Source: Longimicrobiales bacterium (GTDB taxonomy: Bacteria > Gemmatimonadota > Gemmatimonadetes > Longimicrobiales > Gaopeijiaceae). Taken from it: a stretch of 64,000 bases of DNA. The notes under the pieces are model-generated. The model ran no database searches, was not told the DNA's origin, and saw nothing but the letters and a program-made list of their open reading frames with translations. The DNA is taken from assembly GCA_965219445.1 (NCBI GenBank), contig CBDCNQ010000005.1, positions 640,001 through 704,000 of the forward strand. The letters run 5' to 3'. A program made the translations under genes and the position numbers. Positions 1 to 64,000 of the stretch are shown here, in pieces; positions within the stretch are counted from its first letter, which is position 1; every line of letters begins with the position of its first letter.

Positions 1-344
1 GTGCTGAGTGCGCGGGTGATTTCCAATCGCCCGCGACGCTTCACGGTCTCCTTGTCCGGCAACATGAAGCCCAGCAGGTCGTCGTCCAGGTACGACTTCC
101 AATCCTCAAACTTCGGGTCCCTCCACTCGCTGCCGTCGGAGGCGATGCGCCGGTTTACGGTCTTGCCTGCTTCGGTGAACGCTTCGCGAATCGCATAGCG
201 AATCGCCTCCGCGCTCACGGTCGTGAAAAGGCCATCGTCCTTGATGACCTTTTGCAACGTGGTCACGTTGCCGGCGTTCTCGCCCCGATTGTTGGACGCG
301 ATCCCGTGTGGTGTCAGGACGGTACCAAAAAGATGGTGGGCCAT
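1..344 (-). CDS. cas7: CRISPR Cas7/DevR (type I-B MYXAN), 5' part; runs off the window
   Basis: Not in ORF track. Manual translation from ATG at 344 gives MAHHLFGTVLTPHGIASNNRGENAGNVTTLQKV...TTVSAEAIRYAIRE...DDDLLGFM...KRRGRLEITRALS, with the DevR-type NRGE-GN-TTLQK motif. GGAG RBS upstream; follows cas8. Confidence 0.9.
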   Translation of the reverse strand, partial: MAHHLFGTVLTPHGIASNNRGENAGNVTTLQKVIKDDGLFTTVSAEAIRYAIREAFTEAGKTVNRRIASDGSEWRDPKFEDWKSYLDDDLLGFMLPDKETVKRRGRLEITRALS

Positions 345-390
345 GGTGGATCTCCGCTCCTGGTTTCAGTTCTCGCTGGTTGCAGTTGCT

Positions 391-1959
391 CTACTCGACG
401 TGCCCCGCCTCTTCGCCCTCTTCCTTCTCCGCCTTACCCTGGTAGGTCACTAAGGAGAACAGTGCGAGATCCCGAGCTCGACGCCATGTGGCAGGTGAGT
501 CGATGAATGCCCAAATAGCCTGAGCGTTTTCCCGGAGCGTTTGGCTGCCTCCGGCGTCGGCAAAAAATCCCGCGAGCGCCGTCCGCAGGGTAGAGCGGGT
601 ATTGGATCTCGAGAGCAATCGCCGGGAGGATTCGCGAAAGTCTTCCCATCGGTCCTGCACCGATCTTGCACCGCGCTTGGCGTATTCCGCTTCCTGTCCG
701 AACCGGCGCGCCATCGCCTCATGCATGGCATAACGGAAAAGTCGATCTAGCTCTCGATTCGCGTCCATTGGCAACTCCTCCGCGATAGCGGTCAGGGCTC
801 TTCGTTTGTAACCGACAAGTCGGAACCAGGCTCGTTCCTCCGACTCGTTCTTTTGGCTCAATTTCTTCACTTCCTCGCGATCTTCTTTCGGGATATCGAA
901 TAGAGAATGGTACCAGTAGCGGCCATGCGCGAGGTTGGCCGAGATCCTGCCTCGCGGGGTCGGCACTGAGATGAAGTTACCTTCTCCGTCTTTTCGGGCC
1001 CGGTAACGGTTTGGCAGGTGTCGAAGGACCGTCTCGAACTCGTCTAGTTGTTCCATTCCAGGATGCAGCCGGCAGAAGCTTGAGCGGACCCTCTGCTGCC
1101 TATTCCATGCGACACGGCCAACCCTCAGAACCTCGAGTCCCCTGAGCACGAGATGCCGCTTCGCACTTTGGGTTCGATAGGCAACCGCGACTCCAAGTCC
1201 GGCGTCCTCAAGGCTCCGAACCTCCGCTTCCTTCCAGCCGATGCGCACAAGCGGACGCACCGATGCGAACGCTGCCAGGTCAGAGACGTCAGGAACCACA
1301 ATCACCCAAGAGAACTTCTGTGCTCTGAAGAAGAAGCACCCAATCGGAGCGAAGAAGAGAGGAATGGCCTGGATGGCCGAGCCGGTCCAAGACTTCTCAC
1401 CGCCGTGTCGTGCGGTCCCACCCGGCATGATGAACTGAGCGAACTCGACCCGCGATTTCGTCTCGCCATTCTGGTCGAAGAGTTCATTCCGGAAGGCGGA
1501 GACATATTTCAGTTTCGTCTTAGGCTCCCGGAATCGGACTTCGATGGACCTTTCGTCCTCGAACTCGACTCGCTTCCGTGTCCACGTCGTCTTCGACTGA
1601 GATTTCCCGTGCTGGAGAAACGTTGAGAGGATGCCATTGTTCTCTAGCAATCGGTCCGGGTAGGCATCTCTGGCGGAACCCCGGTGAACAGCGGGGAGGT
1701 AAAGCACCCCGAGCCCTTCCTGGCTAGTCGGCTGCCGAGTCTGCCAGGCGAACTCAATAAGCTTCACGAGCGCATCGCGAGGGGGCACGTCATCGGGCCA
1801 ACGAAGCACCACGACGTCGCTAGCGAAGGATGCCTCCAGCGGGGTCAAATCGACCTCCAGCCTACTCGCGGCATAGATCGAAGCAGCCATCGCTCCGATC
1901 CCGCATCGGTCGAATGCGGTGAGGCCAGGCTCTCCAACAGACCAGGTCAGTTCTGCCAT
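391..1959 (-). CDS. cas8: Cas8a1/Cmx-type large subunit (type I-B MYXAN)
   Basis: 522 aa from MAELTW; lies between cas3 and cas7; motifs TFLQHGK, VIVVPDV.DL..FA, G.VAWN.QQ.VR and C-terminal RARDLALFSL.TY. Confidence 0.8.
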   Translation of the reverse strand: MAELTWSVGEPGLTAFDRCGIGAMAASIYAASRLEVDLTPLEASFASDVVVLRWPDDVPPRDALVKLIEFAWQTRQPTSQEGLGVLYLPAVHRGSARDAYPDRLLENNGILSTFLQHGKSQSKTTWTRKRVEFEDERSIEVRFREPKTKLKYVSAFRNELFDQNGETKSRVEFAQFIMPGGTARHGGEKSWTGSAIQAIPLFFAPIGCFFFRAQKFSWVIVVPDVSDLAAFASVRPLVRIGWKEAEVRSLEDAGLGVAVAYRTQSAKRHLVLRGLEVLRVGRVAWNRQQRVRSSFCRLHPGMEQLDEFETVLRHLPNRYRARKDGEGNFISVPTPRGRISANLAHGRYWYHSLFDIPKEDREEVKKLSQKNESEERAWFRLVGYKRRALTAIAEELPMDANRELDRLFRYAMHEAMARRFGQEAEYAKRGARSVQDRWEDFRESSRRLLSRSNTRSTLRTALAGFFADAGGSQTLRENAQAIWAFIDSPATWRRARDLALFSLVTYQGKAEKEEGEEAGHVE

Positions 1960-4181
1960 CGTGCCCCCTTCATCGGGTCGTAGTGGATGCTCCCCTCCGG
2001 CGCCACAGCCATACCACGAAGACGGGGCCAGCGCCTGATGTCGTGGCTCTTGGGCACAAGCATCGGGATGGTGAGTCGGATCAGTTCGGCCCGCGTGACG
2101 CCGTTCCACGAGCTTGGAAGGTCCTCTTCTCGAACCACGGGGAACGAAACCGAGCCATCGCGCAGCATTCCAGGCTCGGTACCGGCAAGGTCATCCGGGC
2201 TGAGCAAGGGCATAAGGCGCTCCGCGTAGGAACCGTCCTGCATCCCGGCAAGCACATCCGCGAGGTTGCGCTGAGACAACTCCTGGTCATCCAGAGGCTC
2301 GAGCTCCTCCGCTGCCCGCAACAAGGCCTCCTTGTCGTACGGCTGCGGGTCCGGCGGCTCGACGATCAGCGCGGGGCAAGCTTTGTCCGGCTCTCGACAA
2401 CGACGGTTCAGGCGACCCAGCCGCTGCACGAGTGACGGGAATGGGGCCAACTCTGAGATCAAGAGGGTGGCGCTGATGTCGAGCGACATCTCGCACACCT
2501 GCGTGGCAGCCACGAATGCCGGGCCGGGGCTCCTAAAGAGCTCCAGCACTTCATCTTGGATGCGCACTCGGTCTTCGTACTTGAAACGACTGTGGTAGAG
2601 CCGGGCCCGCGGACCCCACTCTGGACCCAGACGGTCGAACGCCGCGGTCGCACGCGCGACCGTATTCGCGACATACAAGACTCTGCCCCCGCTCTTGCGG
2701 GCCTGTTCCATACGCCCGGGAACCTCTTCCGAGCGTACCCGAGCGACCCGGTAGCGCACCGCATTCTCCATGGCGGGTTCTCCCCGGATTGGCTCCAGCG
2801 CCTTGCCACACGCTTGTTCGATGGCAGCCCTGCGTGCATCGGAAAGGCTCGCGGTCATCACGAGGCAGGACGCTTGGGTGCAGCGAAGAAACGCGAGGAA
2901 CGCGCCGAAGAGGTGCTCGTCGTAGCTGTGCACCTCATCGAACACGAATGCTGACTGCGCGAAGACAGGGATGGCGGCAAGAGCGGGTCGCCAGCACGCG
3001 AGAAGTGAGAGCACCGAATCCACCGTACACGCCACGACCTTCTTTCCCCAGAGGTCCAACACATCGGCGACCCAAAGCGAATCCCGTTCATCATCCGCCG
3101 CACCGTTATCGAGGATCTGTTCGATGTCCGCCGATGCGCGGCTGTGCATGAGCGCACGCTCAAGGTCAGTCTGGGCGAGGAGGTAGTCTTGAAACCCGGC
3201 TGACGTCGTGCCAGTCGTGGGATAGCAGAACACGAGTCTCTGCCCGGCTGCGTGCCGCCGCCCCCACATGTAGGCGGCAAGAGTCTTTCCGTTGCCACAC
3301 CCGGCCTCGACGAGCGTCACCCGCTCGTCGGACGCCGCCACGATCTCCTGAAACGGGTAGGGTGAATGGTCTCCCAAGCGTGCATCCACGATCTGGTTGA
3401 GTTCACTAACAGTCAGTCCCTCGGAAAGCACGTGTTTGGCCCACCCGGCGGCACTGTCTCTCCCTCTGATCCGAGCCGAGCCGACCGTGTCCGCCGCGAT
3501 CAGAACCGCCTTGCAACAGGCAGCAAGCGGCACAAGCCGGCTCGGCACATCTTGCGGTTCCGCGCGCACAGCACCCTGCACGAACATGATGTATTCGAAG
3601 AGCAGATCCTCCCACACGGCTCTGGGGAGGTTGAGTCTGTCAGGCTCGGGAGTTGTCTCGGCCCCCGTGCAACTCGCGAGTTGCTGCCACAGGCGAGAGA
3701 GAGAGGGATGGTCGAGATACACGACCTCGTCACGCGGAGTCCGCGCCTCGGGTGCTGAAGGTGATGCGCGAACGTGATGACCCATCACAGCGGTGAGCAC
3801 AGCCGCCCTGGCACGAGTGTCGCGAAGCATGTGCCCGATCCAAGACCCTAGACCGTTAGGCTCCATGCACACGGCGACGGAAAGCGCCTCGTGCCTGAAC
3901 GGATGAATCTCGCGCACATCCTCCTGCATCTGGCGCTGGAATGATCCTCCGGCCTTCCCTACATCGTGTATCAGCGCGGCAATGCGGAGCAGCGATCCGA
4001 GTCGGGCCTCGTCCGTGTCGTCCAGCCCGAAGAACACCGCAAGCTGGGAACCGGTCGCGTCGACGATCGCTTCCGCGGAATCCGCCACTTCGACGCAGTG
4101 GTCGGTGATTGTGACAGTCTCTCCCGACACCGTGGGACGCGACTTGGCAAGGAGCACCGCGAAAGGATGGATCTCAGGCAT
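1947..4181 (-). CDS. cas3: Cas3 HD nuclease-helicase
   Basis: LLAKS start, HDVGK HD motif, GCGNGKT Walker A, DEVH, TAS, YHSRF, QRLGRLNR. The ATG at 4181 overlaps the cas6 stop. Confidence 0.95.
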   Translation of the reverse strand: MPEIHPFAVLLAKSRPTVSGETVTITDHCVEVADSAEAIVDATGSQLAVFFGLDDTDEARLGSLLRIAALIHDVGKAGGSFQRQMQEDVREIHPFRHEALSVAVCMEPNGLGSWIGHMLRDTRARAAVLTAVMGHHVRASPSAPEARTPRDEVVYLDHPSLSRLWQQLASCTGAETTPEPDRLNLPRAVWEDLLFEYIMFVQGAVRAEPQDVPSRLVPLAACCKAVLIAADTVGSARIRGRDSAAGWAKHVLSEGLTVSELNQIVDARLGDHSPYPFQEIVAASDERVTLVEAGCGNGKTLAAYMWGRRHAAGQRLVFCYPTTGTTSAGFQDYLLAQTDLERALMHSRASADIEQILDNGAADDERDSLWVADVLDLWGKKVVACTVDSVLSLLACWRPALAAIPVFAQSAFVFDEVHSYDEHLFGAFLAFLRCTQASCLVMTASLSDARRAAIEQACGKALEPIRGEPAMENAVRYRVARVRSEEVPGRMEQARKSGGRVLYVANTVARATAAFDRLGPEWGPRARLYHSRFKYEDRVRIQDEVLELFRSPGPAFVAATQVCEMSLDISATLLISELAPFPSLVQRLGRLNRRCREPDKACPALIVEPPDPQPYDKEALLRAAEELEPLDDQELSQRNLADVLAGMQDGSYAERLMPLLSPDDLAGTEPGMLRDGSVSFPVVREEDLPSSWNGVTRAELIRLTIPMLVPKSHDIRRWPRLRGMAVAPEGSIHYDPMKGARWQN

Positions 4182-4785
4182 GCTTCGGACGAATCGGCAC
4201 GAAGACCCCTGCGCCCATCTTCCGCTTCCCACCAAGCCCGCATTCTTGGATGAGCACCGAATCCGCTTCGCTCAGACCCGACAGTCGCACCGAATAGCCA
4301 ACGACCGTGTAACCCTTCACATCCATTACGCGACGCTTCTTCACCCTTACTCGAGAGTCCTGCACACTCAGGACTTCGAGTTGACGCTTGCACGCCTCCG
4401 CAAATTGGTCCGACGCATCCTCAAACCCCTTGATCGTGACTAAACGCGAGAACAGGTGCGAGGCTGGCCGAAGGGGACGAATCTCGGGCACTCCCACTTG
4501 GTAGGCCCGTCCGCCAATGTCCAGTTGTTTCCCCGCCAGTGGGATGGCCAGTGCGATTTCGTCGGTCGGCAACCGCATCACTAGGCGGCTGCCATCGGAA
4601 AGGGCGAGCGCGCCGTTCCCCAAGGGTGTGCCGCGAACCGGATGGACACCCCAGTCAGAAGCCTCGTGGAGGGCCGCAAGGCGCCTTGAGATCGCGGCAA
4701 AAAGGAGGTAGCCGTGATCTACGGGTAGCTCGGTTCCCCTGAGCCGGAACGCTAGGTCAACGAATTGCGGCACGTGATTCACCAA
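4174..4785 (-). CDS. cas6: Cas6 (MYXAN-type) endoribonuclease
   Basis: VDLAF.LRG..LPVDHGY.L N-terminus and C-terminal G-loop GLGGKRKMGAGVF. Confidence 0.93.
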   Translation of the reverse strand: MVNHVPQFVDLAFRLRGTELPVDHGYLLFAAISRRLAALHEASDWGVHPVRGTPLGNGALALSDGSRLVMRLPTDEIALAIPLAGKQLDIGGRAYQVGVPEIRPLRPASHLFSRLVTIKGFEDASDQFAEACKRQLEVLSVQDSRVRVKKRRVMDVKGYTVVGYSVRLSGLSEADSVLIQECGLGGKRKMGAGVFVPIRPKHA

Positions 4786-4893
4786 AGCGCGCGCTCTTTT
4801 TGATGAGGCGGTGGCCGGGAGGGTGGCCCACCGCTCTTGAACTCTTCCGGCAGCGCCACGTTCGCTATGATGACGACGGGACGGGGCGACTGA

Positions 4894-5184
4894 TCACACA
4901 GCAGCCGATATCCGCTCCACGTGGATCCGTCCAGCCTTCTTCATTGCCTGCGCTAGATCGTAGGCCGATTGAAGGCGATACCAAGTCTCGGCACCACCCC
5001 CAAACGCCTTGTCCAGGCGGATTGCCATTTCGGGAGATATGCCCGAACGGCAGTTGACAAGTTCCGAAAGCTGCTTGCGGCTGACCCCGAGCTTCTGCGC
5101 TGCCTCTGTCACACTGAGACCCAACGGCTCCAGACAATCATAGCGCACTGAAAGACCCGGATGAGGTGGATTCTTCATCGGCAC
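4894..5184 (-). CDS. higA: HigA family antitoxin (HTH)
   Basis: [10 protein letters not shown]...LS.L.N...[13 protein letters not shown]...W.RLQ..YDL. Confidence 0.93.
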
Positions 5185-5196
5185 GTCCCGATCCTC

Positions 5197-5475
5197 CTAA
5201 TGATAGTCAGTCAAGTCCACATTCCTAACGTCCCGCCCGTCGAAGCGGAAGACCACACGCCAGTTGGCGGATACCGTCACCGCCCAGTAGCCCGCGCGTT
5301 CACCTTTCAGTGAGTGGAGCCCAAAACCCGGCAAGTTCATGTCCTCAGGCTTGCCCGCCGCGTCCAAGCGGGCAAGGACACGCTCGACCTTGGTGACCAG
5401 TGTAGGCGCAATCCGCCTCCGGTCTCCCTTCTCGAACAAACGCTCGAGGCCTCTGTGGCGAAAGCCAAGTATCAT
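5197..5475 (-). CDS. higB: HigB/RelE-like toxin
   Basis: FRHRGL..LF, LH.LKG.R.G.WAVTVSANWRVVFRF, DYH terminus; toxin-first order. Confidence 0.92.
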   Translation of the reverse strand: MILGFRHRGLERLFEKGDRRRIAPTLVTKVERVLARLDAAGKPEDMNLPGFGLHSLKGERAGYWAVTVSANWRVVFRFDGRDVRNVDLTDYH

Positions 5476-5484
5476 GCATCAAAC

Positions 5485-5510
5485 TGTAACCTACAACCTC
5501 TCAGGTGACA
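5485..5510. promoter_or_regulatory. Probable higBA operator (inverted repeat)
   Basis: TGTAACCT-N10-AGGTGACA (7/8 inverted repeat) 9 bp upstream of the higB ATG. Confidence 0.55.
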
Positions 5511-5808
5511 ATACAACTCATGGTAGTTCCCGGACTCACCATTCCGGCCACTCCTTAGTGATCACAGTTACGGGCCGGAGCGACGCGGTCGCTGCTGCTG
5601 CCGATCACGACCGAGGCCACCCGCTGGTTCAAGCGGTCCTCCAGGAGCGGCTCAAGAACCCATTGGCGGAGGCTGGTCCGGCTCTAGTACGTGGCTGGAC
5701 CTCTTGGAATATCGCCTCGTTTCACGCGGTTGACACCGCCCGAATGGGGCTCCTCAATGTAGTGGTATGCAGATTTTGACGGCCCAGGGCTGCAGGCGTC
5801 GGTGGATG

Positions 5809-5872
5809 AGTTTGTTCGGCGCACGGGAGGCACGGGAGCCAGTTTGTTCGGCGCACGTAAGGCACGTAAGCC
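5809..5872. repeat. 32-bp tandem repeat (2 copies)
   Basis: AGTTTGTTCGGCGCACGGGAGGCACGGGAGCC / AGTTTGTTCGGCGCACGTAAGGCACGTAAGCC. Confidence 0.9.
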
Positions 5873-5935
5873 AGCCCACGCAGTGTTTAACACTGCGGTC
5901 TGGCAAGGGGATGCTCCGCCCCCCTTACACCCCCC
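5867..5935 (-). other. ColE1-like origin of transfer (oriT/bom) candidate 1
   Basis: Minus strand GGGGTGTAAGGGGGGCGGAGC...GCCAGAC, a 9-bp inverted repeat CGCAGTGTT/AACACTGCG, then CTGGCTTA (the ColE1-family nic octamer). Confidence 0.6.
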
Positions 5936-6028
5936 AGCTTGCCGCGCCGCTGCCGCAGCAGCGGGCGGGCGGGGTGCGCCGCCCACCGAACCCCGCCGCC
6001 GGTGCGCCCGGCCCCGTGCTTGCGCTCC

Positions 6029-6802
6029 TTACGCGCGAAGTAGGTTTTGCGCCGTTCGGTCGCGCGGCGCGACGATGTAGCCATTTGCGTCTCCAATCAA
6101 CTCCCAGCCGAAGGGGTCATGCCACGCTAGCCACGCGGCAAGGGCGCATGTAAGCCCGTCGAGCGTGTCGTCGAGGCGTTTCAGGGCGGTGCCTCTCGCC
6201 ATCGCGGCGGTTTCTGGTGATAGGGCGTGCTCGACCTGGGGATTCTCTAGGACGCGGGGCGTCTCGCTTGCGATGAGTGTCCTCAAGTACTCCTGATACT
6301 GCCGCATGGCGTCCCGACGAAAACCGACGCTACGCCCAGTCTTGGGCTTGTAGGGAATCCGCTCGGCGATCTCGAAGAGGCGCACATGAATCGTGTGGGG
6401 ATAGACCTCGACCACGACGCGACCGTCGTGCTTTCCGCGGAGTAGTGCTTGCGGGTTACGGGTAAAGCCGCGCACCGCGAGCGCCTCACCGAGGCAGATG
6501 CCGGCCGTTCGTCCTTGCCTCACAGCGTAGTGCGCTTGATGAGGGGACGCCTTGTATCGTCCGAAGCGGCGCGCAATCTCTCTCTCTACCCACCGTTCGG
6601 CCGTATAGAGGACGGGCGCGTCGATCGCCACGATGGCCGATCCTTCAACCGCAGCTACCTCATCCGCGAGGCTCTCGACGCTGCGCACGTCGGCTCCGAT
6701 GCGCGTACAGATCAGGTCAGTTGGTGTTTCTCCCTCGAACCAACAGATGCCGGTTTCTTTGTGGCTCGTCCAGGCTAGGTCGAGGCCGATAAAGTTCGCC
6801 AT
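6029..6802 (-). CDS. DUF429 family predicted RNase H-like nuclease
   Basis: MANFIGLDLAW, VAIDAP, R.VE, EVYPH, YK, DDTLDGLTCA motifs. Confidence 0.8.
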   Translation of the reverse strand: MANFIGLDLAWTSHKETGICWFEGETPTDLICTRIGADVRSVESLADEVAAVEGSAIVAIDAPVLYTAERWVEREIARRFGRYKASPHQAHYAVRQGRTAGICLGEALAVRGFTRNPQALLRGKHDGRVVVEVYPHTIHVRLFEIAERIPYKPKTGRSVGFRRDAMRQYQEYLRTLIASETPRVLENPQVEHALSPETAAMARGTALKRLDDTLDGLTCALAAWLAWHDPFGWELIGDANGYIVAPRDRTAQNLLRA

Positions 6803-7029
6803 TCGCAACCTTCTCCAATACGTTCGTGTGGCATCACCGCATAGCCGCTCATGTTGCCGCCGCTCTCCGACTCGCCGCCACAGCGCCAACCCCAGGTCGC
6901 CAGCACGTAGGAGTGGTCCCGGACTGCGGCGATCCACCACGCGGCTCGCCCGCGGGTCGCTGCAACCTATGGCTTGCGACCTCCTGCCGGCGAGGTACGC
7001 CGCCCAGGCCGCCGGGACCGCGTGCGGGC

Positions 7030-7119
7030 AGCGCTCGGGTGCGGGCATTCGGCTTGAGCGGCACGCAAGGCATGACGGCGCTCTTCGGCCGCCAGGCGCT
7101 GAAACAGTGCTTCAGCCAT
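7030..7119 (-). pseudogene. N-terminal stub of an AbiEii-type nucleotidyltransferase toxin
   Basis: ATG overlaps the AbiEi stop. MAEALFQRLAAEERRHALRAA resembles AbiEii N-termini; similarity is then lost and the frame stops near 6968. Confidence 0.5.
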
Positions 7120-7696
7120 GCGCCAGACGCGTGGTCAGCGGCTCCGCCATCCACACCGGCATGACGCCCCGCGCGACCGCAAGCTCCTCGAGGTCTTCCT
7201 CCGAGAGCTTGGGCAGGATCGCGTCGAGGCTGTCTTCGACCTCTTCGGGGCCGAGCCATGCCAGGGCACGGATCACCACTCCCGCCATCCTGTGCGGAGC
7301 CGCCAACTGCCAGCGCGGAGCGTGGCGCAGCTCGACGGGATGCTTGCCGAAGCGCAATCGCCGACTGCGGCCGGAGGTGAGATAGACCGAGCGGACGGGA
7401 TTCTGCGTCGTCAAACCAAGCCAGTTGGCCGCGCCGCCTCCGTTCGAGACGATCGTCTCGCCCCAGAGCTCCGAGAGCGCCAGGAGTGACTTCTCGGTGC
7501 CCGGCGCACACCGCCCCAAGCGGGTCTCGATCGGGCGCATGTAGACCCCTTGGCGGATCCGCATGAGCCGGCCTGAACGGGCCAGGCGAGAGAGCGCCTG
7601 ACCCACCGCGGCCCTTTGGCCGAGGTGAAGCAGGGCCGCCGGGCAGATCGGCGTGGCCTCGGCGTGTTCCATGATGCGCTCGGGCAGGCTCTTCAT
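7112..7696 (-). CDS. AbiEi-type antitoxin / DUF6088 family
   Basis: MKSL.ERI...LLHLG.RAAV.QALSRL...G.L.RI..GVY; G..AAN.LGLTTQNP...VYLTSG.SR. Confidence 0.8.
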   Translation of the reverse strand: MKSLPERIMEHAEATPICPAALLHLGQRAAVGQALSRLARSGRLMRIRQGVYMRPIETRLGRCAPGTEKSLLALSELWGETIVSNGGGAANWLGLTTQNPVRSVYLTSGRSRRLRFGKHPVELRHAPRWQLAAPHRMAGVVIRALAWLGPEEVEDSLDAILPKLSEEDLEELAVARGVMPVWMAEPLTTRLAHG

Positions 7697-8041
7697 GGCT
7701 TTCTCTCTCCGCGTCACAAATCGAGCCACAAAGTCCTGTTCGGAGCGACGCTCTCGAAGCCCTTGATCCGTTGCCGCGGCAGGCACGGCACGCCGCTCGG
7801 CGACCGCCCCGCGCCCCGGCATGTGAAACCTGTCACTTCCGTGTGGGCGACGCCAAGTCGGCCGTGCCCGGGCCGACGTCCCGGTCGAGCCCTAAGACCC
7901 TTGACGGGAACCTCTGGCGAGCACTGCGGAGGGTGTGTCTGCCATGCCACTGGCGGAGCCATCCAACAGCTCGTGTACCGTACTGGCTATCTCTAGCCGT
8001 TACAGTCATTTAGGAGATTTCCTAAGAGTTGACTTCCTTGC

Positions 8042-8602
8042 ATGCGGGTCTTCACCGTTGTGGCCATGGAGGCGCGGAAGCAGCAGTTCAAGTCGGCGGT
8101 GAGCGATGCGATCGTTCACCTCCAGGGAAGCGAAGAGGCGCTCGCGCCATTCGGCTGGACGGGAGAAAAGGCCGGGTGGATCGCGTTCGTCTGCCTCCAC
8201 AGCGGCGCGTTCACCCGCGTCCAGTGCGCGCGATTCCTCGATGCACACCCGGAACAGGTGCGGCGCGTCGTCCACGCGCTGATCGCGCAGGGCCTGGCCG
8301 CCGAGGACACCGTGCCCGGCATCCGGGGGATCGGCCGCGTGTGCCGCATCTTCTCCCGGCGGATCTACCGGGCGCTCGGAGCCGAGCACATCCGCCACCG
8401 CCGCGACGCCTCGCCCGCCGTACTCATGCGGTGCCTGCTCTCGCTCGACTACGTGATCGAGCATCCCGGCTTGCCTTGGCTGGCCACCGAAGCCGAGAAG
8501 GTCGCCGCGTTCGAGGCCCTCGGCATCGAGCGCCGGCTCCTGCCCTCGCGGCTCTACCGGGGAGCGGCCGGGAACCTCCGGCGCTACTTCCCGCTCAAGT
8601 AG
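8042..8602 (+). CDS. Hypothetical mobile-element protein (wHTH-like N-terminus), probably C-terminally truncated
   Basis: Coding-like ORF (HSG.FTR.Q, LLSLDYV, EKV.AF..LG) that stops exactly where the AT-richer att-like block starts. Confidence 0.5.
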   Translation: MRVFTVVAMEARKQQFKSAVSDAIVHLQGSEEALAPFGWTGEKAGWIAFVCLHSGAFTRVQCARFLDAHPEQVRRVVHALIAQGLAAEDTVPGIRGIGRVCRIFSRRIYRALGAEHIRHRRDASPAVLMRCLLSLDYVIEHPGLPWLATEAEKVAAFEALGIERRLLPSRLYRGAAGNLRRYFPLK

Positions 8603-8610
8603 CGTAGTAT

Positions 8611-8778
8611 GATCGTCCATTTCATCCCATGCTGTCCCATAATGTACCATAACTCGGGTTATATCAACGCTATACAGCACGTATGGACCGTGTTCACAGA
8701 CTCCCTCTTGCGCCGATTCGTACCGTGTTGTACCATGGTGTATCCGTCGATATGTGATACACAAGTAGGACACCATAC
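8611..8778. promoter_or_regulatory. att-like region with 10-bp phased repeats upstream of the integrase
   Basis: GATCGTCCAT TTCATCCCAT GCTGTCCCAT AATGTACCAT (8611-8650); second cluster GTACCGT/GTACCAT near 8720-8745. Confidence 0.5.
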
Positions 8779-9963
8779 ATGCGTAAACGACCGCTTACGG
8801 CTGTCTTCGTGGCACGGGTGACGACGCCGGGACGCTACGGCGACGGGGGGCGCGGCGGACTCGGGCTGTACCTCCGCGTCCACCGAATGAAGTCGGGGCG
8901 CGTCTCCAAGTCCTGGGGCCAGCGCGTTCGAGCGGGAGGGAAGCCCACCAATCTCGGACTGGGCTCGTATCCGGTCGTGACGCTCAAGGAAGCGAGGGAG
9001 GAGGCGCTGGAGAACAGGCGCGCGCTCCATTGGGGCCACGATCCGAGAGCCGCCGGGGTTCCCACCTTCGAGGCGGCCGTCGAGAAGGTGATCGTGATCC
9101 ACTCGCCGACCTGGAAGAGCCCTTCCCGCATCGCCGGACAGTGGCGGCAGACGCTGAGGGACTACGCCCATCCGCGCATCGGCCGAAAGCGCGTGAGCGA
9201 GGTCGCGACGGCCGACGTGCTCGCGATCCTACAGCCCATCTGGTCAAGCAAGCCCGCAGCGGCGAGGGTCGTGCGTCAGCGGATCGGCGCGGTGATGAAG
9301 TGGGCCGTCGCGAAGGGCTACCGGTCGGACAACCCGGCGGGTGACGCCATCGCCGCCGCGCTGCCGCGGAACGGCAACGCCACCCGGCATCACCAGGCGC
9401 TCCCGCATGGCGAGGTGTCGGCGGCGCTGGTCAAGGTCCGCAACTCGGGGTCCCATGCCGGTGTCCGGCTGGCGCTCGAGTTCATGGTCCTGACCGCGAC
9501 TCGCTCGAACGAGGTCCGGGGCGCGACGTGGGACGAGTTCGATCACGATGTCTGGACCATTCCCGCCAGCCGCATGAAGGCGAAGCGCGAGCACCGGGTT
9601 CCCCTGTCGAGGCGGGCCTTGGAGATCCTTGAGGAAGCCCGGAAGCGCCACGACGACGGCGAGATCGTCTTCCGGGGCGCGAAGGGAGGAGGCATCAACG
9701 CCTCGCTGTTCAGCGGCTTGCTCCGGGGTCTCGGCATCGAGGGAACGCCTCACGGGATGAGGTCCTCGTTCCGCGACTGGTGTTCGGAGACGGGCGTGGC
9801 GCGCGAGGTGGCCGAAGCGGCGCTGGCCCATGTCGTGAAGAACAAGGTCGAGGCCGCCTACGCCCGTTCCGACCTGCTGGACCGGAGGCGCGAGGTCATG
9901 GAGGCCTGGGCCGACTATCTCGCTGGCAAGCGTCGAGACCCGGAGGCCGAACCGATCCGTTGA
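8779..9963 (+). CDS. P4-type tyrosine integrase with arm-binding domain
   Basis: N-terminal GRYGDG...GLYLRV...LGLG.YP.V.L.EAR; catalytic R (TATRSNE), K, HGMR, LAH, Y (AAY). Confidence 0.93.
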   Translation: MRKRPLTAVFVARVTTPGRYGDGGRGGLGLYLRVHRMKSGRVSKSWGQRVRAGGKPTNLGLGSYPVVTLKEAREEALENRRALHWGHDPRAAGVPTFEAAVEKVIVIHSPTWKSPSRIAGQWRQTLRDYAHPRIGRKRVSEVATADVLAILQPIWSSKPAAARVVRQRIGAVMKWAVAKGYRSDNPAGDAIAAALPRNGNATRHHQALPHGEVSAALVKVRNSGSHAGVRLALEFMVLTATRSNEVRGATWDEFDHDVWTIPASRMKAKREHRVPLSRRALEILEEARKRHDDGEIVFRGAKGGGINASLFSGLLRGLGIEGTPHGMRSSFRDWCSETGVAREVAEAALAHVVKNKVEAAYARSDLLDRRREVMEAWADYLAGKRRDPEAEPIR

Positions 9964-9992
9964 GGCGCTGGCACATGACCGGTTAGAGGTCA

Positions 9993-10072
9993 TGAGCCAG
10001 CTTACCCTTTGGGGCCACGCTTCGCGGGTCCCCGGCAGGGGCTGGCGAGGGGCTGTGCCCCTTCGATCCCCC
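9993..10072 (-). other. ColE1-like oriT candidate 2
   Basis: Minus strand GGGGGATCGAAGGGGCACAGCCCCTCGCCAG...GGGTAAGCTGGCTCA; same layout as the 5867-5935 site. Confidence 0.4.
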
Positions 10073-10668
10073 AGGGAGGCCCGCGCTCCGCTGCGGCGTG
10101 CGTGTTCGCCCAGCGGCGGTCTGGTTCCGATCGTTGCCGATCGCTAGGAGCGGGTCGGTCGGATGGGACTTTCGGCGTTCGTTCGGATACCCTATCTTCG
10201 CCTCCAAAGAGACGCCCCCGGATAGTTCAGCCTTAACGGGATGCCTTGGTGACGACCGGCGAACCGCTCAGACAACGTAAGGCTCGTGGGGCCTTCTTGT
10301 TCAAGAATGAAAACGCGAAAGACCGGCGGTGGTTTATGAAACACGCGGCGGCCACCGCATTGGAGTCCGATCACGTCCAGACGGTAATAGTGATCGGAAG
10401 GAACATTGATCAAGACGACGCGGCCTATCACACTATCGCTCTATTCGGGGCTCCGGTGGACGCGCCCGATTAGCTTCGGACGTCCATCTGTCCAATGGGC
10501 GATGCCCTACCTCACAGGCCGATGGAGAGGTTAGAAGACAATGTACGAAAAAGGGCAAACGGTATTTGTTGACTCCAACACGATGATCCAATTCGGTAAA
10601 TTGAGGTGGTCCCGGTTTTTTGGACAGGTCGTTAAGGTGGATTCCAGAGCGGAAGAGGAGGCACCGAG

Positions 10669-10956
10669 ATGGCCAGGAAGAGACGGCGGTTCACGGCGGA
10701 GTTCAAGGCACGGGTAGCGCTCGAGGCGCTGCGCGAGCGGGACAGCGTGCAGGCGATCGCGGCGCGGCACGAGCTTCATCCGAACCAGGTGACCACATGG
10801 AAGCGGCAGCTGCTCGAAGGGCTGCCGGAGGTGTTTGCCGGGGGCGCGGGCCGCAAGGCCGCCCTGGAGCACGAGGCGAAGATCCGGGACCTGCACGCCA
10901 AGATCGGGGAGCTCACGGTCGAGCGGGATTTTTTTCGGCGCGGGCTCAAGCGCTGA
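10669..10956 (+). CDS. IS3 OrfA (HTH)
   Basis: MARKRRRFTAEFKARVALEA...W; GGAGG RBS. Confidence 0.9.
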   Translation: MARKRRRFTAEFKARVALEALRERDSVQAIAARHELHPNQVTTWKRQLLEGLPEVFAGGAGRKAALEHEAKIRDLHAKIGELTVERDFFRRGLKR

Positions 10957-11792
10957 GCCGGGCGGAGCGGGGGCGGATGATCGAGCGGGACGGACCGCTG
11001 AGTCTTTCGAGGCAGTGCGCGCTGCTGGGCGTGAGCCGGTCGTCGCAGTACTACCGGCCGAAGGGGGAGAGCGCCGAGGACCTGGCGCTCATGCGGCGCA
11101 TGGACGGGCTCCACACGGCGTATCCGTTCTACGGGAGCCGGCAGCTGATGCGGCATCTGCGCCGCGAGGGCGTTGCCGCGGGCCGGCACCGGATCCGGCG
11201 GCTCATGCGCCTGATGGGGATGGAGGCGACCTACCGGCGGCCGCGCACGAGCGTGGCGAGTCCGGAGCACCGGGTCTTCCCCTATCTGCTGCGGGGCCTC
11301 ACGATCTCGCGGGCGGACCACGTGTGGTGCGCGGACATCACCTATGTCCCGGTGACGCAAGGGTTTTTCTACCTGGTGGCTGTGATGGACTGGGCGACCC
11401 GGCACGTGCTCGCCTGGCGGCTGTCGAACACGATGGACGCGTCGTTCTGCGTCCAGGCGCTGGACGACGCGCTGGGCTGGAGGGCTCCGGAGATCCTCAA
11501 TACGGATCAGGGCTCCCAGTTCACCAGCGAGGCGTTCGCCGACCGGGTGCTGGGTGCGGGCGTGCGCTTCTCGATGGACGGCCGGGGCCGCTTCCTCGAC
11601 AACATCTTCATCGAGCGGCTGTGGCGGTCGCTGAAGTACGAGGCGGTGTACCTCTACGAGCTCCGGGACGGGCCCGACGCCCAACGCATCATCGGCTCGT
11701 GGATCGACTTCTACAACGAAGCACGCCCGCACTCGTCGCTGGGCGGACGGACGCCGGGCGAGGCCTATCGCGAAGGCGCGGAGGTGTGGTGA
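10929..11792 (+). CDS. IS3 OrfB DDE transposase, expected via -1 frameshift
   Basis: T7 run at 10929-10935; WCADITY, NTDQGSQF, DNIFIERLWRSLKYE. Confidence 0.9.
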   Translation, partial: FFSARAQALSRAERGRMIERDGPLSLSRQCALLGVSRSSQYYRPKGESAEDLALMRRMDGLHTAYPFYGSRQLMRHLRREGVAAGRHRIRRLMRLMGMEATYRRPRTSVASPEHRVFPYLLRGLTISRADHVWCADITYVPVTQGFFYLVAVMDWATRHVLAWRLSNTMDASFCVQALDDALGWRAPEILNTDQGSQFTSEAFADRVLGAGVRFSMDGRGRFLDNIFIERLWRSLKYEAVYLYELRDGPDAQRIIGSWIDFYNEARPHSSLGGRTPGEAYREGAEVW

Positions 11793-12805
11793 GGACGATC
11801 CGGCGCGACGCCACCCAACCGGCGCAACGACGCCTGCGATCGTCACGGGATCTACGCGCGGCCCTTCCCTCCGTCTTCCCATCGGGAACCAGTCCCGACG
11901 GGAAGGCGGAGGTTATATTCAAACCGGGCTCGAAGGAGAACACCCAGCCTCAAGCGGGACCCCGAGGGCTTTGGAGACCATCGGAATCCACCTTAAGATC
12001 GCCCTCGGACTGTCCAACGAAGTAGGACCACCTCACGGTACACGACGCAAGAGTGATTGAAAGTGAGTTGATAACGAAGCCAGCAAGCACGTTGTTGATT
12101 CCACATCAAATGAAGAGCATATTGGCCAAAGGAAAAGCCAAAATGGAAGTCGAGATATCATATGACTATCCGATCGGGATGGAGCCGAAAACGAGGCAAT
12201 TTGAGATTGACGTCTACTTGTTTCACAGTGTCGCAGAGGATGGAGAAGAAGGGACGTGTATTGAGTTGATGTCATCAAGGGATTGGTCTAGAGTGATATT
12301 CCTTGGCATATAGGAATTGCAGCTGATCGCAGGGTGTACACACGGTAATCACCTGACACACGGCCTCGCCGACGTCAGGGTCTATACGGCTGGCTTGACC
12401 TCCTTTCTGGTCGGCTTCTTCCGGTTCCGGGCTGAAGACTTGGCCGGGATTCCTGCCTTGAAGACCTCGTAGGGCATCCGCCTCTCAATCCCATGACCGC
12501 GGTGGGGGCTGCAAAGTCCAGCCGGCTCTCCACTCCGCGACTCGGCCACCAGACTTCTTGCGAAAGGGACCGAAGCCGCTCGGAGCCCGAAAACGGGCTC
12601 CACAAAGGGGCTCGTCAGCCCTCTGGGGTGCATTCCACGACCTGAATGCATTCCTGTCGGCCCGATTTTCCGCAGCCTGCTAGAACCCGAGGCCGCGCCG
12701 AGCCCACCGAAAGACTTCCGCTGATCCTCGAGCGCCCAGCCGATTCCGCTGCCTAGAACCATTAGCGGCTCGGCCCATAATCCCGCTCTCGCCCACGCTG
12801 GCGCA

Positions 12806-12991
12806 TCAGCTCCAGCGCCCGCGTAACGTCTCGGCGAGTGTCCTGTAGTCCTGGGCCAAGTGCGTCACTTGCGCGCTGAGCTGTTCGACCTGCCGCCGCA
12901 AGGTCTCGACCTGCGCGGCGTGCTGCCGCTGCGCCTGCTCGTACTGCGCGGACGACGCCCGCAAGGCCTTCGTCAACTGCCGTTCTAACAT
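12806..12991 (-). CDS. MbeD/MobD-like coiled-coil protein
   Basis: LERQLTKAL...QVEQLSAQVTHL, nested in the relaxase 3' part as in ColE1. Confidence 0.65.
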   Translation of the reverse strand: MLERQLTKALRASSAQYEQAQRQHAAQVETLRRQVEQLSAQVTHLAQDYRTLAETLRGRWS

Positions 12992-13010
12992 ACGCGGTCA
13001 TAGAGCTCCT

Positions 13011-13502
13011 TCACTCGTTCGACAGCTTCACGGCCGGCCGAGTGTCCACGGTCCAAGGCGGATAGGCAAGCGCGCCGGCCGGCAGCACCACGAATCGCTC
13101 CCCCTCGTCCCGAAGCGTGATCCTCCAGGTGGTCGCCTCGAGCCGCTCCAGGGTCCGGCGGGCCTCCTCGATCTCCAGGTCGAGGGCGGCCACCGTCTGG
13201 ATCCGGGCTTGGATGCGTGTCGACAGCCATTGCACCGTCGCCCAGCTCCCGCCGCAGATGCCGAGCCAGAGGCTCAGGCCGACGACCAGCGGCCGGAGCC
13301 AGGCCTTGAGCAGGAGCGTGTGCATCCGCCCGGTCGCCACCGCCGTATCGCGTTCGATGGTACGCAGCGCGTTGTTCGCAACGCGCCTGGAGTTCGCGCC
13401 GAGCCGCTCGAGCTCGCTCGTCGTCAGTTCCTCGATCGCCTGGCGTTCGCTCTCCAGCCGTCTCCGCAACCGCGCGGTCAAGTCGTTCGCGTTGGAAGTC
13501 AT
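13011..13502 (-). CDS. MbeB/MobB-like protein (one TM segment), nested in the relaxase gene
   Basis: Alternate frame inside mbeA, coiled coil plus hydrophobic segment; GGAGAG RBS. Confidence 0.65.
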   Translation of the reverse strand: MTSNANDLTARLRRRLESERQAIEELTTSELERLGANSRRVANNALRTIERDTAVATGRMHTLLLKAWLRPLVVGLSLWLGICGGSWATVQWLSTRIQARIQTVAALDLEIEEARRTLERLEATTWRITLRDEGERFVVLPAGALAYPPWTVDTRPAVKLSNE

Positions 13503-14207
13503 GTGCGTACAGCTCTCCTTTCAGCCGCCACCGGTCTCCGGTCCTTGGATCAAGGGCCGTCAGGTAGTCCCTGCCCTGGCGCGGCACCTCCAGGCCCGCC
13601 TCCTGCAAGGCTGCGACGACATCGGCCTGGTTCTGTACGGTGCCGTGCTCGACACGCTGGAGCAGGTAGTCCCGGATCAGGTCGCGGGGGGAGGGCTCGA
13701 GCGCGAGGCCGGCCCGCAGCTGGGCCGCCTCGACATATGCGCGGTGCCCGGGTTGCTGCACCCGTGCCCGCGCCGGGTCATCCGGCCGGCTCCAGCCGTG
13801 TGCGGCGTTGAAGGCGTCGCGCAGCGGACCGAACGTCTTCTGCCAGCCCGGCGGCGCGATGTTGAGGCTCCGGCCGGTCTCGAGGTCGCAATCCGCCAAC
13901 GAAGACCCCGGCCAAGGACCTAGTGACGTCGCCGGCGCGACCGCCAAGCGGCATCAATTGGTCGCGGGAAAAGTATACCCTCTGGCGTTATAGTTCGGCG
14001 CCTTGCCGTCACGAGGGGAGGGGCCCTAGCCTGTGCTGCCGAGCTAGGATCAAAGGCATCATAGGGGCATGGCGACCGCTACCGGTACCGATCAGCAGCG
14101 AAGCAGCCCGAAGACGAAGAGGCGTTCTCCTCCGGGAACGGGTGCGCGTTCATCATTATTCGCGCAAGCAAGCAACCCAACCCGTCCTACCCAAGAGGAG
14201 GATGCCC

Positions 14208-15263
14208 ATGGAGAGGTATATCGGACTCGACGCACACGCGTCGAGCTGCACGCTGGGGATTGTAGGCCCCAGCGGCAAGCGCTTGGGCTCGCAGGTGGTG
14301 GAGACGAACGCGCGGGCGCTGATCGAGGTGCTGCGAGGGATTCCGAGGAACCGGCACTTATGCCTGGAAGAAGGGACGCTGTCGGGGTGGCTGTACGAGG
14401 TGCTGAAGCCGCACGTGGAGGAGCTGACGGTGGCGGGGGTCGGCAAGAGCCGGGGCCCGAAGACCGACAAGCTGGACGCGTTTGCCCTGGCGGAGAAGCT
14501 GCGGATCGGATCACTGGAGACGACGGTCTACAAGAACCGGGGCCAGTTCAGGCGGCTGGGGGAACGGGCGAAGAGCTACGACTTCTTGGTCGGCGACACG
14601 GTGCGGGTGAAGAACCGGCTCAAGAGCGTGCTGCGCTCGAGAGGAGTGGCCTACGGCGCGGGGCGCTCGGTCTACTTAAAGCGCGACCGGGAGGAGTGGT
14701 TGGCCAAGCTGCCGGAAGCGAGCAGGACGACGGCCGGGTTGCTGTACGAGGAGCACGACGCACTCGTGGCATTGAGGGCGAAGGCCGAGAAGGCGTTGCT
14801 GGCGGAAGCACGCAAGCATCGAGAGTGGCATGTGCTGAAGACGTGCCCGGGTCTGGGTCCGATCCGGACGGCGGAGCTCCTGCCGGTGGTGGTGACGCCG
14901 TACCGGTTCCAGAGCCGGAGCAGGTTCTGGGCGTACTGCGGACTGGGCGTCGTGATGCGGAGCTCGTCGGACTGGGTGCGGGGTCCGGGTGGGCGGTGGG
15001 TAAGGGAACCGGTACAGCAGACGCGGGGGCTGAATCGGAACTTCAACCACACGCTGAAGCGTGTGTTCAAGGGCGCAGCGACGACGGTGATCGGTCGGGC
15101 CGAGGACGAGCCCTTGTACCGCCACTACGAGCGACTCCTGGAGGGGGGCACGAAGCCGAATCTGGCGAAGCTGACGATCGCGCGTCAGCTCGCCTCGATC
15201 GTGCTAGCGGTGTGGCGCACGGGCGAAGCGTACGACCCCAAGAGACTGGAAGCGACGGAGTAA
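14208..15263 (+). CDS. IS110 family DEDD recombinase/transposase
   Basis: YIGLDAH, CLEEG, KTDKLDA (DEDD), PGLGP HhH, YCGL...SS; GAGGAGG RBS. Confidence 0.93.
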   Translation: MERYIGLDAHASSCTLGIVGPSGKRLGSQVVETNARALIEVLRGIPRNRHLCLEEGTLSGWLYEVLKPHVEELTVAGVGKSRGPKTDKLDAFALAEKLRIGSLETTVYKNRGQFRRLGERAKSYDFLVGDTVRVKNRLKSVLRSRGVAYGAGRSVYLKRDREEWLAKLPEASRTTAGLLYEEHDALVALRAKAEKALLAEARKHREWHVLKTCPGLGPIRTAELLPVVVTPYRFQSRSRFWAYCGLGVVMRSSSDWVRGPGGRWVREPVQQTRGLNRNFNHTLKRVFKGAATTVIGRAEDEPLYRHYERLLEGGTKPNLAKLTIARQLASIVLAVWRTGEAYDPKRLEATE

Positions 15264-15340
15264 ACCGGCCTGGGATCGGCGAGCGTGGGGTCGAAAGCGG
15301 TCACAACATGGGGTCCGACGAAACGGAAGCGAACCGGTTA

Positions 15341-15475
15341 CAGGGGACAGCATCCATACACACCGTGGGCCGGGGCAGAGAGCCCAAGCCCCCACTCAAA
15401 GGCTATGCACCCCTGGAGAGCCGAACGAAGCGATGGGCCACAGAGTCCCAGATAGAAGGATGGTTCCCGCTCCAG
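15341..15475 (+). ncRNA. Predicted bridge/seek RNA core (target- and donor-binding loops)
   Basis: Internal-loop hairpins carry TACACACC (15357-64), TCAAAGG (15396-402) and ATAGAAGG (15452-59), matching target and donor junction. Confidence 0.75.
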
Positions 15476-15748
15476 AGCGGAGAACGCGACGGCTGTGAAC
15501 GTCTTCCGGACTGCGATGCGGACCCTGCGAGCGCACCCCTCCCCACCCTGAGTCGTCGACCGGGCAATCCAAACCATGCGGACGCCGACGGTCAAAAAAT
15601 GAGCCGACGGCGCGTGGGGAAGGTGCGTCTTGACCGCCAGCCCCATAGAAGGGTGTGTAAAAAAAGAGGCGACGTACCTTTCCGCTAGGTAGTAAGAAGT
15701 TAACCAGCGAATCCCGGGTGAGCGCCCGGGGGAAAGGAACGATGCCTC

Positions 15749-16993
15749 GTGAGGAAGAATATGGTGGGACCCGAGAGTGAGTCCAGCACGCCGACGTGGG
15801 AGTGCTTGGAAGCGCTGGTTCGTGAGAAGGCCCAGGAGATGGTCCAGCGGATTCTGGAGGAGGAAGTGACGGAGTTGCTCGGCCGGGAGAAGTCGGAGCG
15901 GAAGACGGTCGTAGACCCGGCGCCAGGCTACCGCAACGGCTACGGCAAGGCTCGGCGGCTGGCGATGAGCTCGGGCACGATCATGCTCCGACGGCCCCGG
16001 GTTCGAGGCATTGAGGAGCGGTTCGAGAGTCGGGTGTTGCCGTTGTTCGCACGACGGACGAAGGAGGTGGGTGCTCTGCTTCCGGAGCTGTATCTGCACG
16101 GGCTGGCGGAGGGAGACTTCGAGCTGGCGATGCGGGGCCTGCTGGGCGAGGGGGCCCCGTTGTCGAAGTCTTCGATTTGGCGGCTGCGGGCGGGATGGAC
16201 AAGGAAATTCGAGGAATGGTCGAAGCGCTCGCTGGCCGACCGTGAGGTCGTCTACGTCTGGGCGGACGGGATCTACGTGAAGGCGGGGCTCGAGCGGGAC
16301 AAGGCAGCGCTGCTGGTGGTTCTCGGTGCGATGCGAGATGGTACGAAGGAGGTGTTGGCCCTGAGATCGGGCTACCGAGAGTCGGTCGAGTCCTGGTCCG
16401 AGGTGTTGCGGGATCTGAAGGCACGCGGCATCGAGGCGCCCCGGCTTTTGATGGCGGACGGCAACGCGGCGATCTGGGGCGCAGTACGGCAGGTATGGCC
16501 TGAGGCGGGCGAGCAACGGTGCTGGAACCACAAGATGAGGAACGTGCTGGACCGGCTGCCTCAGCGGGAGCAGAGCGAGGCGAAGGACCTTCTCAGGACC
16601 GTGGTCTACGCACCGAGGCGGTCCGAGGCGCTGAAGGCCCGTGAGGCGTTCGCCAGGCGCTACAGACCGTGGTATCCGAAGGCGGTGGATGTACTCGAGG
16701 ACGACTGGGAGCGGATGGTGGCGTTCTACGACTTCCCCGAGGACCACTGGAAGCATCTACGCACGACGAACGTGGTCGAGAGCCCCTTTGCCGCAGTACG
16801 GCTCAGGACAACGGCGGCGAAGCGCTTCAAGCGGGTCGAGAGCGCTACGGCGCTGATCTGGAAGCTGCTCTTGGTGGCGGAGAAGCGCTTCAGAAGGCTC
16901 GACGCTCCTCACCTCCTCAAGGACGTATTTGAAGGAAGAAAGTTCGAAGACGGAAAGCCCGTCTCAACCCAACAGCGGAAAAACGCCGCCTGA
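15749..16993 (+). CDS. IS256 family transposase
   Basis: YRNGY, YVWADGIY, MADGN, QRCWNHK, RTTNVVES. Confidence 0.95.
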   Translation: MRKNMVGPESESSTPTWECLEALVREKAQEMVQRILEEEVTELLGREKSERKTVVDPAPGYRNGYGKARRLAMSSGTIMLRRPRVRGIEERFESRVLPLFARRTKEVGALLPELYLHGLAEGDFELAMRGLLGEGAPLSKSSIWRLRAGWTRKFEEWSKRSLADREVVYVWADGIYVKAGLERDKAALLVVLGAMRDGTKEVLALRSGYRESVESWSEVLRDLKARGIEAPRLLMADGNAAIWGAVRQVWPEAGEQRCWNHKMRNVLDRLPQREQSEAKDLLRTVVYAPRRSEALKAREAFARRYRPWYPKAVDVLEDDWERMVAFYDFPEDHWKHLRTTNVVESPFAAVRLRTTAAKRFKRVESATALIWKLLLVAEKRFRRLDAPHLLKDVFEGRKFEDGKPVSTQQRKNAA

Positions 16994-17153
16994 AACATTT
17001 ACACACCTATTGACCCAACCTCTTTCTCGTCATAGATGAAATCTCGTGACGAGCTGTGTCTCATGCCATGAAAAAAAACGGTGCCTGTCGGTCACGGCGA
17101 GCGCTCCTCCATTCCTCGTGATCTGCCTCGAAGGCAGCGGCGATCACGAGCGC

Positions 17154-17620
17154 TTACCGCCCCGGACGCTCCAGTTTACCTCGATGCAGCTCGTCGTAAA
17201 AGTCGAACATCTCCCGGTTGTAGTCCGGCTTCCGAGCCCCCTCGAACAGCTCGATGATCTCGAAGAGCATCTCGAGACGTTGAGCCATCGTAAGGTGACT
17301 CCTAAGATCCTCCGGCTCCAGAAACCCACGGTCGCAGAACTGCTGGGTTTTCCGGAAGTAGGACTTGATCAAGCGACGGGCGGCATTCGTGCGCTGCACG
17401 ATCAGTCGCCGCTCCTCTGGCAGGGCTCCCAAACGATCCAACTCGCGGAAAAGATCCGCCGCCCAGTCTCCATTCCCGCCACCACTCCACTGCCGGACGA
17501 GTCCGGCCGCCTGATAATACTCCTCCGACCAGAACTGGTCATGGAGATGGGAGATCAGCAGCGCGCGTTCGGTCGGTTCGGATCCTGCCACTTTCCCTCT
17601 AGAAGGCCATTGAGTTAGGA
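17154..17620 (-). CDS. Hypothetical protein (start uncertain)
   Basis: Open frame with protein-like helical composition; no recognised motif. Confidence 0.5.
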
Positions 17621-17844
17621 ACTCCGACAACGAGGCACCGCGGGAAGCGCCGACGGGGCCGTGGCACCGCAACTCATCAACATGTAACGTTACGTCAAAA
17701 ATGGTGGAGGGCACAGGGCCCGGAGACAAGAGCTGTTCCGAACGGGGGAGTGCTCAGCGTAGCCGGAGGCTGTAACGTGTCCCATCCCGAAAATCGCACC
17801 ATTCGCCGCCGGAGGCAGCCCTGCACCAGCGACTCCTGACAAGC

Positions 17845-18837
17845 TTGACACTCCTCGTGATGGCGGCCTGCGCCACCGAGCCTCCGGCCATGGTTGTCGG
17901 GGACGTGACCTTTGCCGAGACCGAGCTCCTTGGACTGAGTGATGCACGCCGTGCCCAGCTCGCGGGGATCACCGCGTTTGGGCTGGCCGTCGCGCGGGAG
18001 GAACTGCCTTCGAGCTTGGCTCCGATGCTCGAGCAAGCGAGAGACGCCGCGCTCCTGCGGCAGTTCGTAGCCGAAAAAGTCCTGGCTGAGACCGGGGTGG
18101 ATGATGAACAGCTCCGAGCCCACTACCTCACCAACCCCGTCCTCGAATTGACTGTGCGCCACGTCCTCTTCTTTTCAGAGCGCTGGCGCCCCAGCTCACA
18201 TCGGGAAGGCGCCCGGAGAAAGGCGGAGGCCGCCATCGTGCGCCTCGAGGCGGGGGAGCCGTTCGGGGAGGTGGCGGCAGCGCTTTCCGAAGAGCCGGGG
18301 GCCGAGGGCCGTCAGGGGTTGCTGCAGCCCGGGCGTGAGGGCTCTTGGGTCTCCGAATTTTGGAACGCCGCCCTTGCTTTGGAGCCGGGAGAGATCAGTC
18401 CGGTCACCGAAACACAGTACGGGTTTCACGTCCTCCACCTCGAGGACCGTCAAGTCGTTCCGTTCGAGGAGGCTCGTCCGGAGGTCGTGGCAAGGGTCTT
18501 CGCATTGATGGGGTACACGGAGGACGCGGTGGAGGGCGTCTCGATCGAGGACGCACGAGCTTCCACAATCGTGGTCGTCCCCGAGGCGGACCTGGCGGCC
18601 ATCACCCGAGATTTCGAGGATCGAACGCTTCAGTGGAGCGTAGCCCTGGGATTCGCTCCGGGTCTCACAGACGCCCAGGTGAAAGAGGCAGCTCGCGCGG
18701 CGCTGGGGGCTACCGAGCAACTTGCCACGATCGCCCGCGCCGAGCTGCGCGACGTGGCTCCCTTGCTCCGGGCGGCCTACCCAATCACCCTGAGGGAGGC
18801 CGGTGAGACCGAAACACTCGTACCACTCCGGCCGTAG
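17845..18837 (+). CDS. Parvulin (PpiC-type) peptidyl-prolyl isomerase, probable lipoprotein
   Basis: VRHVL, F..VA..LSEEPG, ISPVTETQYGFHVL; MAAC lipobox-like; start uncertain. Confidence 0.8.
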   Translation: MTLLVMAACATEPPAMVVGDVTFAETELLGLSDARRAQLAGITAFGLAVAREELPSSLAPMLEQARDAALLRQFVAEKVLAETGVDDEQLRAHYLTNPVLELTVRHVLFFSERWRPSSHREGARRKAEAAIVRLEAGEPFGEVAAALSEEPGAEGRQGLLQPGREGSWVSEFWNAALALEPGEISPVTETQYGFHVLHLEDRQVVPFEEARPEVVARVFALMGYTEDAVEGVSIEDARASTIVVVPEADLAAITRDFEDRTLQWSVALGFAPGLTDAQVKEAARAALGATEQLATIARAELRDVAPLLRAAYPITLREAGETETLVPLRP

Positions 18838-18845
18838 GAGAGAGA

Positions 18846-19517
18846 ATGACGGCACAGACCACACGAAAGATCACATTCTTGATTGGGTTCGCTGCCTACT
18901 TCAGCGCCATTTGGTATCTGTGGAACACTCCGGTCGTATACCCACTCAAGGTTTTCGTAGTCCTTCTCCACGAGATCAGCCATGCGGCGACGGCGGTCGC
19001 CACGGGTGGCACGATCGAACGAATTGTACTGGACCCCGATCAAGGCGGAGCCTGCTATTGCCCGGGGGGGAGTGCGTTTTTGACCCTTTCGGCGGGATAC
19101 CTCGGAAGCCTGGCTTGGGGCGGACTCCTGATCTCCGCTGGCCAGTTGAAACGTATCAACAGCCGATGGATCACGGGCGCGGTGGGCCTTCTCGTAATCA
19201 GCCTGACACTCGCCTACGTCCGTAGTACTTTCGGCTTCTGGTTCGGCCTCGCCTTCGGCTCCGTCCTCTTGATCGGGGCGCGCCGGCTCCCGGCCGCCGT
19301 CAACCAAGGAATCCTTCTGATGTTGGGCCTCACGAGTTGCCTCTACGCCATCCTCGACATCAAGAGTGACGTGCTCGATCGGCCGGAGCTCCGGTCGGAC
19401 GCCGCCATGCTCGGTGAACTCACGGGGATACATACCGTCGTGTGGGGCAGCCTGTGGATTACGGTGGCTGTCTTGGCTAGCGCGTGGCTATTCCAGTGGT
19501 CGTACCGACGAGCCTGA
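18846..19517 (+). CDS. M50B family membrane metallopeptidase
   Basis: HEISH, AGY.G, SDA motif; multiple TM segments. Confidence 0.85.
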   Translation: MTAQTTRKITFLIGFAAYFSAIWYLWNTPVVYPLKVFVVLLHEISHAATAVATGGTIERIVLDPDQGGACYCPGGSAFLTLSAGYLGSLAWGGLLISAGQLKRINSRWITGAVGLLVISLTLAYVRSTFGFWFGLAFGSVLLIGARRLPAAVNQGILLMLGLTSCLYAILDIKSDVLDRPELRSDAAMLGELTGIHTVVWGSLWITVAVLASAWLFQWSYRRA

Positions 19518-19583
19518 GTCGTACTATATGTAGTAGAAATGTAGTGGAAAACGGTAATTGAGGCGGGTGCCGGGTGGCGCCGA

Positions 19584-19740
19584 ACCTCCCTTGATCTCAC
19601 CCACACTGAACGATACCTTGGCCTTGGCCGGGACACTGGCCTGGGCCGCTCTCAGCCTCCAGTGAGGGGGCAGGGAAGCGGACCGCGGGTCTGAGAGCCC
19701 GCCGGCGACAAGCCCAAAGTGAACTCGAGATTGAGGAGGT
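19584..19740 (+). ncRNA. Candidate structured RNA (6S-like rod or translational leader)
   Basis: 14-bp closing stem 19584-98/19727-40, central bubble, further stems 19620-31/19702-14 and 19649-55/19691-97. Confidence 0.45.
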
Positions 19741-19746
19741 GATCAA

Positions 19747-19809
19747 TTGTCTAGTCCAAGTAGTTTGCCCAACCTGGCGAGGGCAAGCGATCGCTGCTTC
19801 GGTATGTAG
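19747..19809 (+). CDS. Candidate small peptide MSSPSSLPNLARASDRCFGM
   Basis: TTG start behind a perfect AGGAGGTGATC Shine-Dalgarno. Confidence 0.3.
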   Translation: MSSPSSLPNLARASDRCFGM

Positions 19810-19870
19810 GAGCCGAAACGGCTTCGGCTGTCCGCACCGGTAGCGGCCTTCGCGCCGGGTTGCGGCAGAC

Positions 19871-19920
19871 AAAAAAAACGCGCCGTCGGGGGTGGTTACC
19901 CCGGCGGCGTGTTTCTCTTT
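19871..19920. terminator. Bidirectional intrinsic terminator
   Basis: A8-CGCGCCGTCGGGG...CCCCGGCGGCGTG-TTTCTCTTT. Confidence 0.8.
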
Positions 19921-19951
19921 CCCGGGTCCCCGGAAACGGATCCGGCCCTCG

Positions 19952-20530
19952 TCAGCCGAAGTAATCCGGCTCGTTCCCCACCTTCCACTTGATGTTGCAC
20001 CCGATACTGGGGCGTTGGTCCGAGGGAATGGACTCGCCCTTCAAGAGAGCCTCAACCGCAGCTCCGAGATCGGCTCCGGTGACCGGGACATCGTTGCCGG
20101 GCCGACTGCCGTCGAACTGCCCTCGGTACACGAGACGACGTTCGGCGTCGAACAGGAAGAAGTCCGGCGTGCAAGCCGCCTTGTAGGCCTTGGCAACCGA
20201 CTGGGTCTCATCGAAGAGATATGGGAACGTATACCCGAATTCGTCGACTTCACGGGCCATCGCTTCGGGGCCGTCCTGGGGAAACGCCTCGACGTCGTTG
20301 GAGCTGATGGCGACGACGGCCAAGCCCTGCCCCTGGTACCGCTTCGCGGATCGCGTCAGCTCTTCCCGTATGTGTTTCACGAACGGGCAGTGGTTGCACA
20401 TGAACACCACCAGTAGGCCGGGTGCGTCGGCGAAGTCACCGAGCACCACCGTTCGTCCACCCGGGCCCGGCAAAGCGAAGTCCGGAGCCGCCATACCCAG
20501 TGCCGCCATCGTCGACTCGGTGTTGGTCAT
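19952..20530 (-). CDS. Thioredoxin-fold AhpC/TSA-like protein
   Basis: APDF.L, CNHCPFV, ACTPDFFLFD, SIGCNIKWK. Confidence 0.9.
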   Translation of the reverse strand: MTNTESTMAALGMAAPDFALPGPGGRTVVLGDFADAPGLLVVFMCNHCPFVKHIREELTRSAKRYQGQGLAVVAISSNDVEAFPQDGPEAMAREVDEFGYTFPYLFDETQSVAKAYKAACTPDFFLFDAERRLVYRGQFDGSRPGNDVPVTGADLGAAVEALLKGESIPSDQRPSIGCNIKWKVGNEPDYFG

Positions 20531-20554
20531 TGATCCTCCATCTGAACTCTGGCT

Positions 20555-21040
20555 CTACCCCCTGCCGACCTCTAGCTGCTGGGGCAGCGTAACGAGATCG
20601 AGGACCTTGAAACGCCGCTCGCCCACGGGAAGCTCGATGGTCACCTCCTCGCCCTTACGTGCGCCCATGAGCCCTTGGCCGATCGGAGACGCCATGGAAA
20701 CCTGTTCGCCGTCCAGGTCCATGAAATCGCCGGCCACGATGGTGAAGTTGGACACTTCATCCACGGCTAAGTCGTGGATCTCGACACGAGACCCGAAGCC
20801 GACACGATCGGCGGGCATCGCATCCACATCGATCTTCGACAACTCCGATAAACGGTGAGTCAGATGCCCGATCCGGACCTGCACGAATTGCTGCCGTTCG
20901 AGGGCCGACTTGTACTCAGCGTTTTCCCTGAGGTCACCCAATTCCACAGCCTTCTCGATTCTTTGCGGAATGAGAACGTTGAGCTCGTGAGCGAGTTGCT
21001 CGATCTCCTGCCCGATCTTCTCCCGAATCTCGTCAAGCAT
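20555..21040 (-). CDS. greA: GreA/GreB family elongation factor
   Basis: GDLRENAEY, SPIGQGL.G. Confidence 0.9.
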   Translation of the reverse strand: MLDEIREKIGQEIEQLAHELNVLIPQRIEKAVELGDLRENAEYKSALERQQFVQVRIGHLTHRLSELSKIDVDAMPADRVGFGSRVEIHDLAVDEVSNFTIVAGDFMDLDGEQVSMASPIGQGLMGARKGEEVTIELPVGERRFKVLDLVTLPQQLEVGRG

Positions 21041-21328
21041 AAGGGGCGGCCTTGGAGAACCTTTGTGAGTTGGGAGGCCCGAACGGGCGCAGCGATGGAC
21101 GTTTTCTCCTTCTCATCCACCAGGAAGGTGCGGCCTCGCCGGGTAAATTAGTCTTTTCGCGATCTCCAACAAGTGGCGCATTGAAGCGCTCGACGACGCG
21201 CATGCCGTCCGGGGGGAGGGACCCTAGCCGTCACCGCCTGCAGGTGGGTTTGGCTTGGGTAGGTCGGGCTTTTCTGCCGAACGGCGTAGAGCCCCCCCCA
21301 ACCGAGTGTCCGTCCCCTCAGAGACGTC

Positions 21329-21670
21329 CTATCCGACGGCCGGGCTCCCCGACTCCCCGGTGCGGATCCGGTAGCACTCGGCCAATTCTACCACGAAGAT
21401 CACACCATCTCCGAAGCTTCCGGTCCGCGCACCCCCGATGATCGCCTCCCGCGTGCGTTCCAGGAACTCGTCGTTCACGGCGATCTCCAGGCGGACCTTC
21501 TTTCGAAGTAGGATCTCGAACTCCGCGCCGCGGTAGGTCTCTGTATACCCGCCCTGCTGTCCAGCACCCTGGGCGTTGACGACCGACATTCTCCCAACGC
21601 CTACCTCAGTCAACGCCGTCTTCACGTCATGAAGAGCATGAGGCTGTATGTATGCGATTACGAGTTTCAT
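21329..21670 (-). CDS. glnK: P-II nitrogen regulator
   Basis: G.G.Q.G.TETYRG, RTG.FGDG.IF, RIRTGE. Confidence 0.88.
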
Positions 21671-21704
21671 CAATTTGCTCCGTTCGTATTAAGCCAGGGG
21701 CTCG

Positions 21705-23009
21705 TCAGCGAGTGATCGTGATCTGGTAGTCGGGATACGCTTCCATATTGTGCTCCGCCAAGTCCAGCCCCCGGCGTTCGTCTGCCGCGGACACGCGGAG
21801 TCCCATCGTCGCCTTGACCAAGGAGAAGATGATAGACGCGGCCACGAGGCAGGTAGCACCGTATGCCAAGACCCCGATGAGTTGTGTGACGAACGAGTGG
21901 TCAGCGCCGAATATGCCCACAGCCAGCGTTCCCCAGATCCCGCACGTGAGGTGCACCGAGATTGCTCCGACCGGATCATCCATCTTGATTCGGTCGAAGA
22001 ACATCACCGAGAAGACCACCAGCACACCGGCAACCGATCCGATGATAACCGAGTCCATTGCGCTGACCACGTCCGCACCCGCGGTGATCCCCACGAGGCC
22101 GGCCAGCGCCCCGTTGAGAACCATCGACGCGTCGGGATACTTATGGACGGTCCAGGTCGTCAACATGGCCGAAACGATCCCCGCGCTGGCGGCAAGACAG
22201 GTCGTCACCAAGACCAGAGATACGAGCCCCGGATCAGCGCTGAGCACGGACCCGCCGTTGAAGCCGAACCAGCCGAGCCAGAGCAGGAACATCCCGATAG
22301 CGGCCAGGGGGATGTTGTGACCCGGGATCGGGTGAATGTCACCGTTCACGTACTTCCCGAGGCGGGGTCCAAGCAGGAACACACCGACCAGTGCGGCCCA
22401 TCCCCCGACCGAGTGCACGAGCGTCGACCCGGCGAAGTCGTAGAAGCCCATCTCGTCGAGCCATCCCCCCCCCCATTTCCAAGAGCCGACGAACGGGTAT
22501 ACCAGCCCTACATAAAGGGTGGCGAACACGAGGAATGAGGCCAGTCTGATGCGCTCGGCGACGGCCCCGGAGACGATCGTGGCCGCTGTCGCCGCGAACA
22601 TCCCCTGGAAAAGGAAGTCCGTCCAGTAGGTGTAACCCTCACTGTACTGCGAAGTGAGACCGGCGGCGTCCGTCCCGATGCCGAAGCCAGCGAACCCGAA
22701 GAAGCTCCCGATTGAAAACTCTCCAGGGTACATCAGGTTGAAGCCCACGATGGCGTAGGTGAGCAATCCGATCGCGATGATGCTCACGTTCTTGAACAGA
22801 ATGTTCACGGTGTTCTTCGACTGGGTCAGTCCTATCTCCAGGGTCGAAAACCCCAGGTGCATGATGAATACCAAGAAGGTGGCAACCATCATCCACGTGT
22901 TGTTGACCGTGAACATCGCGTCCGCCGCGGTTTGGGCCGCCGCCGGTACGGGCGCTACCGCTGCAAGAAGCAGCGGAAGAATCAGTAATGATTTACGTGA
23001 AAGTTGCAT
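21705..23009 (-). CDS. amt: Ammonium transporter (Amt1-like clade)
   Basis: DFAGSTLVH, GWFGFNGGS, DDPVGAISVH; starts MQLSRKSL. Confidence 0.95.
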   Translation of the reverse strand: MQLSRKSLLILPLLLAAVAPVPAAAQTAADAMFTVNNTWMMVATFLVFIMHLGFSTLEIGLTQSKNTVNILFKNVSIIAIGLLTYAIVGFNLMYPGEFSIGSFFGFAGFGIGTDAAGLTSQYSEGYTYWTDFLFQGMFAATAATIVSGAVAERIRLASFLVFATLYVGLVYPFVGSWKWGGGWLDEMGFYDFAGSTLVHSVGGWAALVGVFLLGPRLGKYVNGDIHPIPGHNIPLAAIGMFLLWLGWFGFNGGSVLSADPGLVSLVLVTTCLAASAGIVSAMLTTWTVHKYPDASMVLNGALAGLVGITAGADVVSAMDSVIIGSVAGVLVVFSVMFFDRIKMDDPVGAISVHLTCGIWGTLAVGIFGADHSFVTQLIGVLAYGATCLVAASIIFSLVKATMGLRVSAADERRGLDLAEHNMEAYPDYQITITR

Positions 23010-23079
23010 GGGTGGTCTTTCCTCCATCCGGTCCCGTGGACAACTGCATGCGTTGAGACACGCTATAGGTTGCGCCGCT

Positions 23080-23096
23080 GGCAAAGCGTGTGCCAG
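23080..23096 (-). promoter_or_regulatory. Sigma54 promoter
   Basis: CTGGCAC-ACGCT-TTGC. Confidence 0.85.
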
Positions 23097-23184
23097 AATT
23101 CCAAAACCGGAGAAAACCCTTTATATGTAAGGAGTTTTTCGAACTTGGGGACTTCGGAGGATCGTTCTCTAACGCAGGGAAAAT

Positions 23185-23229
23185 CCTACGCTGCGGTAGG
23201 ACCAGGAGGCGAACCCACAAGAATGTAAG
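23185..23229. promoter_or_regulatory. Paired CCTAC-N6-GTAGG-like enhancer sites
   Basis: CCTACGCTGCGGTAGG and CCCACAAGAATGTAAG, 29 bp apart. Confidence 0.65.
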
Positions 23230-23235
23230 GAGCCT

Positions 23236-23466
23236 GAAAACGCCCACCGCCAGGGTTCCCCAGATCCCGCACGTCGGATGCACCGAGATCGTTCCCACCG
23301 GATCGTCCATCTTCGGTTGAACAACATCACCGAGAAGGCCACGATCACACCGGCAACCGCTCCGATGATCGCCGAGCCCGTTACGCTGATCGCGTCCGCA
23401 CCCGTGGTGATCCCCACGAGGCCGGCCAGCGCCCCGTTGAAAGCCATCGATGCGTCGGGATGCTAT
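23236..23466 (-). pseudogene. Internal amt gene fragment
   Basis: Diverged copy of about 21910-22140 (NGALAGLVGIT..., MDDPVGTISVH.TCGIWGTLAVG) with a frameshifting deletion. Confidence 0.85.
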
Positions 23467-23508
23467 GGGAGACCCCATGCCGCAGCCTGCCTGTGCCCCT
23501 GACGTCCC

Positions 23509-23859
23509 CTAGCCCACTGGCGTGACCGCCGCCGTATCCCGATCCCCGGTTCGGATCCGGTGGACCTGATCCACCGGACACACGAAGATCTTCCCGTCTC
23601 CAACCTCGTCCGTGCGCGCAGAACGCAGGATCGCCTCCACGACCGTGTCAGTGAACCCGTCCGATACGCCGATGTCCAGCAGAACTTTCTCCTGCAGCTC
23701 CATCATGACCGTCGTTCCCCGGTAGGTCGCCACCGGAGTGGTCTCACCTCCGTGGCCCTGGACCCGGGACACAGTGATTCCCCGCACATCCGCCTGGAAT
23801 AGCGCCTTCATCACATCGTTCAGCTTTTCCGGGCGAATGATGGCCTTGATCAACTTCAT
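23509..23859 (-). CDS. glnK: P-II nitrogen regulator (second paralog)
   Basis: MKLIKAIIRP, TYRG, VGDGKIF, RIRTG. Confidence 0.88.
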   Translation of the reverse strand: MKLIKAIIRPEKLNDVMKALFQADVRGITVSRVQGHGGETTPVATYRGTTVMMELQEKVLLDIGVSDGFTDTVVEAILRSARTDEVGDGKIFVCPVDQVHRIRTGDRDTAAVTPVG

Positions 23860-23883
23860 CTGGGTTTCCTCTCTGTGTGGGGT

Positions 23884-25296
23884 TCAGACTGTGTCCGAGT
23901 GCGCAGAAGCCGTGGAGGCCGTCGGCGGCGTGCTGGGCGAGGACTCCGCGCCCGACCCCCCATTCATCTCCTCGTCCAGGAGGAGGACGGCCCCGCCGCT
24001 ACTTGCGTACGCTTCCTCTCCGTGGTTCAGGAGGTCCATGCCACGGGCTTCCTCTTTCTCAGAAGGCCGAAGCGGGGCAACGAGTCCGATCACCTTCAGG
24101 ATGACGAAGGTCATGGCTCCGCAGTACACGGCGACGGCGAGAATGGCGACCACCTGTATGCCGACTTGGGCGGGATTGCCAAAAAGGAGCCCGTCGTACG
24201 CGCCGTTTATCGCGGCGCTGGCGAAGACCCCGGTGAGGATCGCGCCGCTGATGCCGCCTATCCCGTGCGCCGCGAACACGTCGAGGGAGTCATCCAGGCG
24301 GGTGCGCGTACGCCATTGAAGGACAAAGTAGCTGGGAACGGCCGAGATGGCGCCCAGCACGAGCGCATATGCCGGAGAGATGAACCCCGACGCCGGCGTG
24401 ATCGCCACCAATCCGACAACGATTGCGGTCGCTACGCCCACCGCGGTGACGTTCCCCGTACGGAAGTGATCCAGCAGCGCCCAGACGACGAGCGCCGCGG
24501 CGGGGGCCAGAAGAGTATTCACGAAGGCCAGCGCCGCGATGCCGTCCGAGGCAAGCGCGCTCCCACCATTGAATCCGAACCACCCGAACCAGAGGAGCCC
24601 CGCGCCAAGGAGCACAAATGGAACGTTGTGAGGCAGCAGTGCGGTTCGTGCGTACTCGTGTCGGCTTCCCAACACGAGGGCAGCCACGAGCGCGGCAACC
24701 CCCGCGTTCACATGCACGACCGTTCCGCCCGCGAAGTCCAGCGCGCCCAGCTCGCCCAACCATCCGCCACCCCAGACCCAGTGCGCTACGGGGGCATAGA
24801 CCACGAGGCCCCAGATCGCGATGAAGGCCACGTAAGGCACGAAGCGCATACGGCCGATCAGAGCGCCGGAAATGAGCGCCGCGGTGATGATGGCGAAAGT
24901 TGCCTGGAACGCCATGAAGAGTATGTGGGGGATCGTCCCGTTGGGCTCGGTACCGACTCCGCGCAGCATCGCCATCGAGAAGTCACCCACGAGCATGGTC
25001 CCGCCCCCGAAGGCGAGCGAGTACGCCAGCACCGCCCAGAGCACCGCTGACACGCCGAGCGCGACGAAGCTCATCATCATCGTGTTCAGGGCGTTCCTGG
25101 AGTTCACGAGGCCACCATAGAAAAAGGCGAGCCCCGGGGTCATGAGGAGAACCAGCGCCGTCGAGATCAGCATCCAACTAGTGTCGGCTCCCGAGATCGC
25201 GCCCTCCGCCTGGGCCGCCGCCGAAGCGGGCGCTACCGCCGCGTACAGCAGCGGAAGAACGAAAAGAATGACTAGTGATTTGCGTGAGAGCTGCAT
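23884..25296 (-). CDS. amtB: Ammonium transporter AmtB
   Basis: LVLLMTPGLAFFYGG, DFAGGTVVH, DDSLDVFAAHG; starts MQLSRKSL. Confidence 0.95.
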   Translation of the reverse strand: MQLSRKSLVILFVLPLLYAAVAPASAAAQAEGAISGADTSWMLISTALVLLMTPGLAFFYGGLVNSRNALNTMMMSFVALGVSAVLWAVLAYSLAFGGGTMLVGDFSMAMLRGVGTEPNGTIPHILFMAFQATFAIITAALISGALIGRMRFVPYVAFIAIWGLVVYAPVAHWVWGGGWLGELGALDFAGGTVVHVNAGVAALVAALVLGSRHEYARTALLPHNVPFVLLGAGLLWFGWFGFNGGSALASDGIAALAFVNTLLAPAAALVVWALLDHFRTGNVTAVGVATAIVVGLVAITPASGFISPAYALVLGAISAVPSYFVLQWRTRTRLDDSLDVFAAHGIGGISGAILTGVFASAAINGAYDGLLFGNPAQVGIQVVAILAVAVYCGAMTFVILKVIGLVAPLRPSEKEEARGMDLLNHGEEAYASSGGAVLLLDEEMNGGSGAESSPSTPPTASTASAHSDTV

Positions 25297-25374
25297 GGGT
25301 GGTCTTTCCTCCAGTCGGTCCCCGGGGCAACTGCATGCACCAAGACGCGCACGCAGCACATGCAACCGCCATTG

Positions 25375-25390
25375 GCAAGGCGTATGCCAT
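25375..25390 (-). promoter_or_regulatory. Sigma54 promoter
   Basis: TGGCAT-ACGCC-TTGC. Confidence 0.8.
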
Positions 25391-25477
25391 GATACTCAAA
25401 ACTGGAGACAACCCTTTATTTATAAGGGGAATTCCCATTTTTGGGGGCTTCAGAGGAGCGTTTTAGGGACGGGAAAT

Positions 25478-25522
25478 CCTACGCTGCGGTAGGACCAGGA
25501 GGTGAACCCACAAGAATGTAGG
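25478..25522. promoter_or_regulatory. Paired enhancer sites
   Basis: CCTACGCTGCGGTAGG and CCCACAAGAATGTAGG, 29 bp apart. Confidence 0.65.
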
Positions 25523-25538
25523 CACGAGTTCGGAGGGA

Positions 25539-27056
25539 TCAGGTCAATCCGTATTTCTCGACACGAAGGCCCATGATCCGCTCGGTAATGCCCAGCTGCC
25601 GGGCGGCGGCCGCGCGGTTGCCCTTTTTCACCTTGAGGGCGTCGATGATCAGCTCTTTTTCCAGCACGTCCAGCTGCACGTTGAGGGGTCCGGACCGCTC
25701 CTCGTCGACCTTGGCCATCTGAAGGCTGGGCGGGAGCAAGCGAGCGTGGATGACCGGTCCATCGGCAAGCAATACCGCCCGCTCGATGGCGTTCTCCAGC
25801 TCTCTGACATTTCCCGGCCAATGATAGGCCATGAAGAGATCGATCGCGGGCGTGGACAGCCGTACGATGGACCGCTCGTGCCTCCGCCCGTACTTCTCGA
25901 TGAAGTGATCCGCCAAGAGAATGATGTCGGTACGGCGCTCCCGCAGCGGCGGCACATGAATCGGAAACACGTTGAGGCGATAGTAGAGATCGGCCCGGAA
26001 CCGACCCACCTCCATGTCCCGCTCGAGGGGACGGTTGCTCGCCGCGACAACGCGGACGTCGGTCTTCAACACCGTACTGCTACCGACCCGCTCGAACTCC
26101 CGCTCCTGTAGGACCCGGAGAAGCCGGAGTTGGATCGCACCCGTGAGGTCACCGATTTCATCGAGGAAAATGGTTCCTCCCGACGCACGTTCGAACCGCC
26201 CCTCTCTCTGCTGCACCGCACCGCTGAAGGCACCTTTCTCGTGGCCGAAGAGTTCACTCTCGATGAGGCTCTCCGGAAGCGCAGCGCAGTTGACCCGTAC
26301 GAAGGGGCCCTCCGACCGTCGACTCCCGTAGTGAACCGCCTGCGCGATGAGTTCCTTTCCTGTGCCACTTTCACCCCGGATCAGCACCGTAGCATCGCTT
26401 TGGGCGACCTGGCCGATCATTTCGTACACCGGCGCCATTTCGCGCGAATTGCCCACGATGTTGGACGGCTGGTAACGGTCGGCAAGCTCCCTCCGCAGGC
26501 GCTGGTTCTCCTCCATCAACGCCTTCTCTTCCTCGTCGAACTGGCCGAGGCGTACGACGTGGGCAATGAGAGAGGCGAGGATCGAAAGGATGCGGATGTC
26601 CTCGTCGAAAGAGTTATCGAGCCTGTACGGCCGCTCGGCGCTCAGGGCCCCGATCGTCTCATTCCCAAGCCGAACCGGTACGCAGACGAAGGCCAACTCG
26701 CTCTCTGGGCGATCCTGTAAAGGACGAGTGCGGCCCAGGAAAAGCGGCTCGGCGGCGATGGAGGGTACGACAACGGGCTCGCCGGTCTGGACGACACGCC
26801 CCGTGATCCCCTCACCCAAGCGGTATCTCCCACGCTCTCGCTGGTCGGCGGAGAGGCCGATCGCCTCGTGAACCAAGATCTCGGAAGTCCGGCGGTTCAG
26901 GACGGTGAGCGTCGCGCACTCCACATCCATATGGCGTGAAAGTGCCTCGAGAATCGGCTTCATGGACGTACTCAAGTCCGAAGCCTCGTCGAGGACGGTG
27001 CTGGCTTCGTGAAGAAGCGACAGCGACCGGGATTGTCCGATGGAATTCGCCAACAT
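25539..27056 (-). CDS. NifA-like sigma54 activator (GAF-AAA+-HTH)
   Basis: [47 protein letters not shown]-terminal HTH. Confidence 0.92.
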
Positions 27057-27305
27057 CGACCCTCTCCTACATACTAAAGCACGGACCGCAGAGCCCGCCT
27101 GCTCCCGGCTAACAACGGGGGCCCTCAGAGGGCCGAGCGGGTGTGAACGCATCAAGCTACATAAATGTAGGGGCTGGCGCACAGCGTGTGGGCGTGCATA
27201 GGGTCGACGGGGCCGTTACTCCCTATTAAAGGTAAGAGCGATAAAGGTAGGAGCGGGGCTGCTCGATCCAGTAATGGATCGGAGCAGCCCCGGCCAATGC
27301 TACCG

Positions 27306-27965
27306 TCAGTTGACGTCGATATCGAACGTATGGCTGATGCCAAAAACGATGGTGTGGTCATCGACATCGGGAGTTCCGAGGATATCGTCGGTGCTGTAGA
27401 TCCAAGACGCCGTTAAGTCGAAATCCCCTACCGATAGGACGTATCCGGCCTCGTAATACTCACCGTCATGGTTGGCCCCGTCAGCATCGTCACCGAACAT
27501 GCCGAAGGTGGCGTAGAGCCCTCTTTCTTCCACGGTGACGGCAAGGAACCAGTAATCATGGGCGTCAGGTTCTGTCCTATGGCTGCCGTAGGAAAACTCA
27601 CCGGAAAGCGGTCCGTAGCCAATGTTTAAGTTCCCCTCCAGGTAGGTGTTGTCGAAGGCGTCGTCCGTGTAGAAATACCCCGTGCCACCGACGCTGACGC
27701 TGAAGTCATCCACCTCATGGCCAACACCGGCGTAGACATCGACCTCGTTACCGGGTGCCACACCCGCCGCCCAAGTGCCCAGATATACTTTACTGACAGC
27801 CAAGTCTAGGCCCGCACTGGCGGAGGACGCCGCCTGAGGGATTCCGCGGTAGAGATAATCGGAGGCAAAGCCCACGTTCGCCGATAACTCCGCGTCCTGG
27901 GCTACGCCGACGAGCGGGGTAACCAAGGCGGCCACCAACACCACCGCACCTATGCTCAATTTCAT
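27306..27965 (-). CDS. TorF/Gcw_chp-like putative porin
   Basis: Signal peptide; SANVG..SDY.YRG..Q, Y.GTW, EVD.Y.G; this family is often next to glnK-amtB. Confidence 0.8.
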   Translation of the reverse strand: MKLSIGAVVLVAALVTPLVGVAQDAELSANVGFASDYLYRGIPQAASSASAGLDLAVSKVYLGTWAAGVAPGNEVDVYAGVGHEVDDFSVSVGGTGYFYTDDAFDNTYLEGNLNIGYGPLSGEFSYGSHRTEPDAHDYWFLAVTVEERGLYATFGMFGDDADGANHDGEYYEAGYVLSVGDFDLTASWIYSTDDILGTPDVDDHTIVFGISHTFDIDVN

Positions 27966-28053
27966 TCGTTACTCTCCTCGAAACGTGATGGAGCGTAACG
28001 AGCGGCGACGTCCACCATTCGGGCTGCTCCAGAACCAATCGGAGCGACACAAA

Positions 28054-28070
28054 TGCGAGTCTCGTGCCAA
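28054..28070 (-). promoter_or_regulatory. Sigma54 promoter
   Basis: TTGGCAC-GAGAC-TCGCA. Confidence 0.7.
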
Positions 28071-28159
28071 GAATCACAAACCCGAGGGCAAGACGTGTTA
28101 TCCAGTTGACGGACAACCACCTAGAGACATCGAGCCACAGAAAATGGGAACGTCTCCAT

Positions 28160-28204
28160 CATACGAGACGGTGGGACGGTCGCTTTTTCCTACCAAAATG
28201 TAGG
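28160..28204. promoter_or_regulatory. Paired enhancer sites
   Basis: CATACGAGACGGTGGG and CCTACCAAAATGTAGG, 29 bp apart. Confidence 0.6.
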
Positions 28205-28253
28205 ACTACTAAGGAGGCTACCAACTGCGTGACCCTCGGGCCTCGGCCCAGTT

Positions 28254-29567
28254 CTAGCGCAGGTCGCCCAAAACCTCCCGGAGCGTCCCCAAGACCTCGG
28301 CGGCCTGGGCCTCGGAAAACACCAGAGGTGGCCGGAGGCGAATGGACCGCGGTCCGCACGAGAGGATCGCGAGGCCTCGGTCCCAGCATCCCTGCACGAC
28401 CCGGCCACGCACGTCTCCGTCTGGCAAGTCGAAGGCCACCAGCAGCCCCCTACCCCGCACATTCGAGACGCTCTCGAATTCCCCGGCCAGGGCTTCCAGC
28501 CCCTCGTTGAGGGTGGCACCTACACGAGCGGCGTTTTCCAAAAGACCGTCCTCGTGGATGATCTCCAGGTAGCGAACACAACGGACCATGTCGGTGAGGT
28601 TACCCCCCCAAGTGGAGTTGATCCGGCTCGACACGTGGAAGACGTTTGACTCGATTTCGTCGATGCGCCGCGTGCTCATCATGCCGCAAACTTGTGTCTT
28701 CTTTCCGAATGAGATGAGGTCGGGCACGACGCCACTCTGTTCGTACGCCCACATCGTCCCGGTCGCGCCCAAACCCGTCTGAACCTCATCGAAGATCAGT
28801 AGCGCCTCATGCCGATCCGCGTATACCCTGAGCCTGGCGAAGAACTCGGGGCGAAAGTGATGGTCCCCACCCTCCGCCTGGATGGGCTCGATGAGGATTG
28901 CGGCTATGCCGTCCGGATCATGCTCGAAAGCGGATTCGATCTCGCCACATGCCGATTGCTCCTTGGCCGCAACGGCTTCTTCGTCTATCGGAAAGTCGAT
29001 ATACGGGCTGGAAATCCGTGGCCAGTCGAACTGCGGGAAATCATCCGTCTTGGTCGGATCCGTATTCGTGACCGAAAGCGTATAGCCAGTCCGGCCATGG
29101 AAGGCATCCCGGAAGTGGAGAATCTTGTCCGCTCCACCCGAGACGCCACGCGCCCGGTTCTTCTGAGCTTTCCAGTCGAAGGCCGCCTTCATGCTGTTCT
29201 CCACCGCGAGCCCACCACCAGCCACGAAAAAGAGGTATCGGAATTCGGCCGGAACGGCCAAATCTCGGAATGATTTGACGAAAGCCGCAAACTCCCGGGA
29301 GTAGGTATCACTGTTCGATGGATTTGACAGCGCCGCCGTCATCAGGGACTCCCGAAATCCCTCGTCCCTCAACTTGGGATGATTGTGACCCACCGGGAGG
29401 GTGGCGAAGTACCCATAGCAATCCAGATATTCCTTCCCTTCCAATGCATCGACGATGACCGCACCGTGGGACTTCTCGAGATCGATGACCAGGTGGAACC
29501 CGTCCACGAGGATGTTTTCCTTCAAGACCGGGAAGACCTCCTCGGCCGGGATTTCGACCCTGGGCAT
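28254..29567 (-). CDS. lat: L-lysine 6-transaminase (class III aminotransferase)
   Basis: ILVDG...V.DL..S.G, AFHGRTGY, EPIQAEGGD, DEVQTG, FGKK, SRINSTWGG. Confidence 0.88.
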   Translation of the reverse strand: MPRVEIPAEEVFPVLKENILVDGFHLVIDLEKSHGAVIVDALEGKEYLDCYGYFATLPVGHNHPKLRDEGFRESLMTAALSNPSNSDTYSREFAAFVKSFRDLAVPAEFRYLFFVAGGGLAVENSMKAAFDWKAQKNRARGVSGGADKILHFRDAFHGRTGYTLSVTNTDPTKTDDFPQFDWPRISSPYIDFPIDEEAVAAKEQSACGEIESAFEHDPDGIAAILIEPIQAEGGDHHFRPEFFARLRVYADRHEALLIFDEVQTGLGATGTMWAYEQSGVVPDLISFGKKTQVCGMMSTRRIDEIESNVFHVSSRINSTWGGNLTDMVRCVRYLEIIHEDGLLENAARVGATLNEGLEALAGEFESVSNVRGRGLLVAFDLPDGDVRGRVVQGCWDRGLAILSCGPRSIRLRPPLVFSEAQAAEVLGTLREVLGDLR

Positions 29568-29857
29568 GTCGCTCTCCTTGGGCGATGAGTGTGTAACACA
29601 AGAGCAGCAAGTCCGAAGATGACGAGAACCCGAGGAGCGGGCAGGACTACGGAATCCGATGTCGGCAAGACACCGGCGCGCCGGGTTCAGTCCCGGCCGC
29701 GGTCGGGCGGAGCGAAGATTGCAGGTCGGGCATCGACGGGGCGTAATGTCATCGTGAAACGTAATGTAGTGTGGTTTTGTAAAAGTGTCTCTGGCAGGCT
29801 AGCCTCCGGGGATTCGGGAGCCCCAAGGGGCTTTCTTCCTCCGGCACGGAAATCTCA

Positions 29858-30709
29858 TTGACCACCACCACCCAAGCGCAGGACGAGCCCGAGACAGGTC
29901 CAGTTCTTCCGGGGCTCCTCGTGGATCCCAATTGGTTGGAGGACCAAATCGATGATGCGCATCTGCGGATCGCGGATCTCCGGGATCAGGACGCGTACGC
30001 CGGCGGGCACATCCCCGGGGCCGTCCAGTTGGATCTCGAAGACCTCGGTCGCAATCTGGACGGTTGCGACAACGTCCTATTGCCCCCCGCCGAGTTTGAG
30101 GGCGTCATCACACGACTCGGGATCTCCAACCAGGACACCGTTGTGGCGTACGACGACCACTGGGGCTTGCCGTCGGCCCGGCTCATCTGGGCCCTGCATC
30201 ACTACGGGAAGCGGGCGGCCGGCGTGCTGAACGGTGGTTGGGACCGATGGCAGGAGGAGGGGCGGCCCATGACAGTTGGGCTAACGTCATCCGGTCCGAC
30301 GGCAGGGGAAACGGACGCCTTCGAGGTGCGCCTGAACCCCGACCTGGCCGCCGATTACGAATGGATCGCCGCCGGTGTGGCTCGCGGAAACGCCGTCCTG
30401 CTGGACACGCGGTCGCCCGTCGAGTTCGATCAGGGGCACTTGCCCGGAGCAATATCCTGGGATTGGTTCAACGCAGTCCCCGACGGATCGTGGGACTGTT
30501 CCCGAGACGCAGGCGAGCTTCGGTCGGAGCTCATCGCGCTCGGAATGCGTCCGTCCGACGAGGTCGTCGTCTACTGTAGATCGGGAATGCGGGCGGCGCA
30601 CACCTACGTCGTGCTACGGAACGCCGGCTTCCCCCGAGTTCGGTTGTACGACGGTTCGTGGCAGGATTGGGACATGAGAGGCACGTCCGGCCGAGCTAGC
30701 GAGGGATGA
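29858..30709 (+). CDS. Tandem-domain sulfurtransferase (rhodanese), cytoplasmic
   Basis: GHIPGA, YCRSGMRA, LYDGSW. Confidence 0.9.
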   Translation: MTTTTQAQDEPETGPVLPGLLVDPNWLEDQIDDAHLRIADLRDQDAYAGGHIPGAVQLDLEDLGRNLDGCDNVLLPPAEFEGVITRLGISNQDTVVAYDDHWGLPSARLIWALHHYGKRAAGVLNGGWDRWQEEGRPMTVGLTSSGPTAGETDAFEVRLNPDLAADYEWIAAGVARGNAVLLDTRSPVEFDQGHLPGAISWDWFNAVPDGSWDCSRDAGELRSELIALGMRPSDEVVVYCRSGMRAAHTYVVLRNAGFPRVRLYDGSWQDWDMRGTSGRASEG

Positions 30710-31944
30710 CGGAGAAGAATGGCATGAAGACAACCGTGGGCCCCGCCGCGACCAAAAACTCGGCCCTCGCGCTGATCGCCTGGGCGACGGCGGCCGGGGT
30801 GTACCTGACGGCTCACGCTGTGGACACCGAGTTTTCAATGTTCTGGATGTTCGGGCTCGCGTTCGGATTCGTCCTTCAGCGAGGGCGTTTCTGCTTTGCG
30901 TCGGCATTCCGAGACATCTTCCTGCTGGGACACGCCCGCAACATGAAGGGGGTTCTCATGGGCCTCGCGGTGGGCGCCGTCGGGTTCGGGCTCATCATGG
31001 GCCGCCAGGTGCCCCGGACCTCTCTGGGCATCTATCCTCCCTCGGCCAACGTGCTGCCACTCGGAATCCACACGGTCTTCGGCGGGCTCCTATTCGGCGT
31101 AGGGATGGTGCTCGCCGGCGGATGCGTTTCAGGCAGCATCTACCGAATGGGAGAGGGATACGTAGCCTCTTGGGTGGCGTTCGCGGGGGTTACGGGTGGG
31201 CTGCTGTTATCGGCGCACACGTGGAATTGGTGGTGGGAAGCGCACATCGAGGCGGCTCCGCGCTTTTGGCTGCCTCACTTGGTGGGACACCCGGGAGCAC
31301 TGGTCGTCACGTTGCTGGCGCTGGCCGCCGTCTACGTGTGGGTCCTTTCGATCGAGCACCGAGCCGGCATGGTCGTCCCCTCGCTGCCGGAAGCCCGTCC
31401 ACAGCCCGAGAGCGTCGGCGAGGATCTCAAGTCGGCGGCGCGACGGTTGTTCGTGCAAGCCTGGCCCGTGCTTCCCGCGGGGGCCGTTCTGGGCGGCCTC
31501 AACGTTTTGCTCTTCATGACCCAAGAGCCCTGGGGCTTTACTGGAGAGGTGTCACGCTGGTCCATCGGGATGGCCTCGCTCGTCAACGCCGCGCCCGGAC
31601 CCCTGGCCGGCGTAGAGTCGCTGCCCGGCTGCGTTCTGGTGCCCTCGGACGGAAATTTCTTCAACCATATGCTTTTCCTGGTCGTGGGAATGTTCTTCGG
31701 CTCTTTCGCCGCCGCTCTCGGTGCCGGAGAATTCAAGCTTCGAGTTCCGAGGCGCCCTATGCGGTACGGTCAGTCACTCGGAGGCGGGGTGATCATGGGG
31801 TATGGTTCCGGAATCGGTATGGGATGCACCGTAGGGGCCTTCTTCTCGGCAATCCCGTCGCTGGCGGTGAACGGATGGGTGTTCGGGGGGTTCCTTGCGA
31901 TTGGCGCCTGGATCGGCACTTTGATCATTCAGAGAATCCAATAG
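30706..31944 (+). CDS. YeeE/YedE (TsuA-like) sulfur transporter
   Basis: QRGRFCF, LAGGC.SG, GCT motifs; multiple TM segments. Confidence 0.9.
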   Translation: MTEKNGMKTTVGPAATKNSALALIAWATAAGVYLTAHAVDTEFSMFWMFGLAFGFVLQRGRFCFASAFRDIFLLGHARNMKGVLMGLAVGAVGFGLIMGRQVPRTSLGIYPPSANVLPLGIHTVFGGLLFGVGMVLAGGCVSGSIYRMGEGYVASWVAFAGVTGGLLLSAHTWNWWWEAHIEAAPRFWLPHLVGHPGALVVTLLALAAVYVWVLSIEHRAGMVVPSLPEARPQPESVGEDLKSAARRLFVQAWPVLPAGAVLGGLNVLLFMTQEPWGFTGEVSRWSIGMASLVNAAPGPLAGVESLPGCVLVPSDGNFFNHMLFLVVGMFFGSFAAALGAGEFKLRVPRRPMRYGQSLGGGVIMGYGSGIGMGCTVGAFFSAIPSLAVNGWVFGGFLAIGAWIGTLIIQRIQ

Positions 31945-31991
31945 AGTGCGAGCCTGATGCACCGAGCAGAGCCCAGGTAAGCGATGAAGCG

Positions 31992-32237
31992 ATGACGCCC
32001 ACAAAGCTGGACGTAAGAGGCGAGATCTGCCCCTATCCGATGATGCGGACCGTCAGGGCCTTGAAGAAACTGCCCGGAGACGAGAGCGAGTTGGTGGTGG
32101 TCACCGATCATGCGCCGGCGCTGGAGACGATCCCAACACAGGCCGCCCGCCTCGGGTTCCGAACCGACATCGAAGAGGCCGGCGCGTCGGAGTGGCGTAT
32201 CACGATTACACGCACGCAAGTGGAGGAGGAAGCATGA
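31992..32237 (+). CDS. TusA/YeeD (TsuB-like) sulfur carrier
   Basis: LDVRGEICPYP, VTDH. Confidence 0.88.
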   Translation: MTPTKLDVRGEICPYPMMRTVRALKKLPGDESELVVVTDHAPALETIPTQAARLGFRTDIEEAGASEWRITITRTQVEEEA

Positions 32238-33151
32238 GCAACCATCGAACGGCACTAACGAAGCTTCTCTGGATCATGCTCCTGAGCGCCGTGTCGGCCT
32301 CCTGCGCGAGCGAGGGCGGTGACGCGACCGAGCGGGCCTACGCCAACGACGTCCTGGTCGATACGGAATGGATCGAAGCGCGTACGGAGGACTCCAGCGT
32401 GCGTATGCTGGAGGTCGGTGGAAACGCGGAGGCCTTCGGGGAGGGGCACCTTCCCGGGGCATCCTTTCTGTCGATGGGCCGGTTGTCGAACCCCGACGAT
32501 CCCGTTCGCGGCCAGATCGCCACGGCGGCCCAGGTGTCGGCAGCCATCTCCGGCACGGGTGTCGGACGGGATCAGACCGTGGTCCTGTACGACCGCCAAA
32601 ACAATCTCCAGGCAGCCAGAGCCTATTGGGTCTTGAAGTACTATCAGCACCCCGACGTCCGCATCTACAACGGTGGGACCCGCAGTTGGACTGCGGACGG
32701 GCGGGCGTTGAGCACGGAAACTACCGAGTACGAGCCATCCGACTATCAAGCGGGTCCGGCCGACCCGGAGATCCGCACGACCTGGCAGTACGTCGTAGAC
32801 CATACCGATGATCCGACGACGCTCTTCTGTGACACGAGGAGCCCGGGTGAGCACCTGGGTCTAGATGTCAGGGCGGAACGGGGTGGCCACATCCCGGGCT
32901 CGATCAACATGGAATGGACGGCGGCGGTGAATTCGAATGGGACGTTCAAGTCCGTCGCTGAACTGGCAGCCTTGTATGGTGGAGCGGGCTTCACATCCGA
33001 CAAGCAGATCATCACCTACTGCCAGAGTGGCGTCCGGGGCGCTCACACATGGTTCGTCCTGAGTGAGCTCCTGGGTTATCCGAACGTACGCAACTACGAC
33101 GGGTCGTGGGGAGAGTACGGAAACAACCCCCAGAGTCCGATCGAGAGCTAG
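32234..33151 (+). CDS. Tandem-domain sulfurtransferase with lipoprotein signal
   Basis: LLSAVSASC lipobox-like; GHIPG, YCQSGVR, NYDGSW.EY. Confidence 0.88.
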   Translation: MSNHRTALTKLLWIMLLSAVSASCASEGGDATERAYANDVLVDTEWIEARTEDSSVRMLEVGGNAEAFGEGHLPGASFLSMGRLSNPDDPVRGQIATAAQVSAAISGTGVGRDQTVVLYDRQNNLQAARAYWVLKYYQHPDVRIYNGGTRSWTADGRALSTETTEYEPSDYQAGPADPEIRTTWQYVVDHTDDPTTLFCDTRSPGEHLGLDVRAERGGHIPGSINMEWTAAVNSNGTFKSVAELAALYGGAGFTSDKQIITYCQSGVRGAHTWFVLSELLGYPNVRNYDGSWGEYGNNPQSPIES

Positions 33152-33164
33152 CGTCGGGTCCCCC

Positions 33165-33668
33165 TCAGTCGTTCTCGCGCGGGTCGCCTTCATCCAAGAC
33201 CTGCTGCGTACGGCCCGCCCGGTAAGTACGGACGGCTTCTCGGACCTCGGGGTATTTATTCCCTAGTATTGCAGCGGCGAGCAGCGCGGCGTTGGCCGCC
33301 CCTGCCTTGCCGATGGCGAGTGTCCCGACCGGGATGCCTGCCGGCATCTGCACGATCGACAACAGCGAATCCAATCCGTCCAGTGCCCAAGCCTTCATCG
33401 GCACGCCCAGGACCGGGACGAGGGTCTTCGCAGCCATCATTCCCCCGAGGTGGGCCGCCCCCCCCGCTCCGGTGATAATCACCTCGAGACCGCGCTCTTC
33501 GGCGGCGGCAGCATACTCGATGCAAAGGTCGGGTGTGCGGTGGCCGGAGATCACTCGGACTTCATGGGCGATGCCGAGCGTTTCGAGCGTCTCCGACGCA
33601 CGCCGCATGGTCGCCCAATCCGACTTAGACCCCATAACGACGCCAACTAGTGGTTGGGACTCGTTCAT
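33165..33668 (-). CDS. purE: N5-CAIR mutase
   Basis: MGSKSDW, S.HRTP, AGGAAHL, SIVQMP.G.PV. Confidence 0.95.
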   Translation of the reverse strand: MNESQPLVGVVMGSKSDWATMRRASETLETLGIAHEVRVISGHRTPDLCIEYAAAAEERGLEVIITGAGGAAHLGGMMAAKTLVPVLGVPMKAWALDGLDSLLSIVQMPAGIPVGTLAIGKAGAANAALLAAAILGNKYPEVREAVRTYRAGRTQQVLDEGDPREND

Positions 33669-33826
33669 GGCAAGAGCTTGCACGAGAGGCCCTGCAGGGT
33701 CAAGAGTTGGCTTCGAGAATCACCGATGAACGTCCCATCTGGCGTGAGAAAAAACACTTGTTCCGGCGGCCCCACAACCACATCTTTCACCTGCAGACTG
33801 GTTCCAACTCCCCGAGGAAGGATCTC

Positions 33827-34840
33827 ATGGATCGCAAGATCATAGCCACCGGAGTACTCCTCACCGGCTTACTGGTGGCGATGCCCGTTCTGGCGCAAGA
33901 CCAAGCCTACGTATGGACGACGGATCGCCCCGACGGGCATGCTCCCGCCGGGGTCAAGTCGGACTTCACACTCTCCGCAGGGGAGCTCTACGTTGGCTAC
34001 CGGTACTCTGCGGAGAAATTCAGAGGTACGCTCATCGGCACCCAGGACGTGTCCGCCGATGAGGTCCGAGACTTCTTCACGGTCGCTCCGCTGACGCACG
34101 ACCGCTGGACGGGAGAGCTCGACGTCCGCTTCGGGTTCGGTCTCGCCACGGTGGAATTCTCGATGCCGTGGGTCAGAAACGAGATGTTCAACGAGACGGA
34201 CACGGGGTTCTTCGAGAGTTCGTCCCAGTTCCTGGGTGACATCAGCCTTCGAGGGTTGTTCGATGTTCTCGAATTAGACGGGTATCGGCTGAGCCTTACC
34301 CTTGGAGGCACAGTGCCAACGGGGAAGATCGGGAAGAGGGGTGCCACGGCCACCGATCCTCGGGGGGTCCTACCCTACACGATGCAGGGCGGCTCGGGTA
34401 GTCCCGACGTCCTGGTCGGCGGAACGTTTCTAGTGCAGAATGAAGTTGCCTCCGTCGGAGCCCAGATCAACTCCGTAATCCGCGTCGTGGACAACGGTAA
34501 GGACTACCGTCTCGGTGATGAGTTCAACTTCTCGGTGTGGGGCGCCTACAACCTCACCGGGTGGGCAAGCGTTTCCCTCAGAGGAAGTTATGAACAGATA
34601 TCTGCGATCTCGGGATTCGACGCACGCACGGACGGGACCGTCGACCCTCTAGCGAACCCGTTCGCCCAGGGCGGAGAACGGATAACGGTCCCGATAGGAC
34701 TCAACGTTTACCTCCGCGACGGCAGGGCCGCGGGACACCGGCTCTCGATCGAGTTCTACTACCCGGTCCACGAAGACCTGAATGGGCCGCAGATGTCGGC
34801 TCATCGGAATCTTGTCGCTTCCTGGCAGACCGTGTTCTAG
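33827..34840 (+). CDS. Outer-membrane beta-barrel, putative transporter
   Basis: Signal peptide, RPDGHAP.GV, GDI, PTG, terminal WQTVF. Confidence 0.7.
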   Translation: MDRKIIATGVLLTGLLVAMPVLAQDQAYVWTTDRPDGHAPAGVKSDFTLSAGELYVGYRYSAEKFRGTLIGTQDVSADEVRDFFTVAPLTHDRWTGELDVRFGFGLATVEFSMPWVRNEMFNETDTGFFESSSQFLGDISLRGLFDVLELDGYRLSLTLGGTVPTGKIGKRGATATDPRGVLPYTMQGGSGSPDVLVGGTFLVQNEVASVGAQINSVIRVVDNGKDYRLGDEFNFSVWGAYNLTGWASVSLRGSYEQISAISGFDARTDGTVDPLANPFAQGGERITVPIGLNVYLRDGRAAGHRLSIEFYYPVHEDLNGPQMSAHRNLVASWQTVF

Positions 34841-34857
34841 ACCTCCATACACTCATC

Positions 34858-34900
34858 AGAACCGCCCCGCCTGGCTCAGCCGGATGGGGCGGTTTTTCTT
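34858..34900. terminator. Intrinsic terminator
   Basis: AACCGCCCC...GGGGCGGTT-TTTCTT. Confidence 0.75.
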
Positions 34901-34926
34901 GGTGGGTGCGTCCTACCATCGCTGCG

Positions 34927-36201
34927 CTACACGACACGCACCATATGATAGTTCTTCTTGCCCTTCCGCAGAATCAAGAACCTCCCTTCGATCGCATCTG
35001 AGCGGGTGACAGCCGCCTCAACGTCTTCGACTCTGACGTTGTTGATGGAAAGACCTCCACCCTCGACGGAACGCCTGGCCTCTCCGCGGGACTTGCACAC
35101 GCCCGCGTCCGCGAACAAGTCCAGAACGCCGGTACCGTCCCCCTCCAGCCCGGCCCGCGTGATCTCGCTCGACGGAACATCCGAGAAGACGTCCGCGAGC
35201 TCATCTGCCCCGAGGCCTGCAATCTCGCCACCGAAAAGCACGTTCGTCGCACGTTGGGCACTCGCAAGACTATCGTCTCCGTGAACTCGCCGTGTCACCT
35301 CCTCGGCGAGCGCACGGTGGGCGCCGCGCTCATGCGGCCGCTCGGCGTGGATCGATTCGAGTTCGGAGATCTCATCGGGACCCAGCAGCGTGAAGCACCG
35401 GAGATGCCGAACGACGTCGCGGTCATCGGCCGTCATCCAAAACTGATAGAACCGGTAGGGCGACGTGAGTGCCGGGTCGAGCCAGACGCCACCGGCCTCG
35501 GTCTTACCGAACTTGTGCCCACCGGCGCCCGTCAGGAGGGGATACGTAATGCCGTACGCCTTCTCTCCTCGCATACGGCGGACCAAATCGATGCCCGCCG
35601 TGATGTTTCCCCACTGGTCGCTGCCGCCCATTTGGAGTGTGCATCCGTACCGCTCGTTCAACGCCACGAAGTCGTACGCCTGTAGGAGCGCGTAGCTGAA
35701 CTCCGTGTAGGAAATCCCCGTCTCTTCGCTCTCCACGCGCCGCCGGATAGACTCTTTCTTGAGAAGCGCGTTCACGGAAAAGTGCTTCCCGACGTCTCGT
35801 AGGAAGTCGACCATCGAGATCTCGCCGAGCCAGTCCAGATTGTTGATGGTCCGAGCCGGGTTGTTGAGGCCGCCGAATTCCAGGAAGTGCTCCAGCTGCC
35901 GCCGGATTGCCTCGAGGTTTTCAGCCGCTTCTTCTTTGGTGAGGAGTTGGCGCTCCTCAGTCTTTCCGGAGGGGTCTCCAATGAGCCCGGTCCCGCCACC
36001 CATGAGCACAAGCGGATGATGCCCGGCCCTCTGAAGGTGCACGAGGCCCATGATGGGCATGAGATTGCCCACGTGAAGGCTGCCCGCAGTGGGATCGAAG
36101 CCGATGTAGGCCGTTACAGGACCCTCGGCGAGGGCGGCTTCCACTCCCTCGGTGGAGTCCTGCAGCATGCCCCGCCAGCGATATTCTTGCAGTAAGCTCA
36201 T
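34927..36201 (-). CDS. tyrS: Tyrosine--tRNA ligase
   Basis: GFDPT, HVGN, GGSDQWGNI, KFGKT, S4 tail. Confidence 0.97.
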   Translation of the reverse strand: MSLLQEYRWRGMLQDSTEGVEAALAEGPVTAYIGFDPTAGSLHVGNLMPIMGLVHLQRAGHHPLVLMGGGTGLIGDPSGKTEERQLLTKEEAAENLEAIRRQLEHFLEFGGLNNPARTINNLDWLGEISMVDFLRDVGKHFSVNALLKKESIRRRVESEETGISYTEFSYALLQAYDFVALNERYGCTLQMGGSDQWGNITAGIDLVRRMRGEKAYGITYPLLTGAGGHKFGKTEAGGVWLDPALTSPYRFYQFWMTADDRDVVRHLRCFTLLGPDEISELESIHAERPHERGAHRALAEEVTRRVHGDDSLASAQRATNVLFGGEIAGLGADELADVFSDVPSSEITRAGLEGDGTGVLDLFADAGVCKSRGEARRSVEGGGLSINNVRVEDVEAAVTRSDAIEGRFLILRKGKKNYHMVRVV

Positions 36202-36308
36202 CTAACTCGGTCGCGTGACACGCTCCCTAACGGGGATCCTCGAAACCCGACACGGCGCGTAAGATCGTCGGCCAAAGATGGTCGGCTATCAACCCCAGTC
36301 AAGCGCAG

Positions 36309-37709
36309 TCAGGCCTGCGAGACGCCCGAAAAAACCGCTCGCACCCTGCCCCGATCGATCTTCCCGTTCACGTTGACCGGGAGGGTGTCAGTGAACTCTA
36401 CGCGCCTCGGTAACTCAGAGGCGGAAAGCCGTTCCCGGGCCCGCGCCATCAACGTATCCAGATCCTCCTCCACCTCGGGGTCGGCTACGATGAGCGCCAC
36501 GACCGTTTCGCCCCAAACCTCGTCCGGAACGCCCGTAACTGCAGCGCTGGCGACGCCCGGTAGGCCCTCGAGCACCGCCTCCACCGATCGTGGATCGACG
36601 GTCGCCCCTCCGGTCACGATTCGATCGCTGATCCGGCCGGAAATCCAGAGATGGCCATCACCGTCGAGCCATCCTAGATCGCCCGTCGCGAGCCACCCCT
36701 CCCCGTCCGCCGCACCGGGCGAGACCGTGTCGCCTCTTACGCAGAGCTCTCCATCCTCCAGAATCCGGACCTCGAGGCCGTCCATCGGAGGACCGACCGT
36801 GCCCGGCTTCTCCACGACAAGGTCCGGAGAGGCGGTGGCCACCTGGGAACAGGCCTCCGTCAGGCCGTAGGTCAGGGCGATCGGATATCCCATTTCGAGA
36901 ACTTCGGTAACCAGTGTGGCACCCGCCGCCGCGCCACCGACCAGAAGGCAACGCAGCGTCGAGGGGACGGGCTCCCCTCCACGCACCTCGAGAAGCCGCC
37001 TCAGCATGGTGGGAACGACCGAGGCGTGAGTCAGAGCGTCCCGGTCGATCAACTCCCCCAGCACCTCGGAGGAAAACCGCCCCCGCACCAGGAGCGTGCA
37101 TCCAACGTGGGCCACCCGGTGCACGAGCGCGAGCCCACCGACGTGGCCAAGGGACAAAGAAGCGTACCAGCGGTCCGCTTCGGTGAGGCCCAAGCGCGCG
37201 ACAGACGCGCGGGCGCTCGCATCGAGGGCCGACGAATGGATCGGGACCGCGTTGGCATCACGGGACGTGCCCGACGTCCAGAGGAGGGCGAAAGGGCCCG
37301 GCTTGGGTGGGAGTTCGGGCGTGGCGTCCGCCGGCTTGGGCAGATCGTCGAGCGTCGTGACCCAATCCGCGTCGAGCGCCGCGTCGTGGACGTCATCTTG
37401 CGTGCTGAGGATCAGGTCGGGCCCGATCATGTCGAGCGCCCGTTCCATCGAGACCGCGCCCAGCCGAGGATCGAGCGGCGCTAGGACGGCGCCGGTTCGT
37501 GGGACAGCCCAAACAGCCTGGATGGATGACGCGTTCGGGTGGGCCACAAGCGCAACGGTTGAGCCGGGCCCCGCCCCGAGGGGTGCGAGGCGGCGGGCCA
37601 TGCGGCCCACCGAGGCGTCCAGTTCGGCGTACGTCCACACGCGTCCGCCGTCGTCCAGCGCGGGGGCGTCGGGGCGGGCTTGCGCCACCGCCCGGAGTGG
37701 ATCACTCAC
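36309..37709 (-). CDS. menE: o-succinylbenzoate--CoA ligase
   Basis: TSGTS, YGLTE, TGDLG; men cluster; GTG overlaps the menA stop. Confidence 0.85.
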   Translation of the reverse strand: MSDPLRAVAQARPDAPALDDGGRVWTYAELDASVGRMARRLAPLGAGPGSTVALVAHPNASSIQAVWAVPRTGAVLAPLDPRLGAVSMERALDMIGPDLILSTQDDVHDAALDADWVTTLDDLPKPADATPELPPKPGPFALLWTSGTSRDANAVPIHSSALDASARASVARLGLTEADRWYASLSLGHVGGLALVHRVAHVGCTLLVRGRFSSEVLGELIDRDALTHASVVPTMLRRLLEVRGGEPVPSTLRCLLVGGAAAGATLVTEVLEMGYPIALTYGLTEACSQVATASPDLVVEKPGTVGPPMDGLEVRILEDGELCVRGDTVSPGAADGEGWLATGDLGWLDGDGHLWISGRISDRIVTGGATVDPRSVEAVLEGLPGVASAAVTGVPDEVWGETVVALIVADPEVEEDLDTLMARARERLSASELPRRVEFTDTLPVNVNGKIDRGRVRAVFSGVSQA

Positions 37710-38587
37710 CCGAATGCCAATCCCGCGGCCAAGAGCACGCCGTAAAGCCCAACCACACGGGCGGTGCCCGCCAGCGCTGGGATCAACTCTCTTGGGTCGT
37801 CCGTGGCCATGATGAGGGTCACCGGCGAGACGGAGGCCGCCCCCGCAACGAGGGCGATCAGCGCCGCCGGGGGCCACTGGTACAAGCCCACACCCAGCAC
37901 CGGAATGGTGAACCCGAACGCCATAAGGAAAGCGTACTCAACCCGGCTCCCATTTCGGCCCAACCGAACGGCCAGGGTACGTTTACCGGACGAGGCGTCC
38001 GTTTCGAGATCCCTGATGTTGTTGGCCACCAGAATCGCCGTACTCAGCGCGCCCATACCGGCCCCTGCCACGAGCACATCCCCGGTGACGACAAGCGCCT
38101 GCACCCAGTACGTCCCGCCGACTGCGATAAGACCGAAGAATACGAAAACGAACGGATCGCCCAGGCCGTGATAAGCGAGCGGATAGGGTCCGCCGGTGTA
38201 GGCGACCGCACACAGGAGCGACGCGAGACCGATCCACACGATCGGCCACCCGCCCACGAACACCAGGTAGACGCCGACCGCAGCGGCGGCGGCAAGCACC
38301 AATACCATACCGCGCCACACGTGCTCAGCGGGAATGAGCCCCGCCTGCGTCACACGCACCGGGCCGACCCGGTTCGGTGGATCGCCCCCCCGCATGAAGT
38401 CGTAATAGTCGTTAGCGAAGTTGGTCCCGATCTGGATGAGAATAGCCCCGGCAAGAGCCGCTACCACCGGGAGTAGAGCGAAGGTCTCGTGCGCATCCGC
38501 CAAGCCGGCTCCGACGAACACTGGAGCGGCGGCGGCGGTCAGTGTCTTGGGTCGCGCGGCCTGAATCCAGTGGGAGACAGCCATCAC
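37706..38587 (-). CDS. menA: DHNA polyprenyltransferase
   Basis: ARPKTL, NDYYD, NNIRD..TD...GKRTL. Confidence 0.93.
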
Positions 38588-38597
38588 GGGAGGGATC

Positions 38598-38677
38598 GCA
38601 TCCGGGGCGGCATCGGGTAGCGCGTCGGGTAGCGCGTGGGGTAGCGCATCGGCGACAGCATCAGGGAGGGCATCGGG
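38598..38677. repeat. Degenerate 12-bp tandem repeat, about 7 units
   Basis: GCRTCGGGTAGC-like units between menB and menA. Confidence 0.8.
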
Positions 38678-38688
38678 ACGTCACGTCC

Positions 38689-39528
38689 CTACCAGGGCAA
38701 CCATGGGAATTTGCTGAAATCCGGTTCGCGCTTCTCCAGATAGGCGTTCTTCGCCTCCTTCGCTTCTTCCGTCATGTAGAAGAGGAGCGTTGCGTTCCCG
38801 GCGAGTTCCTGAATTCCAGCCTGCCCATCGACGTCGGCGTTGAACGCGGACTTGAGCACGCGGATCGCCAGCGGGCTCTTCTCGAGGATCTCCTGAGCCC
38901 ATTTCCAGCCCTCCGCCTCGAGCTCGTCCACCGGCACCACGGCATTGACCATGCCCATCTCGAGCGCCTCTTCGGCACTGTATTGACGGCACAAGTACCA
39001 GATCTCCCGTGCCTTCTTCTGACCCACCATGCGCGCCAGGAAAGACGAGCCGAAGCCGCCGTCGAAGCTACCGACCTTGGGACCCGTCTGGCCAAAGACG
39101 GCGTTGTCGGCAGCGAGCGTGAGGTCGCATACGACGTGCAACACGTGGCCGCCACCGATCGCGTACCCCGCCACCAGGCAGATGACGGGTTTGGGCATAC
39201 TCCGGATGTAGCGCTGGAGCTCCAGTACGTTGAGGCGCGGCACACCGTCGCGCCCTACGTAACCCCCATCACCGCGTACCCTCTGGTCTCCCCCGGAGCA
39301 GAACGCGTACCCGCCGTCCTCCGCCGGTCCCTCCCCAGTGAACAGCACGACCCCGATGCGTATGTCCTCTCCGGCGTTCCTGAACGCCTCCTGCAGCTCC
39401 AACAGCGTCTCTGGCCGGAAGGCATTCCGCACCCGAGGGCGATTGATGGCTATACGGGCCACCCCCTCCGCCTTCTTGTACGTGATGTCCTCGTATTCCT
39501 TGACGACTTCCCACTGCGGCTCGCTCAT
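38689..39528 (-). CDS. menB: DHNA-CoA synthase
   Basis: [23 protein letters not shown]. Confidence 0.96.
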
Positions 39529-39652
39529 GGTCTCGCCCCGCCTATGTGTAGTGTCGCAGAAGTGTCTCGGCCATTGATCTCGTTGCGCTCGATCGTCTCG
39601 TAACCCGGCAGCCACGACGAGCATGAGGGCGCTCGGCTCGAACACCGATGCG

Positions 39653-41503
39653 TTACAATAGCGTCCCAACGGCTTGGCGCACGGCCTCGACGACCGCTTG
39701 GCGGGCGTGCTGGTTCTGGTCGCGATCGCTTCGAACCTCCAAGATTCGCGGTCCTGCACACGCGAGGACGTCCCCGAGCGCGTCTGCCGCATCGTTCGGA
39801 TGGTCCACGCAGCGGTAGGAGATCCCATACAGATCGGCCACATGGCGAAAATCGAGCCCATGCGGAGTCGCAAAATACCTCGTGAATTCGGGCTCGTGAT
39901 CCCGGATGGGGAGCATATGGAAGATGCCCCCACCGTCGTTGTTGATCACGACGAACACGATGTCCAGCCGATATTTGGCGACGGCGAGGAGTCCGTTCAT
40001 GTCGTGGTAGAAGGCGACATCTCCCACGATGGCGACGATCGGCGACCGCCCTTCACCCGCCGCGGCCATCCCTCCCACAGTGGACACGATCCCGTCGATT
40101 CCGCTGGCTCCCCGGTTGCCGTATACGCGAAGAGCCTTCCCTCCCCCGCCGAACGCGTCCAGATCCCGGACCGGCATGGAATTGGACACGAACAGCGTCG
40201 TGCCCTCCGGGACCCCGGAGACAACGGTGGCCAAGACGGCACCCTCGCCGGGCTCGCCGGCTTCGGAGGTCCGAAAATCACAGACCGCCTGCTTCGCGGC
40301 CTGATCGATCCGTCTCCACTGCTCGCACCATGACGGAGGTGCTCCCGACGTACGCAGTGTATTCGTCACGGCCTGGATGAAGGGCGCCTCCTCCGCGCGT
40401 ACGTTGAGCGAGGCTACGCCGAGATGATCCTTCCAGCGATGTCCCGACGTGACTCTCACCTGGGGCACATCCACGAGCTCGCCCAGGAAATCCAGGAGCG
40501 AAGCGGACACCGGTGCGCCCCCGATGCGGATGGCAACGTCGGGCTTGAGTGTCTCTCGAAGATCTCCGCGGGGAGACGATGACTCGAGCCCAGACGATGC
40601 CTCGGGCCCGGACTGGTCCCGTGGCAATGGGTTCTGAAGAAAGAGGTCGTAGGCCGTCACGGCGTGCTCCACGCAGTCCCCGCTGAAACGGGCACCGGAG
40701 AGAGGATCGCCGAGCACGGGAAATCCGGTGGCACGGGCCAGCTCCCCGACGGCCGGCCCTACGGCCTCGGGATCGGCAACCGGCCCCACGACGATCAACC
40801 CACGCGAGCCCTCCGCCAAGGCGACCGCAACCGCGCGCACATCGTCCTCGGCGGGGCCGGCTCCGCCCCCCTCATCAACCGGAGCTACGGGCATGCCATC
40901 CGGGTGCCCGTCCAGTCCGACGGGATCCCTCTCACGGAGATTCGCTGCCCGCTCCGCAGTGAGTTCGGCTGGCTCCAGAGGCTTGTCGAGCGGAAAATTC
41001 ACATGGACGGGGCCGGGATCCATCCCCAACGTCGCGGCGACGGCCTTGCGCGTGAGCGATCGCACGCCCAGGAAATCATCCGCCGAGGGCTCGCCGGCAT
41101 CGAGGCTCTCCCTGACGAACGACCCGTAAAGGCCGGACTGGTCGATCGTCTGGTTCGCGTCGGTCCCCCGGAGCCGATGCGGTCGGTCCGCGGTGAGCAC
41201 AAGCAAGGGCACTCCAGCCTCTGACGCCTCGATCACTGCGGGGAAAAGGTTTGCGGTGGCGGTCCCGGACGTCGTGATCACAGCCGCCGGACGCCGAGTG
41301 GCCTTCCCGAGTCCAAGGGCGAAAAACCCGGCGCACCGCTCATCCAGATGGACCCACGTCCTGATCCCATCTTCCCTCGCACACGCCATAACCAGCGGTG
41401 TCGATCTGGACCCGGGGGCGATGCAGACATGTTCGACGCCCCCGCGAACCAACTCATCGGTGAAGGCCCTGACCCAGGCGGTCGTGACCGCCGGGTCGGT
41501 CAT
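39653..41503 (-). CDS. menD: SEPHCHC synthase
   Basis: [42 protein letters not shown]. Confidence 0.95.
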
Positions 41504-42900
41504 CGTGCTCCGCTCGCCGCGAGGGCCCTCAACATTGGCTCGAACTTGATGCTCGTTTCGTCCCATTCGAGGCGGGGATCAGAGCCCTCCACGATTCCTG
41601 CCCCAGCAAAAAGTCTCCACCGGAGGTCCTGGACCACCGCACAGCGAAGCGCCGGTACGAACACGCCGTTCCCGTCCAGATCGAACCATCCCACCGGGCC
41701 CGCGTACCAACCGCGCTCGAAAGGCTCTTCTTTCCCGAGGAACTCCAACGCAGCGTCCCGAGGAAGGCCGCACACGGCCGGCGTGGGGTGGAGCGCTTCG
41801 AGCACCGTGAGGGCCGACGTGCCCTCGGGAAGCCGAGCCCGGATCTCTGTCTCGAGGTGCTGAAGCCGGGCTAGCGTAAGCACGTGCGGCTCCGGCTGCG
41901 CGCGGATTTCCTCGGCCAGCGGGCCTAGCCGAGCGACCATGTCTTCGAGGGCGATGCGCTGCTCGACGCACTCTTTCTCACTGGCCAGCAGCTGTTCCGC
42001 CAAGCGCTTCTGCTCGCTTGCCGTCTCCCCACGTGCCACCGTGCCCGCGACCGCCGTGGCATGGAAATGGCCACCCGAGAGCGTGGTCACGGTTTCCGGC
42101 GCAGCGCCGAGAAATGCGCATCCGTCCTCCGGTTCGAAGTAGAATACGTGACTGGCACCGTTTCCCGTCCACAGATGATGGACGACTTCGATCGGATCCA
42201 GGCGGCCCTGAGTGATCACATCGAGGGTTCGAGCGAGAACGACCTTTGAGACTCGCCCCTCGTCGATCGCCGCCAGGGCATCCGTCACGGCGGCGTCCCA
42301 GCCCGCACGCTCGGATTCGGCTCGAGTGAAGGGAACGAGAGGCGAGGACGCCTCCACGGATCCACCGGAATCGCCACACCCTTCCCCCGCCGGCTCCGCG
42401 AGCTCTCGGGAAAGCCGCCCCGCATGTGTCAGTAGACGGGTCAGAATCGATTCGGCCCCGTTGCGCTCCGGGTCGACCAGGATCCGCACGGTCAAGACAG
42501 GGTCTTCTCCCGAAACCCTCTGGAGTTCGAGCGCCGGAACGTGGAAGAGGGCCGGCGGAAATCCCGCCCAAAGATCTTCCGTCGCATATTCTGGGCGAAA
42601 CGCGAAGCCGCCAAAAAACCTCACTCCAGGGGCGTCGCCCACGCCCCCTGCGGAGCCGGGAGCGAAGAGGTCCATGGCGTTCGTCTCGACCCCGGAGAAC
42701 GGTCCTCCCGGGTGAGCCCCCTCGGCAGTCACCGTCGCCAGAGCCCCCGCGTGGGCGATCCAGCCATCGGACCGCGCCCAAAACCCCCGAGGCCCACCGC
42801 CGGCACGCCGAAGAAAGCGCATCGGATCGGCACCAGTGGCGGGAGCGGTCACAGCCAGCACTCGCGCCTGTGCAATCGCAGCGGTGTTCGCCGGGTTCAT
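41500..42900 (-). CDS. menF: Isochorismate synthase
   Basis: KVVLAR, AVAGT, LHPTPAVCG, RGWYAG, FAGAGIV. Confidence 0.9.
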   Translation of the reverse strand: MNPANTAAIAQARVLAVTAPATGADPMRFLRRAGGGPRGFWARSDGWIAHAGALATVTAEGAHPGGPFSGVETNAMDLFAPGSAGGVGDAPGVRFFGGFAFRPEYATEDLWAGFPPALFHVPALELQRVSGEDPVLTVRILVDPERNGAESILTRLLTHAGRLSRELAEPAGEGCGDSGGSVEASSPLVPFTRAESERAGWDAAVTDALAAIDEGRVSKVVLARTLDVITQGRLDPIEVVHHLWTGNGASHVFYFEPEDGCAFLGAAPETVTTLSGGHFHATAVAGTVARGETASEQKRLAEQLLASEKECVEQRIALEDMVARLGPLAEEIRAQPEPHVLTLARLQHLETEIRARLPEGTSALTVLEALHPTPAVCGLPRDAALEFLGKEEPFERGWYAGPVGWFDLDGNGVFVPALRCAVVQDLRWRLFAGAGIVEGSDPRLEWDETSIKFEPMLRALAASGAR

Positions 42901-43590
42901 GGCTCCGGGGTTTCGGACAGGCGTGCAGCTTCCCGGTCCTTCGGTGGGCTCACGCCAACGTTCTTACGCAGAGCCAATATATGGGAATCAGGCGGATGAC
43001 CAAGAACCGAAGGGCTTGCGCCACCGCCTCCTCCGCTATTAACGAAGTGAAGCCGGATTCAGTCTCGAGCAGTCGTTTTCGCTGGCGCCGGGTATCAAGC
43101 TGGCGTTGGTTCTCAGGTCCACGAGCGTTGGTCTATGGTTGAAGAAACCTCACTGGAGAGATTACCCATTTCCGCCGTGGCAATCCTCGTGCTGCTTGCC
43201 CTGCTCGGGCCGCCTCGGTTGGGGGCCCAGGAACCCCCTCAGCCCACACAGGAGCCGGAGGACACCGTGCTGGTGCCTGTCGGCCCGGTGCAGCCAGATA
43301 TCGAGGTGCCCAGGAGGTTGACCGAGTGTTGAGGGCTCAATCCCCTCATCCGTTCCCGTCGATGCCTCAAGCGCAAGCGCACAACCGGAAGCCGATTGAC
43401 GCGCAGCAGAAAAACATATCCGTTAGAGGGCAACGCGGATCGGTCTCGGGTACGCGTCAGGAGTCGTGAATACGTGACATATCTTCCGGCCGAACCATCG
43501 CTAGTGGCTTTGGATCCCATGGTGAACCCAACTGAAGGCCCTCTCAGGCGTCTTGTCGGTGAGGTCTGTAGCCGGCTGAAGACGGCCAGC

Positions 43591-44658
43591 ATGCTGAAGT
43601 TGCTGGTCTGTTTCGTGGTGACCCCGTGGTCAGCGGTCGCGCAGAATCGGCCGGATGACATCATGGAGATCTACGTGATCGACGTGGAGGGAGGGGCAGC
43701 CACGCTGTTCGTAGCGCCGTCGGGTGAGTCGATGCTCGTCGATACCGGGTGGCCGGGCCTTAATGGGCGAGACGCTGACCGTATCGCTTCGGCTGCCGAG
43801 CAGGCAGGCGTGACCCGAATCAACTACTTGATCGTGACCCACTTCCACACAGACCACATGGGTGGTGCGGCGCAACTCGCGGACAGACTCCCAATTCTGC
43901 AATTCCTTGACCATGGTACAACCGTCGACCAGGGAAACCGCGCCAGAGCGGGCTTTCAGACCTACGTGAATCTCCGGAACGGCGGAACGCACCGGGTGGT
44001 GACACCTGGCGACCCCGTTCCGGTCGCGGGATTGGACGTCCGAATCATCGCGTCCCACGGCACGGTTCTGACCACTCCGCTACCGAACGCCGGCGACACG
44101 AATCCCTTCTGCGACGGCTTCATGTTCCACGGGGACGACATCACGAGCCGGGGGGGCGACGCGGAAGACCAACGGTCGGTGAGTGCGGTCGTCAGCTTCG
44201 GAGAATTCCGCACGATCATCATGGGCGATCTGACGTGGAACAAGGAACACACGCTGATGTGCCCGGACAACAAGGTTGGCACGGTGGATCTCTACCTCGT
44301 GTCGCACCATGGCTCCGACACTTCGGGCTCGGAGGCGCTCGTCCATGCGCTGCAGCCCCGGGCCGCCATCATGAACAACGGACCGCGCAAGGGGGGTGCC
44401 GTCCAGACCTTCCAGATCCTCCAAGCCGCGACAAGCCTTGAACACCTATGGCAGAATCACTACTCCGTGGCTGCCGGCGACGAATACAACATGCCCGAGC
44501 GTTTCATCGCGAACCTGCAGGTTGGAACGGGACCGCCGGAGGCCCCAGCTGTACACATGGGCGAGGCGAACTGGATCAAGGTCTCGGCGCGGCGCGACGG
44601 GGCCTTCACGGTGACGAACAGCCGTAACGGATTCAGTCGGAGCTATCGGCCGAACTGA
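43591..44658 (+). CDS. Secreted MBL-fold hydrolase (ComEC/Rec2-like)
   Basis: IDVEGG, DTG, THFHTDH.GG, GD, SHHG. Confidence 0.85.
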   Translation: MLKLLVCFVVTPWSAVAQNRPDDIMEIYVIDVEGGAATLFVAPSGESMLVDTGWPGLNGRDADRIASAAEQAGVTRINYLIVTHFHTDHMGGAAQLADRLPILQFLDHGTTVDQGNRARAGFQTYVNLRNGGTHRVVTPGDPVPVAGLDVRIIASHGTVLTTPLPNAGDTNPFCDGFMFHGDDITSRGGDAEDQRSVSAVVSFGEFRTIIMGDLTWNKEHTLMCPDNKVGTVDLYLVSHHGSDTSGSEALVHALQPRAAIMNNGPRKGGAVQTFQILQAATSLEHLWQNHYSVAAGDEYNMPERFIANLQVGTGPPEAPAVHMGEANWIKVSARRDGAFTVTNSRNGFSRSYRPN

Positions 44659-44716
44659 CTGTCGCCTGCTCGACTCCTCCCATGTCAGCGCCTGCGCGGC
44701 ACAGCCATGTGACGTC

Positions 44717-44745
44717 TTGACGCTATGACGTTGTGGAGTCATATT
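44717..44745 (+). promoter_or_regulatory. Sigma70 promoter of the TA pair
   Basis: TTGACG-17 nt-CATATT, 6 nt before the ATG; three TGACG repeats at 8-bp period overlap it. Confidence 0.65.
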
Positions 44746-44751
44746 GCGAGC

Positions 44752-44985
44752 ATGAGCGAAGATACACGCCGCACCACAGTCTATTTTGACCCGTCGATTC
44801 ATCGTGCCCTCCGCCTGAAGGCGGCAGAGACCGATCAAAGCTTTTCGGAACTCGTCAACATGGCGGTTCGCGAGAGCCTCTCGGAAGACGTCACCGATTT
44901 GGAGGCGTTCGAATCCAGAACCTCTGAACCCAACGTCTCGTTCGAGAGCGTCGTCAAGGACTTGAGGCGCAGTGGAAAGCTATGA
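44752..44985 (+). CDS. CopG/RHH antitoxin
   Basis: RTTVYFD...HRALRLKAA...S.SELVN.AVR. Confidence 0.8.
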   Translation: MSEDTRRTTVYFDPSIHRALRLKAAETDQSFSELVNMAVRESLSEDVTDLEAFESRTSEPNVSFESVVKDLRRSGKL

Positions 44986-45232
44986 GCTTTTCATCAAGCC
45001 CTCCGCGGCGAAAGAGCTCGAGGCAGTGGGCCGAAAATCGGATCGCACGCGGATCGTCGACCAGATCTACACGTTGAAGGACGATCCGCGACCTCAGGGG
45101 TGCGAGAAACTCACGGGCCAGGATCGTTACCGAGTCCGCCAGGGCCAGTTCCGGATTCTCTACGTTGTCGACGATAATGAATGCGTTGTCACGGTGGTCA
45201 AGATCGGTCATCGGCGCGACGTCTACCGATAG
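44972..45232 (+). CDS. relE: RelE/ParE family toxin
   Basis: PRP.GC.KL.G...[19 protein letters not shown]. Confidence 0.9.
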
Positions 45233-45360
45233 CGATTGCTGCAGTCGCGGTAGGCTTTCAGGCTCGCGCGCTTCGCTCGCGGAGGGCATCTTGGACGCTC
45301 AGCAGAATCGCAGAGACGTTAGATGGCCTATCTATATGCCCTGACAGTGGGACGGGATCT

Positions 45361-45828
45361 ATGCCGAAGGTTGTTCCGAAACGTGTGACAGCTGAGATCG
45401 AAGGTGACTTTGTCGTCTTCCTCATCGGGATGCGAATCAACAAGCCCTGGAAGATCCACAAGTGGCTCCCCGTCTTCCGTGCGATGCCCAGAATGATCCG
45501 CGAGCTTCAGCAGCGTCCTGACTCAGGGTTCCTCGGCCATATCATGAGCTTCGGCGTAATTGTGCAGTACTGGCGAACCTTTGACGATTTAGAGTCCTAC
45601 GCCCGGAGCGCCGACCAACTGCACTGGCCAGCTTGGGTCGACTTCAACAAGCGCATCGGCGGGAGTCGTGGCGACGTGGGTATCTGGCACGAGACGTACC
45701 GAGTCCGCGCCGGGGAGTACGAGTGCGTGTACAGCGGAATGCCACCCCATGGTCTGGCGAAGGCGAGCGTAACAACGGACGCTGTGGGAGAACTCGAATC
45801 GGCGCGGGGTAGGATCGAGAGTAACTGA
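45361..45828 (+). CDS. DUF4188 family protein
   Basis: [26 protein letters not shown]. Confidence 0.85.
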
Positions 45829-46004
45829 GACGCTAGGGCGGGCCATCTAGGCATCAGGCTCGCACGCTACGCCCGCGGTCACCACATTAGCCGCGCAAGT
45901 TGCGGCTCGAAGAGGGCGACGTCCTAGGTGCGCCCCAGGCGGAGTTTACAGCCAATCTGACTGCCATCGAGCGTGTGATTGCCTTCCACACGCGACACCG
46001 TGAG

Positions 46005-47381
46005 CTAGCCCGCGGGCGGGATGTTCTGGTTCATCCGGAAAAGGTTGTCCGGGTCGTACTTCTTCTTGATGTCGGCGAGCCGCGTGTAGGTGGCGCCGTA
46101 GTTCTTCTCGGCGTTGTCCGCGTCCTCGGCCGACTGGAAGTTGATATAGCCGCCCTCGCGCGAGAGCGGCGCCGTGGCCACGTAGTAGTCCCGCACCCAC
46201 TTGGTGTTGGCCTCGTTGTCCTTCGGCTCGGGCCACATGCCGGCAATGACCGTGGAGAAGTTGGCGTCGCGGTTTCCGAACGCGGTCGCGTCGGCCTCCA
46301 CGTCATGGACGGCGCCGTTGATCGCATGGATGTGCATCGTCGACTCGACCACCGGCACCTTGGGGCCGTGCTCGAGGTGTACGTCGATGAGATCGTCGCT
46401 CAGCTCCTCCACGAAGTTCGCCTTCCAGTAGTGCTGCAGGCCCGGGGGGAGGAGCGCATCGAAGGCCGAGTTGAGCGCCGGGTACGGCACGGGGCCGACG
46501 CCGTGAGCCACGACCGGAGCGGCATCCATTAGTGGCTTGAAGGCCGCCTCTCCCTGCTCCAGGGGCCCCGCCCAGCAGGCGACGATGACGCACATGGTCT
46601 CGCCGTGGCGGTCTTCCGGGATGAACGGGAGCGGCGGAGCGATCTGCCATCCGAAGATCGCGCCGAGCTCCCTCGGCGCGTCGGCGATGTAGGTCCCATA
46701 GGCTTGCAGGACGTCTCGCGCCCGCGCCGCCTGGAAGAAGATCGGACCGCCGTGGACCACGCTGACCGGGTGCAAGCGGAACTCGAAGTCGGTGACGACA
46801 CCGAAGTTGCCGCCGCCACCGCGAAGCGCCCAGAAGAGGTCGGCGTTGTCGTCTTCGCTCGCGTGCACGAGCTCACCGTTCGCGGTCACGACGTCGGCGG
46901 AGATGAGATTGTCGATCGACAGCCCGTGCCCGCGCGTGAGGTACCCGATGCCGCCGCCGAGGGTGAGACCGCCGATGCCGGTCGTCGACACGACGCCGCC
47001 CACGGTGGCCAGACCGAACGGGTGGGTCGCGTAGTCGAGGTCGCCCCATTGGCAGCCGCCCTGGGCGCGGACGGACTTGTTCCCCGGATTGACGCGCGTC
47101 CCCCGCATCGACGACAGGTCGAGGACCACGCCGCCGTCGTTCGTTCCGAACCCGGGCACGCTGTGCGAGCCACCTCGGATCGACAGGTCCGCGCCGGTCT
47201 CCCCGGCGAACCGGACGACGGATATGACATCCGCCTGGTCCGAAGCACGGACGATCGCCATCGGGCGCTTGTCGATCATCCCGTTGTAGACCCTGCGCGC
47301 CTCTTCGTAACGGTCATCGTTTTCGTTGATGACCTCTCCGCGCACCTGCTCGCTCAGACTCTCGATCGTCGCTTTGCTCAT
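46005..47381 (-). CDS. FAD-linked oxidoreductase (BBE-like)
   Basis: RGGSHS, GLTLGGGIG, LFWALRGGGGNFG, KYDP.N.F. Confidence 0.92.
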   Translation of the reverse strand: MSKATIESLSEQVRGEVINENDDRYEEARRVYNGMIDKRPMAIVRASDQADVISVVRFAGETGADLSIRGGSHSVPGFGTNDGGVVLDLSSMRGTRVNPGNKSVRAQGGCQWGDLDYATHPFGLATVGGVVSTTGIGGLTLGGGIGYLTRGHGLSIDNLISADVVTANGELVHASEDDNADLFWALRGGGGNFGVVTDFEFRLHPVSVVHGGPIFFQAARARDVLQAYGTYIADAPRELGAIFGWQIAPPLPFIPEDRHGETMCVIVACWAGPLEQGEAAFKPLMDAAPVVAHGVGPVPYPALNSAFDALLPPGLQHYWKANFVEELSDDLIDVHLEHGPKVPVVESTMHIHAINGAVHDVEADATAFGNRDANFSTVIAGMWPEPKDNEANTKWVRDYYVATAPLSREGGYINFQSAEDADNAEKNYGATYTRLADIKKKYDPDNLFRMNQNIPPAG

Positions 47382-47556
47382 TATCTTTCTCCTCGGAAGA
47401 GCCGGCGAAGCTTGCGTAGGGGGAGCGGGATACGCAAGAGTCCCTCTCGACAATGGAACCGAAGCTCACCCACCTCGCCATGCACGCGAGCGAATAGGCG
47501 GTAGAGGCACGCCACTCATCGACCGAGATCCAATAACCGACAAGGACGACCGATCC

Positions 47557-48258
47557 TCAAAAAGGATTCGTCGCAAACACTGAGAATTCCGGAATGAAGC
47601 CCCGGTGATCCACTTTGAGCGCTCCAAGGATCGCGGTGGCGATTTCCTGAGGCCGCAGTTTCTTGTCGGAAATCTCCCGCTCGACACCCGCTTTTTCCGC
47701 AAAGTTGGTCATGACTTCGCTCGGGTTCACCAACATGACTCGCACGTTGTGACGTCGAAGCTCATCGCGCCAACATTCCGTCATACCACGCAAGGCAAAC
47801 TTCGAGGAACCGTAAGCGGTGCGCCCGCCGCTCCCCTTGAGGCCTGAGGTAGAGGATATGTTAATCATCTCGCCACTACCTTGCTTGATGAACTGCCGAG
47901 CCGCTTCTCGCGCCATGAGGAATGGGCCGAACACGTTAGTCTGGAACATGCCCTCCAACTCTTCGAGCGTCGTGTCAACCAAGGGTTTGAAGAGGCCATA
48001 ACCGGCGTTGTTGACCAAAATATCGAGCCGCCCATGCTTTTCGATCACGGAACTCACGGTGCGGACCGCATCCGCCTCGTTCCCCACGTCGCCCACTATC
48101 CAATCCAGTCCCAGCTCCTGGGCGGCGTCGCGAACGGCATCTTCACGACGGCCTGTAATGGTGACTCTGCTATCCTCACTCTTCAGCGCTTCGGCAATGG
48201 CACGGCCGATCCCCTCGCTGCCACCGGTCACCAGCGCAACTGTATCTCCGAGTTCCAC
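47557..48258 (-). CDS. Short-chain dehydrogenase/reductase
   Basis: TGGSEGIG, NNAG, YGSSK. Confidence 0.92.
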   Translation of the reverse strand: MELGDTVALVTGGSEGIGRAIAEALKSEDSRVTITGRREDAVRDAAQELGLDWIVGDVGNEADAVRTVSSVIEKHGRLDILVNNAGYGLFKPLVDTTLEELEGMFQTNVFGPFLMAREAARQFIKQGSGEMINISSTSGLKGSGGRTAYGSSKFALRGMTECWRDELRRHNVRVMLVNPSEVMTNFAEKAGVEREISDKKLRPQEIATAILGALKVDHRGFIPEFSVFATNPF

Positions 48259-48510
48259 AGGAATCTCCCGAGTATGAGATTTCAATAATCTGCCTCGCTC
48301 CGGCAACGACCTTCGTCCTTCCCGGAATTCCGGGGGGACAGTTTACTCCAGTCGCGGAGCTGGTGCACGCTCTGGAGTCGGCGTTTCACCTAATCCGGTT
48401 ACGGACGCGGAAAGATCGAGAGGCTCGCGCACTTCACTCGCCGTCTGCACATTACAGATCTCGGTGCCGCCGCTGAGTTGGAATCTGACTGAAACCAGAT
48501 CGTCAAATGC

Positions 48511-49390
48511 GATGAACGAGATGCGCCCGCCCGTGCTGATCTTGATGCTGCTCGTCGCGTGTGCGCCAGCTACGCGCGGTGCGGGCACCCGAACCCCGGG
48601 AAACTGTGCGTGGCGGGTGTGCGTCACGTCCGTGAACACCCCCTCAGGCCGAGCCTATCAGGCTGTGAATCGGGAACCGGTGCCAGCCACAATCGTGCTG
48701 ACCTTCCGGTCCCCGGGGAACCTACGCGCCGGCGCGGATCTTCCAATCGAGCGGGTGGTGCCACCGGAATCGACAACGATCCTGGTCCGCCTCCGCCAGA
48801 TCGTTCAGACTGAAGCAGCCCGTCCGAGGGTAACGATCGGGATCGACCTAGGTTCCAGCTCCACCCAGCCGGACGCCGATCACCTTTACGCGGTACCGTT
48901 CGGTGGAGACTCTCGTCGAGAGTTGAGCCAAGGTTTCGGCGGAGCTGGGTCACACTTGGGCGACATGAGCTACTCCCTCGACTTTCTGATGCCGGAGGGC
49001 ACGCCGGTTCTTGCGGCCCGTGCGGGAACCGTGCTCTACCTGCAAGACGGGTTTACAGAGGGCCGGGCGGATCCGAACCTTCTGGAGCGGGCCAATCTGG
49101 TAGTGGTGGCGCATCGCGACGGTACTATGGCTTCCTACGGTCATCTCACCGCCGGAATTCCAGTGTCAGTCGGTGACGCCGTGGGCGAGGGGGATGTGCT
49201 GGGCTGGAGCGGCGCAACCGGCTTCGCGGGCCGACCGCATCTCCATTTCCATGTGGGTCTACGGATGCTGGGGGCCCCGGGGCGTAGCATTCCTATACAG
49301 CTGAGAGACCGTGAGGGGCACATCCTCGATTTGGCCGTTGGATCTTTGATCGAACCTGCTCGGGCGAATTCGGGAGAGACCCGGAAGTAA
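48511..49390 (+). CDS. M23 family peptidase, probable lipoprotein
   Basis: H...D (SH...SLDF), YGHL, PHLHF; LVAC lipobox. Confidence 0.85.
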
Positions 49391-49424
49391 TCTGCTCGCT
49401 TCTTCTTCACGCGAGGACAGATCC

Positions 49425-49784
49425 ATGACGCCATCTCCCCGGACGCTCGACTGGCAGTATTACCGCCCCGGATGACAGAGCTGCAAGCGCACGCAGGAGT
49501 TTCTTGCGAAGAACGCCATCCCTGACGGTGTGGTTCAGAGCGCGACGAAGGAGCCGGTAATCGGCGAGGCTGCGCTGACCGTTCTCGAGGGCATCGAACA
49601 CCTCCACGTGGCCAAGGGAACGAAGATCCTCCACTTCGATCTGTCACGGGATCGGCCCGCGGACGCCGAGCTGCTCGGCATGCTCCTCGGCCGCTCGGGA
49701 AAGCTGAGAGCGCCGACCATCAGGACGGGTGCCACACTCTTGGTGGGGTATAACCTTGACCTACTCGAGACCGGGTTGTTGTAA
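49425..49784 (+). CDS. ArsC/Spx-like selenoprotein (UxxC), 119 aa
   Basis: GAGG RBS; MTPSPRTLDWQYYRPG-TGA(49473)-QSCKRTQEFL is in frame with the 49530-49784 ORF (LRAPT motif); hairpin downstream of the TGA. Confidence 0.78.
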
Positions 49785-49863
49785 CGTAGAGTAGGTACTA
49801 GAAGCGACACCAGGTCCCCTCGCGGCCCCTTCGCCGACAAGTGCTTGAGCAGTTTGCGCTCCG

Positions 49864-50445
49864 ATGAAGGGACGGTTGCTGGTGAGGAACAAGCTCGGTG
49901 TGGCGCTTTTGGCACTCGCGATCGCGGCGGCCTGGAGTGTTATAGCGCGTGAACAAGCGCCGATAAGCGCGGGCACCTTCTTGGTCTACGACAACGCCGG
50001 CATGGAGATGCGGCTGACTTTCTCCCCCGCGGGCGGCGGCCGATTCGGCACAAGCATCTCCTACCTGGGCGAGGACGGGATGTACGAATCGGCCCAGCCA
50101 TCGTCCGCGCCGAGCAACGTCGTCGATACACGTATGCGAACCACCGATGGTCTTGTCTTCGAGCTAGGCTCGCTGGGACCGCTGTGGGTGCCACCGAACG
50201 AGGTACGCGAGGGCGGTAGCGCACACGGCACGCGAGTTAGTGAGGTTCGACGGTGGGAAAACTGGGAGGTCGGCGTGGTGACAGCCAGTGTCGGGATCGG
50301 TGGGGCGCTGCGTGGTGAATGGTACTATGACACGCGGACGGGCTTCCTGGTCGGAGGTACGAAGAGCACGGCGGTATCGCTCCCGGGCGACGGGCAGGTG
50401 TTCACCCTAACGGACAGCAATCTCCCCGACCTCGGTCTCCGCTAG
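49864..50445 (+). CDS. Hypothetical secreted protein
   Basis: N-terminal hydrophobic segment; beta-rich; WYYD..TG.L. Confidence 0.65.
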   Translation: MKGRLLVRNKLGVALLALAIAAAWSVIAREQAPISAGTFLVYDNAGMEMRLTFSPAGGGRFGTSISYLGEDGMYESAQPSSAPSNVVDTRMRTTDGLVFELGSLGPLWVPPNEVREGGSAHGTRVSEVRRWENWEVGVVTASVGIGGALRGEWYYDTRTGFLVGGTKSTAVSLPGDGQVFTLTDSNLPDLGLR

Positions 50446-50497
50446 TCCACAAGGAGATTGGTGGCCCCGGGGAGCGTTAACCCACGGCGCGATCGAC

Positions 50498-51184
50498 CTA
50501 CTCGACGATCAGGGGATCGACAGACTGGCGGACCTCTACCCGCATCCTGGACCCGAAAAGGCCCCCGGCGATATCCACCTCATTGAAGCGGAAGACTCGG
50601 ATACGCTGATCTACCCTGGCCGGGTTCGATGCACCCGGAATGATCACGGCACCCGTGTCCGGCAGTAGCACAGGCCCGTAGTCCCTCGTCTCAATTTCAG
50701 CACTCCTGGCCTGCGAAGGCACGTCCCAACGCACCGTCAGATCCTGGTCCGCTGAAACCGTCGAGTCCACCGTAGGCTCAGTTATCGTATGGATTCCTGG
50801 CCCACCCAACACGACGCCCCCTACAACGTCCGTACCGCTCACGACACTGAGCTCAAAGTCACCCTCATGGAAGGTGTTGCTCTCTGCTACGTAGTCCCCT
50901 GATGCGCCGGCGTCGAGGAGCGTGACTACGCCAAATCCGGCGTTCGTAATGGTGACCGTAGCTCCCGTCACCAGCTCGCCCATCCCATCGCGAACCCGGA
51001 CTGAGAACTCGGTGACAAAGCCACCGGCCTGGTCGTAGGCATCGACGTCCGCGCGGATGTCGAGCGTTCCGGTCCCGGTTCCGGGGTCATTCCGCTCGAT
51101 GGCAGGGTCGGTCAGGCTATCTCCACAGGACGCGAGAAAGACCGCGGCGCCCATTCCCACAACAGCAAACATCTTGAATCTCAT
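50498..51184 (-). CDS. Hypothetical lipoprotein
   Basis: LASC lipobox; GAGG RBS; Ig-like beta content. Confidence 0.75.
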   Translation of the reverse strand: MRFKMFAVVGMGAAVFLASCGDSLTDPAIERNDPGTGTGTLDIRADVDAYDQAGGFVTEFSVRVRDGMGELVTGATVTITNAGFGVVTLLDAGASGDYVAESNTFHEGDFELSVVSGTDVVGGVVLGGPGIHTITEPTVDSTVSADQDLTVRWDVPSQARSAEIETRDYGPVLLPDTGAVIIPGASNPARVDQRIRVFRFNEVDIAGGLFGSRMRVEVRQSVDPLIVE

Positions 51185-51247
51185 TCCTCAAACTCTCCCT
51201 TACATCTGTCCTGAAACCACCTCTTAACACAAAGCCCCCTTATTCAG

Positions 51248-51264
51248 TGCAACAATCGAGCCAC
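51248..51264 (-). promoter_or_regulatory. Probable sigma54 promoter
   Basis: TGGCTC-GATTG-TTGCA. Confidence 0.55.
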
Positions 51265-51325
51265 GAAATCGCTGACTCGGGCCGTCCGGAGTTCTCGCTG
51301 GCGCCCGGGAGCGGCATGGAGTCCC

Positions 51326-52366
51326 TCAGACGTTGAAGCGCACGTGCATGATGTCGCCGTCGGACACGACGTAGTCTTTCCCTTCGACTTGGAGTCGCCC
51401 GGCCTCCTTCACCGCCTGTTCGGATCCGAACTCCATGAAGGTCTCATAGGGAATCACCTCCGCCCGGATGAAGCCACGCTCCAGATCGGAGTGAATACGG
51501 CCCGCCGCAGGCCGTGCGTGTGTGCCGCGCCGGATGGTCCAGGCCCTCACCTCGTCCCCTCCGACCGTAAAAAAGGAAATGAGGTCCAACAGGCCGTACG
51601 CTGTTCGGATGAAGCGTGCCAGCGCCGGCTCACTTAGGCCGAGATCTTCCAGAAACGCGGCCTGATCCCCCGAGTCGAGCCCCGCAATCTCGGCCTCCAC
51701 GCTCGCCGACAACACCATGCCTGCCGCATCCAGCTCCCCGAGGCGAGCGGCGATCCCTTCGGGCATCGGCTCCGCGGCTTCGGTCTCGCCGCGGTTCAGA
51801 GCCACAAGCAGCGGACGGTCCGTGAGCAGCCCGTAGCCCCGCAAATAGGCGGGATTCAGTTCCTCCCGAGGAAGCAGCCGTAACGGGCGCTCCTCCTCGA
51901 GTGTCGACTTCATCACCTCGAACGCCGCAACCTCGTGCGGCTCGGCAGGCTCCTTCTTTGCCCGCTCGAGCCTACGATCGACAATTTCGAGATCGGCGAA
52001 CACACATTCCGTATGGAATGCTTCGAGGTCCGCTGCTGGCTCCGGCTCACCCTCGATCGCGGGGTTCACGAAGTCACGGAGGACCAAGCAAAGCGCCTCC
52101 TGGTCGCGGATCTGCTGAAGCCCTCGGGCAGAGAGCCCCTTCTTTTCGGCCCCGTGCTCGCCGGGAATGTCACAAAAGCTAATCTCGGCATAGGTCGTTT
52201 TCTTACGGGAGAAGATGGCCGACAGCTCGTCGATCCGCTCGTCCGGAACTCGAACGACGCCGAGTCGCAGTTCCCCGCCGAACCCCACCGGCACGTCCAT
52301 ACCCGTCATCGTATTGAAGACGGTCGTCTTGCCGGAGCCGGCAAACCCAACCAGTCCTATTTTCAT
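51326..52366 (-). CDS. ychF: YchF family ATPase
   Basis: GSGKTT, D.RID.L, FFTVG..EVRAW, IHSD...GFIRAE, EGKDY.V.DGD. Confidence 0.92.
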   Translation of the reverse strand: MKIGLVGFAGSGKTTVFNTMTGMDVPVGFGGELRLGVVRVPDERIDELSAIFSRKKTTYAEISFCDIPGEHGAEKKGLSARGLQQIRDQEALCLVLRDFVNPAIEGEPEPAADLEAFHTECVFADLEIVDRRLERAKKEPAEPHEVAAFEVMKSTLEEERPLRLLPREELNPAYLRGYGLLTDRPLLVALNRGETEAAEPMPEGIAARLGELDAAGMVLSASVEAEIAGLDSGDQAAFLEDLGLSEPALARFIRTAYGLLDLISFFTVGGDEVRAWTIRRGTHARPAAGRIHSDLERGFIRAEVIPYETFMEFGSEQAVKEAGRLQVEGKDYVVSDGDIMHVRFNV

Positions 52367-52656
52367 TCACTCTCCGCGGATCAAAGTCGCCGCAATGTCC
52401 CCATTCGTAACGGATTTCCGGAGCTGTGCGGGCCGTTCGAGACTTGGACAGATCGTGCGGAACGGCGTCCGAAACGATGGCAAAGTGAAGCGTCGGCCAC
52501 AGTATAGCACAACGAGGTCTCACGCATGACCGTCCACGGGATCGACGTGGGGAAGTCCGCTGCCGGGGGCGGAACAGAGGCTCGAAGGCTTGACAGCGAC
52601 AGGCTCTTTCCTCTATCTAAACCCTTACGCTTGTCTCCTCAGGAGACTCTCTTTCA

Positions 52657-52770
52657 ATGAAGCACGCAGCGACCATGTTCAGAAATCTCTCTAGCCTTGA
52701 AATCCTTCGACTTACGGAGCTTGCTCCTTTGGGGAGAGGGCTTCGGTCTCTGGTAATCGGTACAGCCTGA
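52657..52770 (+). CDS. leu operon leader peptide
   Basis: AGGAGA RBS; MKHAATMFRNLSSLEILRLTELAPLGRGLRSLVIGTA has 8 Leu, five of them CTT; TTGACA at 52590. Confidence 0.7.
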   Translation: MKHAATMFRNLSSLEILRLTELAPLGRGLRSLVIGTA

Positions 52771-52798
52771 CGGAAACGAGATCGAACGCGGCGACGCG

Positions 52799-52834
52799 CG
52801 GGCCCTCTCAACAACGAGGGGCCCGTTTTTATTT
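52799..52834 (+). terminator. Attenuator terminator before leuA
   Basis: CGGGCCCTCTC-AACAAC-GAGGGGCCCG-TTTTTATTT. Confidence 0.85.
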
Positions 52835-52866
52835 CGATATGAGACTCGCAGCAGGATAGCAAGATC

Positions 52867-54426
52867 ATGGCCAAAATCACCATTTTCGATACGACACTGA
52901 GGGATGGCGAACAGTCGCCCGGAGCCACGATGTCCACGCCCGAAAAGCTCAGGATGGCGACCCAGCTCGACGAGCTCGGCGTGGATGTCATCGAAGCGGG
53001 ATTTCCCGTGGCCTCCGACGACGACTTCGAGGGCGTACGCGCCATCGTCAAAGAGATCCGGCGCCCGGTGATCGCAGCTCTTGCCCGCGCGCACCCCTTG
53101 GACGTCGATCGTGCCGGGGCCGCCGTTGCGGGGGCGGACAAGCCCAGAATCCACGTCTTTCTGGCCACGTCGGACATCCACCTGAAACACAAGCTGGAGA
53201 TCGGGCGTGAGGAGTGCCTGGAGCGGGTGGTCGAGGGCGTCGAGCGTGCCAAGAAGATGGTGGACGACGTGGAATTCAGCGCCGAGGACGCCACCCGTAC
53301 CGACGTGACCTTCCTCTGCCAGGTAGTTCAGGCAGCGGTCGAAGCCGGTGCCACGACGATCAACATCCCCGACACAGTCGGATATACGCTGCCCAGTGAA
53401 TATCGGTCCTTGATCGAGACCCTGTTCCGAGACGCGAAGGGTCTGGAGAATACGATCGTCAGCGTGCATTGCCACGACGATCTCGGCCTCGCCGTGGCCA
53501 ATTCGCTGGCTGCCTTGGACGCGGGCGTTCGCCAAGTCGAATGCACCATCAACGGGATTGGCGAGAGAGCCGGTAATGCCTCCCTCGAGGAAATCGTCAT
53601 GGCGCTCCGGGTCCGGAAGGATCTGACAGAGCACCACACGGACATCGACACGACGGTTCTCTACAAGGCCAGCCAGCTGCTGTCCCACATCACGGGCATC
53701 CACCCACAGCCCAACAAGGCGATCGTGGGTCGCAACGCGTTTTCCCATGAAGCGGGCATCCATCAGCACGGCATGCTGAAGGAGCGCATGACGTACGAGA
53801 TCATGACTCCGGAAATGGTCGGTGCTCCCGGAACACGATTGGTCCTGGGAAAACACTCCGGGCGGCACGGTCTCCGCAACCGATACGAGGAGCTCGGCTA
53901 CGACCTGGAGGATGACGAGCTCGATCGAGCCTACAAGCTGTTCACTCTCGTTGCGGACCAGAAGAAGTCGATTCTCGACGAGGACCTCCTGGTCATCCTG
54001 CACCACGGGGCCATGAAGGACACGCCAGAGTCGTTCCGTCTCCAAGAGCTGGACGTGAACTGCGGGGGCAAGTGGTCCACCGCACGCGTCAGGGTGTCGC
54101 ACCGGGACGGACCGCCGAGGGAGGCGTCCGGCAAGGGCGACGGACCCATCGCCGCTGCCTTCTCCGCCATCGACGAATTGATCGACGCAACGGTGGAGAT
54201 CATAGACTTCGAGATCGTGGCCGCCACGCCGGGCCGGGATGCGATCGGAGAGGTCAACCTTCATGCTCGTATCGGCGGGCGGACGTTCGCCGGCCGGGGC
54301 GCCTCGACCGACGTCGTGGACGCCGCCGCCCGGGCGTACATCAACGTGCTCAACAAGGCTGAACAGGCCAAGGCTCTCGAAGGGATGGACGTGGAGACGG
54401 AAAGCTCGCTGGGAGGTCTGGCGTGA
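52867..54426 (+). CDS. leuA: 2-isopropylmalate synthase
   Basis: DTTLRDGEQ, HCHDDLG, GIGERAGN, regulatory domain GDGP. Confidence 0.96.
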   Translation: MAKITIFDTTLRDGEQSPGATMSTPEKLRMATQLDELGVDVIEAGFPVASDDDFEGVRAIVKEIRRPVIAALARAHPLDVDRAGAAVAGADKPRIHVFLATSDIHLKHKLEIGREECLERVVEGVERAKKMVDDVEFSAEDATRTDVTFLCQVVQAAVEAGATTINIPDTVGYTLPSEYRSLIETLFRDAKGLENTIVSVHCHDDLGLAVANSLAALDAGVRQVECTINGIGERAGNASLEEIVMALRVRKDLTEHHTDIDTTVLYKASQLLSHITGIHPQPNKAIVGRNAFSHEAGIHQHGMLKERMTYEIMTPEMVGAPGTRLVLGKHSGRHGLRNRYEELGYDLEDDELDRAYKLFTLVADQKKSILDEDLLVILHHGAMKDTPESFRLQELDVNCGGKWSTARVRVSHRDGPPREASGKGDGPIAAAFSAIDELIDATVEIIDFEIVAATPGRDAIGEVNLHARIGGRTFAGRGASTDVVDAAARAYINVLNKAEQAKALEGMDVETESSLGGLA

Positions 54427-55511
54427 GGTGGCGGATCGCCGTCCTGGGTGGAGACGGGATCGGTCCCGAGGTCATCGAGGCATCTCTCCCGGTCCTGCGA
54501 GCGACGGCAAAGCGCTTCGGCCATGAGTTCATCGCCGACGTCCGGGACGTGGGGTTCGCCGCATACGAGCGGAGTGGGCATCCCCTCCCGGACCAGACAT
54601 TGGAGGCCTGCCGCAGCGCCGACGCCGTACTGCTCGGGGCGGTCGGGGATCCGCGCTCCGAGGGCGTACCCGTGGAGTTGCGTCCGGAGGCCGCGCTCCT
54701 GGCCCTTCGTAAGGAGATGGGGTGCTACGCCAATCTCCGTCCGGTTCGGCTCTTGCCCGCCCTGACTTCGGCCTCTCCGCTGCGCCCGGAGACCGTGGCC
54801 GGTACCGACCTGGTCATCGTCCGCGAATTGGCCGGCGGGCTCTACTACGGCGAGCCGCGTGGCCCCCTCGAGGAGGGACGGGCCGCCGTGGACACCATGA
54901 AGTACCATCAGGACGAAGTGGCCCGCATCGCGCGGGTGGCCTTCGAAACGGCGCGGGGACGTAAGAAGAGCGTGCTCTCCGTCGATAAGGCCAACGTGCT
55001 GCACAGCTCCCGACTCTGGCGCCGGGTGGTCGACGAGATCGCCGAGGAATATCCGGACGTCGAGTGTGGCCACATGCTGGTGGATCGCGCGGCGATGGAG
55101 CTCGTGCTGAACCCGTCGAGCTTCGATGTCGTGCTGACGCCCAACCTCTTCGGGGACGTGCTCAGCGATGAGGCCGCCGCGGTCGTCGGATCCATCGGCC
55201 TGCTGGCCTCTGCGAGCACCGGCAGCGGTGGCGGCATCTTCGAGCCGATACACGGGTCCGCTCCCGACATTGTGGGGACGGGGACCGCCAACCCGCTCGC
55301 GATGATTCTCTCGGCCGCGCTCCTGCTCCGCCACGTCTACTCGCTCGATGCGGAGTCCGCGGCCATTGAGGGTGCCGTGGCACAGGTGCTCGAAGACGGG
55401 CTACGTACGAGGGACCTGGTTCAAGACGGCGAGACCGCCGTTGGGACGGAAGAGATGGGGAGGGCCGTCACGGCGGTGATCTCGAACGCCGAGGTGAGCG
55501 TCGATGCCTAG
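54423..55511 (+). CDS. leuB: 3-isopropylmalate dehydrogenase
   Basis: [34 protein letters not shown]. Confidence 0.96.
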
Positions 55512-56904
55512 AACCATGCTCGACAAGATCTGGGATGCGCACCTCGTCCACAGCCAGGCCGACCGGCCGGACCTGCTGTACGTCGACCTGCACCTCATCC
55601 ACGAAGTCACCTCACCCCAGGCGTTCGAGGGGCTTCGGCTCGCGGGACGCCGAGTGCGCCGGCCTGAACTTTGCGTGGCGACCGTGGACCACAATGTGCC
55701 GACCACCGACCGGTCCCTTCCGATCGTGGACGACCTGGCCCGGACCCAGATCGAGGTCTTGCGTAAGAACACCGACGAGTTTGGCATCACGCTCCACGAC
55801 ATCGACAGCCCACATCAGGGCATCGTGCACGTGATGGGACCCGAGATGGGGTTCACGCAACCCGGCCAGACCATCGTCTGCGGGGACAGCCATACATCCA
55901 CCCACGGTGCCTTCGGAGCGCTGGCCTTCGGGATCGGCACGTCCCAGGTGGAACATGTGTTGGCGACACAGTGCCTGCTGATGTCCCGTCCGAAATCGAT
56001 GGAGATCCGAGTGAACGGCGATCTTCCTCACGGTGTCACGGCCAAGGATCTGATTCTGGCGATCATCCACCAGATCGGGGTGGGTGGGGGCACTGGGCAC
56101 GTAATCGAGTACACGGGGGAAGCCCTGCGCGCCCTTTCGATGGAAGCCCGCATGACCGTGTGCAACATGTCGATCGAGGCCGGCGCACAGGCCGGGATGA
56201 TCGCACCCGACGAGAAGACCGTGCGTTATCTTCGGGGCCGGCCGAGGGCTCCCCAGGGGAAGGCATTCGACGAGGCGGCTACTCAATGGGCCGCGTTCCG
56301 AACCGACGCGGGAGCTGTTTTTGACGAAACGGTGGAGATCGACGCCACGTCATTGGAGCCCTTCGTGACGTGGGGCACCAATCCGGGCATGTCGGTGGGG
56401 GTCACCGGTGCGGTGCCGGATCGGGCACCAGAAGTGTCCCCGGATGACCGTGAGGCGATGGAGCGGGCGCTCGAGTACATGGCTCTCGAGCCGGGGACAC
56501 CGATCCAGGAGATCGAAATCGACCGCGTCTTCGTGGGGTCCTGCACGAATTCACGAATCGAGGACCTCCGGACCGCGGCGGGCATCGTGGACGGCAAACG
56601 GGTGCACGAAAGGGTCAAGGCAATGGTCGTTCCGGGCTCGGCTGCCGTTAAGCGAATGGCCGAAGAGGAGGGTTTGGACCAGGTCTTCCGAGACGCGGGA
56701 TTCGATTGGCGTGAAGCGGGATGCTCGATGTGTCTTGGAATGAACCCCGACATCCTGGCCCCCGGCGAGCGATGCGCCTCCACCTCGAACCGTAACTTCG
56801 AAGGACGGCAGGGTCGCGGAGGGCGGACACACCTCGTGAGCCCCGCGATGGCTGCCGCGGCGGCCGTGGCGGGACATTTCGTAGACATACGGGAGTGGGT
56901 GTAG
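55504..56904 (+). CDS. leuC: Isopropylmalate dehydratase large subunit
   Basis: [35 protein letters not shown]. Confidence 0.97.
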
Positions 56905-56906
56905 CG

Positions 56907-57497
56907 ATGGATCCGTTCACATCGCATACGGGCAAGGTCACGCCGTTGGATCGCCTGGACGTCGATACCGACCAGATCATCCCCAAGCAGTTTCTGAAGC
57001 GGATCGAGCGGACTGGATATGGACAGTTCCTCTTCTACGACTGGCGGAGGCTGGAAGACGGCTCCCCGAACCCGGAGTTCACTCTCAACCGGCCAGAATA
57101 CGAGGGAGGCACAGTTCTGGTCGCGGGGCGGAACTTCGGTTGCGGGTCCTCTCGGGAGCACGCCCCGTGGGCCCTGTTGGACTATGGATTTCGGGCAGTC
57201 ATCTCAACTGGTTTCGCCGACATCTTCAAGAACAACTGCTACCAGAACGGTCTCCTGCCCATCGAACTCGACGATGCCGACGTGGCCCACATCATGACGG
57301 CGGCACTGGCCGGGGACGGCTACGAAGTCGCCGTAGACCTGGAAACCCAAGAGGTCCGGGACAGAAGCGGCTGGACCGCCGGCTTTTCCATCGACCCCTT
57401 TCGGCGTCACTGCCTCATGAGCGGCCTGGACGACATCGGGCTTACGCTCACGCTCGAGAGTGAGATTCGGGCGTTCGAGGATGGGAGGGGCAGTTAG
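56907..57497 (+). CDS. leuD: Isopropylmalate dehydratase small subunit
   Basis: DTDQIIPKQFL, NFGCGSSREHA. Confidence 0.97.
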   Translation: MDPFTSHTGKVTPLDRLDVDTDQIIPKQFLKRIERTGYGQFLFYDWRRLEDGSPNPEFTLNRPEYEGGTVLVAGRNFGCGSSREHAPWALLDYGFRAVISTGFADIFKNNCYQNGLLPIELDDADVAHIMTAALAGDGYEVAVDLETQEVRDRSGWTAGFSIDPFRRHCLMSGLDDIGLTLTLESEIRAFEDGRGS

Positions 57498-57519
57498 GTG
57501 GCTCGTCGCACCATGTGAC

Positions 57520-58164
57520 ATGGAGGCGGGTGTGCGCCGGAATGGTCTGAAAGTTACGACTCTACTAGTCGCGTACGTCGCGTGGGTCGTGCTGCTGCGT
57601 GTCGATTTCGGTGGGGATCTCGCCGACACAGTGGTCACCATCTTCGGACCAATTCCCCTGGCGATTGCCGTGCTTGCCCTAGAGAACCGGCGCGGCCGTT
57701 TGATCGACTGGCTCCAGGGAGTTATGCCGGGGCTGGTCCCCGGCTTGGTCGCTGGATTAATGCTGGGATTGGCACTGCGCGTGGCGATGCGGTTAGTGGC
57801 GTTAGCAGTAGGCACAACAACCAGCTTCACAGTGCCGGGCACTCTCATAGTGCTGTTGATCTTTATGCTGTTGGGAGGGGCCTACGGGACGCTGCTCACC
57901 GCCGTTTGGCGATCCATACCCGGTTTTCAGTCAGCTCCCGGTCTGAATGGTGGGACCGCCTTAGCATTGTGGTTTTGGTACCCGTTCTTCCTAGCTGCGG
58001 CGGACGATTTGCGTGGCCTGGTCTCGGCGCCCCTAGTCGTACTCTTTACGACCTTGTTGGCAGGAACGTGGATTGGGTACGGAATATTACTCGCAGCCTT
58101 GATGCGGCGCGCCGGTTCGCTCCCCGAGTCTGTCTTAGATGACGCATCCTCTCGCGCCACCTAG
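57520..58164 (+). CDS. Hypothetical multi-pass membrane protein
   Basis: About 6 hydrophobic segments; more AT-ending codons than neighbours. Confidence 0.6.
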   Translation: MEAGVRRNGLKVTTLLVAYVAWVVLLRVDFGGDLADTVVTIFGPIPLAIAVLALENRRGRLIDWLQGVMPGLVPGLVAGLMLGLALRVAMRLVALAVGTTTSFTVPGTLIVLLIFMLLGGAYGTLLTAVWRSIPGFQSAPGLNGGTALALWFWYPFFLAAADDLRGLVSAPLVVLFTTLLAGTWIGYGILLAALMRRAGSLPESVLDDASSRAT

Positions 58165-58201
58165 CAGACGATTGCTGTTGACCCGGTAACCTGCAAATCC
58201 G

Positions 58202-59884
58202 CTAGCTCGTCGTCGCCCCCGTCGCCGCGGACGACACCAGCTTCGTGTACTTGGCCATCACACCCGGCTCGATCCTCCGATCGATGGGCGTCCACTCTGC
58301 CGCCCGCCGGCTCAGCTCCCCATCATCGACATCCACCGTAATCGCACGGTTTTCGATATCGAGGGTGATCTCGTCTCCATCCCGCACCCCCGCGATGGGC
58401 CCACCCGCAACCGCCTCGGGCGCGACGTGCCCGGCCATCAAGCCGTGCGTCGCCCCGGAAAAGCGCCCGTCCGTCAGCAAGCCGACGGACTCGCCGAGGC
58501 CCGCGCCGGCGAGGGCGGCCGTGACCGCCAGCATTTCCCTCATCCCGGGGCCACCGCGCGGCCCCTCACAACGGATCACCACGACGTCGCCCTCACGGAT
58601 CTCGCCGTTCTGTACCGCCTCGAATGCGGGCTCCTCACCCTCGAACACACGGGCGGGACCCTTGTGAGAAGTCCGAGCGGTCCCGGCGATCTTCAGCACG
58701 CATCCATCCGGCGCGAGGTTGCCGTGGAGCACGACCAGGCCACCCTGCGGCTTCAGCGGATCGTCGAGGGACCGGACGACCTCCTGGCCGGGCGCCTCGG
58801 TGCAATCCTCCACTTCCTCCTCCAATGTGCGTCCGGTCACGGTCATGGCATCGCCGTGAAGAAGCCCAGCCTCGAGAAGGCGCCGCAGTACCAACGCCAC
58901 GCCCCCGGCCTGATGGAGATCGGTGGCGACGAATCGCCCACCGGGCTTCAGGTCGGCGATGAGCGGCGTCCGAGCGCTGATCTCGTCGAAGTCACGAATC
59001 CCCAGTTCCACGCCGGCCTCGTGCGCCAGCGCGAGGAGGTGTAGAACGGAGTTGGTCGATCCACCGGTCGCCACCGCAGCCGCAATCCCGTTCTCCAGAC
59101 TCTTCCTCGTGATGAGGTCGCCCACCTTCAGCCCGGACTCGACCAGCTCCACGGCCCGCCGGCCACACGCCCGCGCGACATCCTCCTTGGCGGGGTCGAT
59201 GGCTGGAACGGAGCCACTCCCCATCGGCGACACACCCATGGCCTCGAACACGGTGGCCATGGTGTTGGCCGTGAACTGGCCTCCACACGCACCCGGGCCC
59301 GGGCACGCGTCCCGCTCCAACGAACTCAACTCCTCCTCCGTGATCCGGCCGGCCGCACAGGCACCGATACCCTCGAAGACGTCCTGAATCGTGACGTCGT
59401 GGCCGTCGTGTTGCCCCGGTTGGATCGAACCCCCATAAAGCATGAGAGACGGCCGATTCAGGCGCGCCATCGCCATCACCGTTCCCGGGATCGTCTTATC
59501 ACAGCCCGAGAGCGTCACCAAACCGTCGAAGAAGTACGCCCGGCCCACCAACTCGATCGAGTCCGCCACGACTTCCCGGCTCACCAGGGAGGCCGTCATC
59601 CCCGAAGTACCCATCGTAATTCCGTCGGACACGGCGATGGTGTTGAACTCGAGCGCAACGCCACCGGCCTCGCGAACGCCCTCTTTGACCCACTCGCCCA
59701 GATCTCGAAGATGGGCATTACAGGGCGTCGTGTCGGTCCACGTGTTGGCGATCCCGATCAGTGGGCGGCCGAAATCATCGTCACGGAGTCCCACGGCGCG
59801 GAGCATGGCACGGGCCGCCGCACGGTCGCGCCCCAGAACGAGCTGATGGCTGATGAGCGGCAGTTTCAGCGGACCATCGCTCAC
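58202..59884 (-). CDS. ilvD: Dihydroxy-acid dehydratase
   Basis: PCN.HL, SDGI, CDKT.PG, GGSTN, GPGMREM, TDGRFSG. Confidence 0.96.
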   Translation of the reverse strand: MSDGPLKLPLISHQLVLGRDRAAARAMLRAVGLRDDDFGRPLIGIANTWTDTTPCNAHLRDLGEWVKEGVREAGGVALEFNTIAVSDGITMGTSGMTASLVSREVVADSIELVGRAYFFDGLVTLSGCDKTIPGTVMAMARLNRPSLMLYGGSIQPGQHDGHDVTIQDVFEGIGACAAGRITEEELSSLERDACPGPGACGGQFTANTMATVFEAMGVSPMGSGSVPAIDPAKEDVARACGRRAVELVESGLKVGDLITRKSLENGIAAAVATGGSTNSVLHLLALAHEAGVELGIRDFDEISARTPLIADLKPGGRFVATDLHQAGGVALVLRRLLEAGLLHGDAMTVTGRTLEEEVEDCTEAPGQEVVRSLDDPLKPQGGLVVLHGNLAPDGCVLKIAGTARTSHKGPARVFEGEEPAFEAVQNGEIREGDVVVIRCEGPRGGPGMREMLAVTAALAGAGLGESVGLLTDGRFSGATHGLMAGHVAPEAVAGGPIAGVRDGDEITLDIENRAITVDVDDGELSRRAAEWTPIDRRIEPGVMAKYTKLVSSAATGATTS

Positions 59885-60852
59885 AGAACGACCTCGCCGG
59901 CGGGTTGCTTGATCGGCTCGAGCCAGCCGTAGCGATCGGGGCGTTCACCGGTGGCGATCCCGAGGTATTCCTTCTGGAGCGTCTGTGTCACCGGGCCCAC
60001 TCCGCCGTTGCCGATCTCGATTCGATCGACGCTGCGCACCGGGGTGATCTCCGACGCGGTCCCTGTGAAGAACAGCTCGTCGGAGGTGTACAGCATCTCC
60101 CTGGGGATGGATTGCTCGCGCGACTGGATACCGAGGTTCGCCGCCAACTTCAGGACCGAGTCCCGCGTGATGCCATTCAAGAGCGTGCCGTCGACCGGTG
60201 GCGTGTAGAGAACGCCGGCGTCCACCAGGAAGAGGTTCTGGCCGCTCCCCTCGCTCACGAGTCCGTCGGGGCCGAGGCCGATCGCCTCGGCGTACCCGTT
60301 TTCCTCCGCCTCCAATCGCATGAGTTGGCTTATCACGTAGTTTCCACCGGCCTTGGCGAGCGTCGGTAGTGTGTTGGGTGCCGGTCGGCTCCAACTCGAG
60401 ACGCAGACGTCCACGCCCTGTTGGAGAGCCTCCGTCCCGAGGTATTGGCCCCAGGGCCACGTAACGATGTACGTCTCGACTGGGCTCTTTCCGGGATGAA
60501 GTCCCAACGCTCCCAGGCCCCGGACCGCCACCGGGCGAAGGTACCCCGCTTCCAAGCCGTTTCGACTCACGACCTCGCGGCATGCGTTGGCGAGCTGATC
60601 TATGCTCAGGCCGAGATCCATCCGGTAGATGCGCGCCGAATTCACGAAGCGCCGCATGTGGTCGGAGAGCCGAAACGCGGCCGGTCCCGCCGGCGTGCTG
60701 TAGAACCGGATCCCCTCGAAGACGGACGAACCGTAGTGTACCACGTGGCTCATCACGTGGAGTTGCGCATCGTCCCACGGGATGATCTCCCCGTCGCGCC
60801 AAATCCACTCCGTGCGTTCCGGAAGTGGGCTGGCCTGCCCCCGCTTGCTCAT
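59881..60852 (-). CDS. ilvE: Branched-chain amino acid aminotransferase
   Basis: [29 protein letters not shown]. Confidence 0.95.
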
Positions 60853-61853
60853 AGCCAGGACATGCGCGCGCGAAGCGCGTCTCCCGTGGTTTCGAGAATG
60901 TGTTGACGCTCCTCACGCCGGCGGCGTTCAAAATGCGGCGCGCCGCAACGCGCTTCCTCGATCCACTTCTTGGCGAACGCGCCGGATTGGATTTCGTCGA
61001 GAACCTCGCGCATGGCGGTCCGGCTGGGCTCCCCGATCACCCGGCCACCGCTCTCGTAATCCCCCCACTCCGCCGTGTCGCTGATCTCGGCCCGCATTCC
61101 CGAAAGTCCCTTCGCGTACGCGAGATCAATGATCAGCTTCATCTCGTGCAGGCACTCGAAGTATGCGAGACGCGGATCGTACCCCGCGTCGACCAGCGTC
61201 TCGAATCCGGCTTTGACGAGTTCGCTGAGGCCACCACACAACACCGCCTGCTCGCCGAAGAGATCCGTCTCGGTTTCGGCACCGAATGTGGTCTGGAGAA
61301 CACCGGTGCGAGTCGAACCGAGACCGGCCGCATAGGCTAGTGCGAAATCGAGAGCCTTCCCGCTCGCGTCCTGATGCACCGCCACGAGCGCAGGTACCCC
61401 CTGACCGGCCACGTACTCCCTCCTCACCATCGCGCCGGGCGACTTGGGCGCGATCAGAATCGTGTCGACGCCCTCGGGTGGGGTGATCTCACCGTAATGG
61501 ATGTTGAATCCATGCGCGAACACGAGGATGTCCCCCTCAGACAGGTTGGGCTCGATGTCGGTGTGATAGACCGCCGCCTGCTTCGTATCCGGAATCAGGA
61601 TCGCTATGATGTCGGCCCACTTCGCGGCCTCGGCCACCGTCTTGACTTCAAAGCCCTGCTCGCGAGCCGCATCCGCGGACGGGCTTCCCTCGTAGAGTCC
61701 TACGACCACCGACACCCCACCGTCACGCAGGTTCAACGCGTGGGCGTGCCCCTGACTTCCAAATCCGATGATCGCCACCCGTCGGTCACTGAGAAGGGAG
61801 GGGTCCGCGTCAGACGCCTCGAAAAATCGGGCTTGCTCCGCCTGTTCACTCAT
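60849..61853 (-). CDS. ilvC: Ketol-acid reductoisomerase
   Basis: [30 protein letters not shown]. Confidence 0.96.
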
Positions 61854-61880
61854 GTCGCCATCCTTATTCCCACTTGGGGG

Positions 61881-61965
61881 TCAAAGTCAGTAACACCGTA
61901 AATGCCTGCTCGGGTAGTCAGCAATTTCTGTGATACCCATAGGGGTTTCAAAGTCAGTAATTCTG
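61881..61965. promoter_or_regulatory. Repeated motif upstream of ilvC
   Basis: TCAAAGTCAGTAA at 61881 and 61948; AGTCAGCAATT at 61916. Confidence 0.5.
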
Positions 61966-62019
61966 CAAGGCCGCGCAAACTCGGCACAAGAAAGAAACGG
62001 ACGCTAGTCGAAATCTCGA

Positions 62020-63600
62020 TCAAGGGACCCGAACGCGACTCTGTTCCCGCATGAACTGTTGGAGATAATGCGGTCCACCCGCCCCTGCCCCGGTGGAAGC
62101 GCTCCCCTTCCACCCGCCGAACGGGTTGACTCCCGGCCACGCACCCGCCGTCGCCCCCGCCCGACGGTTCGCGTAGATGGTTCCCGCCTCGATTCCGTCA
62201 AAAAACCCTTGGATTTCCGACTCGTCCTCGGAGAAGATACCGGCCGTCAGTCCATACTCTGTCCCGTTCGCGAGGTCCAGAGCCTGCTCGAGGCCATCGA
62301 CCTCGCCAATCACCGTGATCGGCAGGAAGAGTTCGGTATGGAACAACTCGTGATCGAACGGAAGGCCGTCGATCAGGGTCGGCTCCACATAGAACCCGTG
62401 GTCGAAGAGGCCTCCGGACAGACGCTCGCCTCCGGTCAGGACACGTCCACCGTCCTCCACGGCCTGAGCCACAGCCGCACGATAGCGCTCATAGGCGGCT
62501 TCGCTGATCACCGGTCCGAGCCACACATCCTTCTCCAACGGATTGCCGATGTGGACGTTCAGCGTCTTCTCGACGAGCGCCTCCGTGAACGCCTTGCGGA
62601 CGGGACCCTCAACATACACGCGCGAGCACGCGGAGCACTTCTGTCCTTGCAGACCAAAAGCGGACGCTTTGACACCATCCGTAGCCTTATCGAGATCGGC
62701 CGACCGCATGACGAGCGCCGGGTTCTTTCCACCCATCTCCGCCATGAAGGGCCGGGGCAGAGCGCGTTTCGCGTCCTCGCCCATGAGTTGCATCCCGACC
62801 TGGTAGGAACCCGTGAACACCACCCCGTCTATTCCGGGGCCCAACACCAGCTCGCGGGATACGGTTTCGTTCCCACCCGTCACAAAATTGAACGCCCCCG
62901 GAGGTAGATCGCACCCCAGGATGATTTCGGCAAAGCGCGCCACAGCGAGTGGGGTGATGGGCGACGGCTTGGCTACGACCGTGTTGCCAGTGATCAGCGC
63001 GGCAGCCACGGGGCCGGCGGTCAACGCCATGGGAAAGTTGAACGGGGAAAGCACCGCCCAAACACCGTAGGGGCGGAGCACACTGACATTCATCTGACCG
63101 GCGCTCGACCCTTCCATGGGAGTGATGAAACCGTCATGCTCCTCCATGCGGTCACAGTAGTAGTCGACGAAGTCCGAACACTCCTCGACCTCTCCCACGC
63201 ACTCCAGCCGATTCTTCCCGACCTCGTATCCCAGAATGGCGGATAGCTCCCAACGGTGCTCCCGGATGGCCTCGGCGACACCGCGCATGCGAGCCACACG
63301 TTCCTCCCAGGGAAGGAGACTCCAGTCGAGAAGCGCCCCTCGTGCCGCGGCGACGGCGTCTTGCACATTCTTTTCCGTACCGCTCTGGAAGCGGCCCAGG
63401 ATGATCCGATCGTCTATCGGACTCAGGTCTTCGAACTGTTCATCGGCCGCCACGCGATCTCCGCCAATGATCATGGGATGTTCCGCTCCGAAGGACTCGG
63501 GGGAGCGTTCGATCGCTGCGTCGAGCGCCGCGTGGACTTCGTCGAGCCCCTCTCCGCTCAGAGTCGCATACGTAATTTTCGTAGCGGTCGTCTGGCCCAT
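62020..63600 (-). CDS. Aldehyde dehydrogenase, P5C-dehydrogenase (RocA/PutA-C)-like
   Basis: PFNFP, FTGS, AEMGGKN, GQKCSACSR, GA.PG..PFGG.K.S, GGPHYL.QF. Confidence 0.88.
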   Translation of the reverse strand: MGQTTATKITYATLSGEGLDEVHAALDAAIERSPESFGAEHPMIIGGDRVAADEQFEDLSPIDDRIILGRFQSGTEKNVQDAVAAARGALLDWSLLPWEERVARMRGVAEAIREHRWELSAILGYEVGKNRLECVGEVEECSDFVDYYCDRMEEHDGFITPMEGSSAGQMNVSVLRPYGVWAVLSPFNFPMALTAGPVAAALITGNTVVAKPSPITPLAVARFAEIILGCDLPPGAFNFVTGGNETVSRELVLGPGIDGVVFTGSYQVGMQLMGEDAKRALPRPFMAEMGGKNPALVMRSADLDKATDGVKASAFGLQGQKCSACSRVYVEGPVRKAFTEALVEKTLNVHIGNPLEKDVWLGPVISEAAYERYRAAVAQAVEDGGRVLTGGERLSGGLFDHGFYVEPTLIDGLPFDHELFHTELFLPITVIGEVDGLEQALDLANGTEYGLTAGIFSEDESEIQGFFDGIEAGTIYANRRAGATAGAWPGVNPFGGWKGSASTGAGAGGPHYLQQFMREQSRVRVP

Positions 63601-63939
63601 GATCGTTCTCTCCACCACAAGTCGCGTCCGAATATCATTGAATTTCGAAGATCCGGACTCCGAAGGGAACTGAGGGGTGATCGCGAGTGTGTACTCGACT
63701 CCGAGGCAAGCCCCCGAGAGCCCTCGATCGGGGCTATATTCCTCGTGCCTGAACACGACTGGCGTTTCCGGAATCTGGGGCCGCGGCATCCGCAACGCGG
63801 CCCACTGAGCTTCTTCAACAGCCTTCTAAAGGAGATTTACATGGCGTCAGGTACCACCTCCCTACCCGTCCGCGTCTCTTTCGGGCAAACCGCGTGAAGA
63901 AGCTCGTGGAGCTCGTTCCCGGGCGAGGGAAGGAATGAG

Positions 63940-64000
63940 CTACTTGACGTGTTGTAGGTCGAAGGCACCAGCAGCGGCTATCCCCCCGAGGACGGGGCCG
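63940..64000 (-). CDS. 3' end of a possible MIP/aquaporin-like membrane protein
   Basis: Only GPVLGGIAAAGAFDLQHVK* is visible. Confidence 0.3.
   Translation of the reverse strand, partial: GPVLGGIAAAGAFDLQHVK

Follow-up and report, generated by a model that had tools for sequence, protein, structure and literature searches.

The locus described here raises the question of how an IS110-family element came to lie inside the left inverted repeat (IRL) of an IS256-family element. Both are contained in the window, a 64,000-nt stretch of the genome termed G000 (other G numbers denote related genomes, and L numbers denote loci). The IS110 very probably reaches the site after bp 16 of the IRL by way of a predicted 3′ bridge RNA that pairs with both halves of the target. 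The position and orientation of the insertions, the copy numbers, the guide-target matches and the co-variation in relatives were observed directly. The features of the locus are collected in the table.

Table. Features of the IS110/IS256 locus; positions are those of the window.
Feature	Position	Strand	Remarks
Left flank 8-mer	14033..14040	+	Duplicate lies in a different IS256 copy, at its right end (C4:200649)
IS256 IRL bp 1–16, outer tip	14041..14056	+	Target left half TCAAA and GG core (14055–14056)
TAGGAT, predicted −10 of IS256 circle-junction promoter	14045..14050	+	Inferred by analogy with ISCth4 (PMC7780238); 17 bp from TTGACC at 17010, given a 6-bp spacer
IS110-family element, 1596 bp	14057..15652	+	Includes one GG core (15651–15652)
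IS110 left end	14057..14074	+	CATCAT (right donor half; predicted −10 of IS110 circle promoter); imperfect subterminal repeat 14064–14074
IS110 DEDD recombinase, 351 aa	14208..15263	+	PF01548, PF02371
Predicted bridge RNA, target-binding loop	15341..15414	+	Fold, match, co-variation
Predicted bridge RNA, donor-binding loop	15417..15466	+	Fold and match
IS110 right end	15630..15652	+	TTGACC (−35; predicted circle places it 17 bp from CATCAT); imperfect subterminal repeat 15635–15644; left donor half ATAGAA and GG core
IS256 IRL from bp 17 on, target right half	15653..15661	+	TGTAAA subterminal motif 15656–15661
IS256 (Mutator) DDE transposase, 414 aa, intact	15749..16993	+	NF033543
IS256 right inverted repeat, uninterrupted	16999..17022	+	
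Right flank 8-mer	17023..17030	+	Duplicate at left end of copy C4:326794

The host was assigned to the IS256 family on several grounds. Its transposase scored 295 bits against NF033543 (cut-off 150), carries the residues D173, D237, C258–H261 and E344 of a Mutator-type DDE enzyme with a C/DxxH motif, and matched the ISCth4 structure (PDB 6xg8) with an E-value of 4e-34. As described for ISCth4 and the IS256 family in PMC7780238 (the source of the statements on ISCth4 below), a Mutator transposase is accompanied by terminal repeats of ca. 24 bp with the subterminal TGTAAA motif, by 8–9-bp target duplications and, as a prediction in the window, by a junction promoter. Unlike in ISCth4, the left repeat is interrupted after bp 16 in this type of IS256, namely in 23 of the 28 copies in G000.

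The IS110 recombinase contains the DEDD (PF01548, 39.7 bits, cut-off 29) and Transposase_20 (PF02371, 32.4 bits, cut-off 21.3) domains. In an alignment of 40 relatives, residues D8, E54/E55, D87, D90 and S252/S253 (the numbering starts at an ATG two codons upstream of the listed start) were each retained by at least 95% of the sequences, and the protein thus has the DEDD RuvC domain and catalytic serine of the broad IS110 family. The NF033542 score of 112 bits fell below the cut-off of 140, which marks a divergent clade; the protein is less than 28% identical to the nearest plasmid records, and no solved IS110 structure matched it in sequence at E 0.001.

The first-pass annotation had proposed that the IS110 is inserted precisely in the IS256 left end with AAGG at both boundaries. 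That tetranucleotide was found at 14053–14056 and 15649–15652, and removal of the IS110 rebuilds a left end, GAGCTAGGATCAAAGGGTGTGTAA, that is identical to the right repeat at 19 of 24 positions. The boundary itself had to be redrawn: relatives have TAGG or TGGG at the left junction and AAGG at the right one, so that only GG (at most AGG) is the conserved core and the element runs from 14057 to 15652. The 4-bp core was rejected on these grounds, and the rebuilt site is unaffected by the shift to GG. Comparison of empty with filled sites showed one extra GG core and nothing more, i.e. the IS110 inserts without a target duplication. The expectation that intact IS256 copies begin with the rebuilt IRL was borne out in related genomes, in which the 24-bp repeat is uninterrupted; the 24-mer as rebuilt, or else with GAGGT, was found in this state in G045 (3/3), G006 (1/1) and also G007, and the core is unaltered in 42 of the 44 uninterrupted copies of G082. 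Whether IS110 elements restore empty sites is disputed between PMC13626964 and 10.1101/2025.10.25.684509.

The pattern recurs throughout the genome. The same IRL tip flanks 23 of the 24 IS110 left ends in G000, all 23 being inserted after bp 16, at one nucleotide and in one orientation; with this flank shared, the pattern is not due to chance, and the earlier suggestion that IS256 left ends serve as a multicopy landing site thus holds. The right repeat had been thought to lie outside the guide's range, and none of the 29 IS256 right repeats in G000 is filled by IS110. Among 314 genomes belonging to the family, 7 contain filled IRL junctions. Near-identical IS110s (98–100%) inhabit IS256 subtypes that are only 80% and 89% identical to the window IS256, and two orthologous pairs (G006 L163 empty and L004 filled; G007 L165 empty and G000 C5:1030810 filled) were identified. 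Copies located elsewhere also follow the guide. At C2:336722, outside IS256, the left guide is matched over its full 9 nt; at L291 of G277, also outside IS256, the site matches the 8-nt right guide, and the IS110 there has the same sequence as that of the IRL-borne L290. The 95%-identical relative L009, whose guide is altered, sits in an IS256 right repeat. Counting against guided targeting, numerous empty targets are unaltered in G082 (42/44), G349 (5/5) and G007 (5/8), where intact IS110s with matching guides are also present. An attack with constant spacing relative to the right junction was considered and rejected, as it would leave IS256 copies beginning with a borrowed IS110 right end, and none was present among 26 inner ends in G000. 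At 25 loci of sister lineages having a GGATAGG-type target, inspection by eye of the flanks and downstream ORF positions revealed no shared repeat or IS256 gene.

We considered whether one ancient insertion had been multiplied by repeat collapse or mis-joining in the assembly. The window copy is not bracketed by a matching duplication: the partner of its left flank is the right flank of C4:200648, and that of its right flank is the left flank of C4:326794. Among the 19 filled G000 copies having both ends, only seven retain their own duplication, the halves being swapped in cycles, and the IS110 haplotypes form mosaics that group according to contig. Against multiplication by assembly stand the same junction in six further assemblies from the family and in the metagenome contig L225, the orthologous empty sites, the occurrence of both IS110 haplotypes in run X1, and an IS110-to-flank depth ratio in X1 of ca. 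23 (154 vs. 6.6, from summed contig depths, which are only approximate). An artefact of this kind is very improbable and, as regards targeting itself, is largely refuted.

The likely reason for the position after bp 16 is that a bridge RNA, predicted from the folding of the IS110 3′ non-coding end into two loops, pairs with both halves of the site. In the target-binding loop, the right-target guide (TACACACC, 15357–15364) is the complement of G|GTGTGTA, and the left-target guide (ACTCAAAGG, 15394–15402) lies 3′ of it. In the donor loop, GATG (15432–15435) is the complement of CATC, and ATAGAAGG (15452–15459) has the same letters as the IS110 right end; in L015, loop and right end have changed together. 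Across relatives, the guide-flank co-variation was 96/126 on the left (shuffle mean 68.5; 18 distinct guides) and 144/175 on the right (shuffle mean 88.8; 25 guides). None of 20,000 shuffles reached either observed score, although the shuffle p-values overstate the significance because the permuted rows are related. The two-module fold is conserved in 14 sequences, with only three of 34 pairs changing on both sides; the single-sequence fold of the window RNA is weak (z = -0.87). The guide-flank fit is poor in L027, L029 and L266, and L224 has an IS256-type guide yet is seated at a different site. Fold, match and co-variation together point to an RNA of the IS110 family with target- and donor-matching loops. 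The predicted circle-promoter motif TTGAC(C/A/T)-17-CAT(C/T)AT occurs in 13 of the 13 IS110 elements shown; a promoter scan of the linear element returned 0 sites, as expected if promoters arise only at junctions. Two RNA runs that cover the IS256 do not extend over the IS110, and no IS110 circle joint was listed in four runs (X1, X5, X15 and X16 of 24); these data consist of contigs only and cannot show absence.

The element shares features with several known systems. Like ISEc11, ISKpn4 and ISPa11 (IS1111-type seekRNA elements, PMC11187229), it has a long non-coding region 3′ of the transposase gene (ca. 390 bp, vs. ca. 150 bp upstream), a predicted circle-junction promoter, and the guide order given there as the rule of the IS1111 group, with the top-strand complement (15357–15364) located 5′ of the bottom-strand match (15394–15402). 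The 11–13-bp (near-)perfect subterminal repeats of that group, with 7-bp and 3-bp extensions, are absent: the window repeat is imperfect (10–11 bp with a one-base gap), its right extension is 6 bp plus the core rather than 3 bp, and relatives keep only GGGGC or less. In place of the C-terminal motif GL-P----S(t)G, the protein reads GLGVVMRSSSD, which has neither the P nor SG/TG. The three named elements use short linear sites (attC or REP), whereas the target here is IS256 ends. With IS621 (PMC11208160, PMC11208158) the element shares a DEDD and serine recombinase, separate (here predicted) target and donor loops and a 2-nt core common to donor and target; unlike in IS621, the RNA lies in the right end, the guide order is reversed, and the core is GG instead of CT.

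Insertion into other mobile elements is known as well. ISEc21 (IS110 group, PMC11187229) is guided by RNA to a conserved stretch of other ISs, as is predicted here, but it has its RNA upstream and hits the coding region of IS3-family transposases at the second catalytic D, whereas the window IS110 hits a terminal repeat, so that the host's transposase gene stays whole. According to PMC12189595 and PMC3589745, IS4321 and IS5075 (IS1111 group) occupy a fixed position in the terminal repeats of Tn21-family transposons and are said to impair their mobility; the likeness lies in an IS110-superfamily element at one position in another element's repeat. Here, the host is a copy-out/paste-in IS256 rather than a Tn3-family transposon, the window guide uses the left repeat only, and long perfect subterminal repeats are missing. 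The IS110/IS256-left-end pairing was not found in the literature searched. Targeting the ends of other elements is a known habit; what is new is the IS256 left-end target. It is shared by a second IS110 lineage, represented by L225 on an unrelated metagenome contig, which has the same guide and the same insertion nucleotide; its IS110 and IS256 proteins are 69% and 73% identical, respectively, to those of the window. A single clade for both IRL-targeting lineages was rejected, and it is likely that the two acquired the target independently.

The first-pass annotation had envisaged probable immobilisation of IS256, relieved by precise excision of the IS110. In ISCth4, the transposase binds subterminal bp 14–25 as its main site, and the insertion splits the equivalent region while bp 1–16 stay intact; post-excision junctions have been seen for IS621 (PMC13626964), and IS4321 is said to impair Tn21 mobility, which excision possibly restores (PMC12189595). 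Full immobilisation with such rescue is nevertheless unlikely: the exactly rebuilt target was present in none of the five uninterrupted IS256 copies of G000, another IS110 copies itself out and retains the original copy (10.1101/2025.10.25.684509), and an ISCth4 junction with only bp 1–14 of the left repeat still integrates, so that a shortened left end can work. A filled IS256 is probably impaired, not dead.

It is conceivable, at less than even chances, that the IS256 transposase moves the whole IS256::IS110 composite and that many filled copies arose in this manner. The right repeat would act as donor and the intact bp 1–16 tip as recipient, and the IS256 junction promoter of a composite circle would drive transcription into the IS110. 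Besides the bp 1–14 junction, the recipient end's weak binding in ISCth4 accords with this route, as do the filling of 12 of 15 identical IS256 bodies in G000, the derived right junction AAGA common to all five filled G083 copies, the variant IRL tip and variant guide shared by three G277 copies, and the slowness with which intact IS110s in G082 and G349 fill available sites. On the other hand, identical IS256 bodies with intact duplications carry different IS110 haplotypes, AAGA would also be expected from a donor-core variant given the top-strand cut position of IS621 (PMC11208158), and the IS110 variants in G083 are not clearly linked to those of IS256, both being recombining mosaics, which blurs the comparison. 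Such movement would supplement independent targeting, not replace it.

The uninterrupted copies bear on a further possibility. All of them have an altered target in G000 (5/5), G083 (10/10) and G081 (1/1); in G083 eight copies have ATCAAATG and two carry a core equal to that genome's right repeat. Altered forms of the target include ATCAAATG, ATCAATAA, ATCAGAGG and ATCAAAAG. Unaltered empty IRLs appear as loose ends in runs X1, X5 and X15, but these ends could not be assigned to any of the five empty loci in G000. The altered copies may be escape alleles under selection, in that guide-mismatched copies would stay mobile and expand where IS110 is active, with guides drifting after them. IRL variation is concentrated at bp 13–16 (seven non-consensus bases at four positions in 14 IRL alleles, vs. 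one in four right-repeat alleles), and core pairing matters in IS621 (PMC11208160). Unaltered empties make up 11/31 in six genomes with at least two filled copies and 69/113 in thirteen others (copy-level p = 0.014), although copies are non-independent and several counts derive from patterns with flanking bases fixed; at the genome level the contrast (2/6 vs. 8/13, p = 0.35) is not significant. A prediction set beforehand, that a frequent IS110 goes with exclusively altered empties, failed in G349 (six filled, 5/5 empties unaltered), was weak in G007 and G277, and was discarded. Furthermore, 37 of 40 cores are altered in G220 although its IS110 relatives use another site, one "altered" form is seen at the left junction of L365, a decayed, filled copy in G349, and three of the five G000 empties, which are without a duplication of their own, may be artefacts of the junctions. 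Selection for escape is considered less likely than not.

Still more doubtful, taken jointly, is an arms race between the two ISs that could be read base by base. It would comprise reprogramming of the bridge RNA onto the same IRL nucleotide by IS110 lineages at least twice; a parasite that rides its host, since a usable tip is left and the IS110 lies under the host junction promoter; escape of IS256 by changes at bp 13–16 or by copying of the right-repeat core into the IRL; and guides that follow (the right-repeat variant L009; the guide and tip variants of G277).

Under the favored explanation, guided targeting, pairing of the predicted RNA with both halves of the IRL site would direct insertion after bp 16. 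IS256 keeps making identical new left ends and would thereby supply renewable landing sites in already disrupted DNA, and the IS110 would fill resident IS256 copies one after another; uninterrupted copies with changed cores are probably poorer targets that remain where the IS110 has spread most. The locus offers a clean natural case of one IS colonising the ends of another by a (predicted) RNA guide; filled and empty sites number in the dozens, and the guide exists in several variants. It bears on natural reprogramming of bridge-RNA guides, two lineages having reached the same two guides, on whether IS parasites suppress or ride their hosts, and on whether target mutation lets hosts escape. 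The recombinases form a divergent clade for which many natural pairs of guide and target are available.

As the first-pass annotation had it, the IS110 element of the window is located inside the left repeat of an IS256 (IRL, 24 bp), with bp 1–16 of the repeat (the tip) on its left and the remainder of IS256 on its right. The 24-mer rebuilt upon removal of IS110 matches the IS256 right repeat at 19 of 24 positions. The AAGG noted at both IS110 boundaries is present, but relatives reduce the conserved core to GG. The window copy has no target duplication of its own; the partner of each flank lies beside a different copy on contig C4. A mobile island (8779-13947) lies to the left of the composite. 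It includes an ORF pair (10669-11792) that we take to be IS3-like, and close copies of 13500-13890 occur at seven other places in the genome.

Coordinates of the composite and of genes in the adjoining mobile island
Feature	Position	Strand	Remark
IS256 left repeat, bp 1-16	14041-14056	+	window sequence
IS110-family element	14057-15652	+	
Rest of IS256	right repeat, 16999-17022	+	intact 414-aa transposase and right repeat
Tyrosine integrase	8779-9963		mobile island left of composite
MbeA-type relaxase	12985-13947		weak match; mobile island left of composite

In this genome (G000), the tip precedes 23 of 24 IS110 left ends, upholding the proposal that IS256 left ends are a multicopy landing site. 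The sole left end outside IS256 (C2:336722) lies at a site matching 9/9 nt of the left guide. Of the 28 tips found, 23 were filled by IS110 and the other 5 were empty; none of the 29 right repeats found was interrupted, as had been expected of a repeat that does not match the guide. The IS110 copies were mosaics of at least two haplotypes (98–100% identity; 22 full-length copies aligned), 15 IS256 bodies were identical, and near-identical IS110s also sat in IS256 subtypes with identities of 89% and 80%. Only 7 of the 19 filled copies with both ends retained their own duplication; thus, either inter-copy recombination or mis-joined repeats must be common.

Haplotypes clustered by contig, with a 6-bp IS110 deletion in 8/9 full-length copies on C2 versus 1/6 on C5; local hopping, gene conversion and strain mixture are three readings of this pattern. 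Close to its end, the IS110 gene has lost a single base (window 15236 and equivalents) in five G000 copies; the four that were translated yielded 415–429 aa, reading into the RNA region. The IS110 proteins of a relative, G349, include 410-aa forms. A 1.9-kb repeat (G000:C4:1169767-1171666; 13 copies genome-wide), whose ends resemble those of a group II intron, occurs once three bases right of an IS110 junction, forming a third nesting layer inside a filled IS256 left repeat; the other 12 copies occupy unrelated sites, mostly after GTG. At G000:C5:1611138-1613245 and at two relatives' loci (L005, L190), the 3' part of IS110, including the bridge RNA, is partially tandem-duplicated and joined at the right end.

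The closest loci were in MAGs labelled Longimicrobiales, and the filled right junction was detected in 7 of 314 family genomes, including G000. The proposed search for the rebuilt empty site succeeded in part: it was uninterrupted in three relatives (G045, G006, G007), while the exact 14-nt target occurred 0 times in G000. The unaltered core was present in G082, G084, G311, G265 and others. In two orthologous pairs, one genome was empty and the other filled, and in G277 an IS110 outside IS256 was identical to one inside; these comparisons indicate that IS110 inserts on its own into resident IS256 copies. Some filled hosts were short IS256 remnants (L005, L001, L004); L005 has just 34 bp of the left part, followed by a right-repeat-like tip. 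Judged by shared flanks, L006 of G082, G000:C2:603203 and L009 of G084 are apparently one old IS256 copy, with the left repeat filled in two genomes and the right repeat in the third. In G220, a 77%-identical IS110 at several loci (L183, L187, L190) targets a longer shared motif, possibly another repeat family.

The putative guide RNA (15341-15466) folds as two stem/internal-loop/stem modules (single sequence, z = -0.87, weak alone); the fold was kept in a 14-sequence alignment, with both-side changes in 3 of 34 pairs. The first loop carries TACACACC, the complement of the right target half, then ACTCAAAGG for the left half (7/9 match to the IRL), and GATG and ATAGAAGG in the second loop match the joined element ends. 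At L015, the donor-loop guide and the right end are altered together. Across relatives with other targets, guides tracked flanks on the left (96/126 vs. 68.5 expected; 18 distinct guides) and the right (144/175 vs. 88.8; 25 guides), and 0 of 20,000 shuffles reached the observed scores, although the rows are related and the p-values therefore overstate the significance. The input comprised 16 hand-picked and 80 metagenome loci, with rows kept if motif and junction were found; four registers were allowed on the right, and the rearranged right side of L009 was excluded. The guide order is that of the IS1111 type, as described in PMC11187229. The element works in the IS1111 manner, but its subterminal repeats and C-terminal motif depart from the IS1111 definition.

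At L225, a metagenome locus, the IS110 and IS256 proteins have 69% and 73% amino-acid identity to those of the window; IS110 occupies the same IRL base, with guides TACACACC / CATCAAAGG. In a 39-protein tree, L225 and a second locus, L224, nested among relatives with GGATAGG-site targets. A single clade of all seven IS256-guide rows was rejected (p-AU 1e-68; the groups were set before the tree was built, and rooting was by midpoint only). The RNA scaffold of both loci is their own clade's type, even in part of the stem that separates the guides, which makes a single block transfer from the window's clade unlikely. We infer that their IS256 guides arose by independent reprogramming or short-patch exchange, and that IS256-end targeting would have two origins among IS110 lineages. 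L224 has the IS256 guide pair, yet on the left it is flanked by a GGATAGG-type site; the guide possibly changed after insertion. Most sister IS110s (L011, L013, L014, L210-L289) target GGATAGG plus an AAnTYCAA-like stretch, with unrelated flanks. At L009 (95%), the guide is ATCACTAGG, the left junction is an IS256 right repeat, and the right side is rearranged.

In ISCth4, binding covers bp 1-12 and 14-25, so the IS110 insertion splits a binding site, but a junction that retains just bp 1-14 of this repeat is still able to integrate (PMC7780238). All five filled copies in G083 share a derived right junction, AAGA, and in G277 a tip variant and a guide variant are common to several copies. These features are consistent with movement of the whole composite by IS256 transposase, and also with independent insertion. 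Modeled on IS621 (PMC11208160, PMC11208158), an IS110 circle would form, its joint giving a predicted junction promoter (TTGACC-17-CATCAT, conserved in sequence); guide pairing with the target would precede top-strand exchange 3' of the core. An IS256 circle with a 6-bp spacer would provide TTGACC-17-TAGGAT, and IS110 lies just downstream of this TAGGAT -10 box in sense orientation. Site-restoring excision, requiring read-through transcription, is reported for IS621 (PMC13626964); for CazIS110-1 it is not reported (10.1101/2025.10.25.684509). By analogy, and speculatively, the read-through requirement could favor the left repeat.

The five G000 empties read ATCAGAAGG, ATCGAAGG, ATCAAGG, ATCAGAGG and AAAGGGTGAGT; an 8-bp duplication of their own is present at two of them and absent from the other three. 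A simple filter without selection, in which IS110 fills matching sites and natural variants remain, explains G000. A tentative alternative, to which we give somewhat less than even weight, is that guide-mismatched IS256 copies stay mobile and expand where IS110 is active, with guides drifting after them. Accordant with this escape, unaltered empties numbered 0/5 in G000, 0/10 in G083 and 0/1 in G081; ATCAAATG recurs in eight G083 copies, the majority of which retain intact genes and a duplication of their own, and two G083 empties carry that genome's right-repeat core. IRL variation was highest at bp 13-16, in a count whose G220 rows were found by a pattern fixing bp 8-11. However, in G349, chosen as a prospective test, 5/5 empties were unaltered beside 6 filled sites, as were 5/8 in G007, 1/2 in G277, and 42/44 in G082 beside one intact IS110. 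Moreover, 37/40 were altered in G220, where a search for an IS256-targeting IS110 found none. Hand-entered tallies of unaltered empties totaled 11/31 across the six genomes that have at least two filled copies versus 69/113 across thirteen other genomes (p = 0.014 when copies are counted, 0.35 when genomes are).

Targeting of another element's terminal repeat is known for IS4321/IS5075 (PMC12189595, PMC3589745), and ISEc21 targets IS3-family genes (PMC11187229). The main texts of PMC11187229, PMC11208160 and 10.64898/2026.08.14.744561 contain 0 mentions of IS256, although their supplements may list such targets, and a literature search of titles and abstract openings found no description of the pairing. 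The IS256-end target is well supported as real and as a new variant of a known habit, and the comparative depth of the IS110/IS256 case is unusual.

Follow-up and report, generated by a model that had tools for sequence, protein, structure and literature searches.

The window analyzed here, a 64,000-nucleotide stretch of the genome of a Longimicrobiales bacterium (GenBank assembly GCA_965219445.1, contig CBDCNQ010000005.1, positions 640,001 to 704,000), carries one insertion sequence lodged in the end of another. Positions 14057-15652 of the forward strand are occupied by a 1596-bp element of the IS110 family with an IS1111-type layout, a designation that refers to the arrangement of the element. 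The element interrupts an IS256-family element 16 bp from the outer end of its left inverted repeat (IRL), and the sequence reads GAGCTAGGATCAAAGG, then the inserted element, then GTGTGTAAAAAAAGAGG. The features of this nested arrangement are the following.

14041..14056 (+), outer 16 bp of the IS256 left inverted repeat, GAGCTAGGATCAAAGG; precedes 21 of the 22 full-length copies of the element in its own genome
14050-14056 (+), left target arm and core, TCAAAGG
14057..15652 (+), IS110-family element; 22 full-length copies with these ends, 98.2-100% identical, in its own genome
14057..14074 (+), left end of the element, with CATCAT as predicted -10 box of a junction promoter
14061-14074 (+), left subterminal inverted repeat, ATAGGGGCATGGCG; co-varies with the right copy between clades
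14202..15263 (+), recombinase gene, 353 amino acids; two Pfam domains and catalytic residues
15630..15652 (+), right end; predicted -35 TTGACC at 15630-35
15635-46 (+), right subterminal repeat, CGCCAGCCCCAT
15645-52 (+), left donor arm and core, ATAGAAGG, the last 8 bases of the element
15653..17022 (+), remainder of the IS256-family element, whose right repeat ends at 17022
15653-59 (+), right target arm, GTGTGTA
15749-16993 (+), IS256 transposase gene; Pfam Transposase_mut (PF00872), E 8e-59

The assignment of the host element to IS256 is supported by NCBIfam model NF033543 (295 bits against a cut-off of 150), and its left and right repeats, which are imperfect inverted repeats, have GAG..GG.TCAA..GGTGTGTAA in common. 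In seven copies in the same genome, target-site duplications of 8-9 bp surround the whole unit from the left tip to the right repeat, which fixes the boundaries of the IS256 element. The site of insertion is TCAAA-GG-GTGTGTA (14-nt site TCAAAGGGTGTGTA; predicted target sequence GGATCAAAGGGTGTGTAA). As is characteristic of the IS110 family, GG is found at both junctions, terminal inverted repeats are lacking, and insertion is specific for site and orientation. The long non-coding region lies 3' of the recombinase gene (389 nt, 15264-15652, versus 145 nt at 14057-14201 on the 5' side), which is the layout described for the IS1111 group (PMC11187229; PMC11208160).

Elements of the IS1111 subgroup have subterminal inverted repeats of 7-17 bp. 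Those of the window copy, ATAGGGGCATGGCG and ATGGGGCTGGCG, share 12 matching bases with two 1-nt gaps and a longest exact run of 5, and in sister clades the exact runs reach 9-10. Because the repeat is gapped, an ungapped inverted-repeat finder did not place it among its 25 longest hits. Between clades, the repeat alters jointly at both ends of the element. A promoter scan of the linear element yielded no sigma-70-like promoter; when the two ends are abutted, CAT[CT]AT falls exactly 17 nt after TTGA[CT]N in all 38 distinct end pairs. Tandem partial copies of the element also occur in its own genome (C5:1611142).

The recombinase matches the Pfam domains DEDD_Tnp_IS110 (PF01548; 39.7 bits, cut-off 29) and Transposase_20 (PF02371; 32.4 bits, cut-off 21.3). 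Seventeen aligned homologs all share residues D10, E56/E57, D89, D92 and S255. A profile built from the homologs reaches the transposases of IS621 (8wt6, E 5.6e-12) and ISCro4 (9t56, E 2e-10), and a search of the PDB with the single sequence gave no match with an E-value of 0.01 or less. In the alignment with IS621, the DEDD residues and the catalytic serine correspond, S255 standing opposite the serine of the IS621 SG motif, and the serine motif itself reads RSSS, not SG. The match to the NCBIfam IS110 model NF033542 is full-length (6-342) and scores 112.2 bits, under the cut-off of 140; identity to IS110-family transposases annotated on plasmids is at most 27%. From these matches we read the protein as a divergent member of the IS110 family and not as a non-member.

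To place the 3' non-coding region in a comparative setting, we drew on scans of genome contigs and metagenome contigs, which gave 136 loci encoding relatives of the recombinase at 26-99% identity. Most of the named records among them are metagenome-assembled genomes, from Longimicrobiales, other Gemmatimonadota and Acidobacteriota. With a motif pipeline, the homologous non-coding segment was found in 81 of the 136 loci and in the window, many of the other loci being cut by contig ends, and the resulting alignment (A1) comprises 63 distinct sequences, the window included. Fifteen related copies in one genome (G005, 40% identity) were left out, as the motif patterns mis-located their target loop. 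The following features of the window emerge.

about 15334..15486 (+), conserved structured block, the predicted bridge/seek RNA (~150 nt), from alignment A1
15341..15353 (+), target-loop outer stem, 5' strand: CAGGGG 15341-46 and GCAU 15350-53; pairs with 15405-15415
15357..15364 (+), predicted right target guide, UACACACC, complementary to top-strand GGTGTGTA (second core G and right arm)
15367..15391 (+), target-loop inner stem-loop, GGGC 15367-70 / GCCC 15388-91; 87% paired
15395..15402 (+), predicted left target guide, (C)UCAAAGG, matching the left arm and core GG in the sense of the top strand
15405..15415 (+), target-loop outer stem, 3' strand: AUGC 15405-08 and CCCCUG 15410-15; compensatory changes
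15423..15426 and 15463-66 (+), donor-loop outer stem, GAAC / GUUC; 87.7% paired
15435..15448 (+), donor-loop inner stem-loop, GGGC 15435-38 / GUCC 15445-48; 95.2% paired
15452..15459 (+), predicted left donor guide, AUAGAAGG, same 8 bases as the right terminus of the element
15460..15467 (+), hypothetical right donor guide, AUGGUUCC, sharing bases with GUUC of the donor-loop outer stem
15467..15480 (+), third hairpin, CCGC 15467-70 / GCGG 15477-80; 90.9% paired, 2 pairs with changes on both sides

The six helices are paired in 92.2% of 1804 cells of the alignment, versus 85.7% in shuffles and only 28-50% in controls in which the partners were slid by 1-3 columns, and 15 of the 29 pairs alter on both sides. 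RNAalifold recovers the outer stem CAGGGG/CCCCUG with exchanges between AU and GC pairs (AU 37 / GC 25, GC 52 / AU 6, GC 42 / AU 18), and GCAU/AUGC is invariant across the alignment. Changes on both sides are found at six of the seven pairs of the stem formed by 15367-70 and 15388-91; in the donor-loop inner stem, pair 126/148 is GU in 26, CG in 20 and GC in 17 sequences. GAAC/GUUC has one compensatory change, from G-C to C-G, in 5 sequences of one clade. All the strings quoted in the sequence-only reading of this DNA are present where it had placed them, and its outer stems hold up in the alignment. Its inner stems are less well chosen: GUGGG/CCCAC and UGGG/CCCA are possible in the window, but they are 64% and 75% paired across the homologs, versus 87% and 95% for registers shifted by two bases and by one base, respectively. 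Whether 151 nt or 389 nt are folded, the first stem-loop is the minimum-free-energy structure. In this GC-rich sequence, the fold energies cannot be told apart from those of shuffles (z -0.95 and -1.18), and Rfam cmscan over 13900-15800 with E up to 1 gave only a chance match to an unrelated family; thus, the single sequence alone proves no structure. Among the 22 copies in the same genome, 15272-15652 has one variable column, an A inserted after 15416 in eight copies, versus 36 in the rest of the element.

The two loops of this predicted fold contain the matches to target and donor. The right target guide UACACACC is the exact reverse complement of 15652-59, and the string TACACACC occurs three times in the window when both strands are counted (shuffle mean 0.54): in the loop at 15357-64, on the minus strand at the insertion site (15652-59), and at 17000-07 within the right repeat of IS256. 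The donor string ATAGAAGG is found in the window only in the second loop (15452-59) and at the end of the element (15645-52), against 0.63 expected. TCAAAGG, the string of the left target guide, is not rare in the window, with four occurrences, including the left flank (14050-56) and the loop (15396-402), against 5.08 expected.

The sequence-only reading had proposed that the loops be compared with the insertion sites of homologous elements, and in the homologs the loops indeed change with the sites and are not invariant. In shuffle tests, which ignore kinship and therefore overstate independence, many homologs having one target type (GGATAGG followed by AAATCCAAC), the right target guide agrees with the flank at 6.51 of 9 positions in 55 distinct pairs, versus 4.46 when shuffled (sd 0.17, maximum 5.09), and none of 5000 shuffles was as high as observed. 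This guide was scored in three registers; a fixed register under-counted at 4.31/9 because the loop is one base shorter in the lineage of the window. Examples of right target guides with their flanks in homologs are GCAAAACAA, GAGACACTT, GGAAGAGAG and GCGTTTCTA. Under the same shuffling, the left target guide follows the left flank as identity at 6.79 of 8 positions in 33 pairs (versus 4.73) and the left donor guide equals the right end of the element at 7.36 of 8 in 11 pairs (versus 6.49), again with 0/5000 shuffles as high in either case.

The stronger argument, in place of the shuffle figures, is the sharpness of the diagonal edges together with the number of different guide sequences. Alignment columns 84-91 equal left-flank positions -8 to -1 in 29/40, 38/41, 38/41, 36/41, 38/42, 42/42, 42/42 and 37/42 sequences, whereas columns 82-83 match the flank at background (11/38 and 12/40). 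The left flank varies at six of these eight positions, -3 being always A and -1 always G. The eight columns immediately precede CUAUGC. In the second loop, columns 154-161 equal right-end positions -8 to -1 in 46-52 of 52 sequences, the match ends at exactly 8, and the variants ATAGGAGG, ATGGAAGG and ATAGAACC are found in both places, with one exception (L101). The homolog set thus gives guide lengths of about 8-9 nt for each target arm and 8 nt for the left donor arm. The three guide assignments of the sequence-only reading, in which the first loop carries the reverse complement of the right target arm and a copy of the left arm with the core, and the second carries the left arm of the circle junction, are borne out by these comparisons. 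It was also right that the right-arm guide lies 5' of the left-arm guide. This order is no peculiarity: IS1111-family seekRNAs have the guide complementary to the top strand 5' and the bottom-strand guide 3' (Siddiquee et al. 2024, PMC11187229), whereas in IS110/IS621 the two stand the other way round.

The element's own genome (4.56 Mb, 5 contigs) provides a further view of specificity, as it holds 22 full-length copies with identical ends. Nineteen split the IS256 left repeat at one and the same base, all in one orientation, with half of the repeat on either side, and two have only the left half (rearranged). The remaining copy lies at a non-IS256 site, whose right arm matches only after a one-base shift of register. 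Conversely, the element is present at all 23 of the IRL tips with a wild-type left half. Five IRLs are empty, each with a different mutation or indel inside the 14-nt site (TCAGAAGG, TCGAAGG, TCAAGG, TCAGAGG and GTGAGTA), and none of about 30 IS256 right repeats (TCAATAGGTGTGTA, with two left-arm mismatches) is occupied. Contigs from a metagenome run hold the intact wild-type left repeat, which confirms the sequence of the empty site; free wild-type sites do exist in the community. The filling of wild-type sites, set beside empty sites with one mismatch or a 1-nt indel, suggests a low tolerance for single mismatches.

Taken together, these observations are best explained if the 3' non-coding region encodes a bridge/seek RNA that directs the DEDD recombinase to TCAAA-GG-GTGTGTA in the IS256 IRL, a prediction to which we give a probability of roughly 85%. 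The ends of the element, the recombinase domains and catalytic residues, the two-loop fold, the three guide relations and the site specificity can all be read from comparative sequence data, and each of the three guide relations holds across homologs in different sites. The idea of a recombinase with a bispecific guide aimed at an IS256 end, as put forward in the sequence-only reading, is in this way sustained by guide-flank covariation, stem covariation and occupancy in the element's own genome. We infer production of the RNA itself, and the steps below, by analogy with IS621, ISEc11 and their relatives. The element would excise as a circle, as characterized relatives do, and the joined ends would create a promoter (TTGACC - 17 nt - CATCAT). 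The RNA would probably be transcribed together with the recombinase mRNA, then trimmed and bound by the recombinase. Its first loop would pair with both strands of the IS256 repeat and its second loop with the circle junction, at least with the bottom strand of ATAGAAGG, and strand exchange would take place at the common GG. Among the contigs of run X2, which drop rare forms, none carries the circle-junction joint. The one RNA run found (share 0.06) contributes a single 286-nt contig that maps to 14291-14576 with 6 differences and represents the recombinase gene of a relative; it covers part of that gene alone and none of 15264-15652, and is uninformative on the predicted RNA.

Recognition of the donor can be read in more than one way. 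One alternative, which we consider unlikely, is that only the first loop guides, that the second stem-loop, including AUAGAAGG, is a scaffold for protein binding or processing, and that the recombinase recognizes the donor ends through the subterminal repeats. The first loop would then read the target sequence that flanks the donor, a mode proposed for seekRNAs of the IS1111 type. The joint alteration of the subterminal repeats at both ends between clades is in keeping with such recognition. There is also a precedent in ISEc11, where a short 82-nt RNA with the target loop, and target matches alone, was sufficient and gave 42% transposition, and the donor needed target flanks (PMC11187229). By this precedent, the second loop of the predicted RNA may not be needed. 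A scaffold does not account, however, for the agreement of 15452-59 with the right end in 46-52 of 52 sequences, for the stop of that agreement at exactly 8, or for three variant forms that alter in both places; the two bases that follow 15452-59 are, moreover, complementary to the core and switch with it. Donor-binding nucleotides have also been reported in IS1111 bridge RNAs by Durrant et al. (PMC11208160).

Also in favor of this alternative, a right donor guide was not found in the symmetric position. The stretch of loop strand ending at the inner stem, where one would be expected from the symmetry with the target loop, has no match to CATCAT. Mutual information between RNA columns and element ends is dominated by clade signal and revealed no right donor guide. 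The sequence-only reading had named ACGAAGCG as a partial right donor guide; its count of 5/8 is arithmetically right, and the guide is not supported. A match of at least 5/8 has a binomial expectation of about 0.03 per position over about a dozen positions of the loop strand, which puts it at chance level, and ACGAAGCG, which lies in an invariant stretch, pairs poorly with GG+CATCAT in all homologs, as do the two adjoining registers. We therefore rejected it.

A different stretch, AUGGUUCC, could hypothetically serve this role, and we put it forward only in that sense. In the window, it pairs with GG+CATCAT at 7 of 8 positions (6 Watson-Crick and one G-T), and pairing at these 7 positions is found in each of the 42 homologs whose left end is mapped. 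The two bases that face the core are complementary to it in 46/52 and 49/52 sequences; in the clade with a CC core they read GG instead of CC, a single event. The GAAC/GUUC stem also explains these columns. The IS621 right donor guide itself pairs discontiguously, and many IS1111 elements have donor-binding bases in a multi-loop (PMC11208160).

A more elaborate form of the guide-RNA explanation would make the element an RNA-guided hyperparasite in an arms race with IS256, the free IRLs being escape variants with single changes under the guides, and would place its two donor guides next to each other on one strand (AUAGAAGG-AUGGUUCC), in contrast to IS621. We regard this elaboration as speculative and rather improbable.

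The site specificity could, in principle, have a simpler origin. If the element had entered one IS256 copy once, and the composite had then spread by IS256 transposition, the loop matches would be incidental, every insertion would lie within one element family, as is seen, and the 8-9 bp duplications around the composite in 7 copies would be what composite transposition leaves. The relationships between inserts and hosts argue strongly against such hitch-hiking. Eleven of the 16 comparable host IS256 bodies are identical, yet their inserts are up to 31 positions apart; oppositely, one host differs at 154 positions from the IS256 of the window, and its insert differs at only 1 position. The distances of element and host are uncoupled in this way, which indicates that the insertions are independent events, and this incongruence of insert and host is already seen in the present data. 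Further, the same base is occupied in no fewer than three divergent IS256 types. Insertions in this site are also present in other genomes. Two relatives with 69-70% protein identity (L108 and L109) have the same guides as the window element, and L109 is located in the same IS256 site. Hitch-hiking also leaves unexplained why guides follow flanks in homologs with unrelated targets, and we consider it very improbable. Least credible of all is the notion that the matches are DNA-level repeats left by sequence capture or by past recombination between end and target, without RNA function: although LT (ATCAAAGG) and LD (ATAGAAGG) are alike, and direct end repeats can arise by partial duplication, of which tandem partial copies exist here, the two guides copy neighboring halves of the target, one in inverted and the other in direct sense, and face each other across a single internal loop bounded by covarying stems. 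Dozens of homologs preserve this arrangement with other sequences, the loops differ where targets differ, and no other part of the element varies as little as this region.

The guide-RNA reading places the element close to known systems. The IS1111-family seekRNAs of ISEc11, ISKpn4, ISPa11 and ISPst6, which are encoded 3', are bound to the transposase and are programmable (PMC11187229), and 93% of IS1111 elements have a bridge RNA predicted in their right end (PMC11208160). The predicted RNA resembles these seekRNAs in being encoded 3' of the transposase gene, in its guide order and overlapping target matches, in a block of about 150 nt, near the 145-170 nt "long" form, and in the subterminal inverted repeats and the promoter, here predicted, formed from joined ends. 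It differs in several respects. The recombinase is far from the characterized members, with GLG[IV]VMRSSS for the G--P----S(T)G motif; the subterminal repeat of the window is short and gapped; insertion is into an IS256 inverted repeat; and a clear, covarying match to the left donor arm is present in the second loop. Like the IS621 bridge RNA (Durrant et al. 2024, PMC11208160), it has two internal loops, for target and donor, left guides in the top-strand sense with the right target guide as its complement, a core dinucleotide (GG here) within the pairings, and a recombinase whose DEDD and Ser residues align. Unlike the IS621 RNA, it lies at the 3' end instead of the 5' end, its guide order within the loop is reversed, its right target guide covers one core base only, and no right donor guide is recognizable on the opposite strand of the donor loop.

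IS4321 and IS5075 reportedly target the inverted repeat of Tn21-family transposons, and the present element likewise occupies a fixed position, in one orientation, in the terminal inverted repeat of another transposable element. Here, however, the host is an IS256-family element from the genome of an uncultured member of the Longimicrobiales, insertion is confined to the left repeat, and the predicted guide RNA that would explain the site choice can be read directly. A narrow search of the literature, covering titles and the openings of abstracts, turned up no description of an IS1111-type insertion into an IS256 inverted repeat.

The element is well supported as a further case of a known mechanism; it adds a divergent clade, a new natural target and a clean comparative data set, and no new principle is involved. 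The clade, which is environmentally widespread, extends the RNA-guided IS110/IS1111 recombinases to Gemmatimonadota, Acidobacteriota and other metagenome-assembled genomes. With more than 60 distinct predicted RNAs, different natural targets and mapped flanks, the comparative set defines guide lengths and fold. For tool development, the finding offers one more recombinase/RNA pair (the RNA being predicted) with a GG core. The occupancy pattern in the element's own genome amounts to a natural specificity experiment. One insertion sequence here systematically interrupts the end of another, which may limit IS256 activity in the lineage.

In the window's own genome (G000, contigs C1 to C5), a single copy is found outside IS256:

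C2:336726-338315, sole element copy outside IS256, flanks GCAGACTCAAAGG / TGTGACGC

The left flank of this copy matches the loop sequence ACUCAAAGG at 9 of 9 bases, exceeding the 7 of the IS256 site, and its right arm fits the guide solely in a register shifted by one base (GGTGTG).

Among the homologs, guides and flanks also differ from those in the window. The relative at locus L047, 95% identical, has a predicted RNA at approximately 2630-2789 in which the guides are changed to AUACGCACC and UCACUAGG; its left flank, GAGGTTGGGTCAATAGG, resembles the IS256 right repeat, and its right flank is not IS256. Judged from these sequences, L047 looks as if its target had become the opposite end of IS256. 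One target type, presumably a repeated sequence, recurs in a large proportion of the homologs, with guides AUUGGAUUUC and GGAUAGG:

L050, L061, L099, L114, L119, L124 and many more loci, homologs with the target type ..GGATAGG / AAATCCAAC..

A genome of the same genus (G005; e.g. loci L014-L038) carries 15 copies of a 40%-identical relative whose donor loop is of the ATAGAACC type. In the ten of these copies that were inspected, the sequence beyond the pattern-called element end is near-identical; either this element, too, resides in a repeat or the pattern placed the end too early.

Several target-like sites in G000 are unoccupied. These include five empty IS256 left repeats, all outside the window:

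C4:199262, empty IS256 left repeat
C4:1221680, empty IS256 left repeat
C5:267938, empty IS256 left repeat
C5:483712, empty IS256 left repeat
C5:635832, empty IS256 left repeat

In all five, the 14-nt site is altered, each time differently. Three have gained a G within the A-run (TCAGAAGG, TCGAAGG, and TCAGAGG), which increases the resemblance of the left target arm to the right end of the element, ATAGAAGG. The changes in the five repeats could be either escape mutations or excision scars. A non-IS256 site at C1:205759 (minus strand), GGGATCAAAGGGTGTGCCC, is likewise unoccupied; it agrees with the target at 7 of 7 bases of the left arm and at the first 5 of 7 of the right arm.

The IS256 copy in the window lacks a matching target duplication (flanks 14033-14040 and 17023-17030 compared), and its right flank, TTTCTCGT, matches the sequence on the left side of the C4:326794 copy. 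Flanks are swapped in several more IS256 copies (C2:416897/467799, C2:522578/615556, and C3:152163/162174). Such swaps point to inversions between copies, to exchanges between them, or to joins made at the 3-kb repeat during assembly.

Incomplete sequences also occur in G000:

C5:1023349-1023423, lone RNA-region fragment, 93% identical to window 15410-15482
C5:1611142-1613245, full element, then without a gap the last 511 bp of a second copy

Upstream of the first lies ..GACACAGTAGGCTATGC, from a target loop (3' half) that carries a different guide. The fragment has no adjacent recombinase gene and is probably left over from a related element. The tandem junction reads ..ATAGAAGG/GGGGCACGAAGC, with the join point within the gene, and a homolog locus, L042, has a comparable tandem partial copy joined at a different internal point. 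Neither junction matches the guides.

The copies in G000 also vary among themselves. In 5 of 22, the C at window position 15236 is missing, which shifts the frame over the last ~9 recombinase codons, and the recombinase match in these copies is limited to residues 1-347 or 2-347. Two haplotype groups (~11 copies each) differ across 14138-14216: an indel of 6 bp lies at 14180-85, together with linked substitutions immediately 5' of the gene and at its start. The 3' non-coding region does not differ between the groups.
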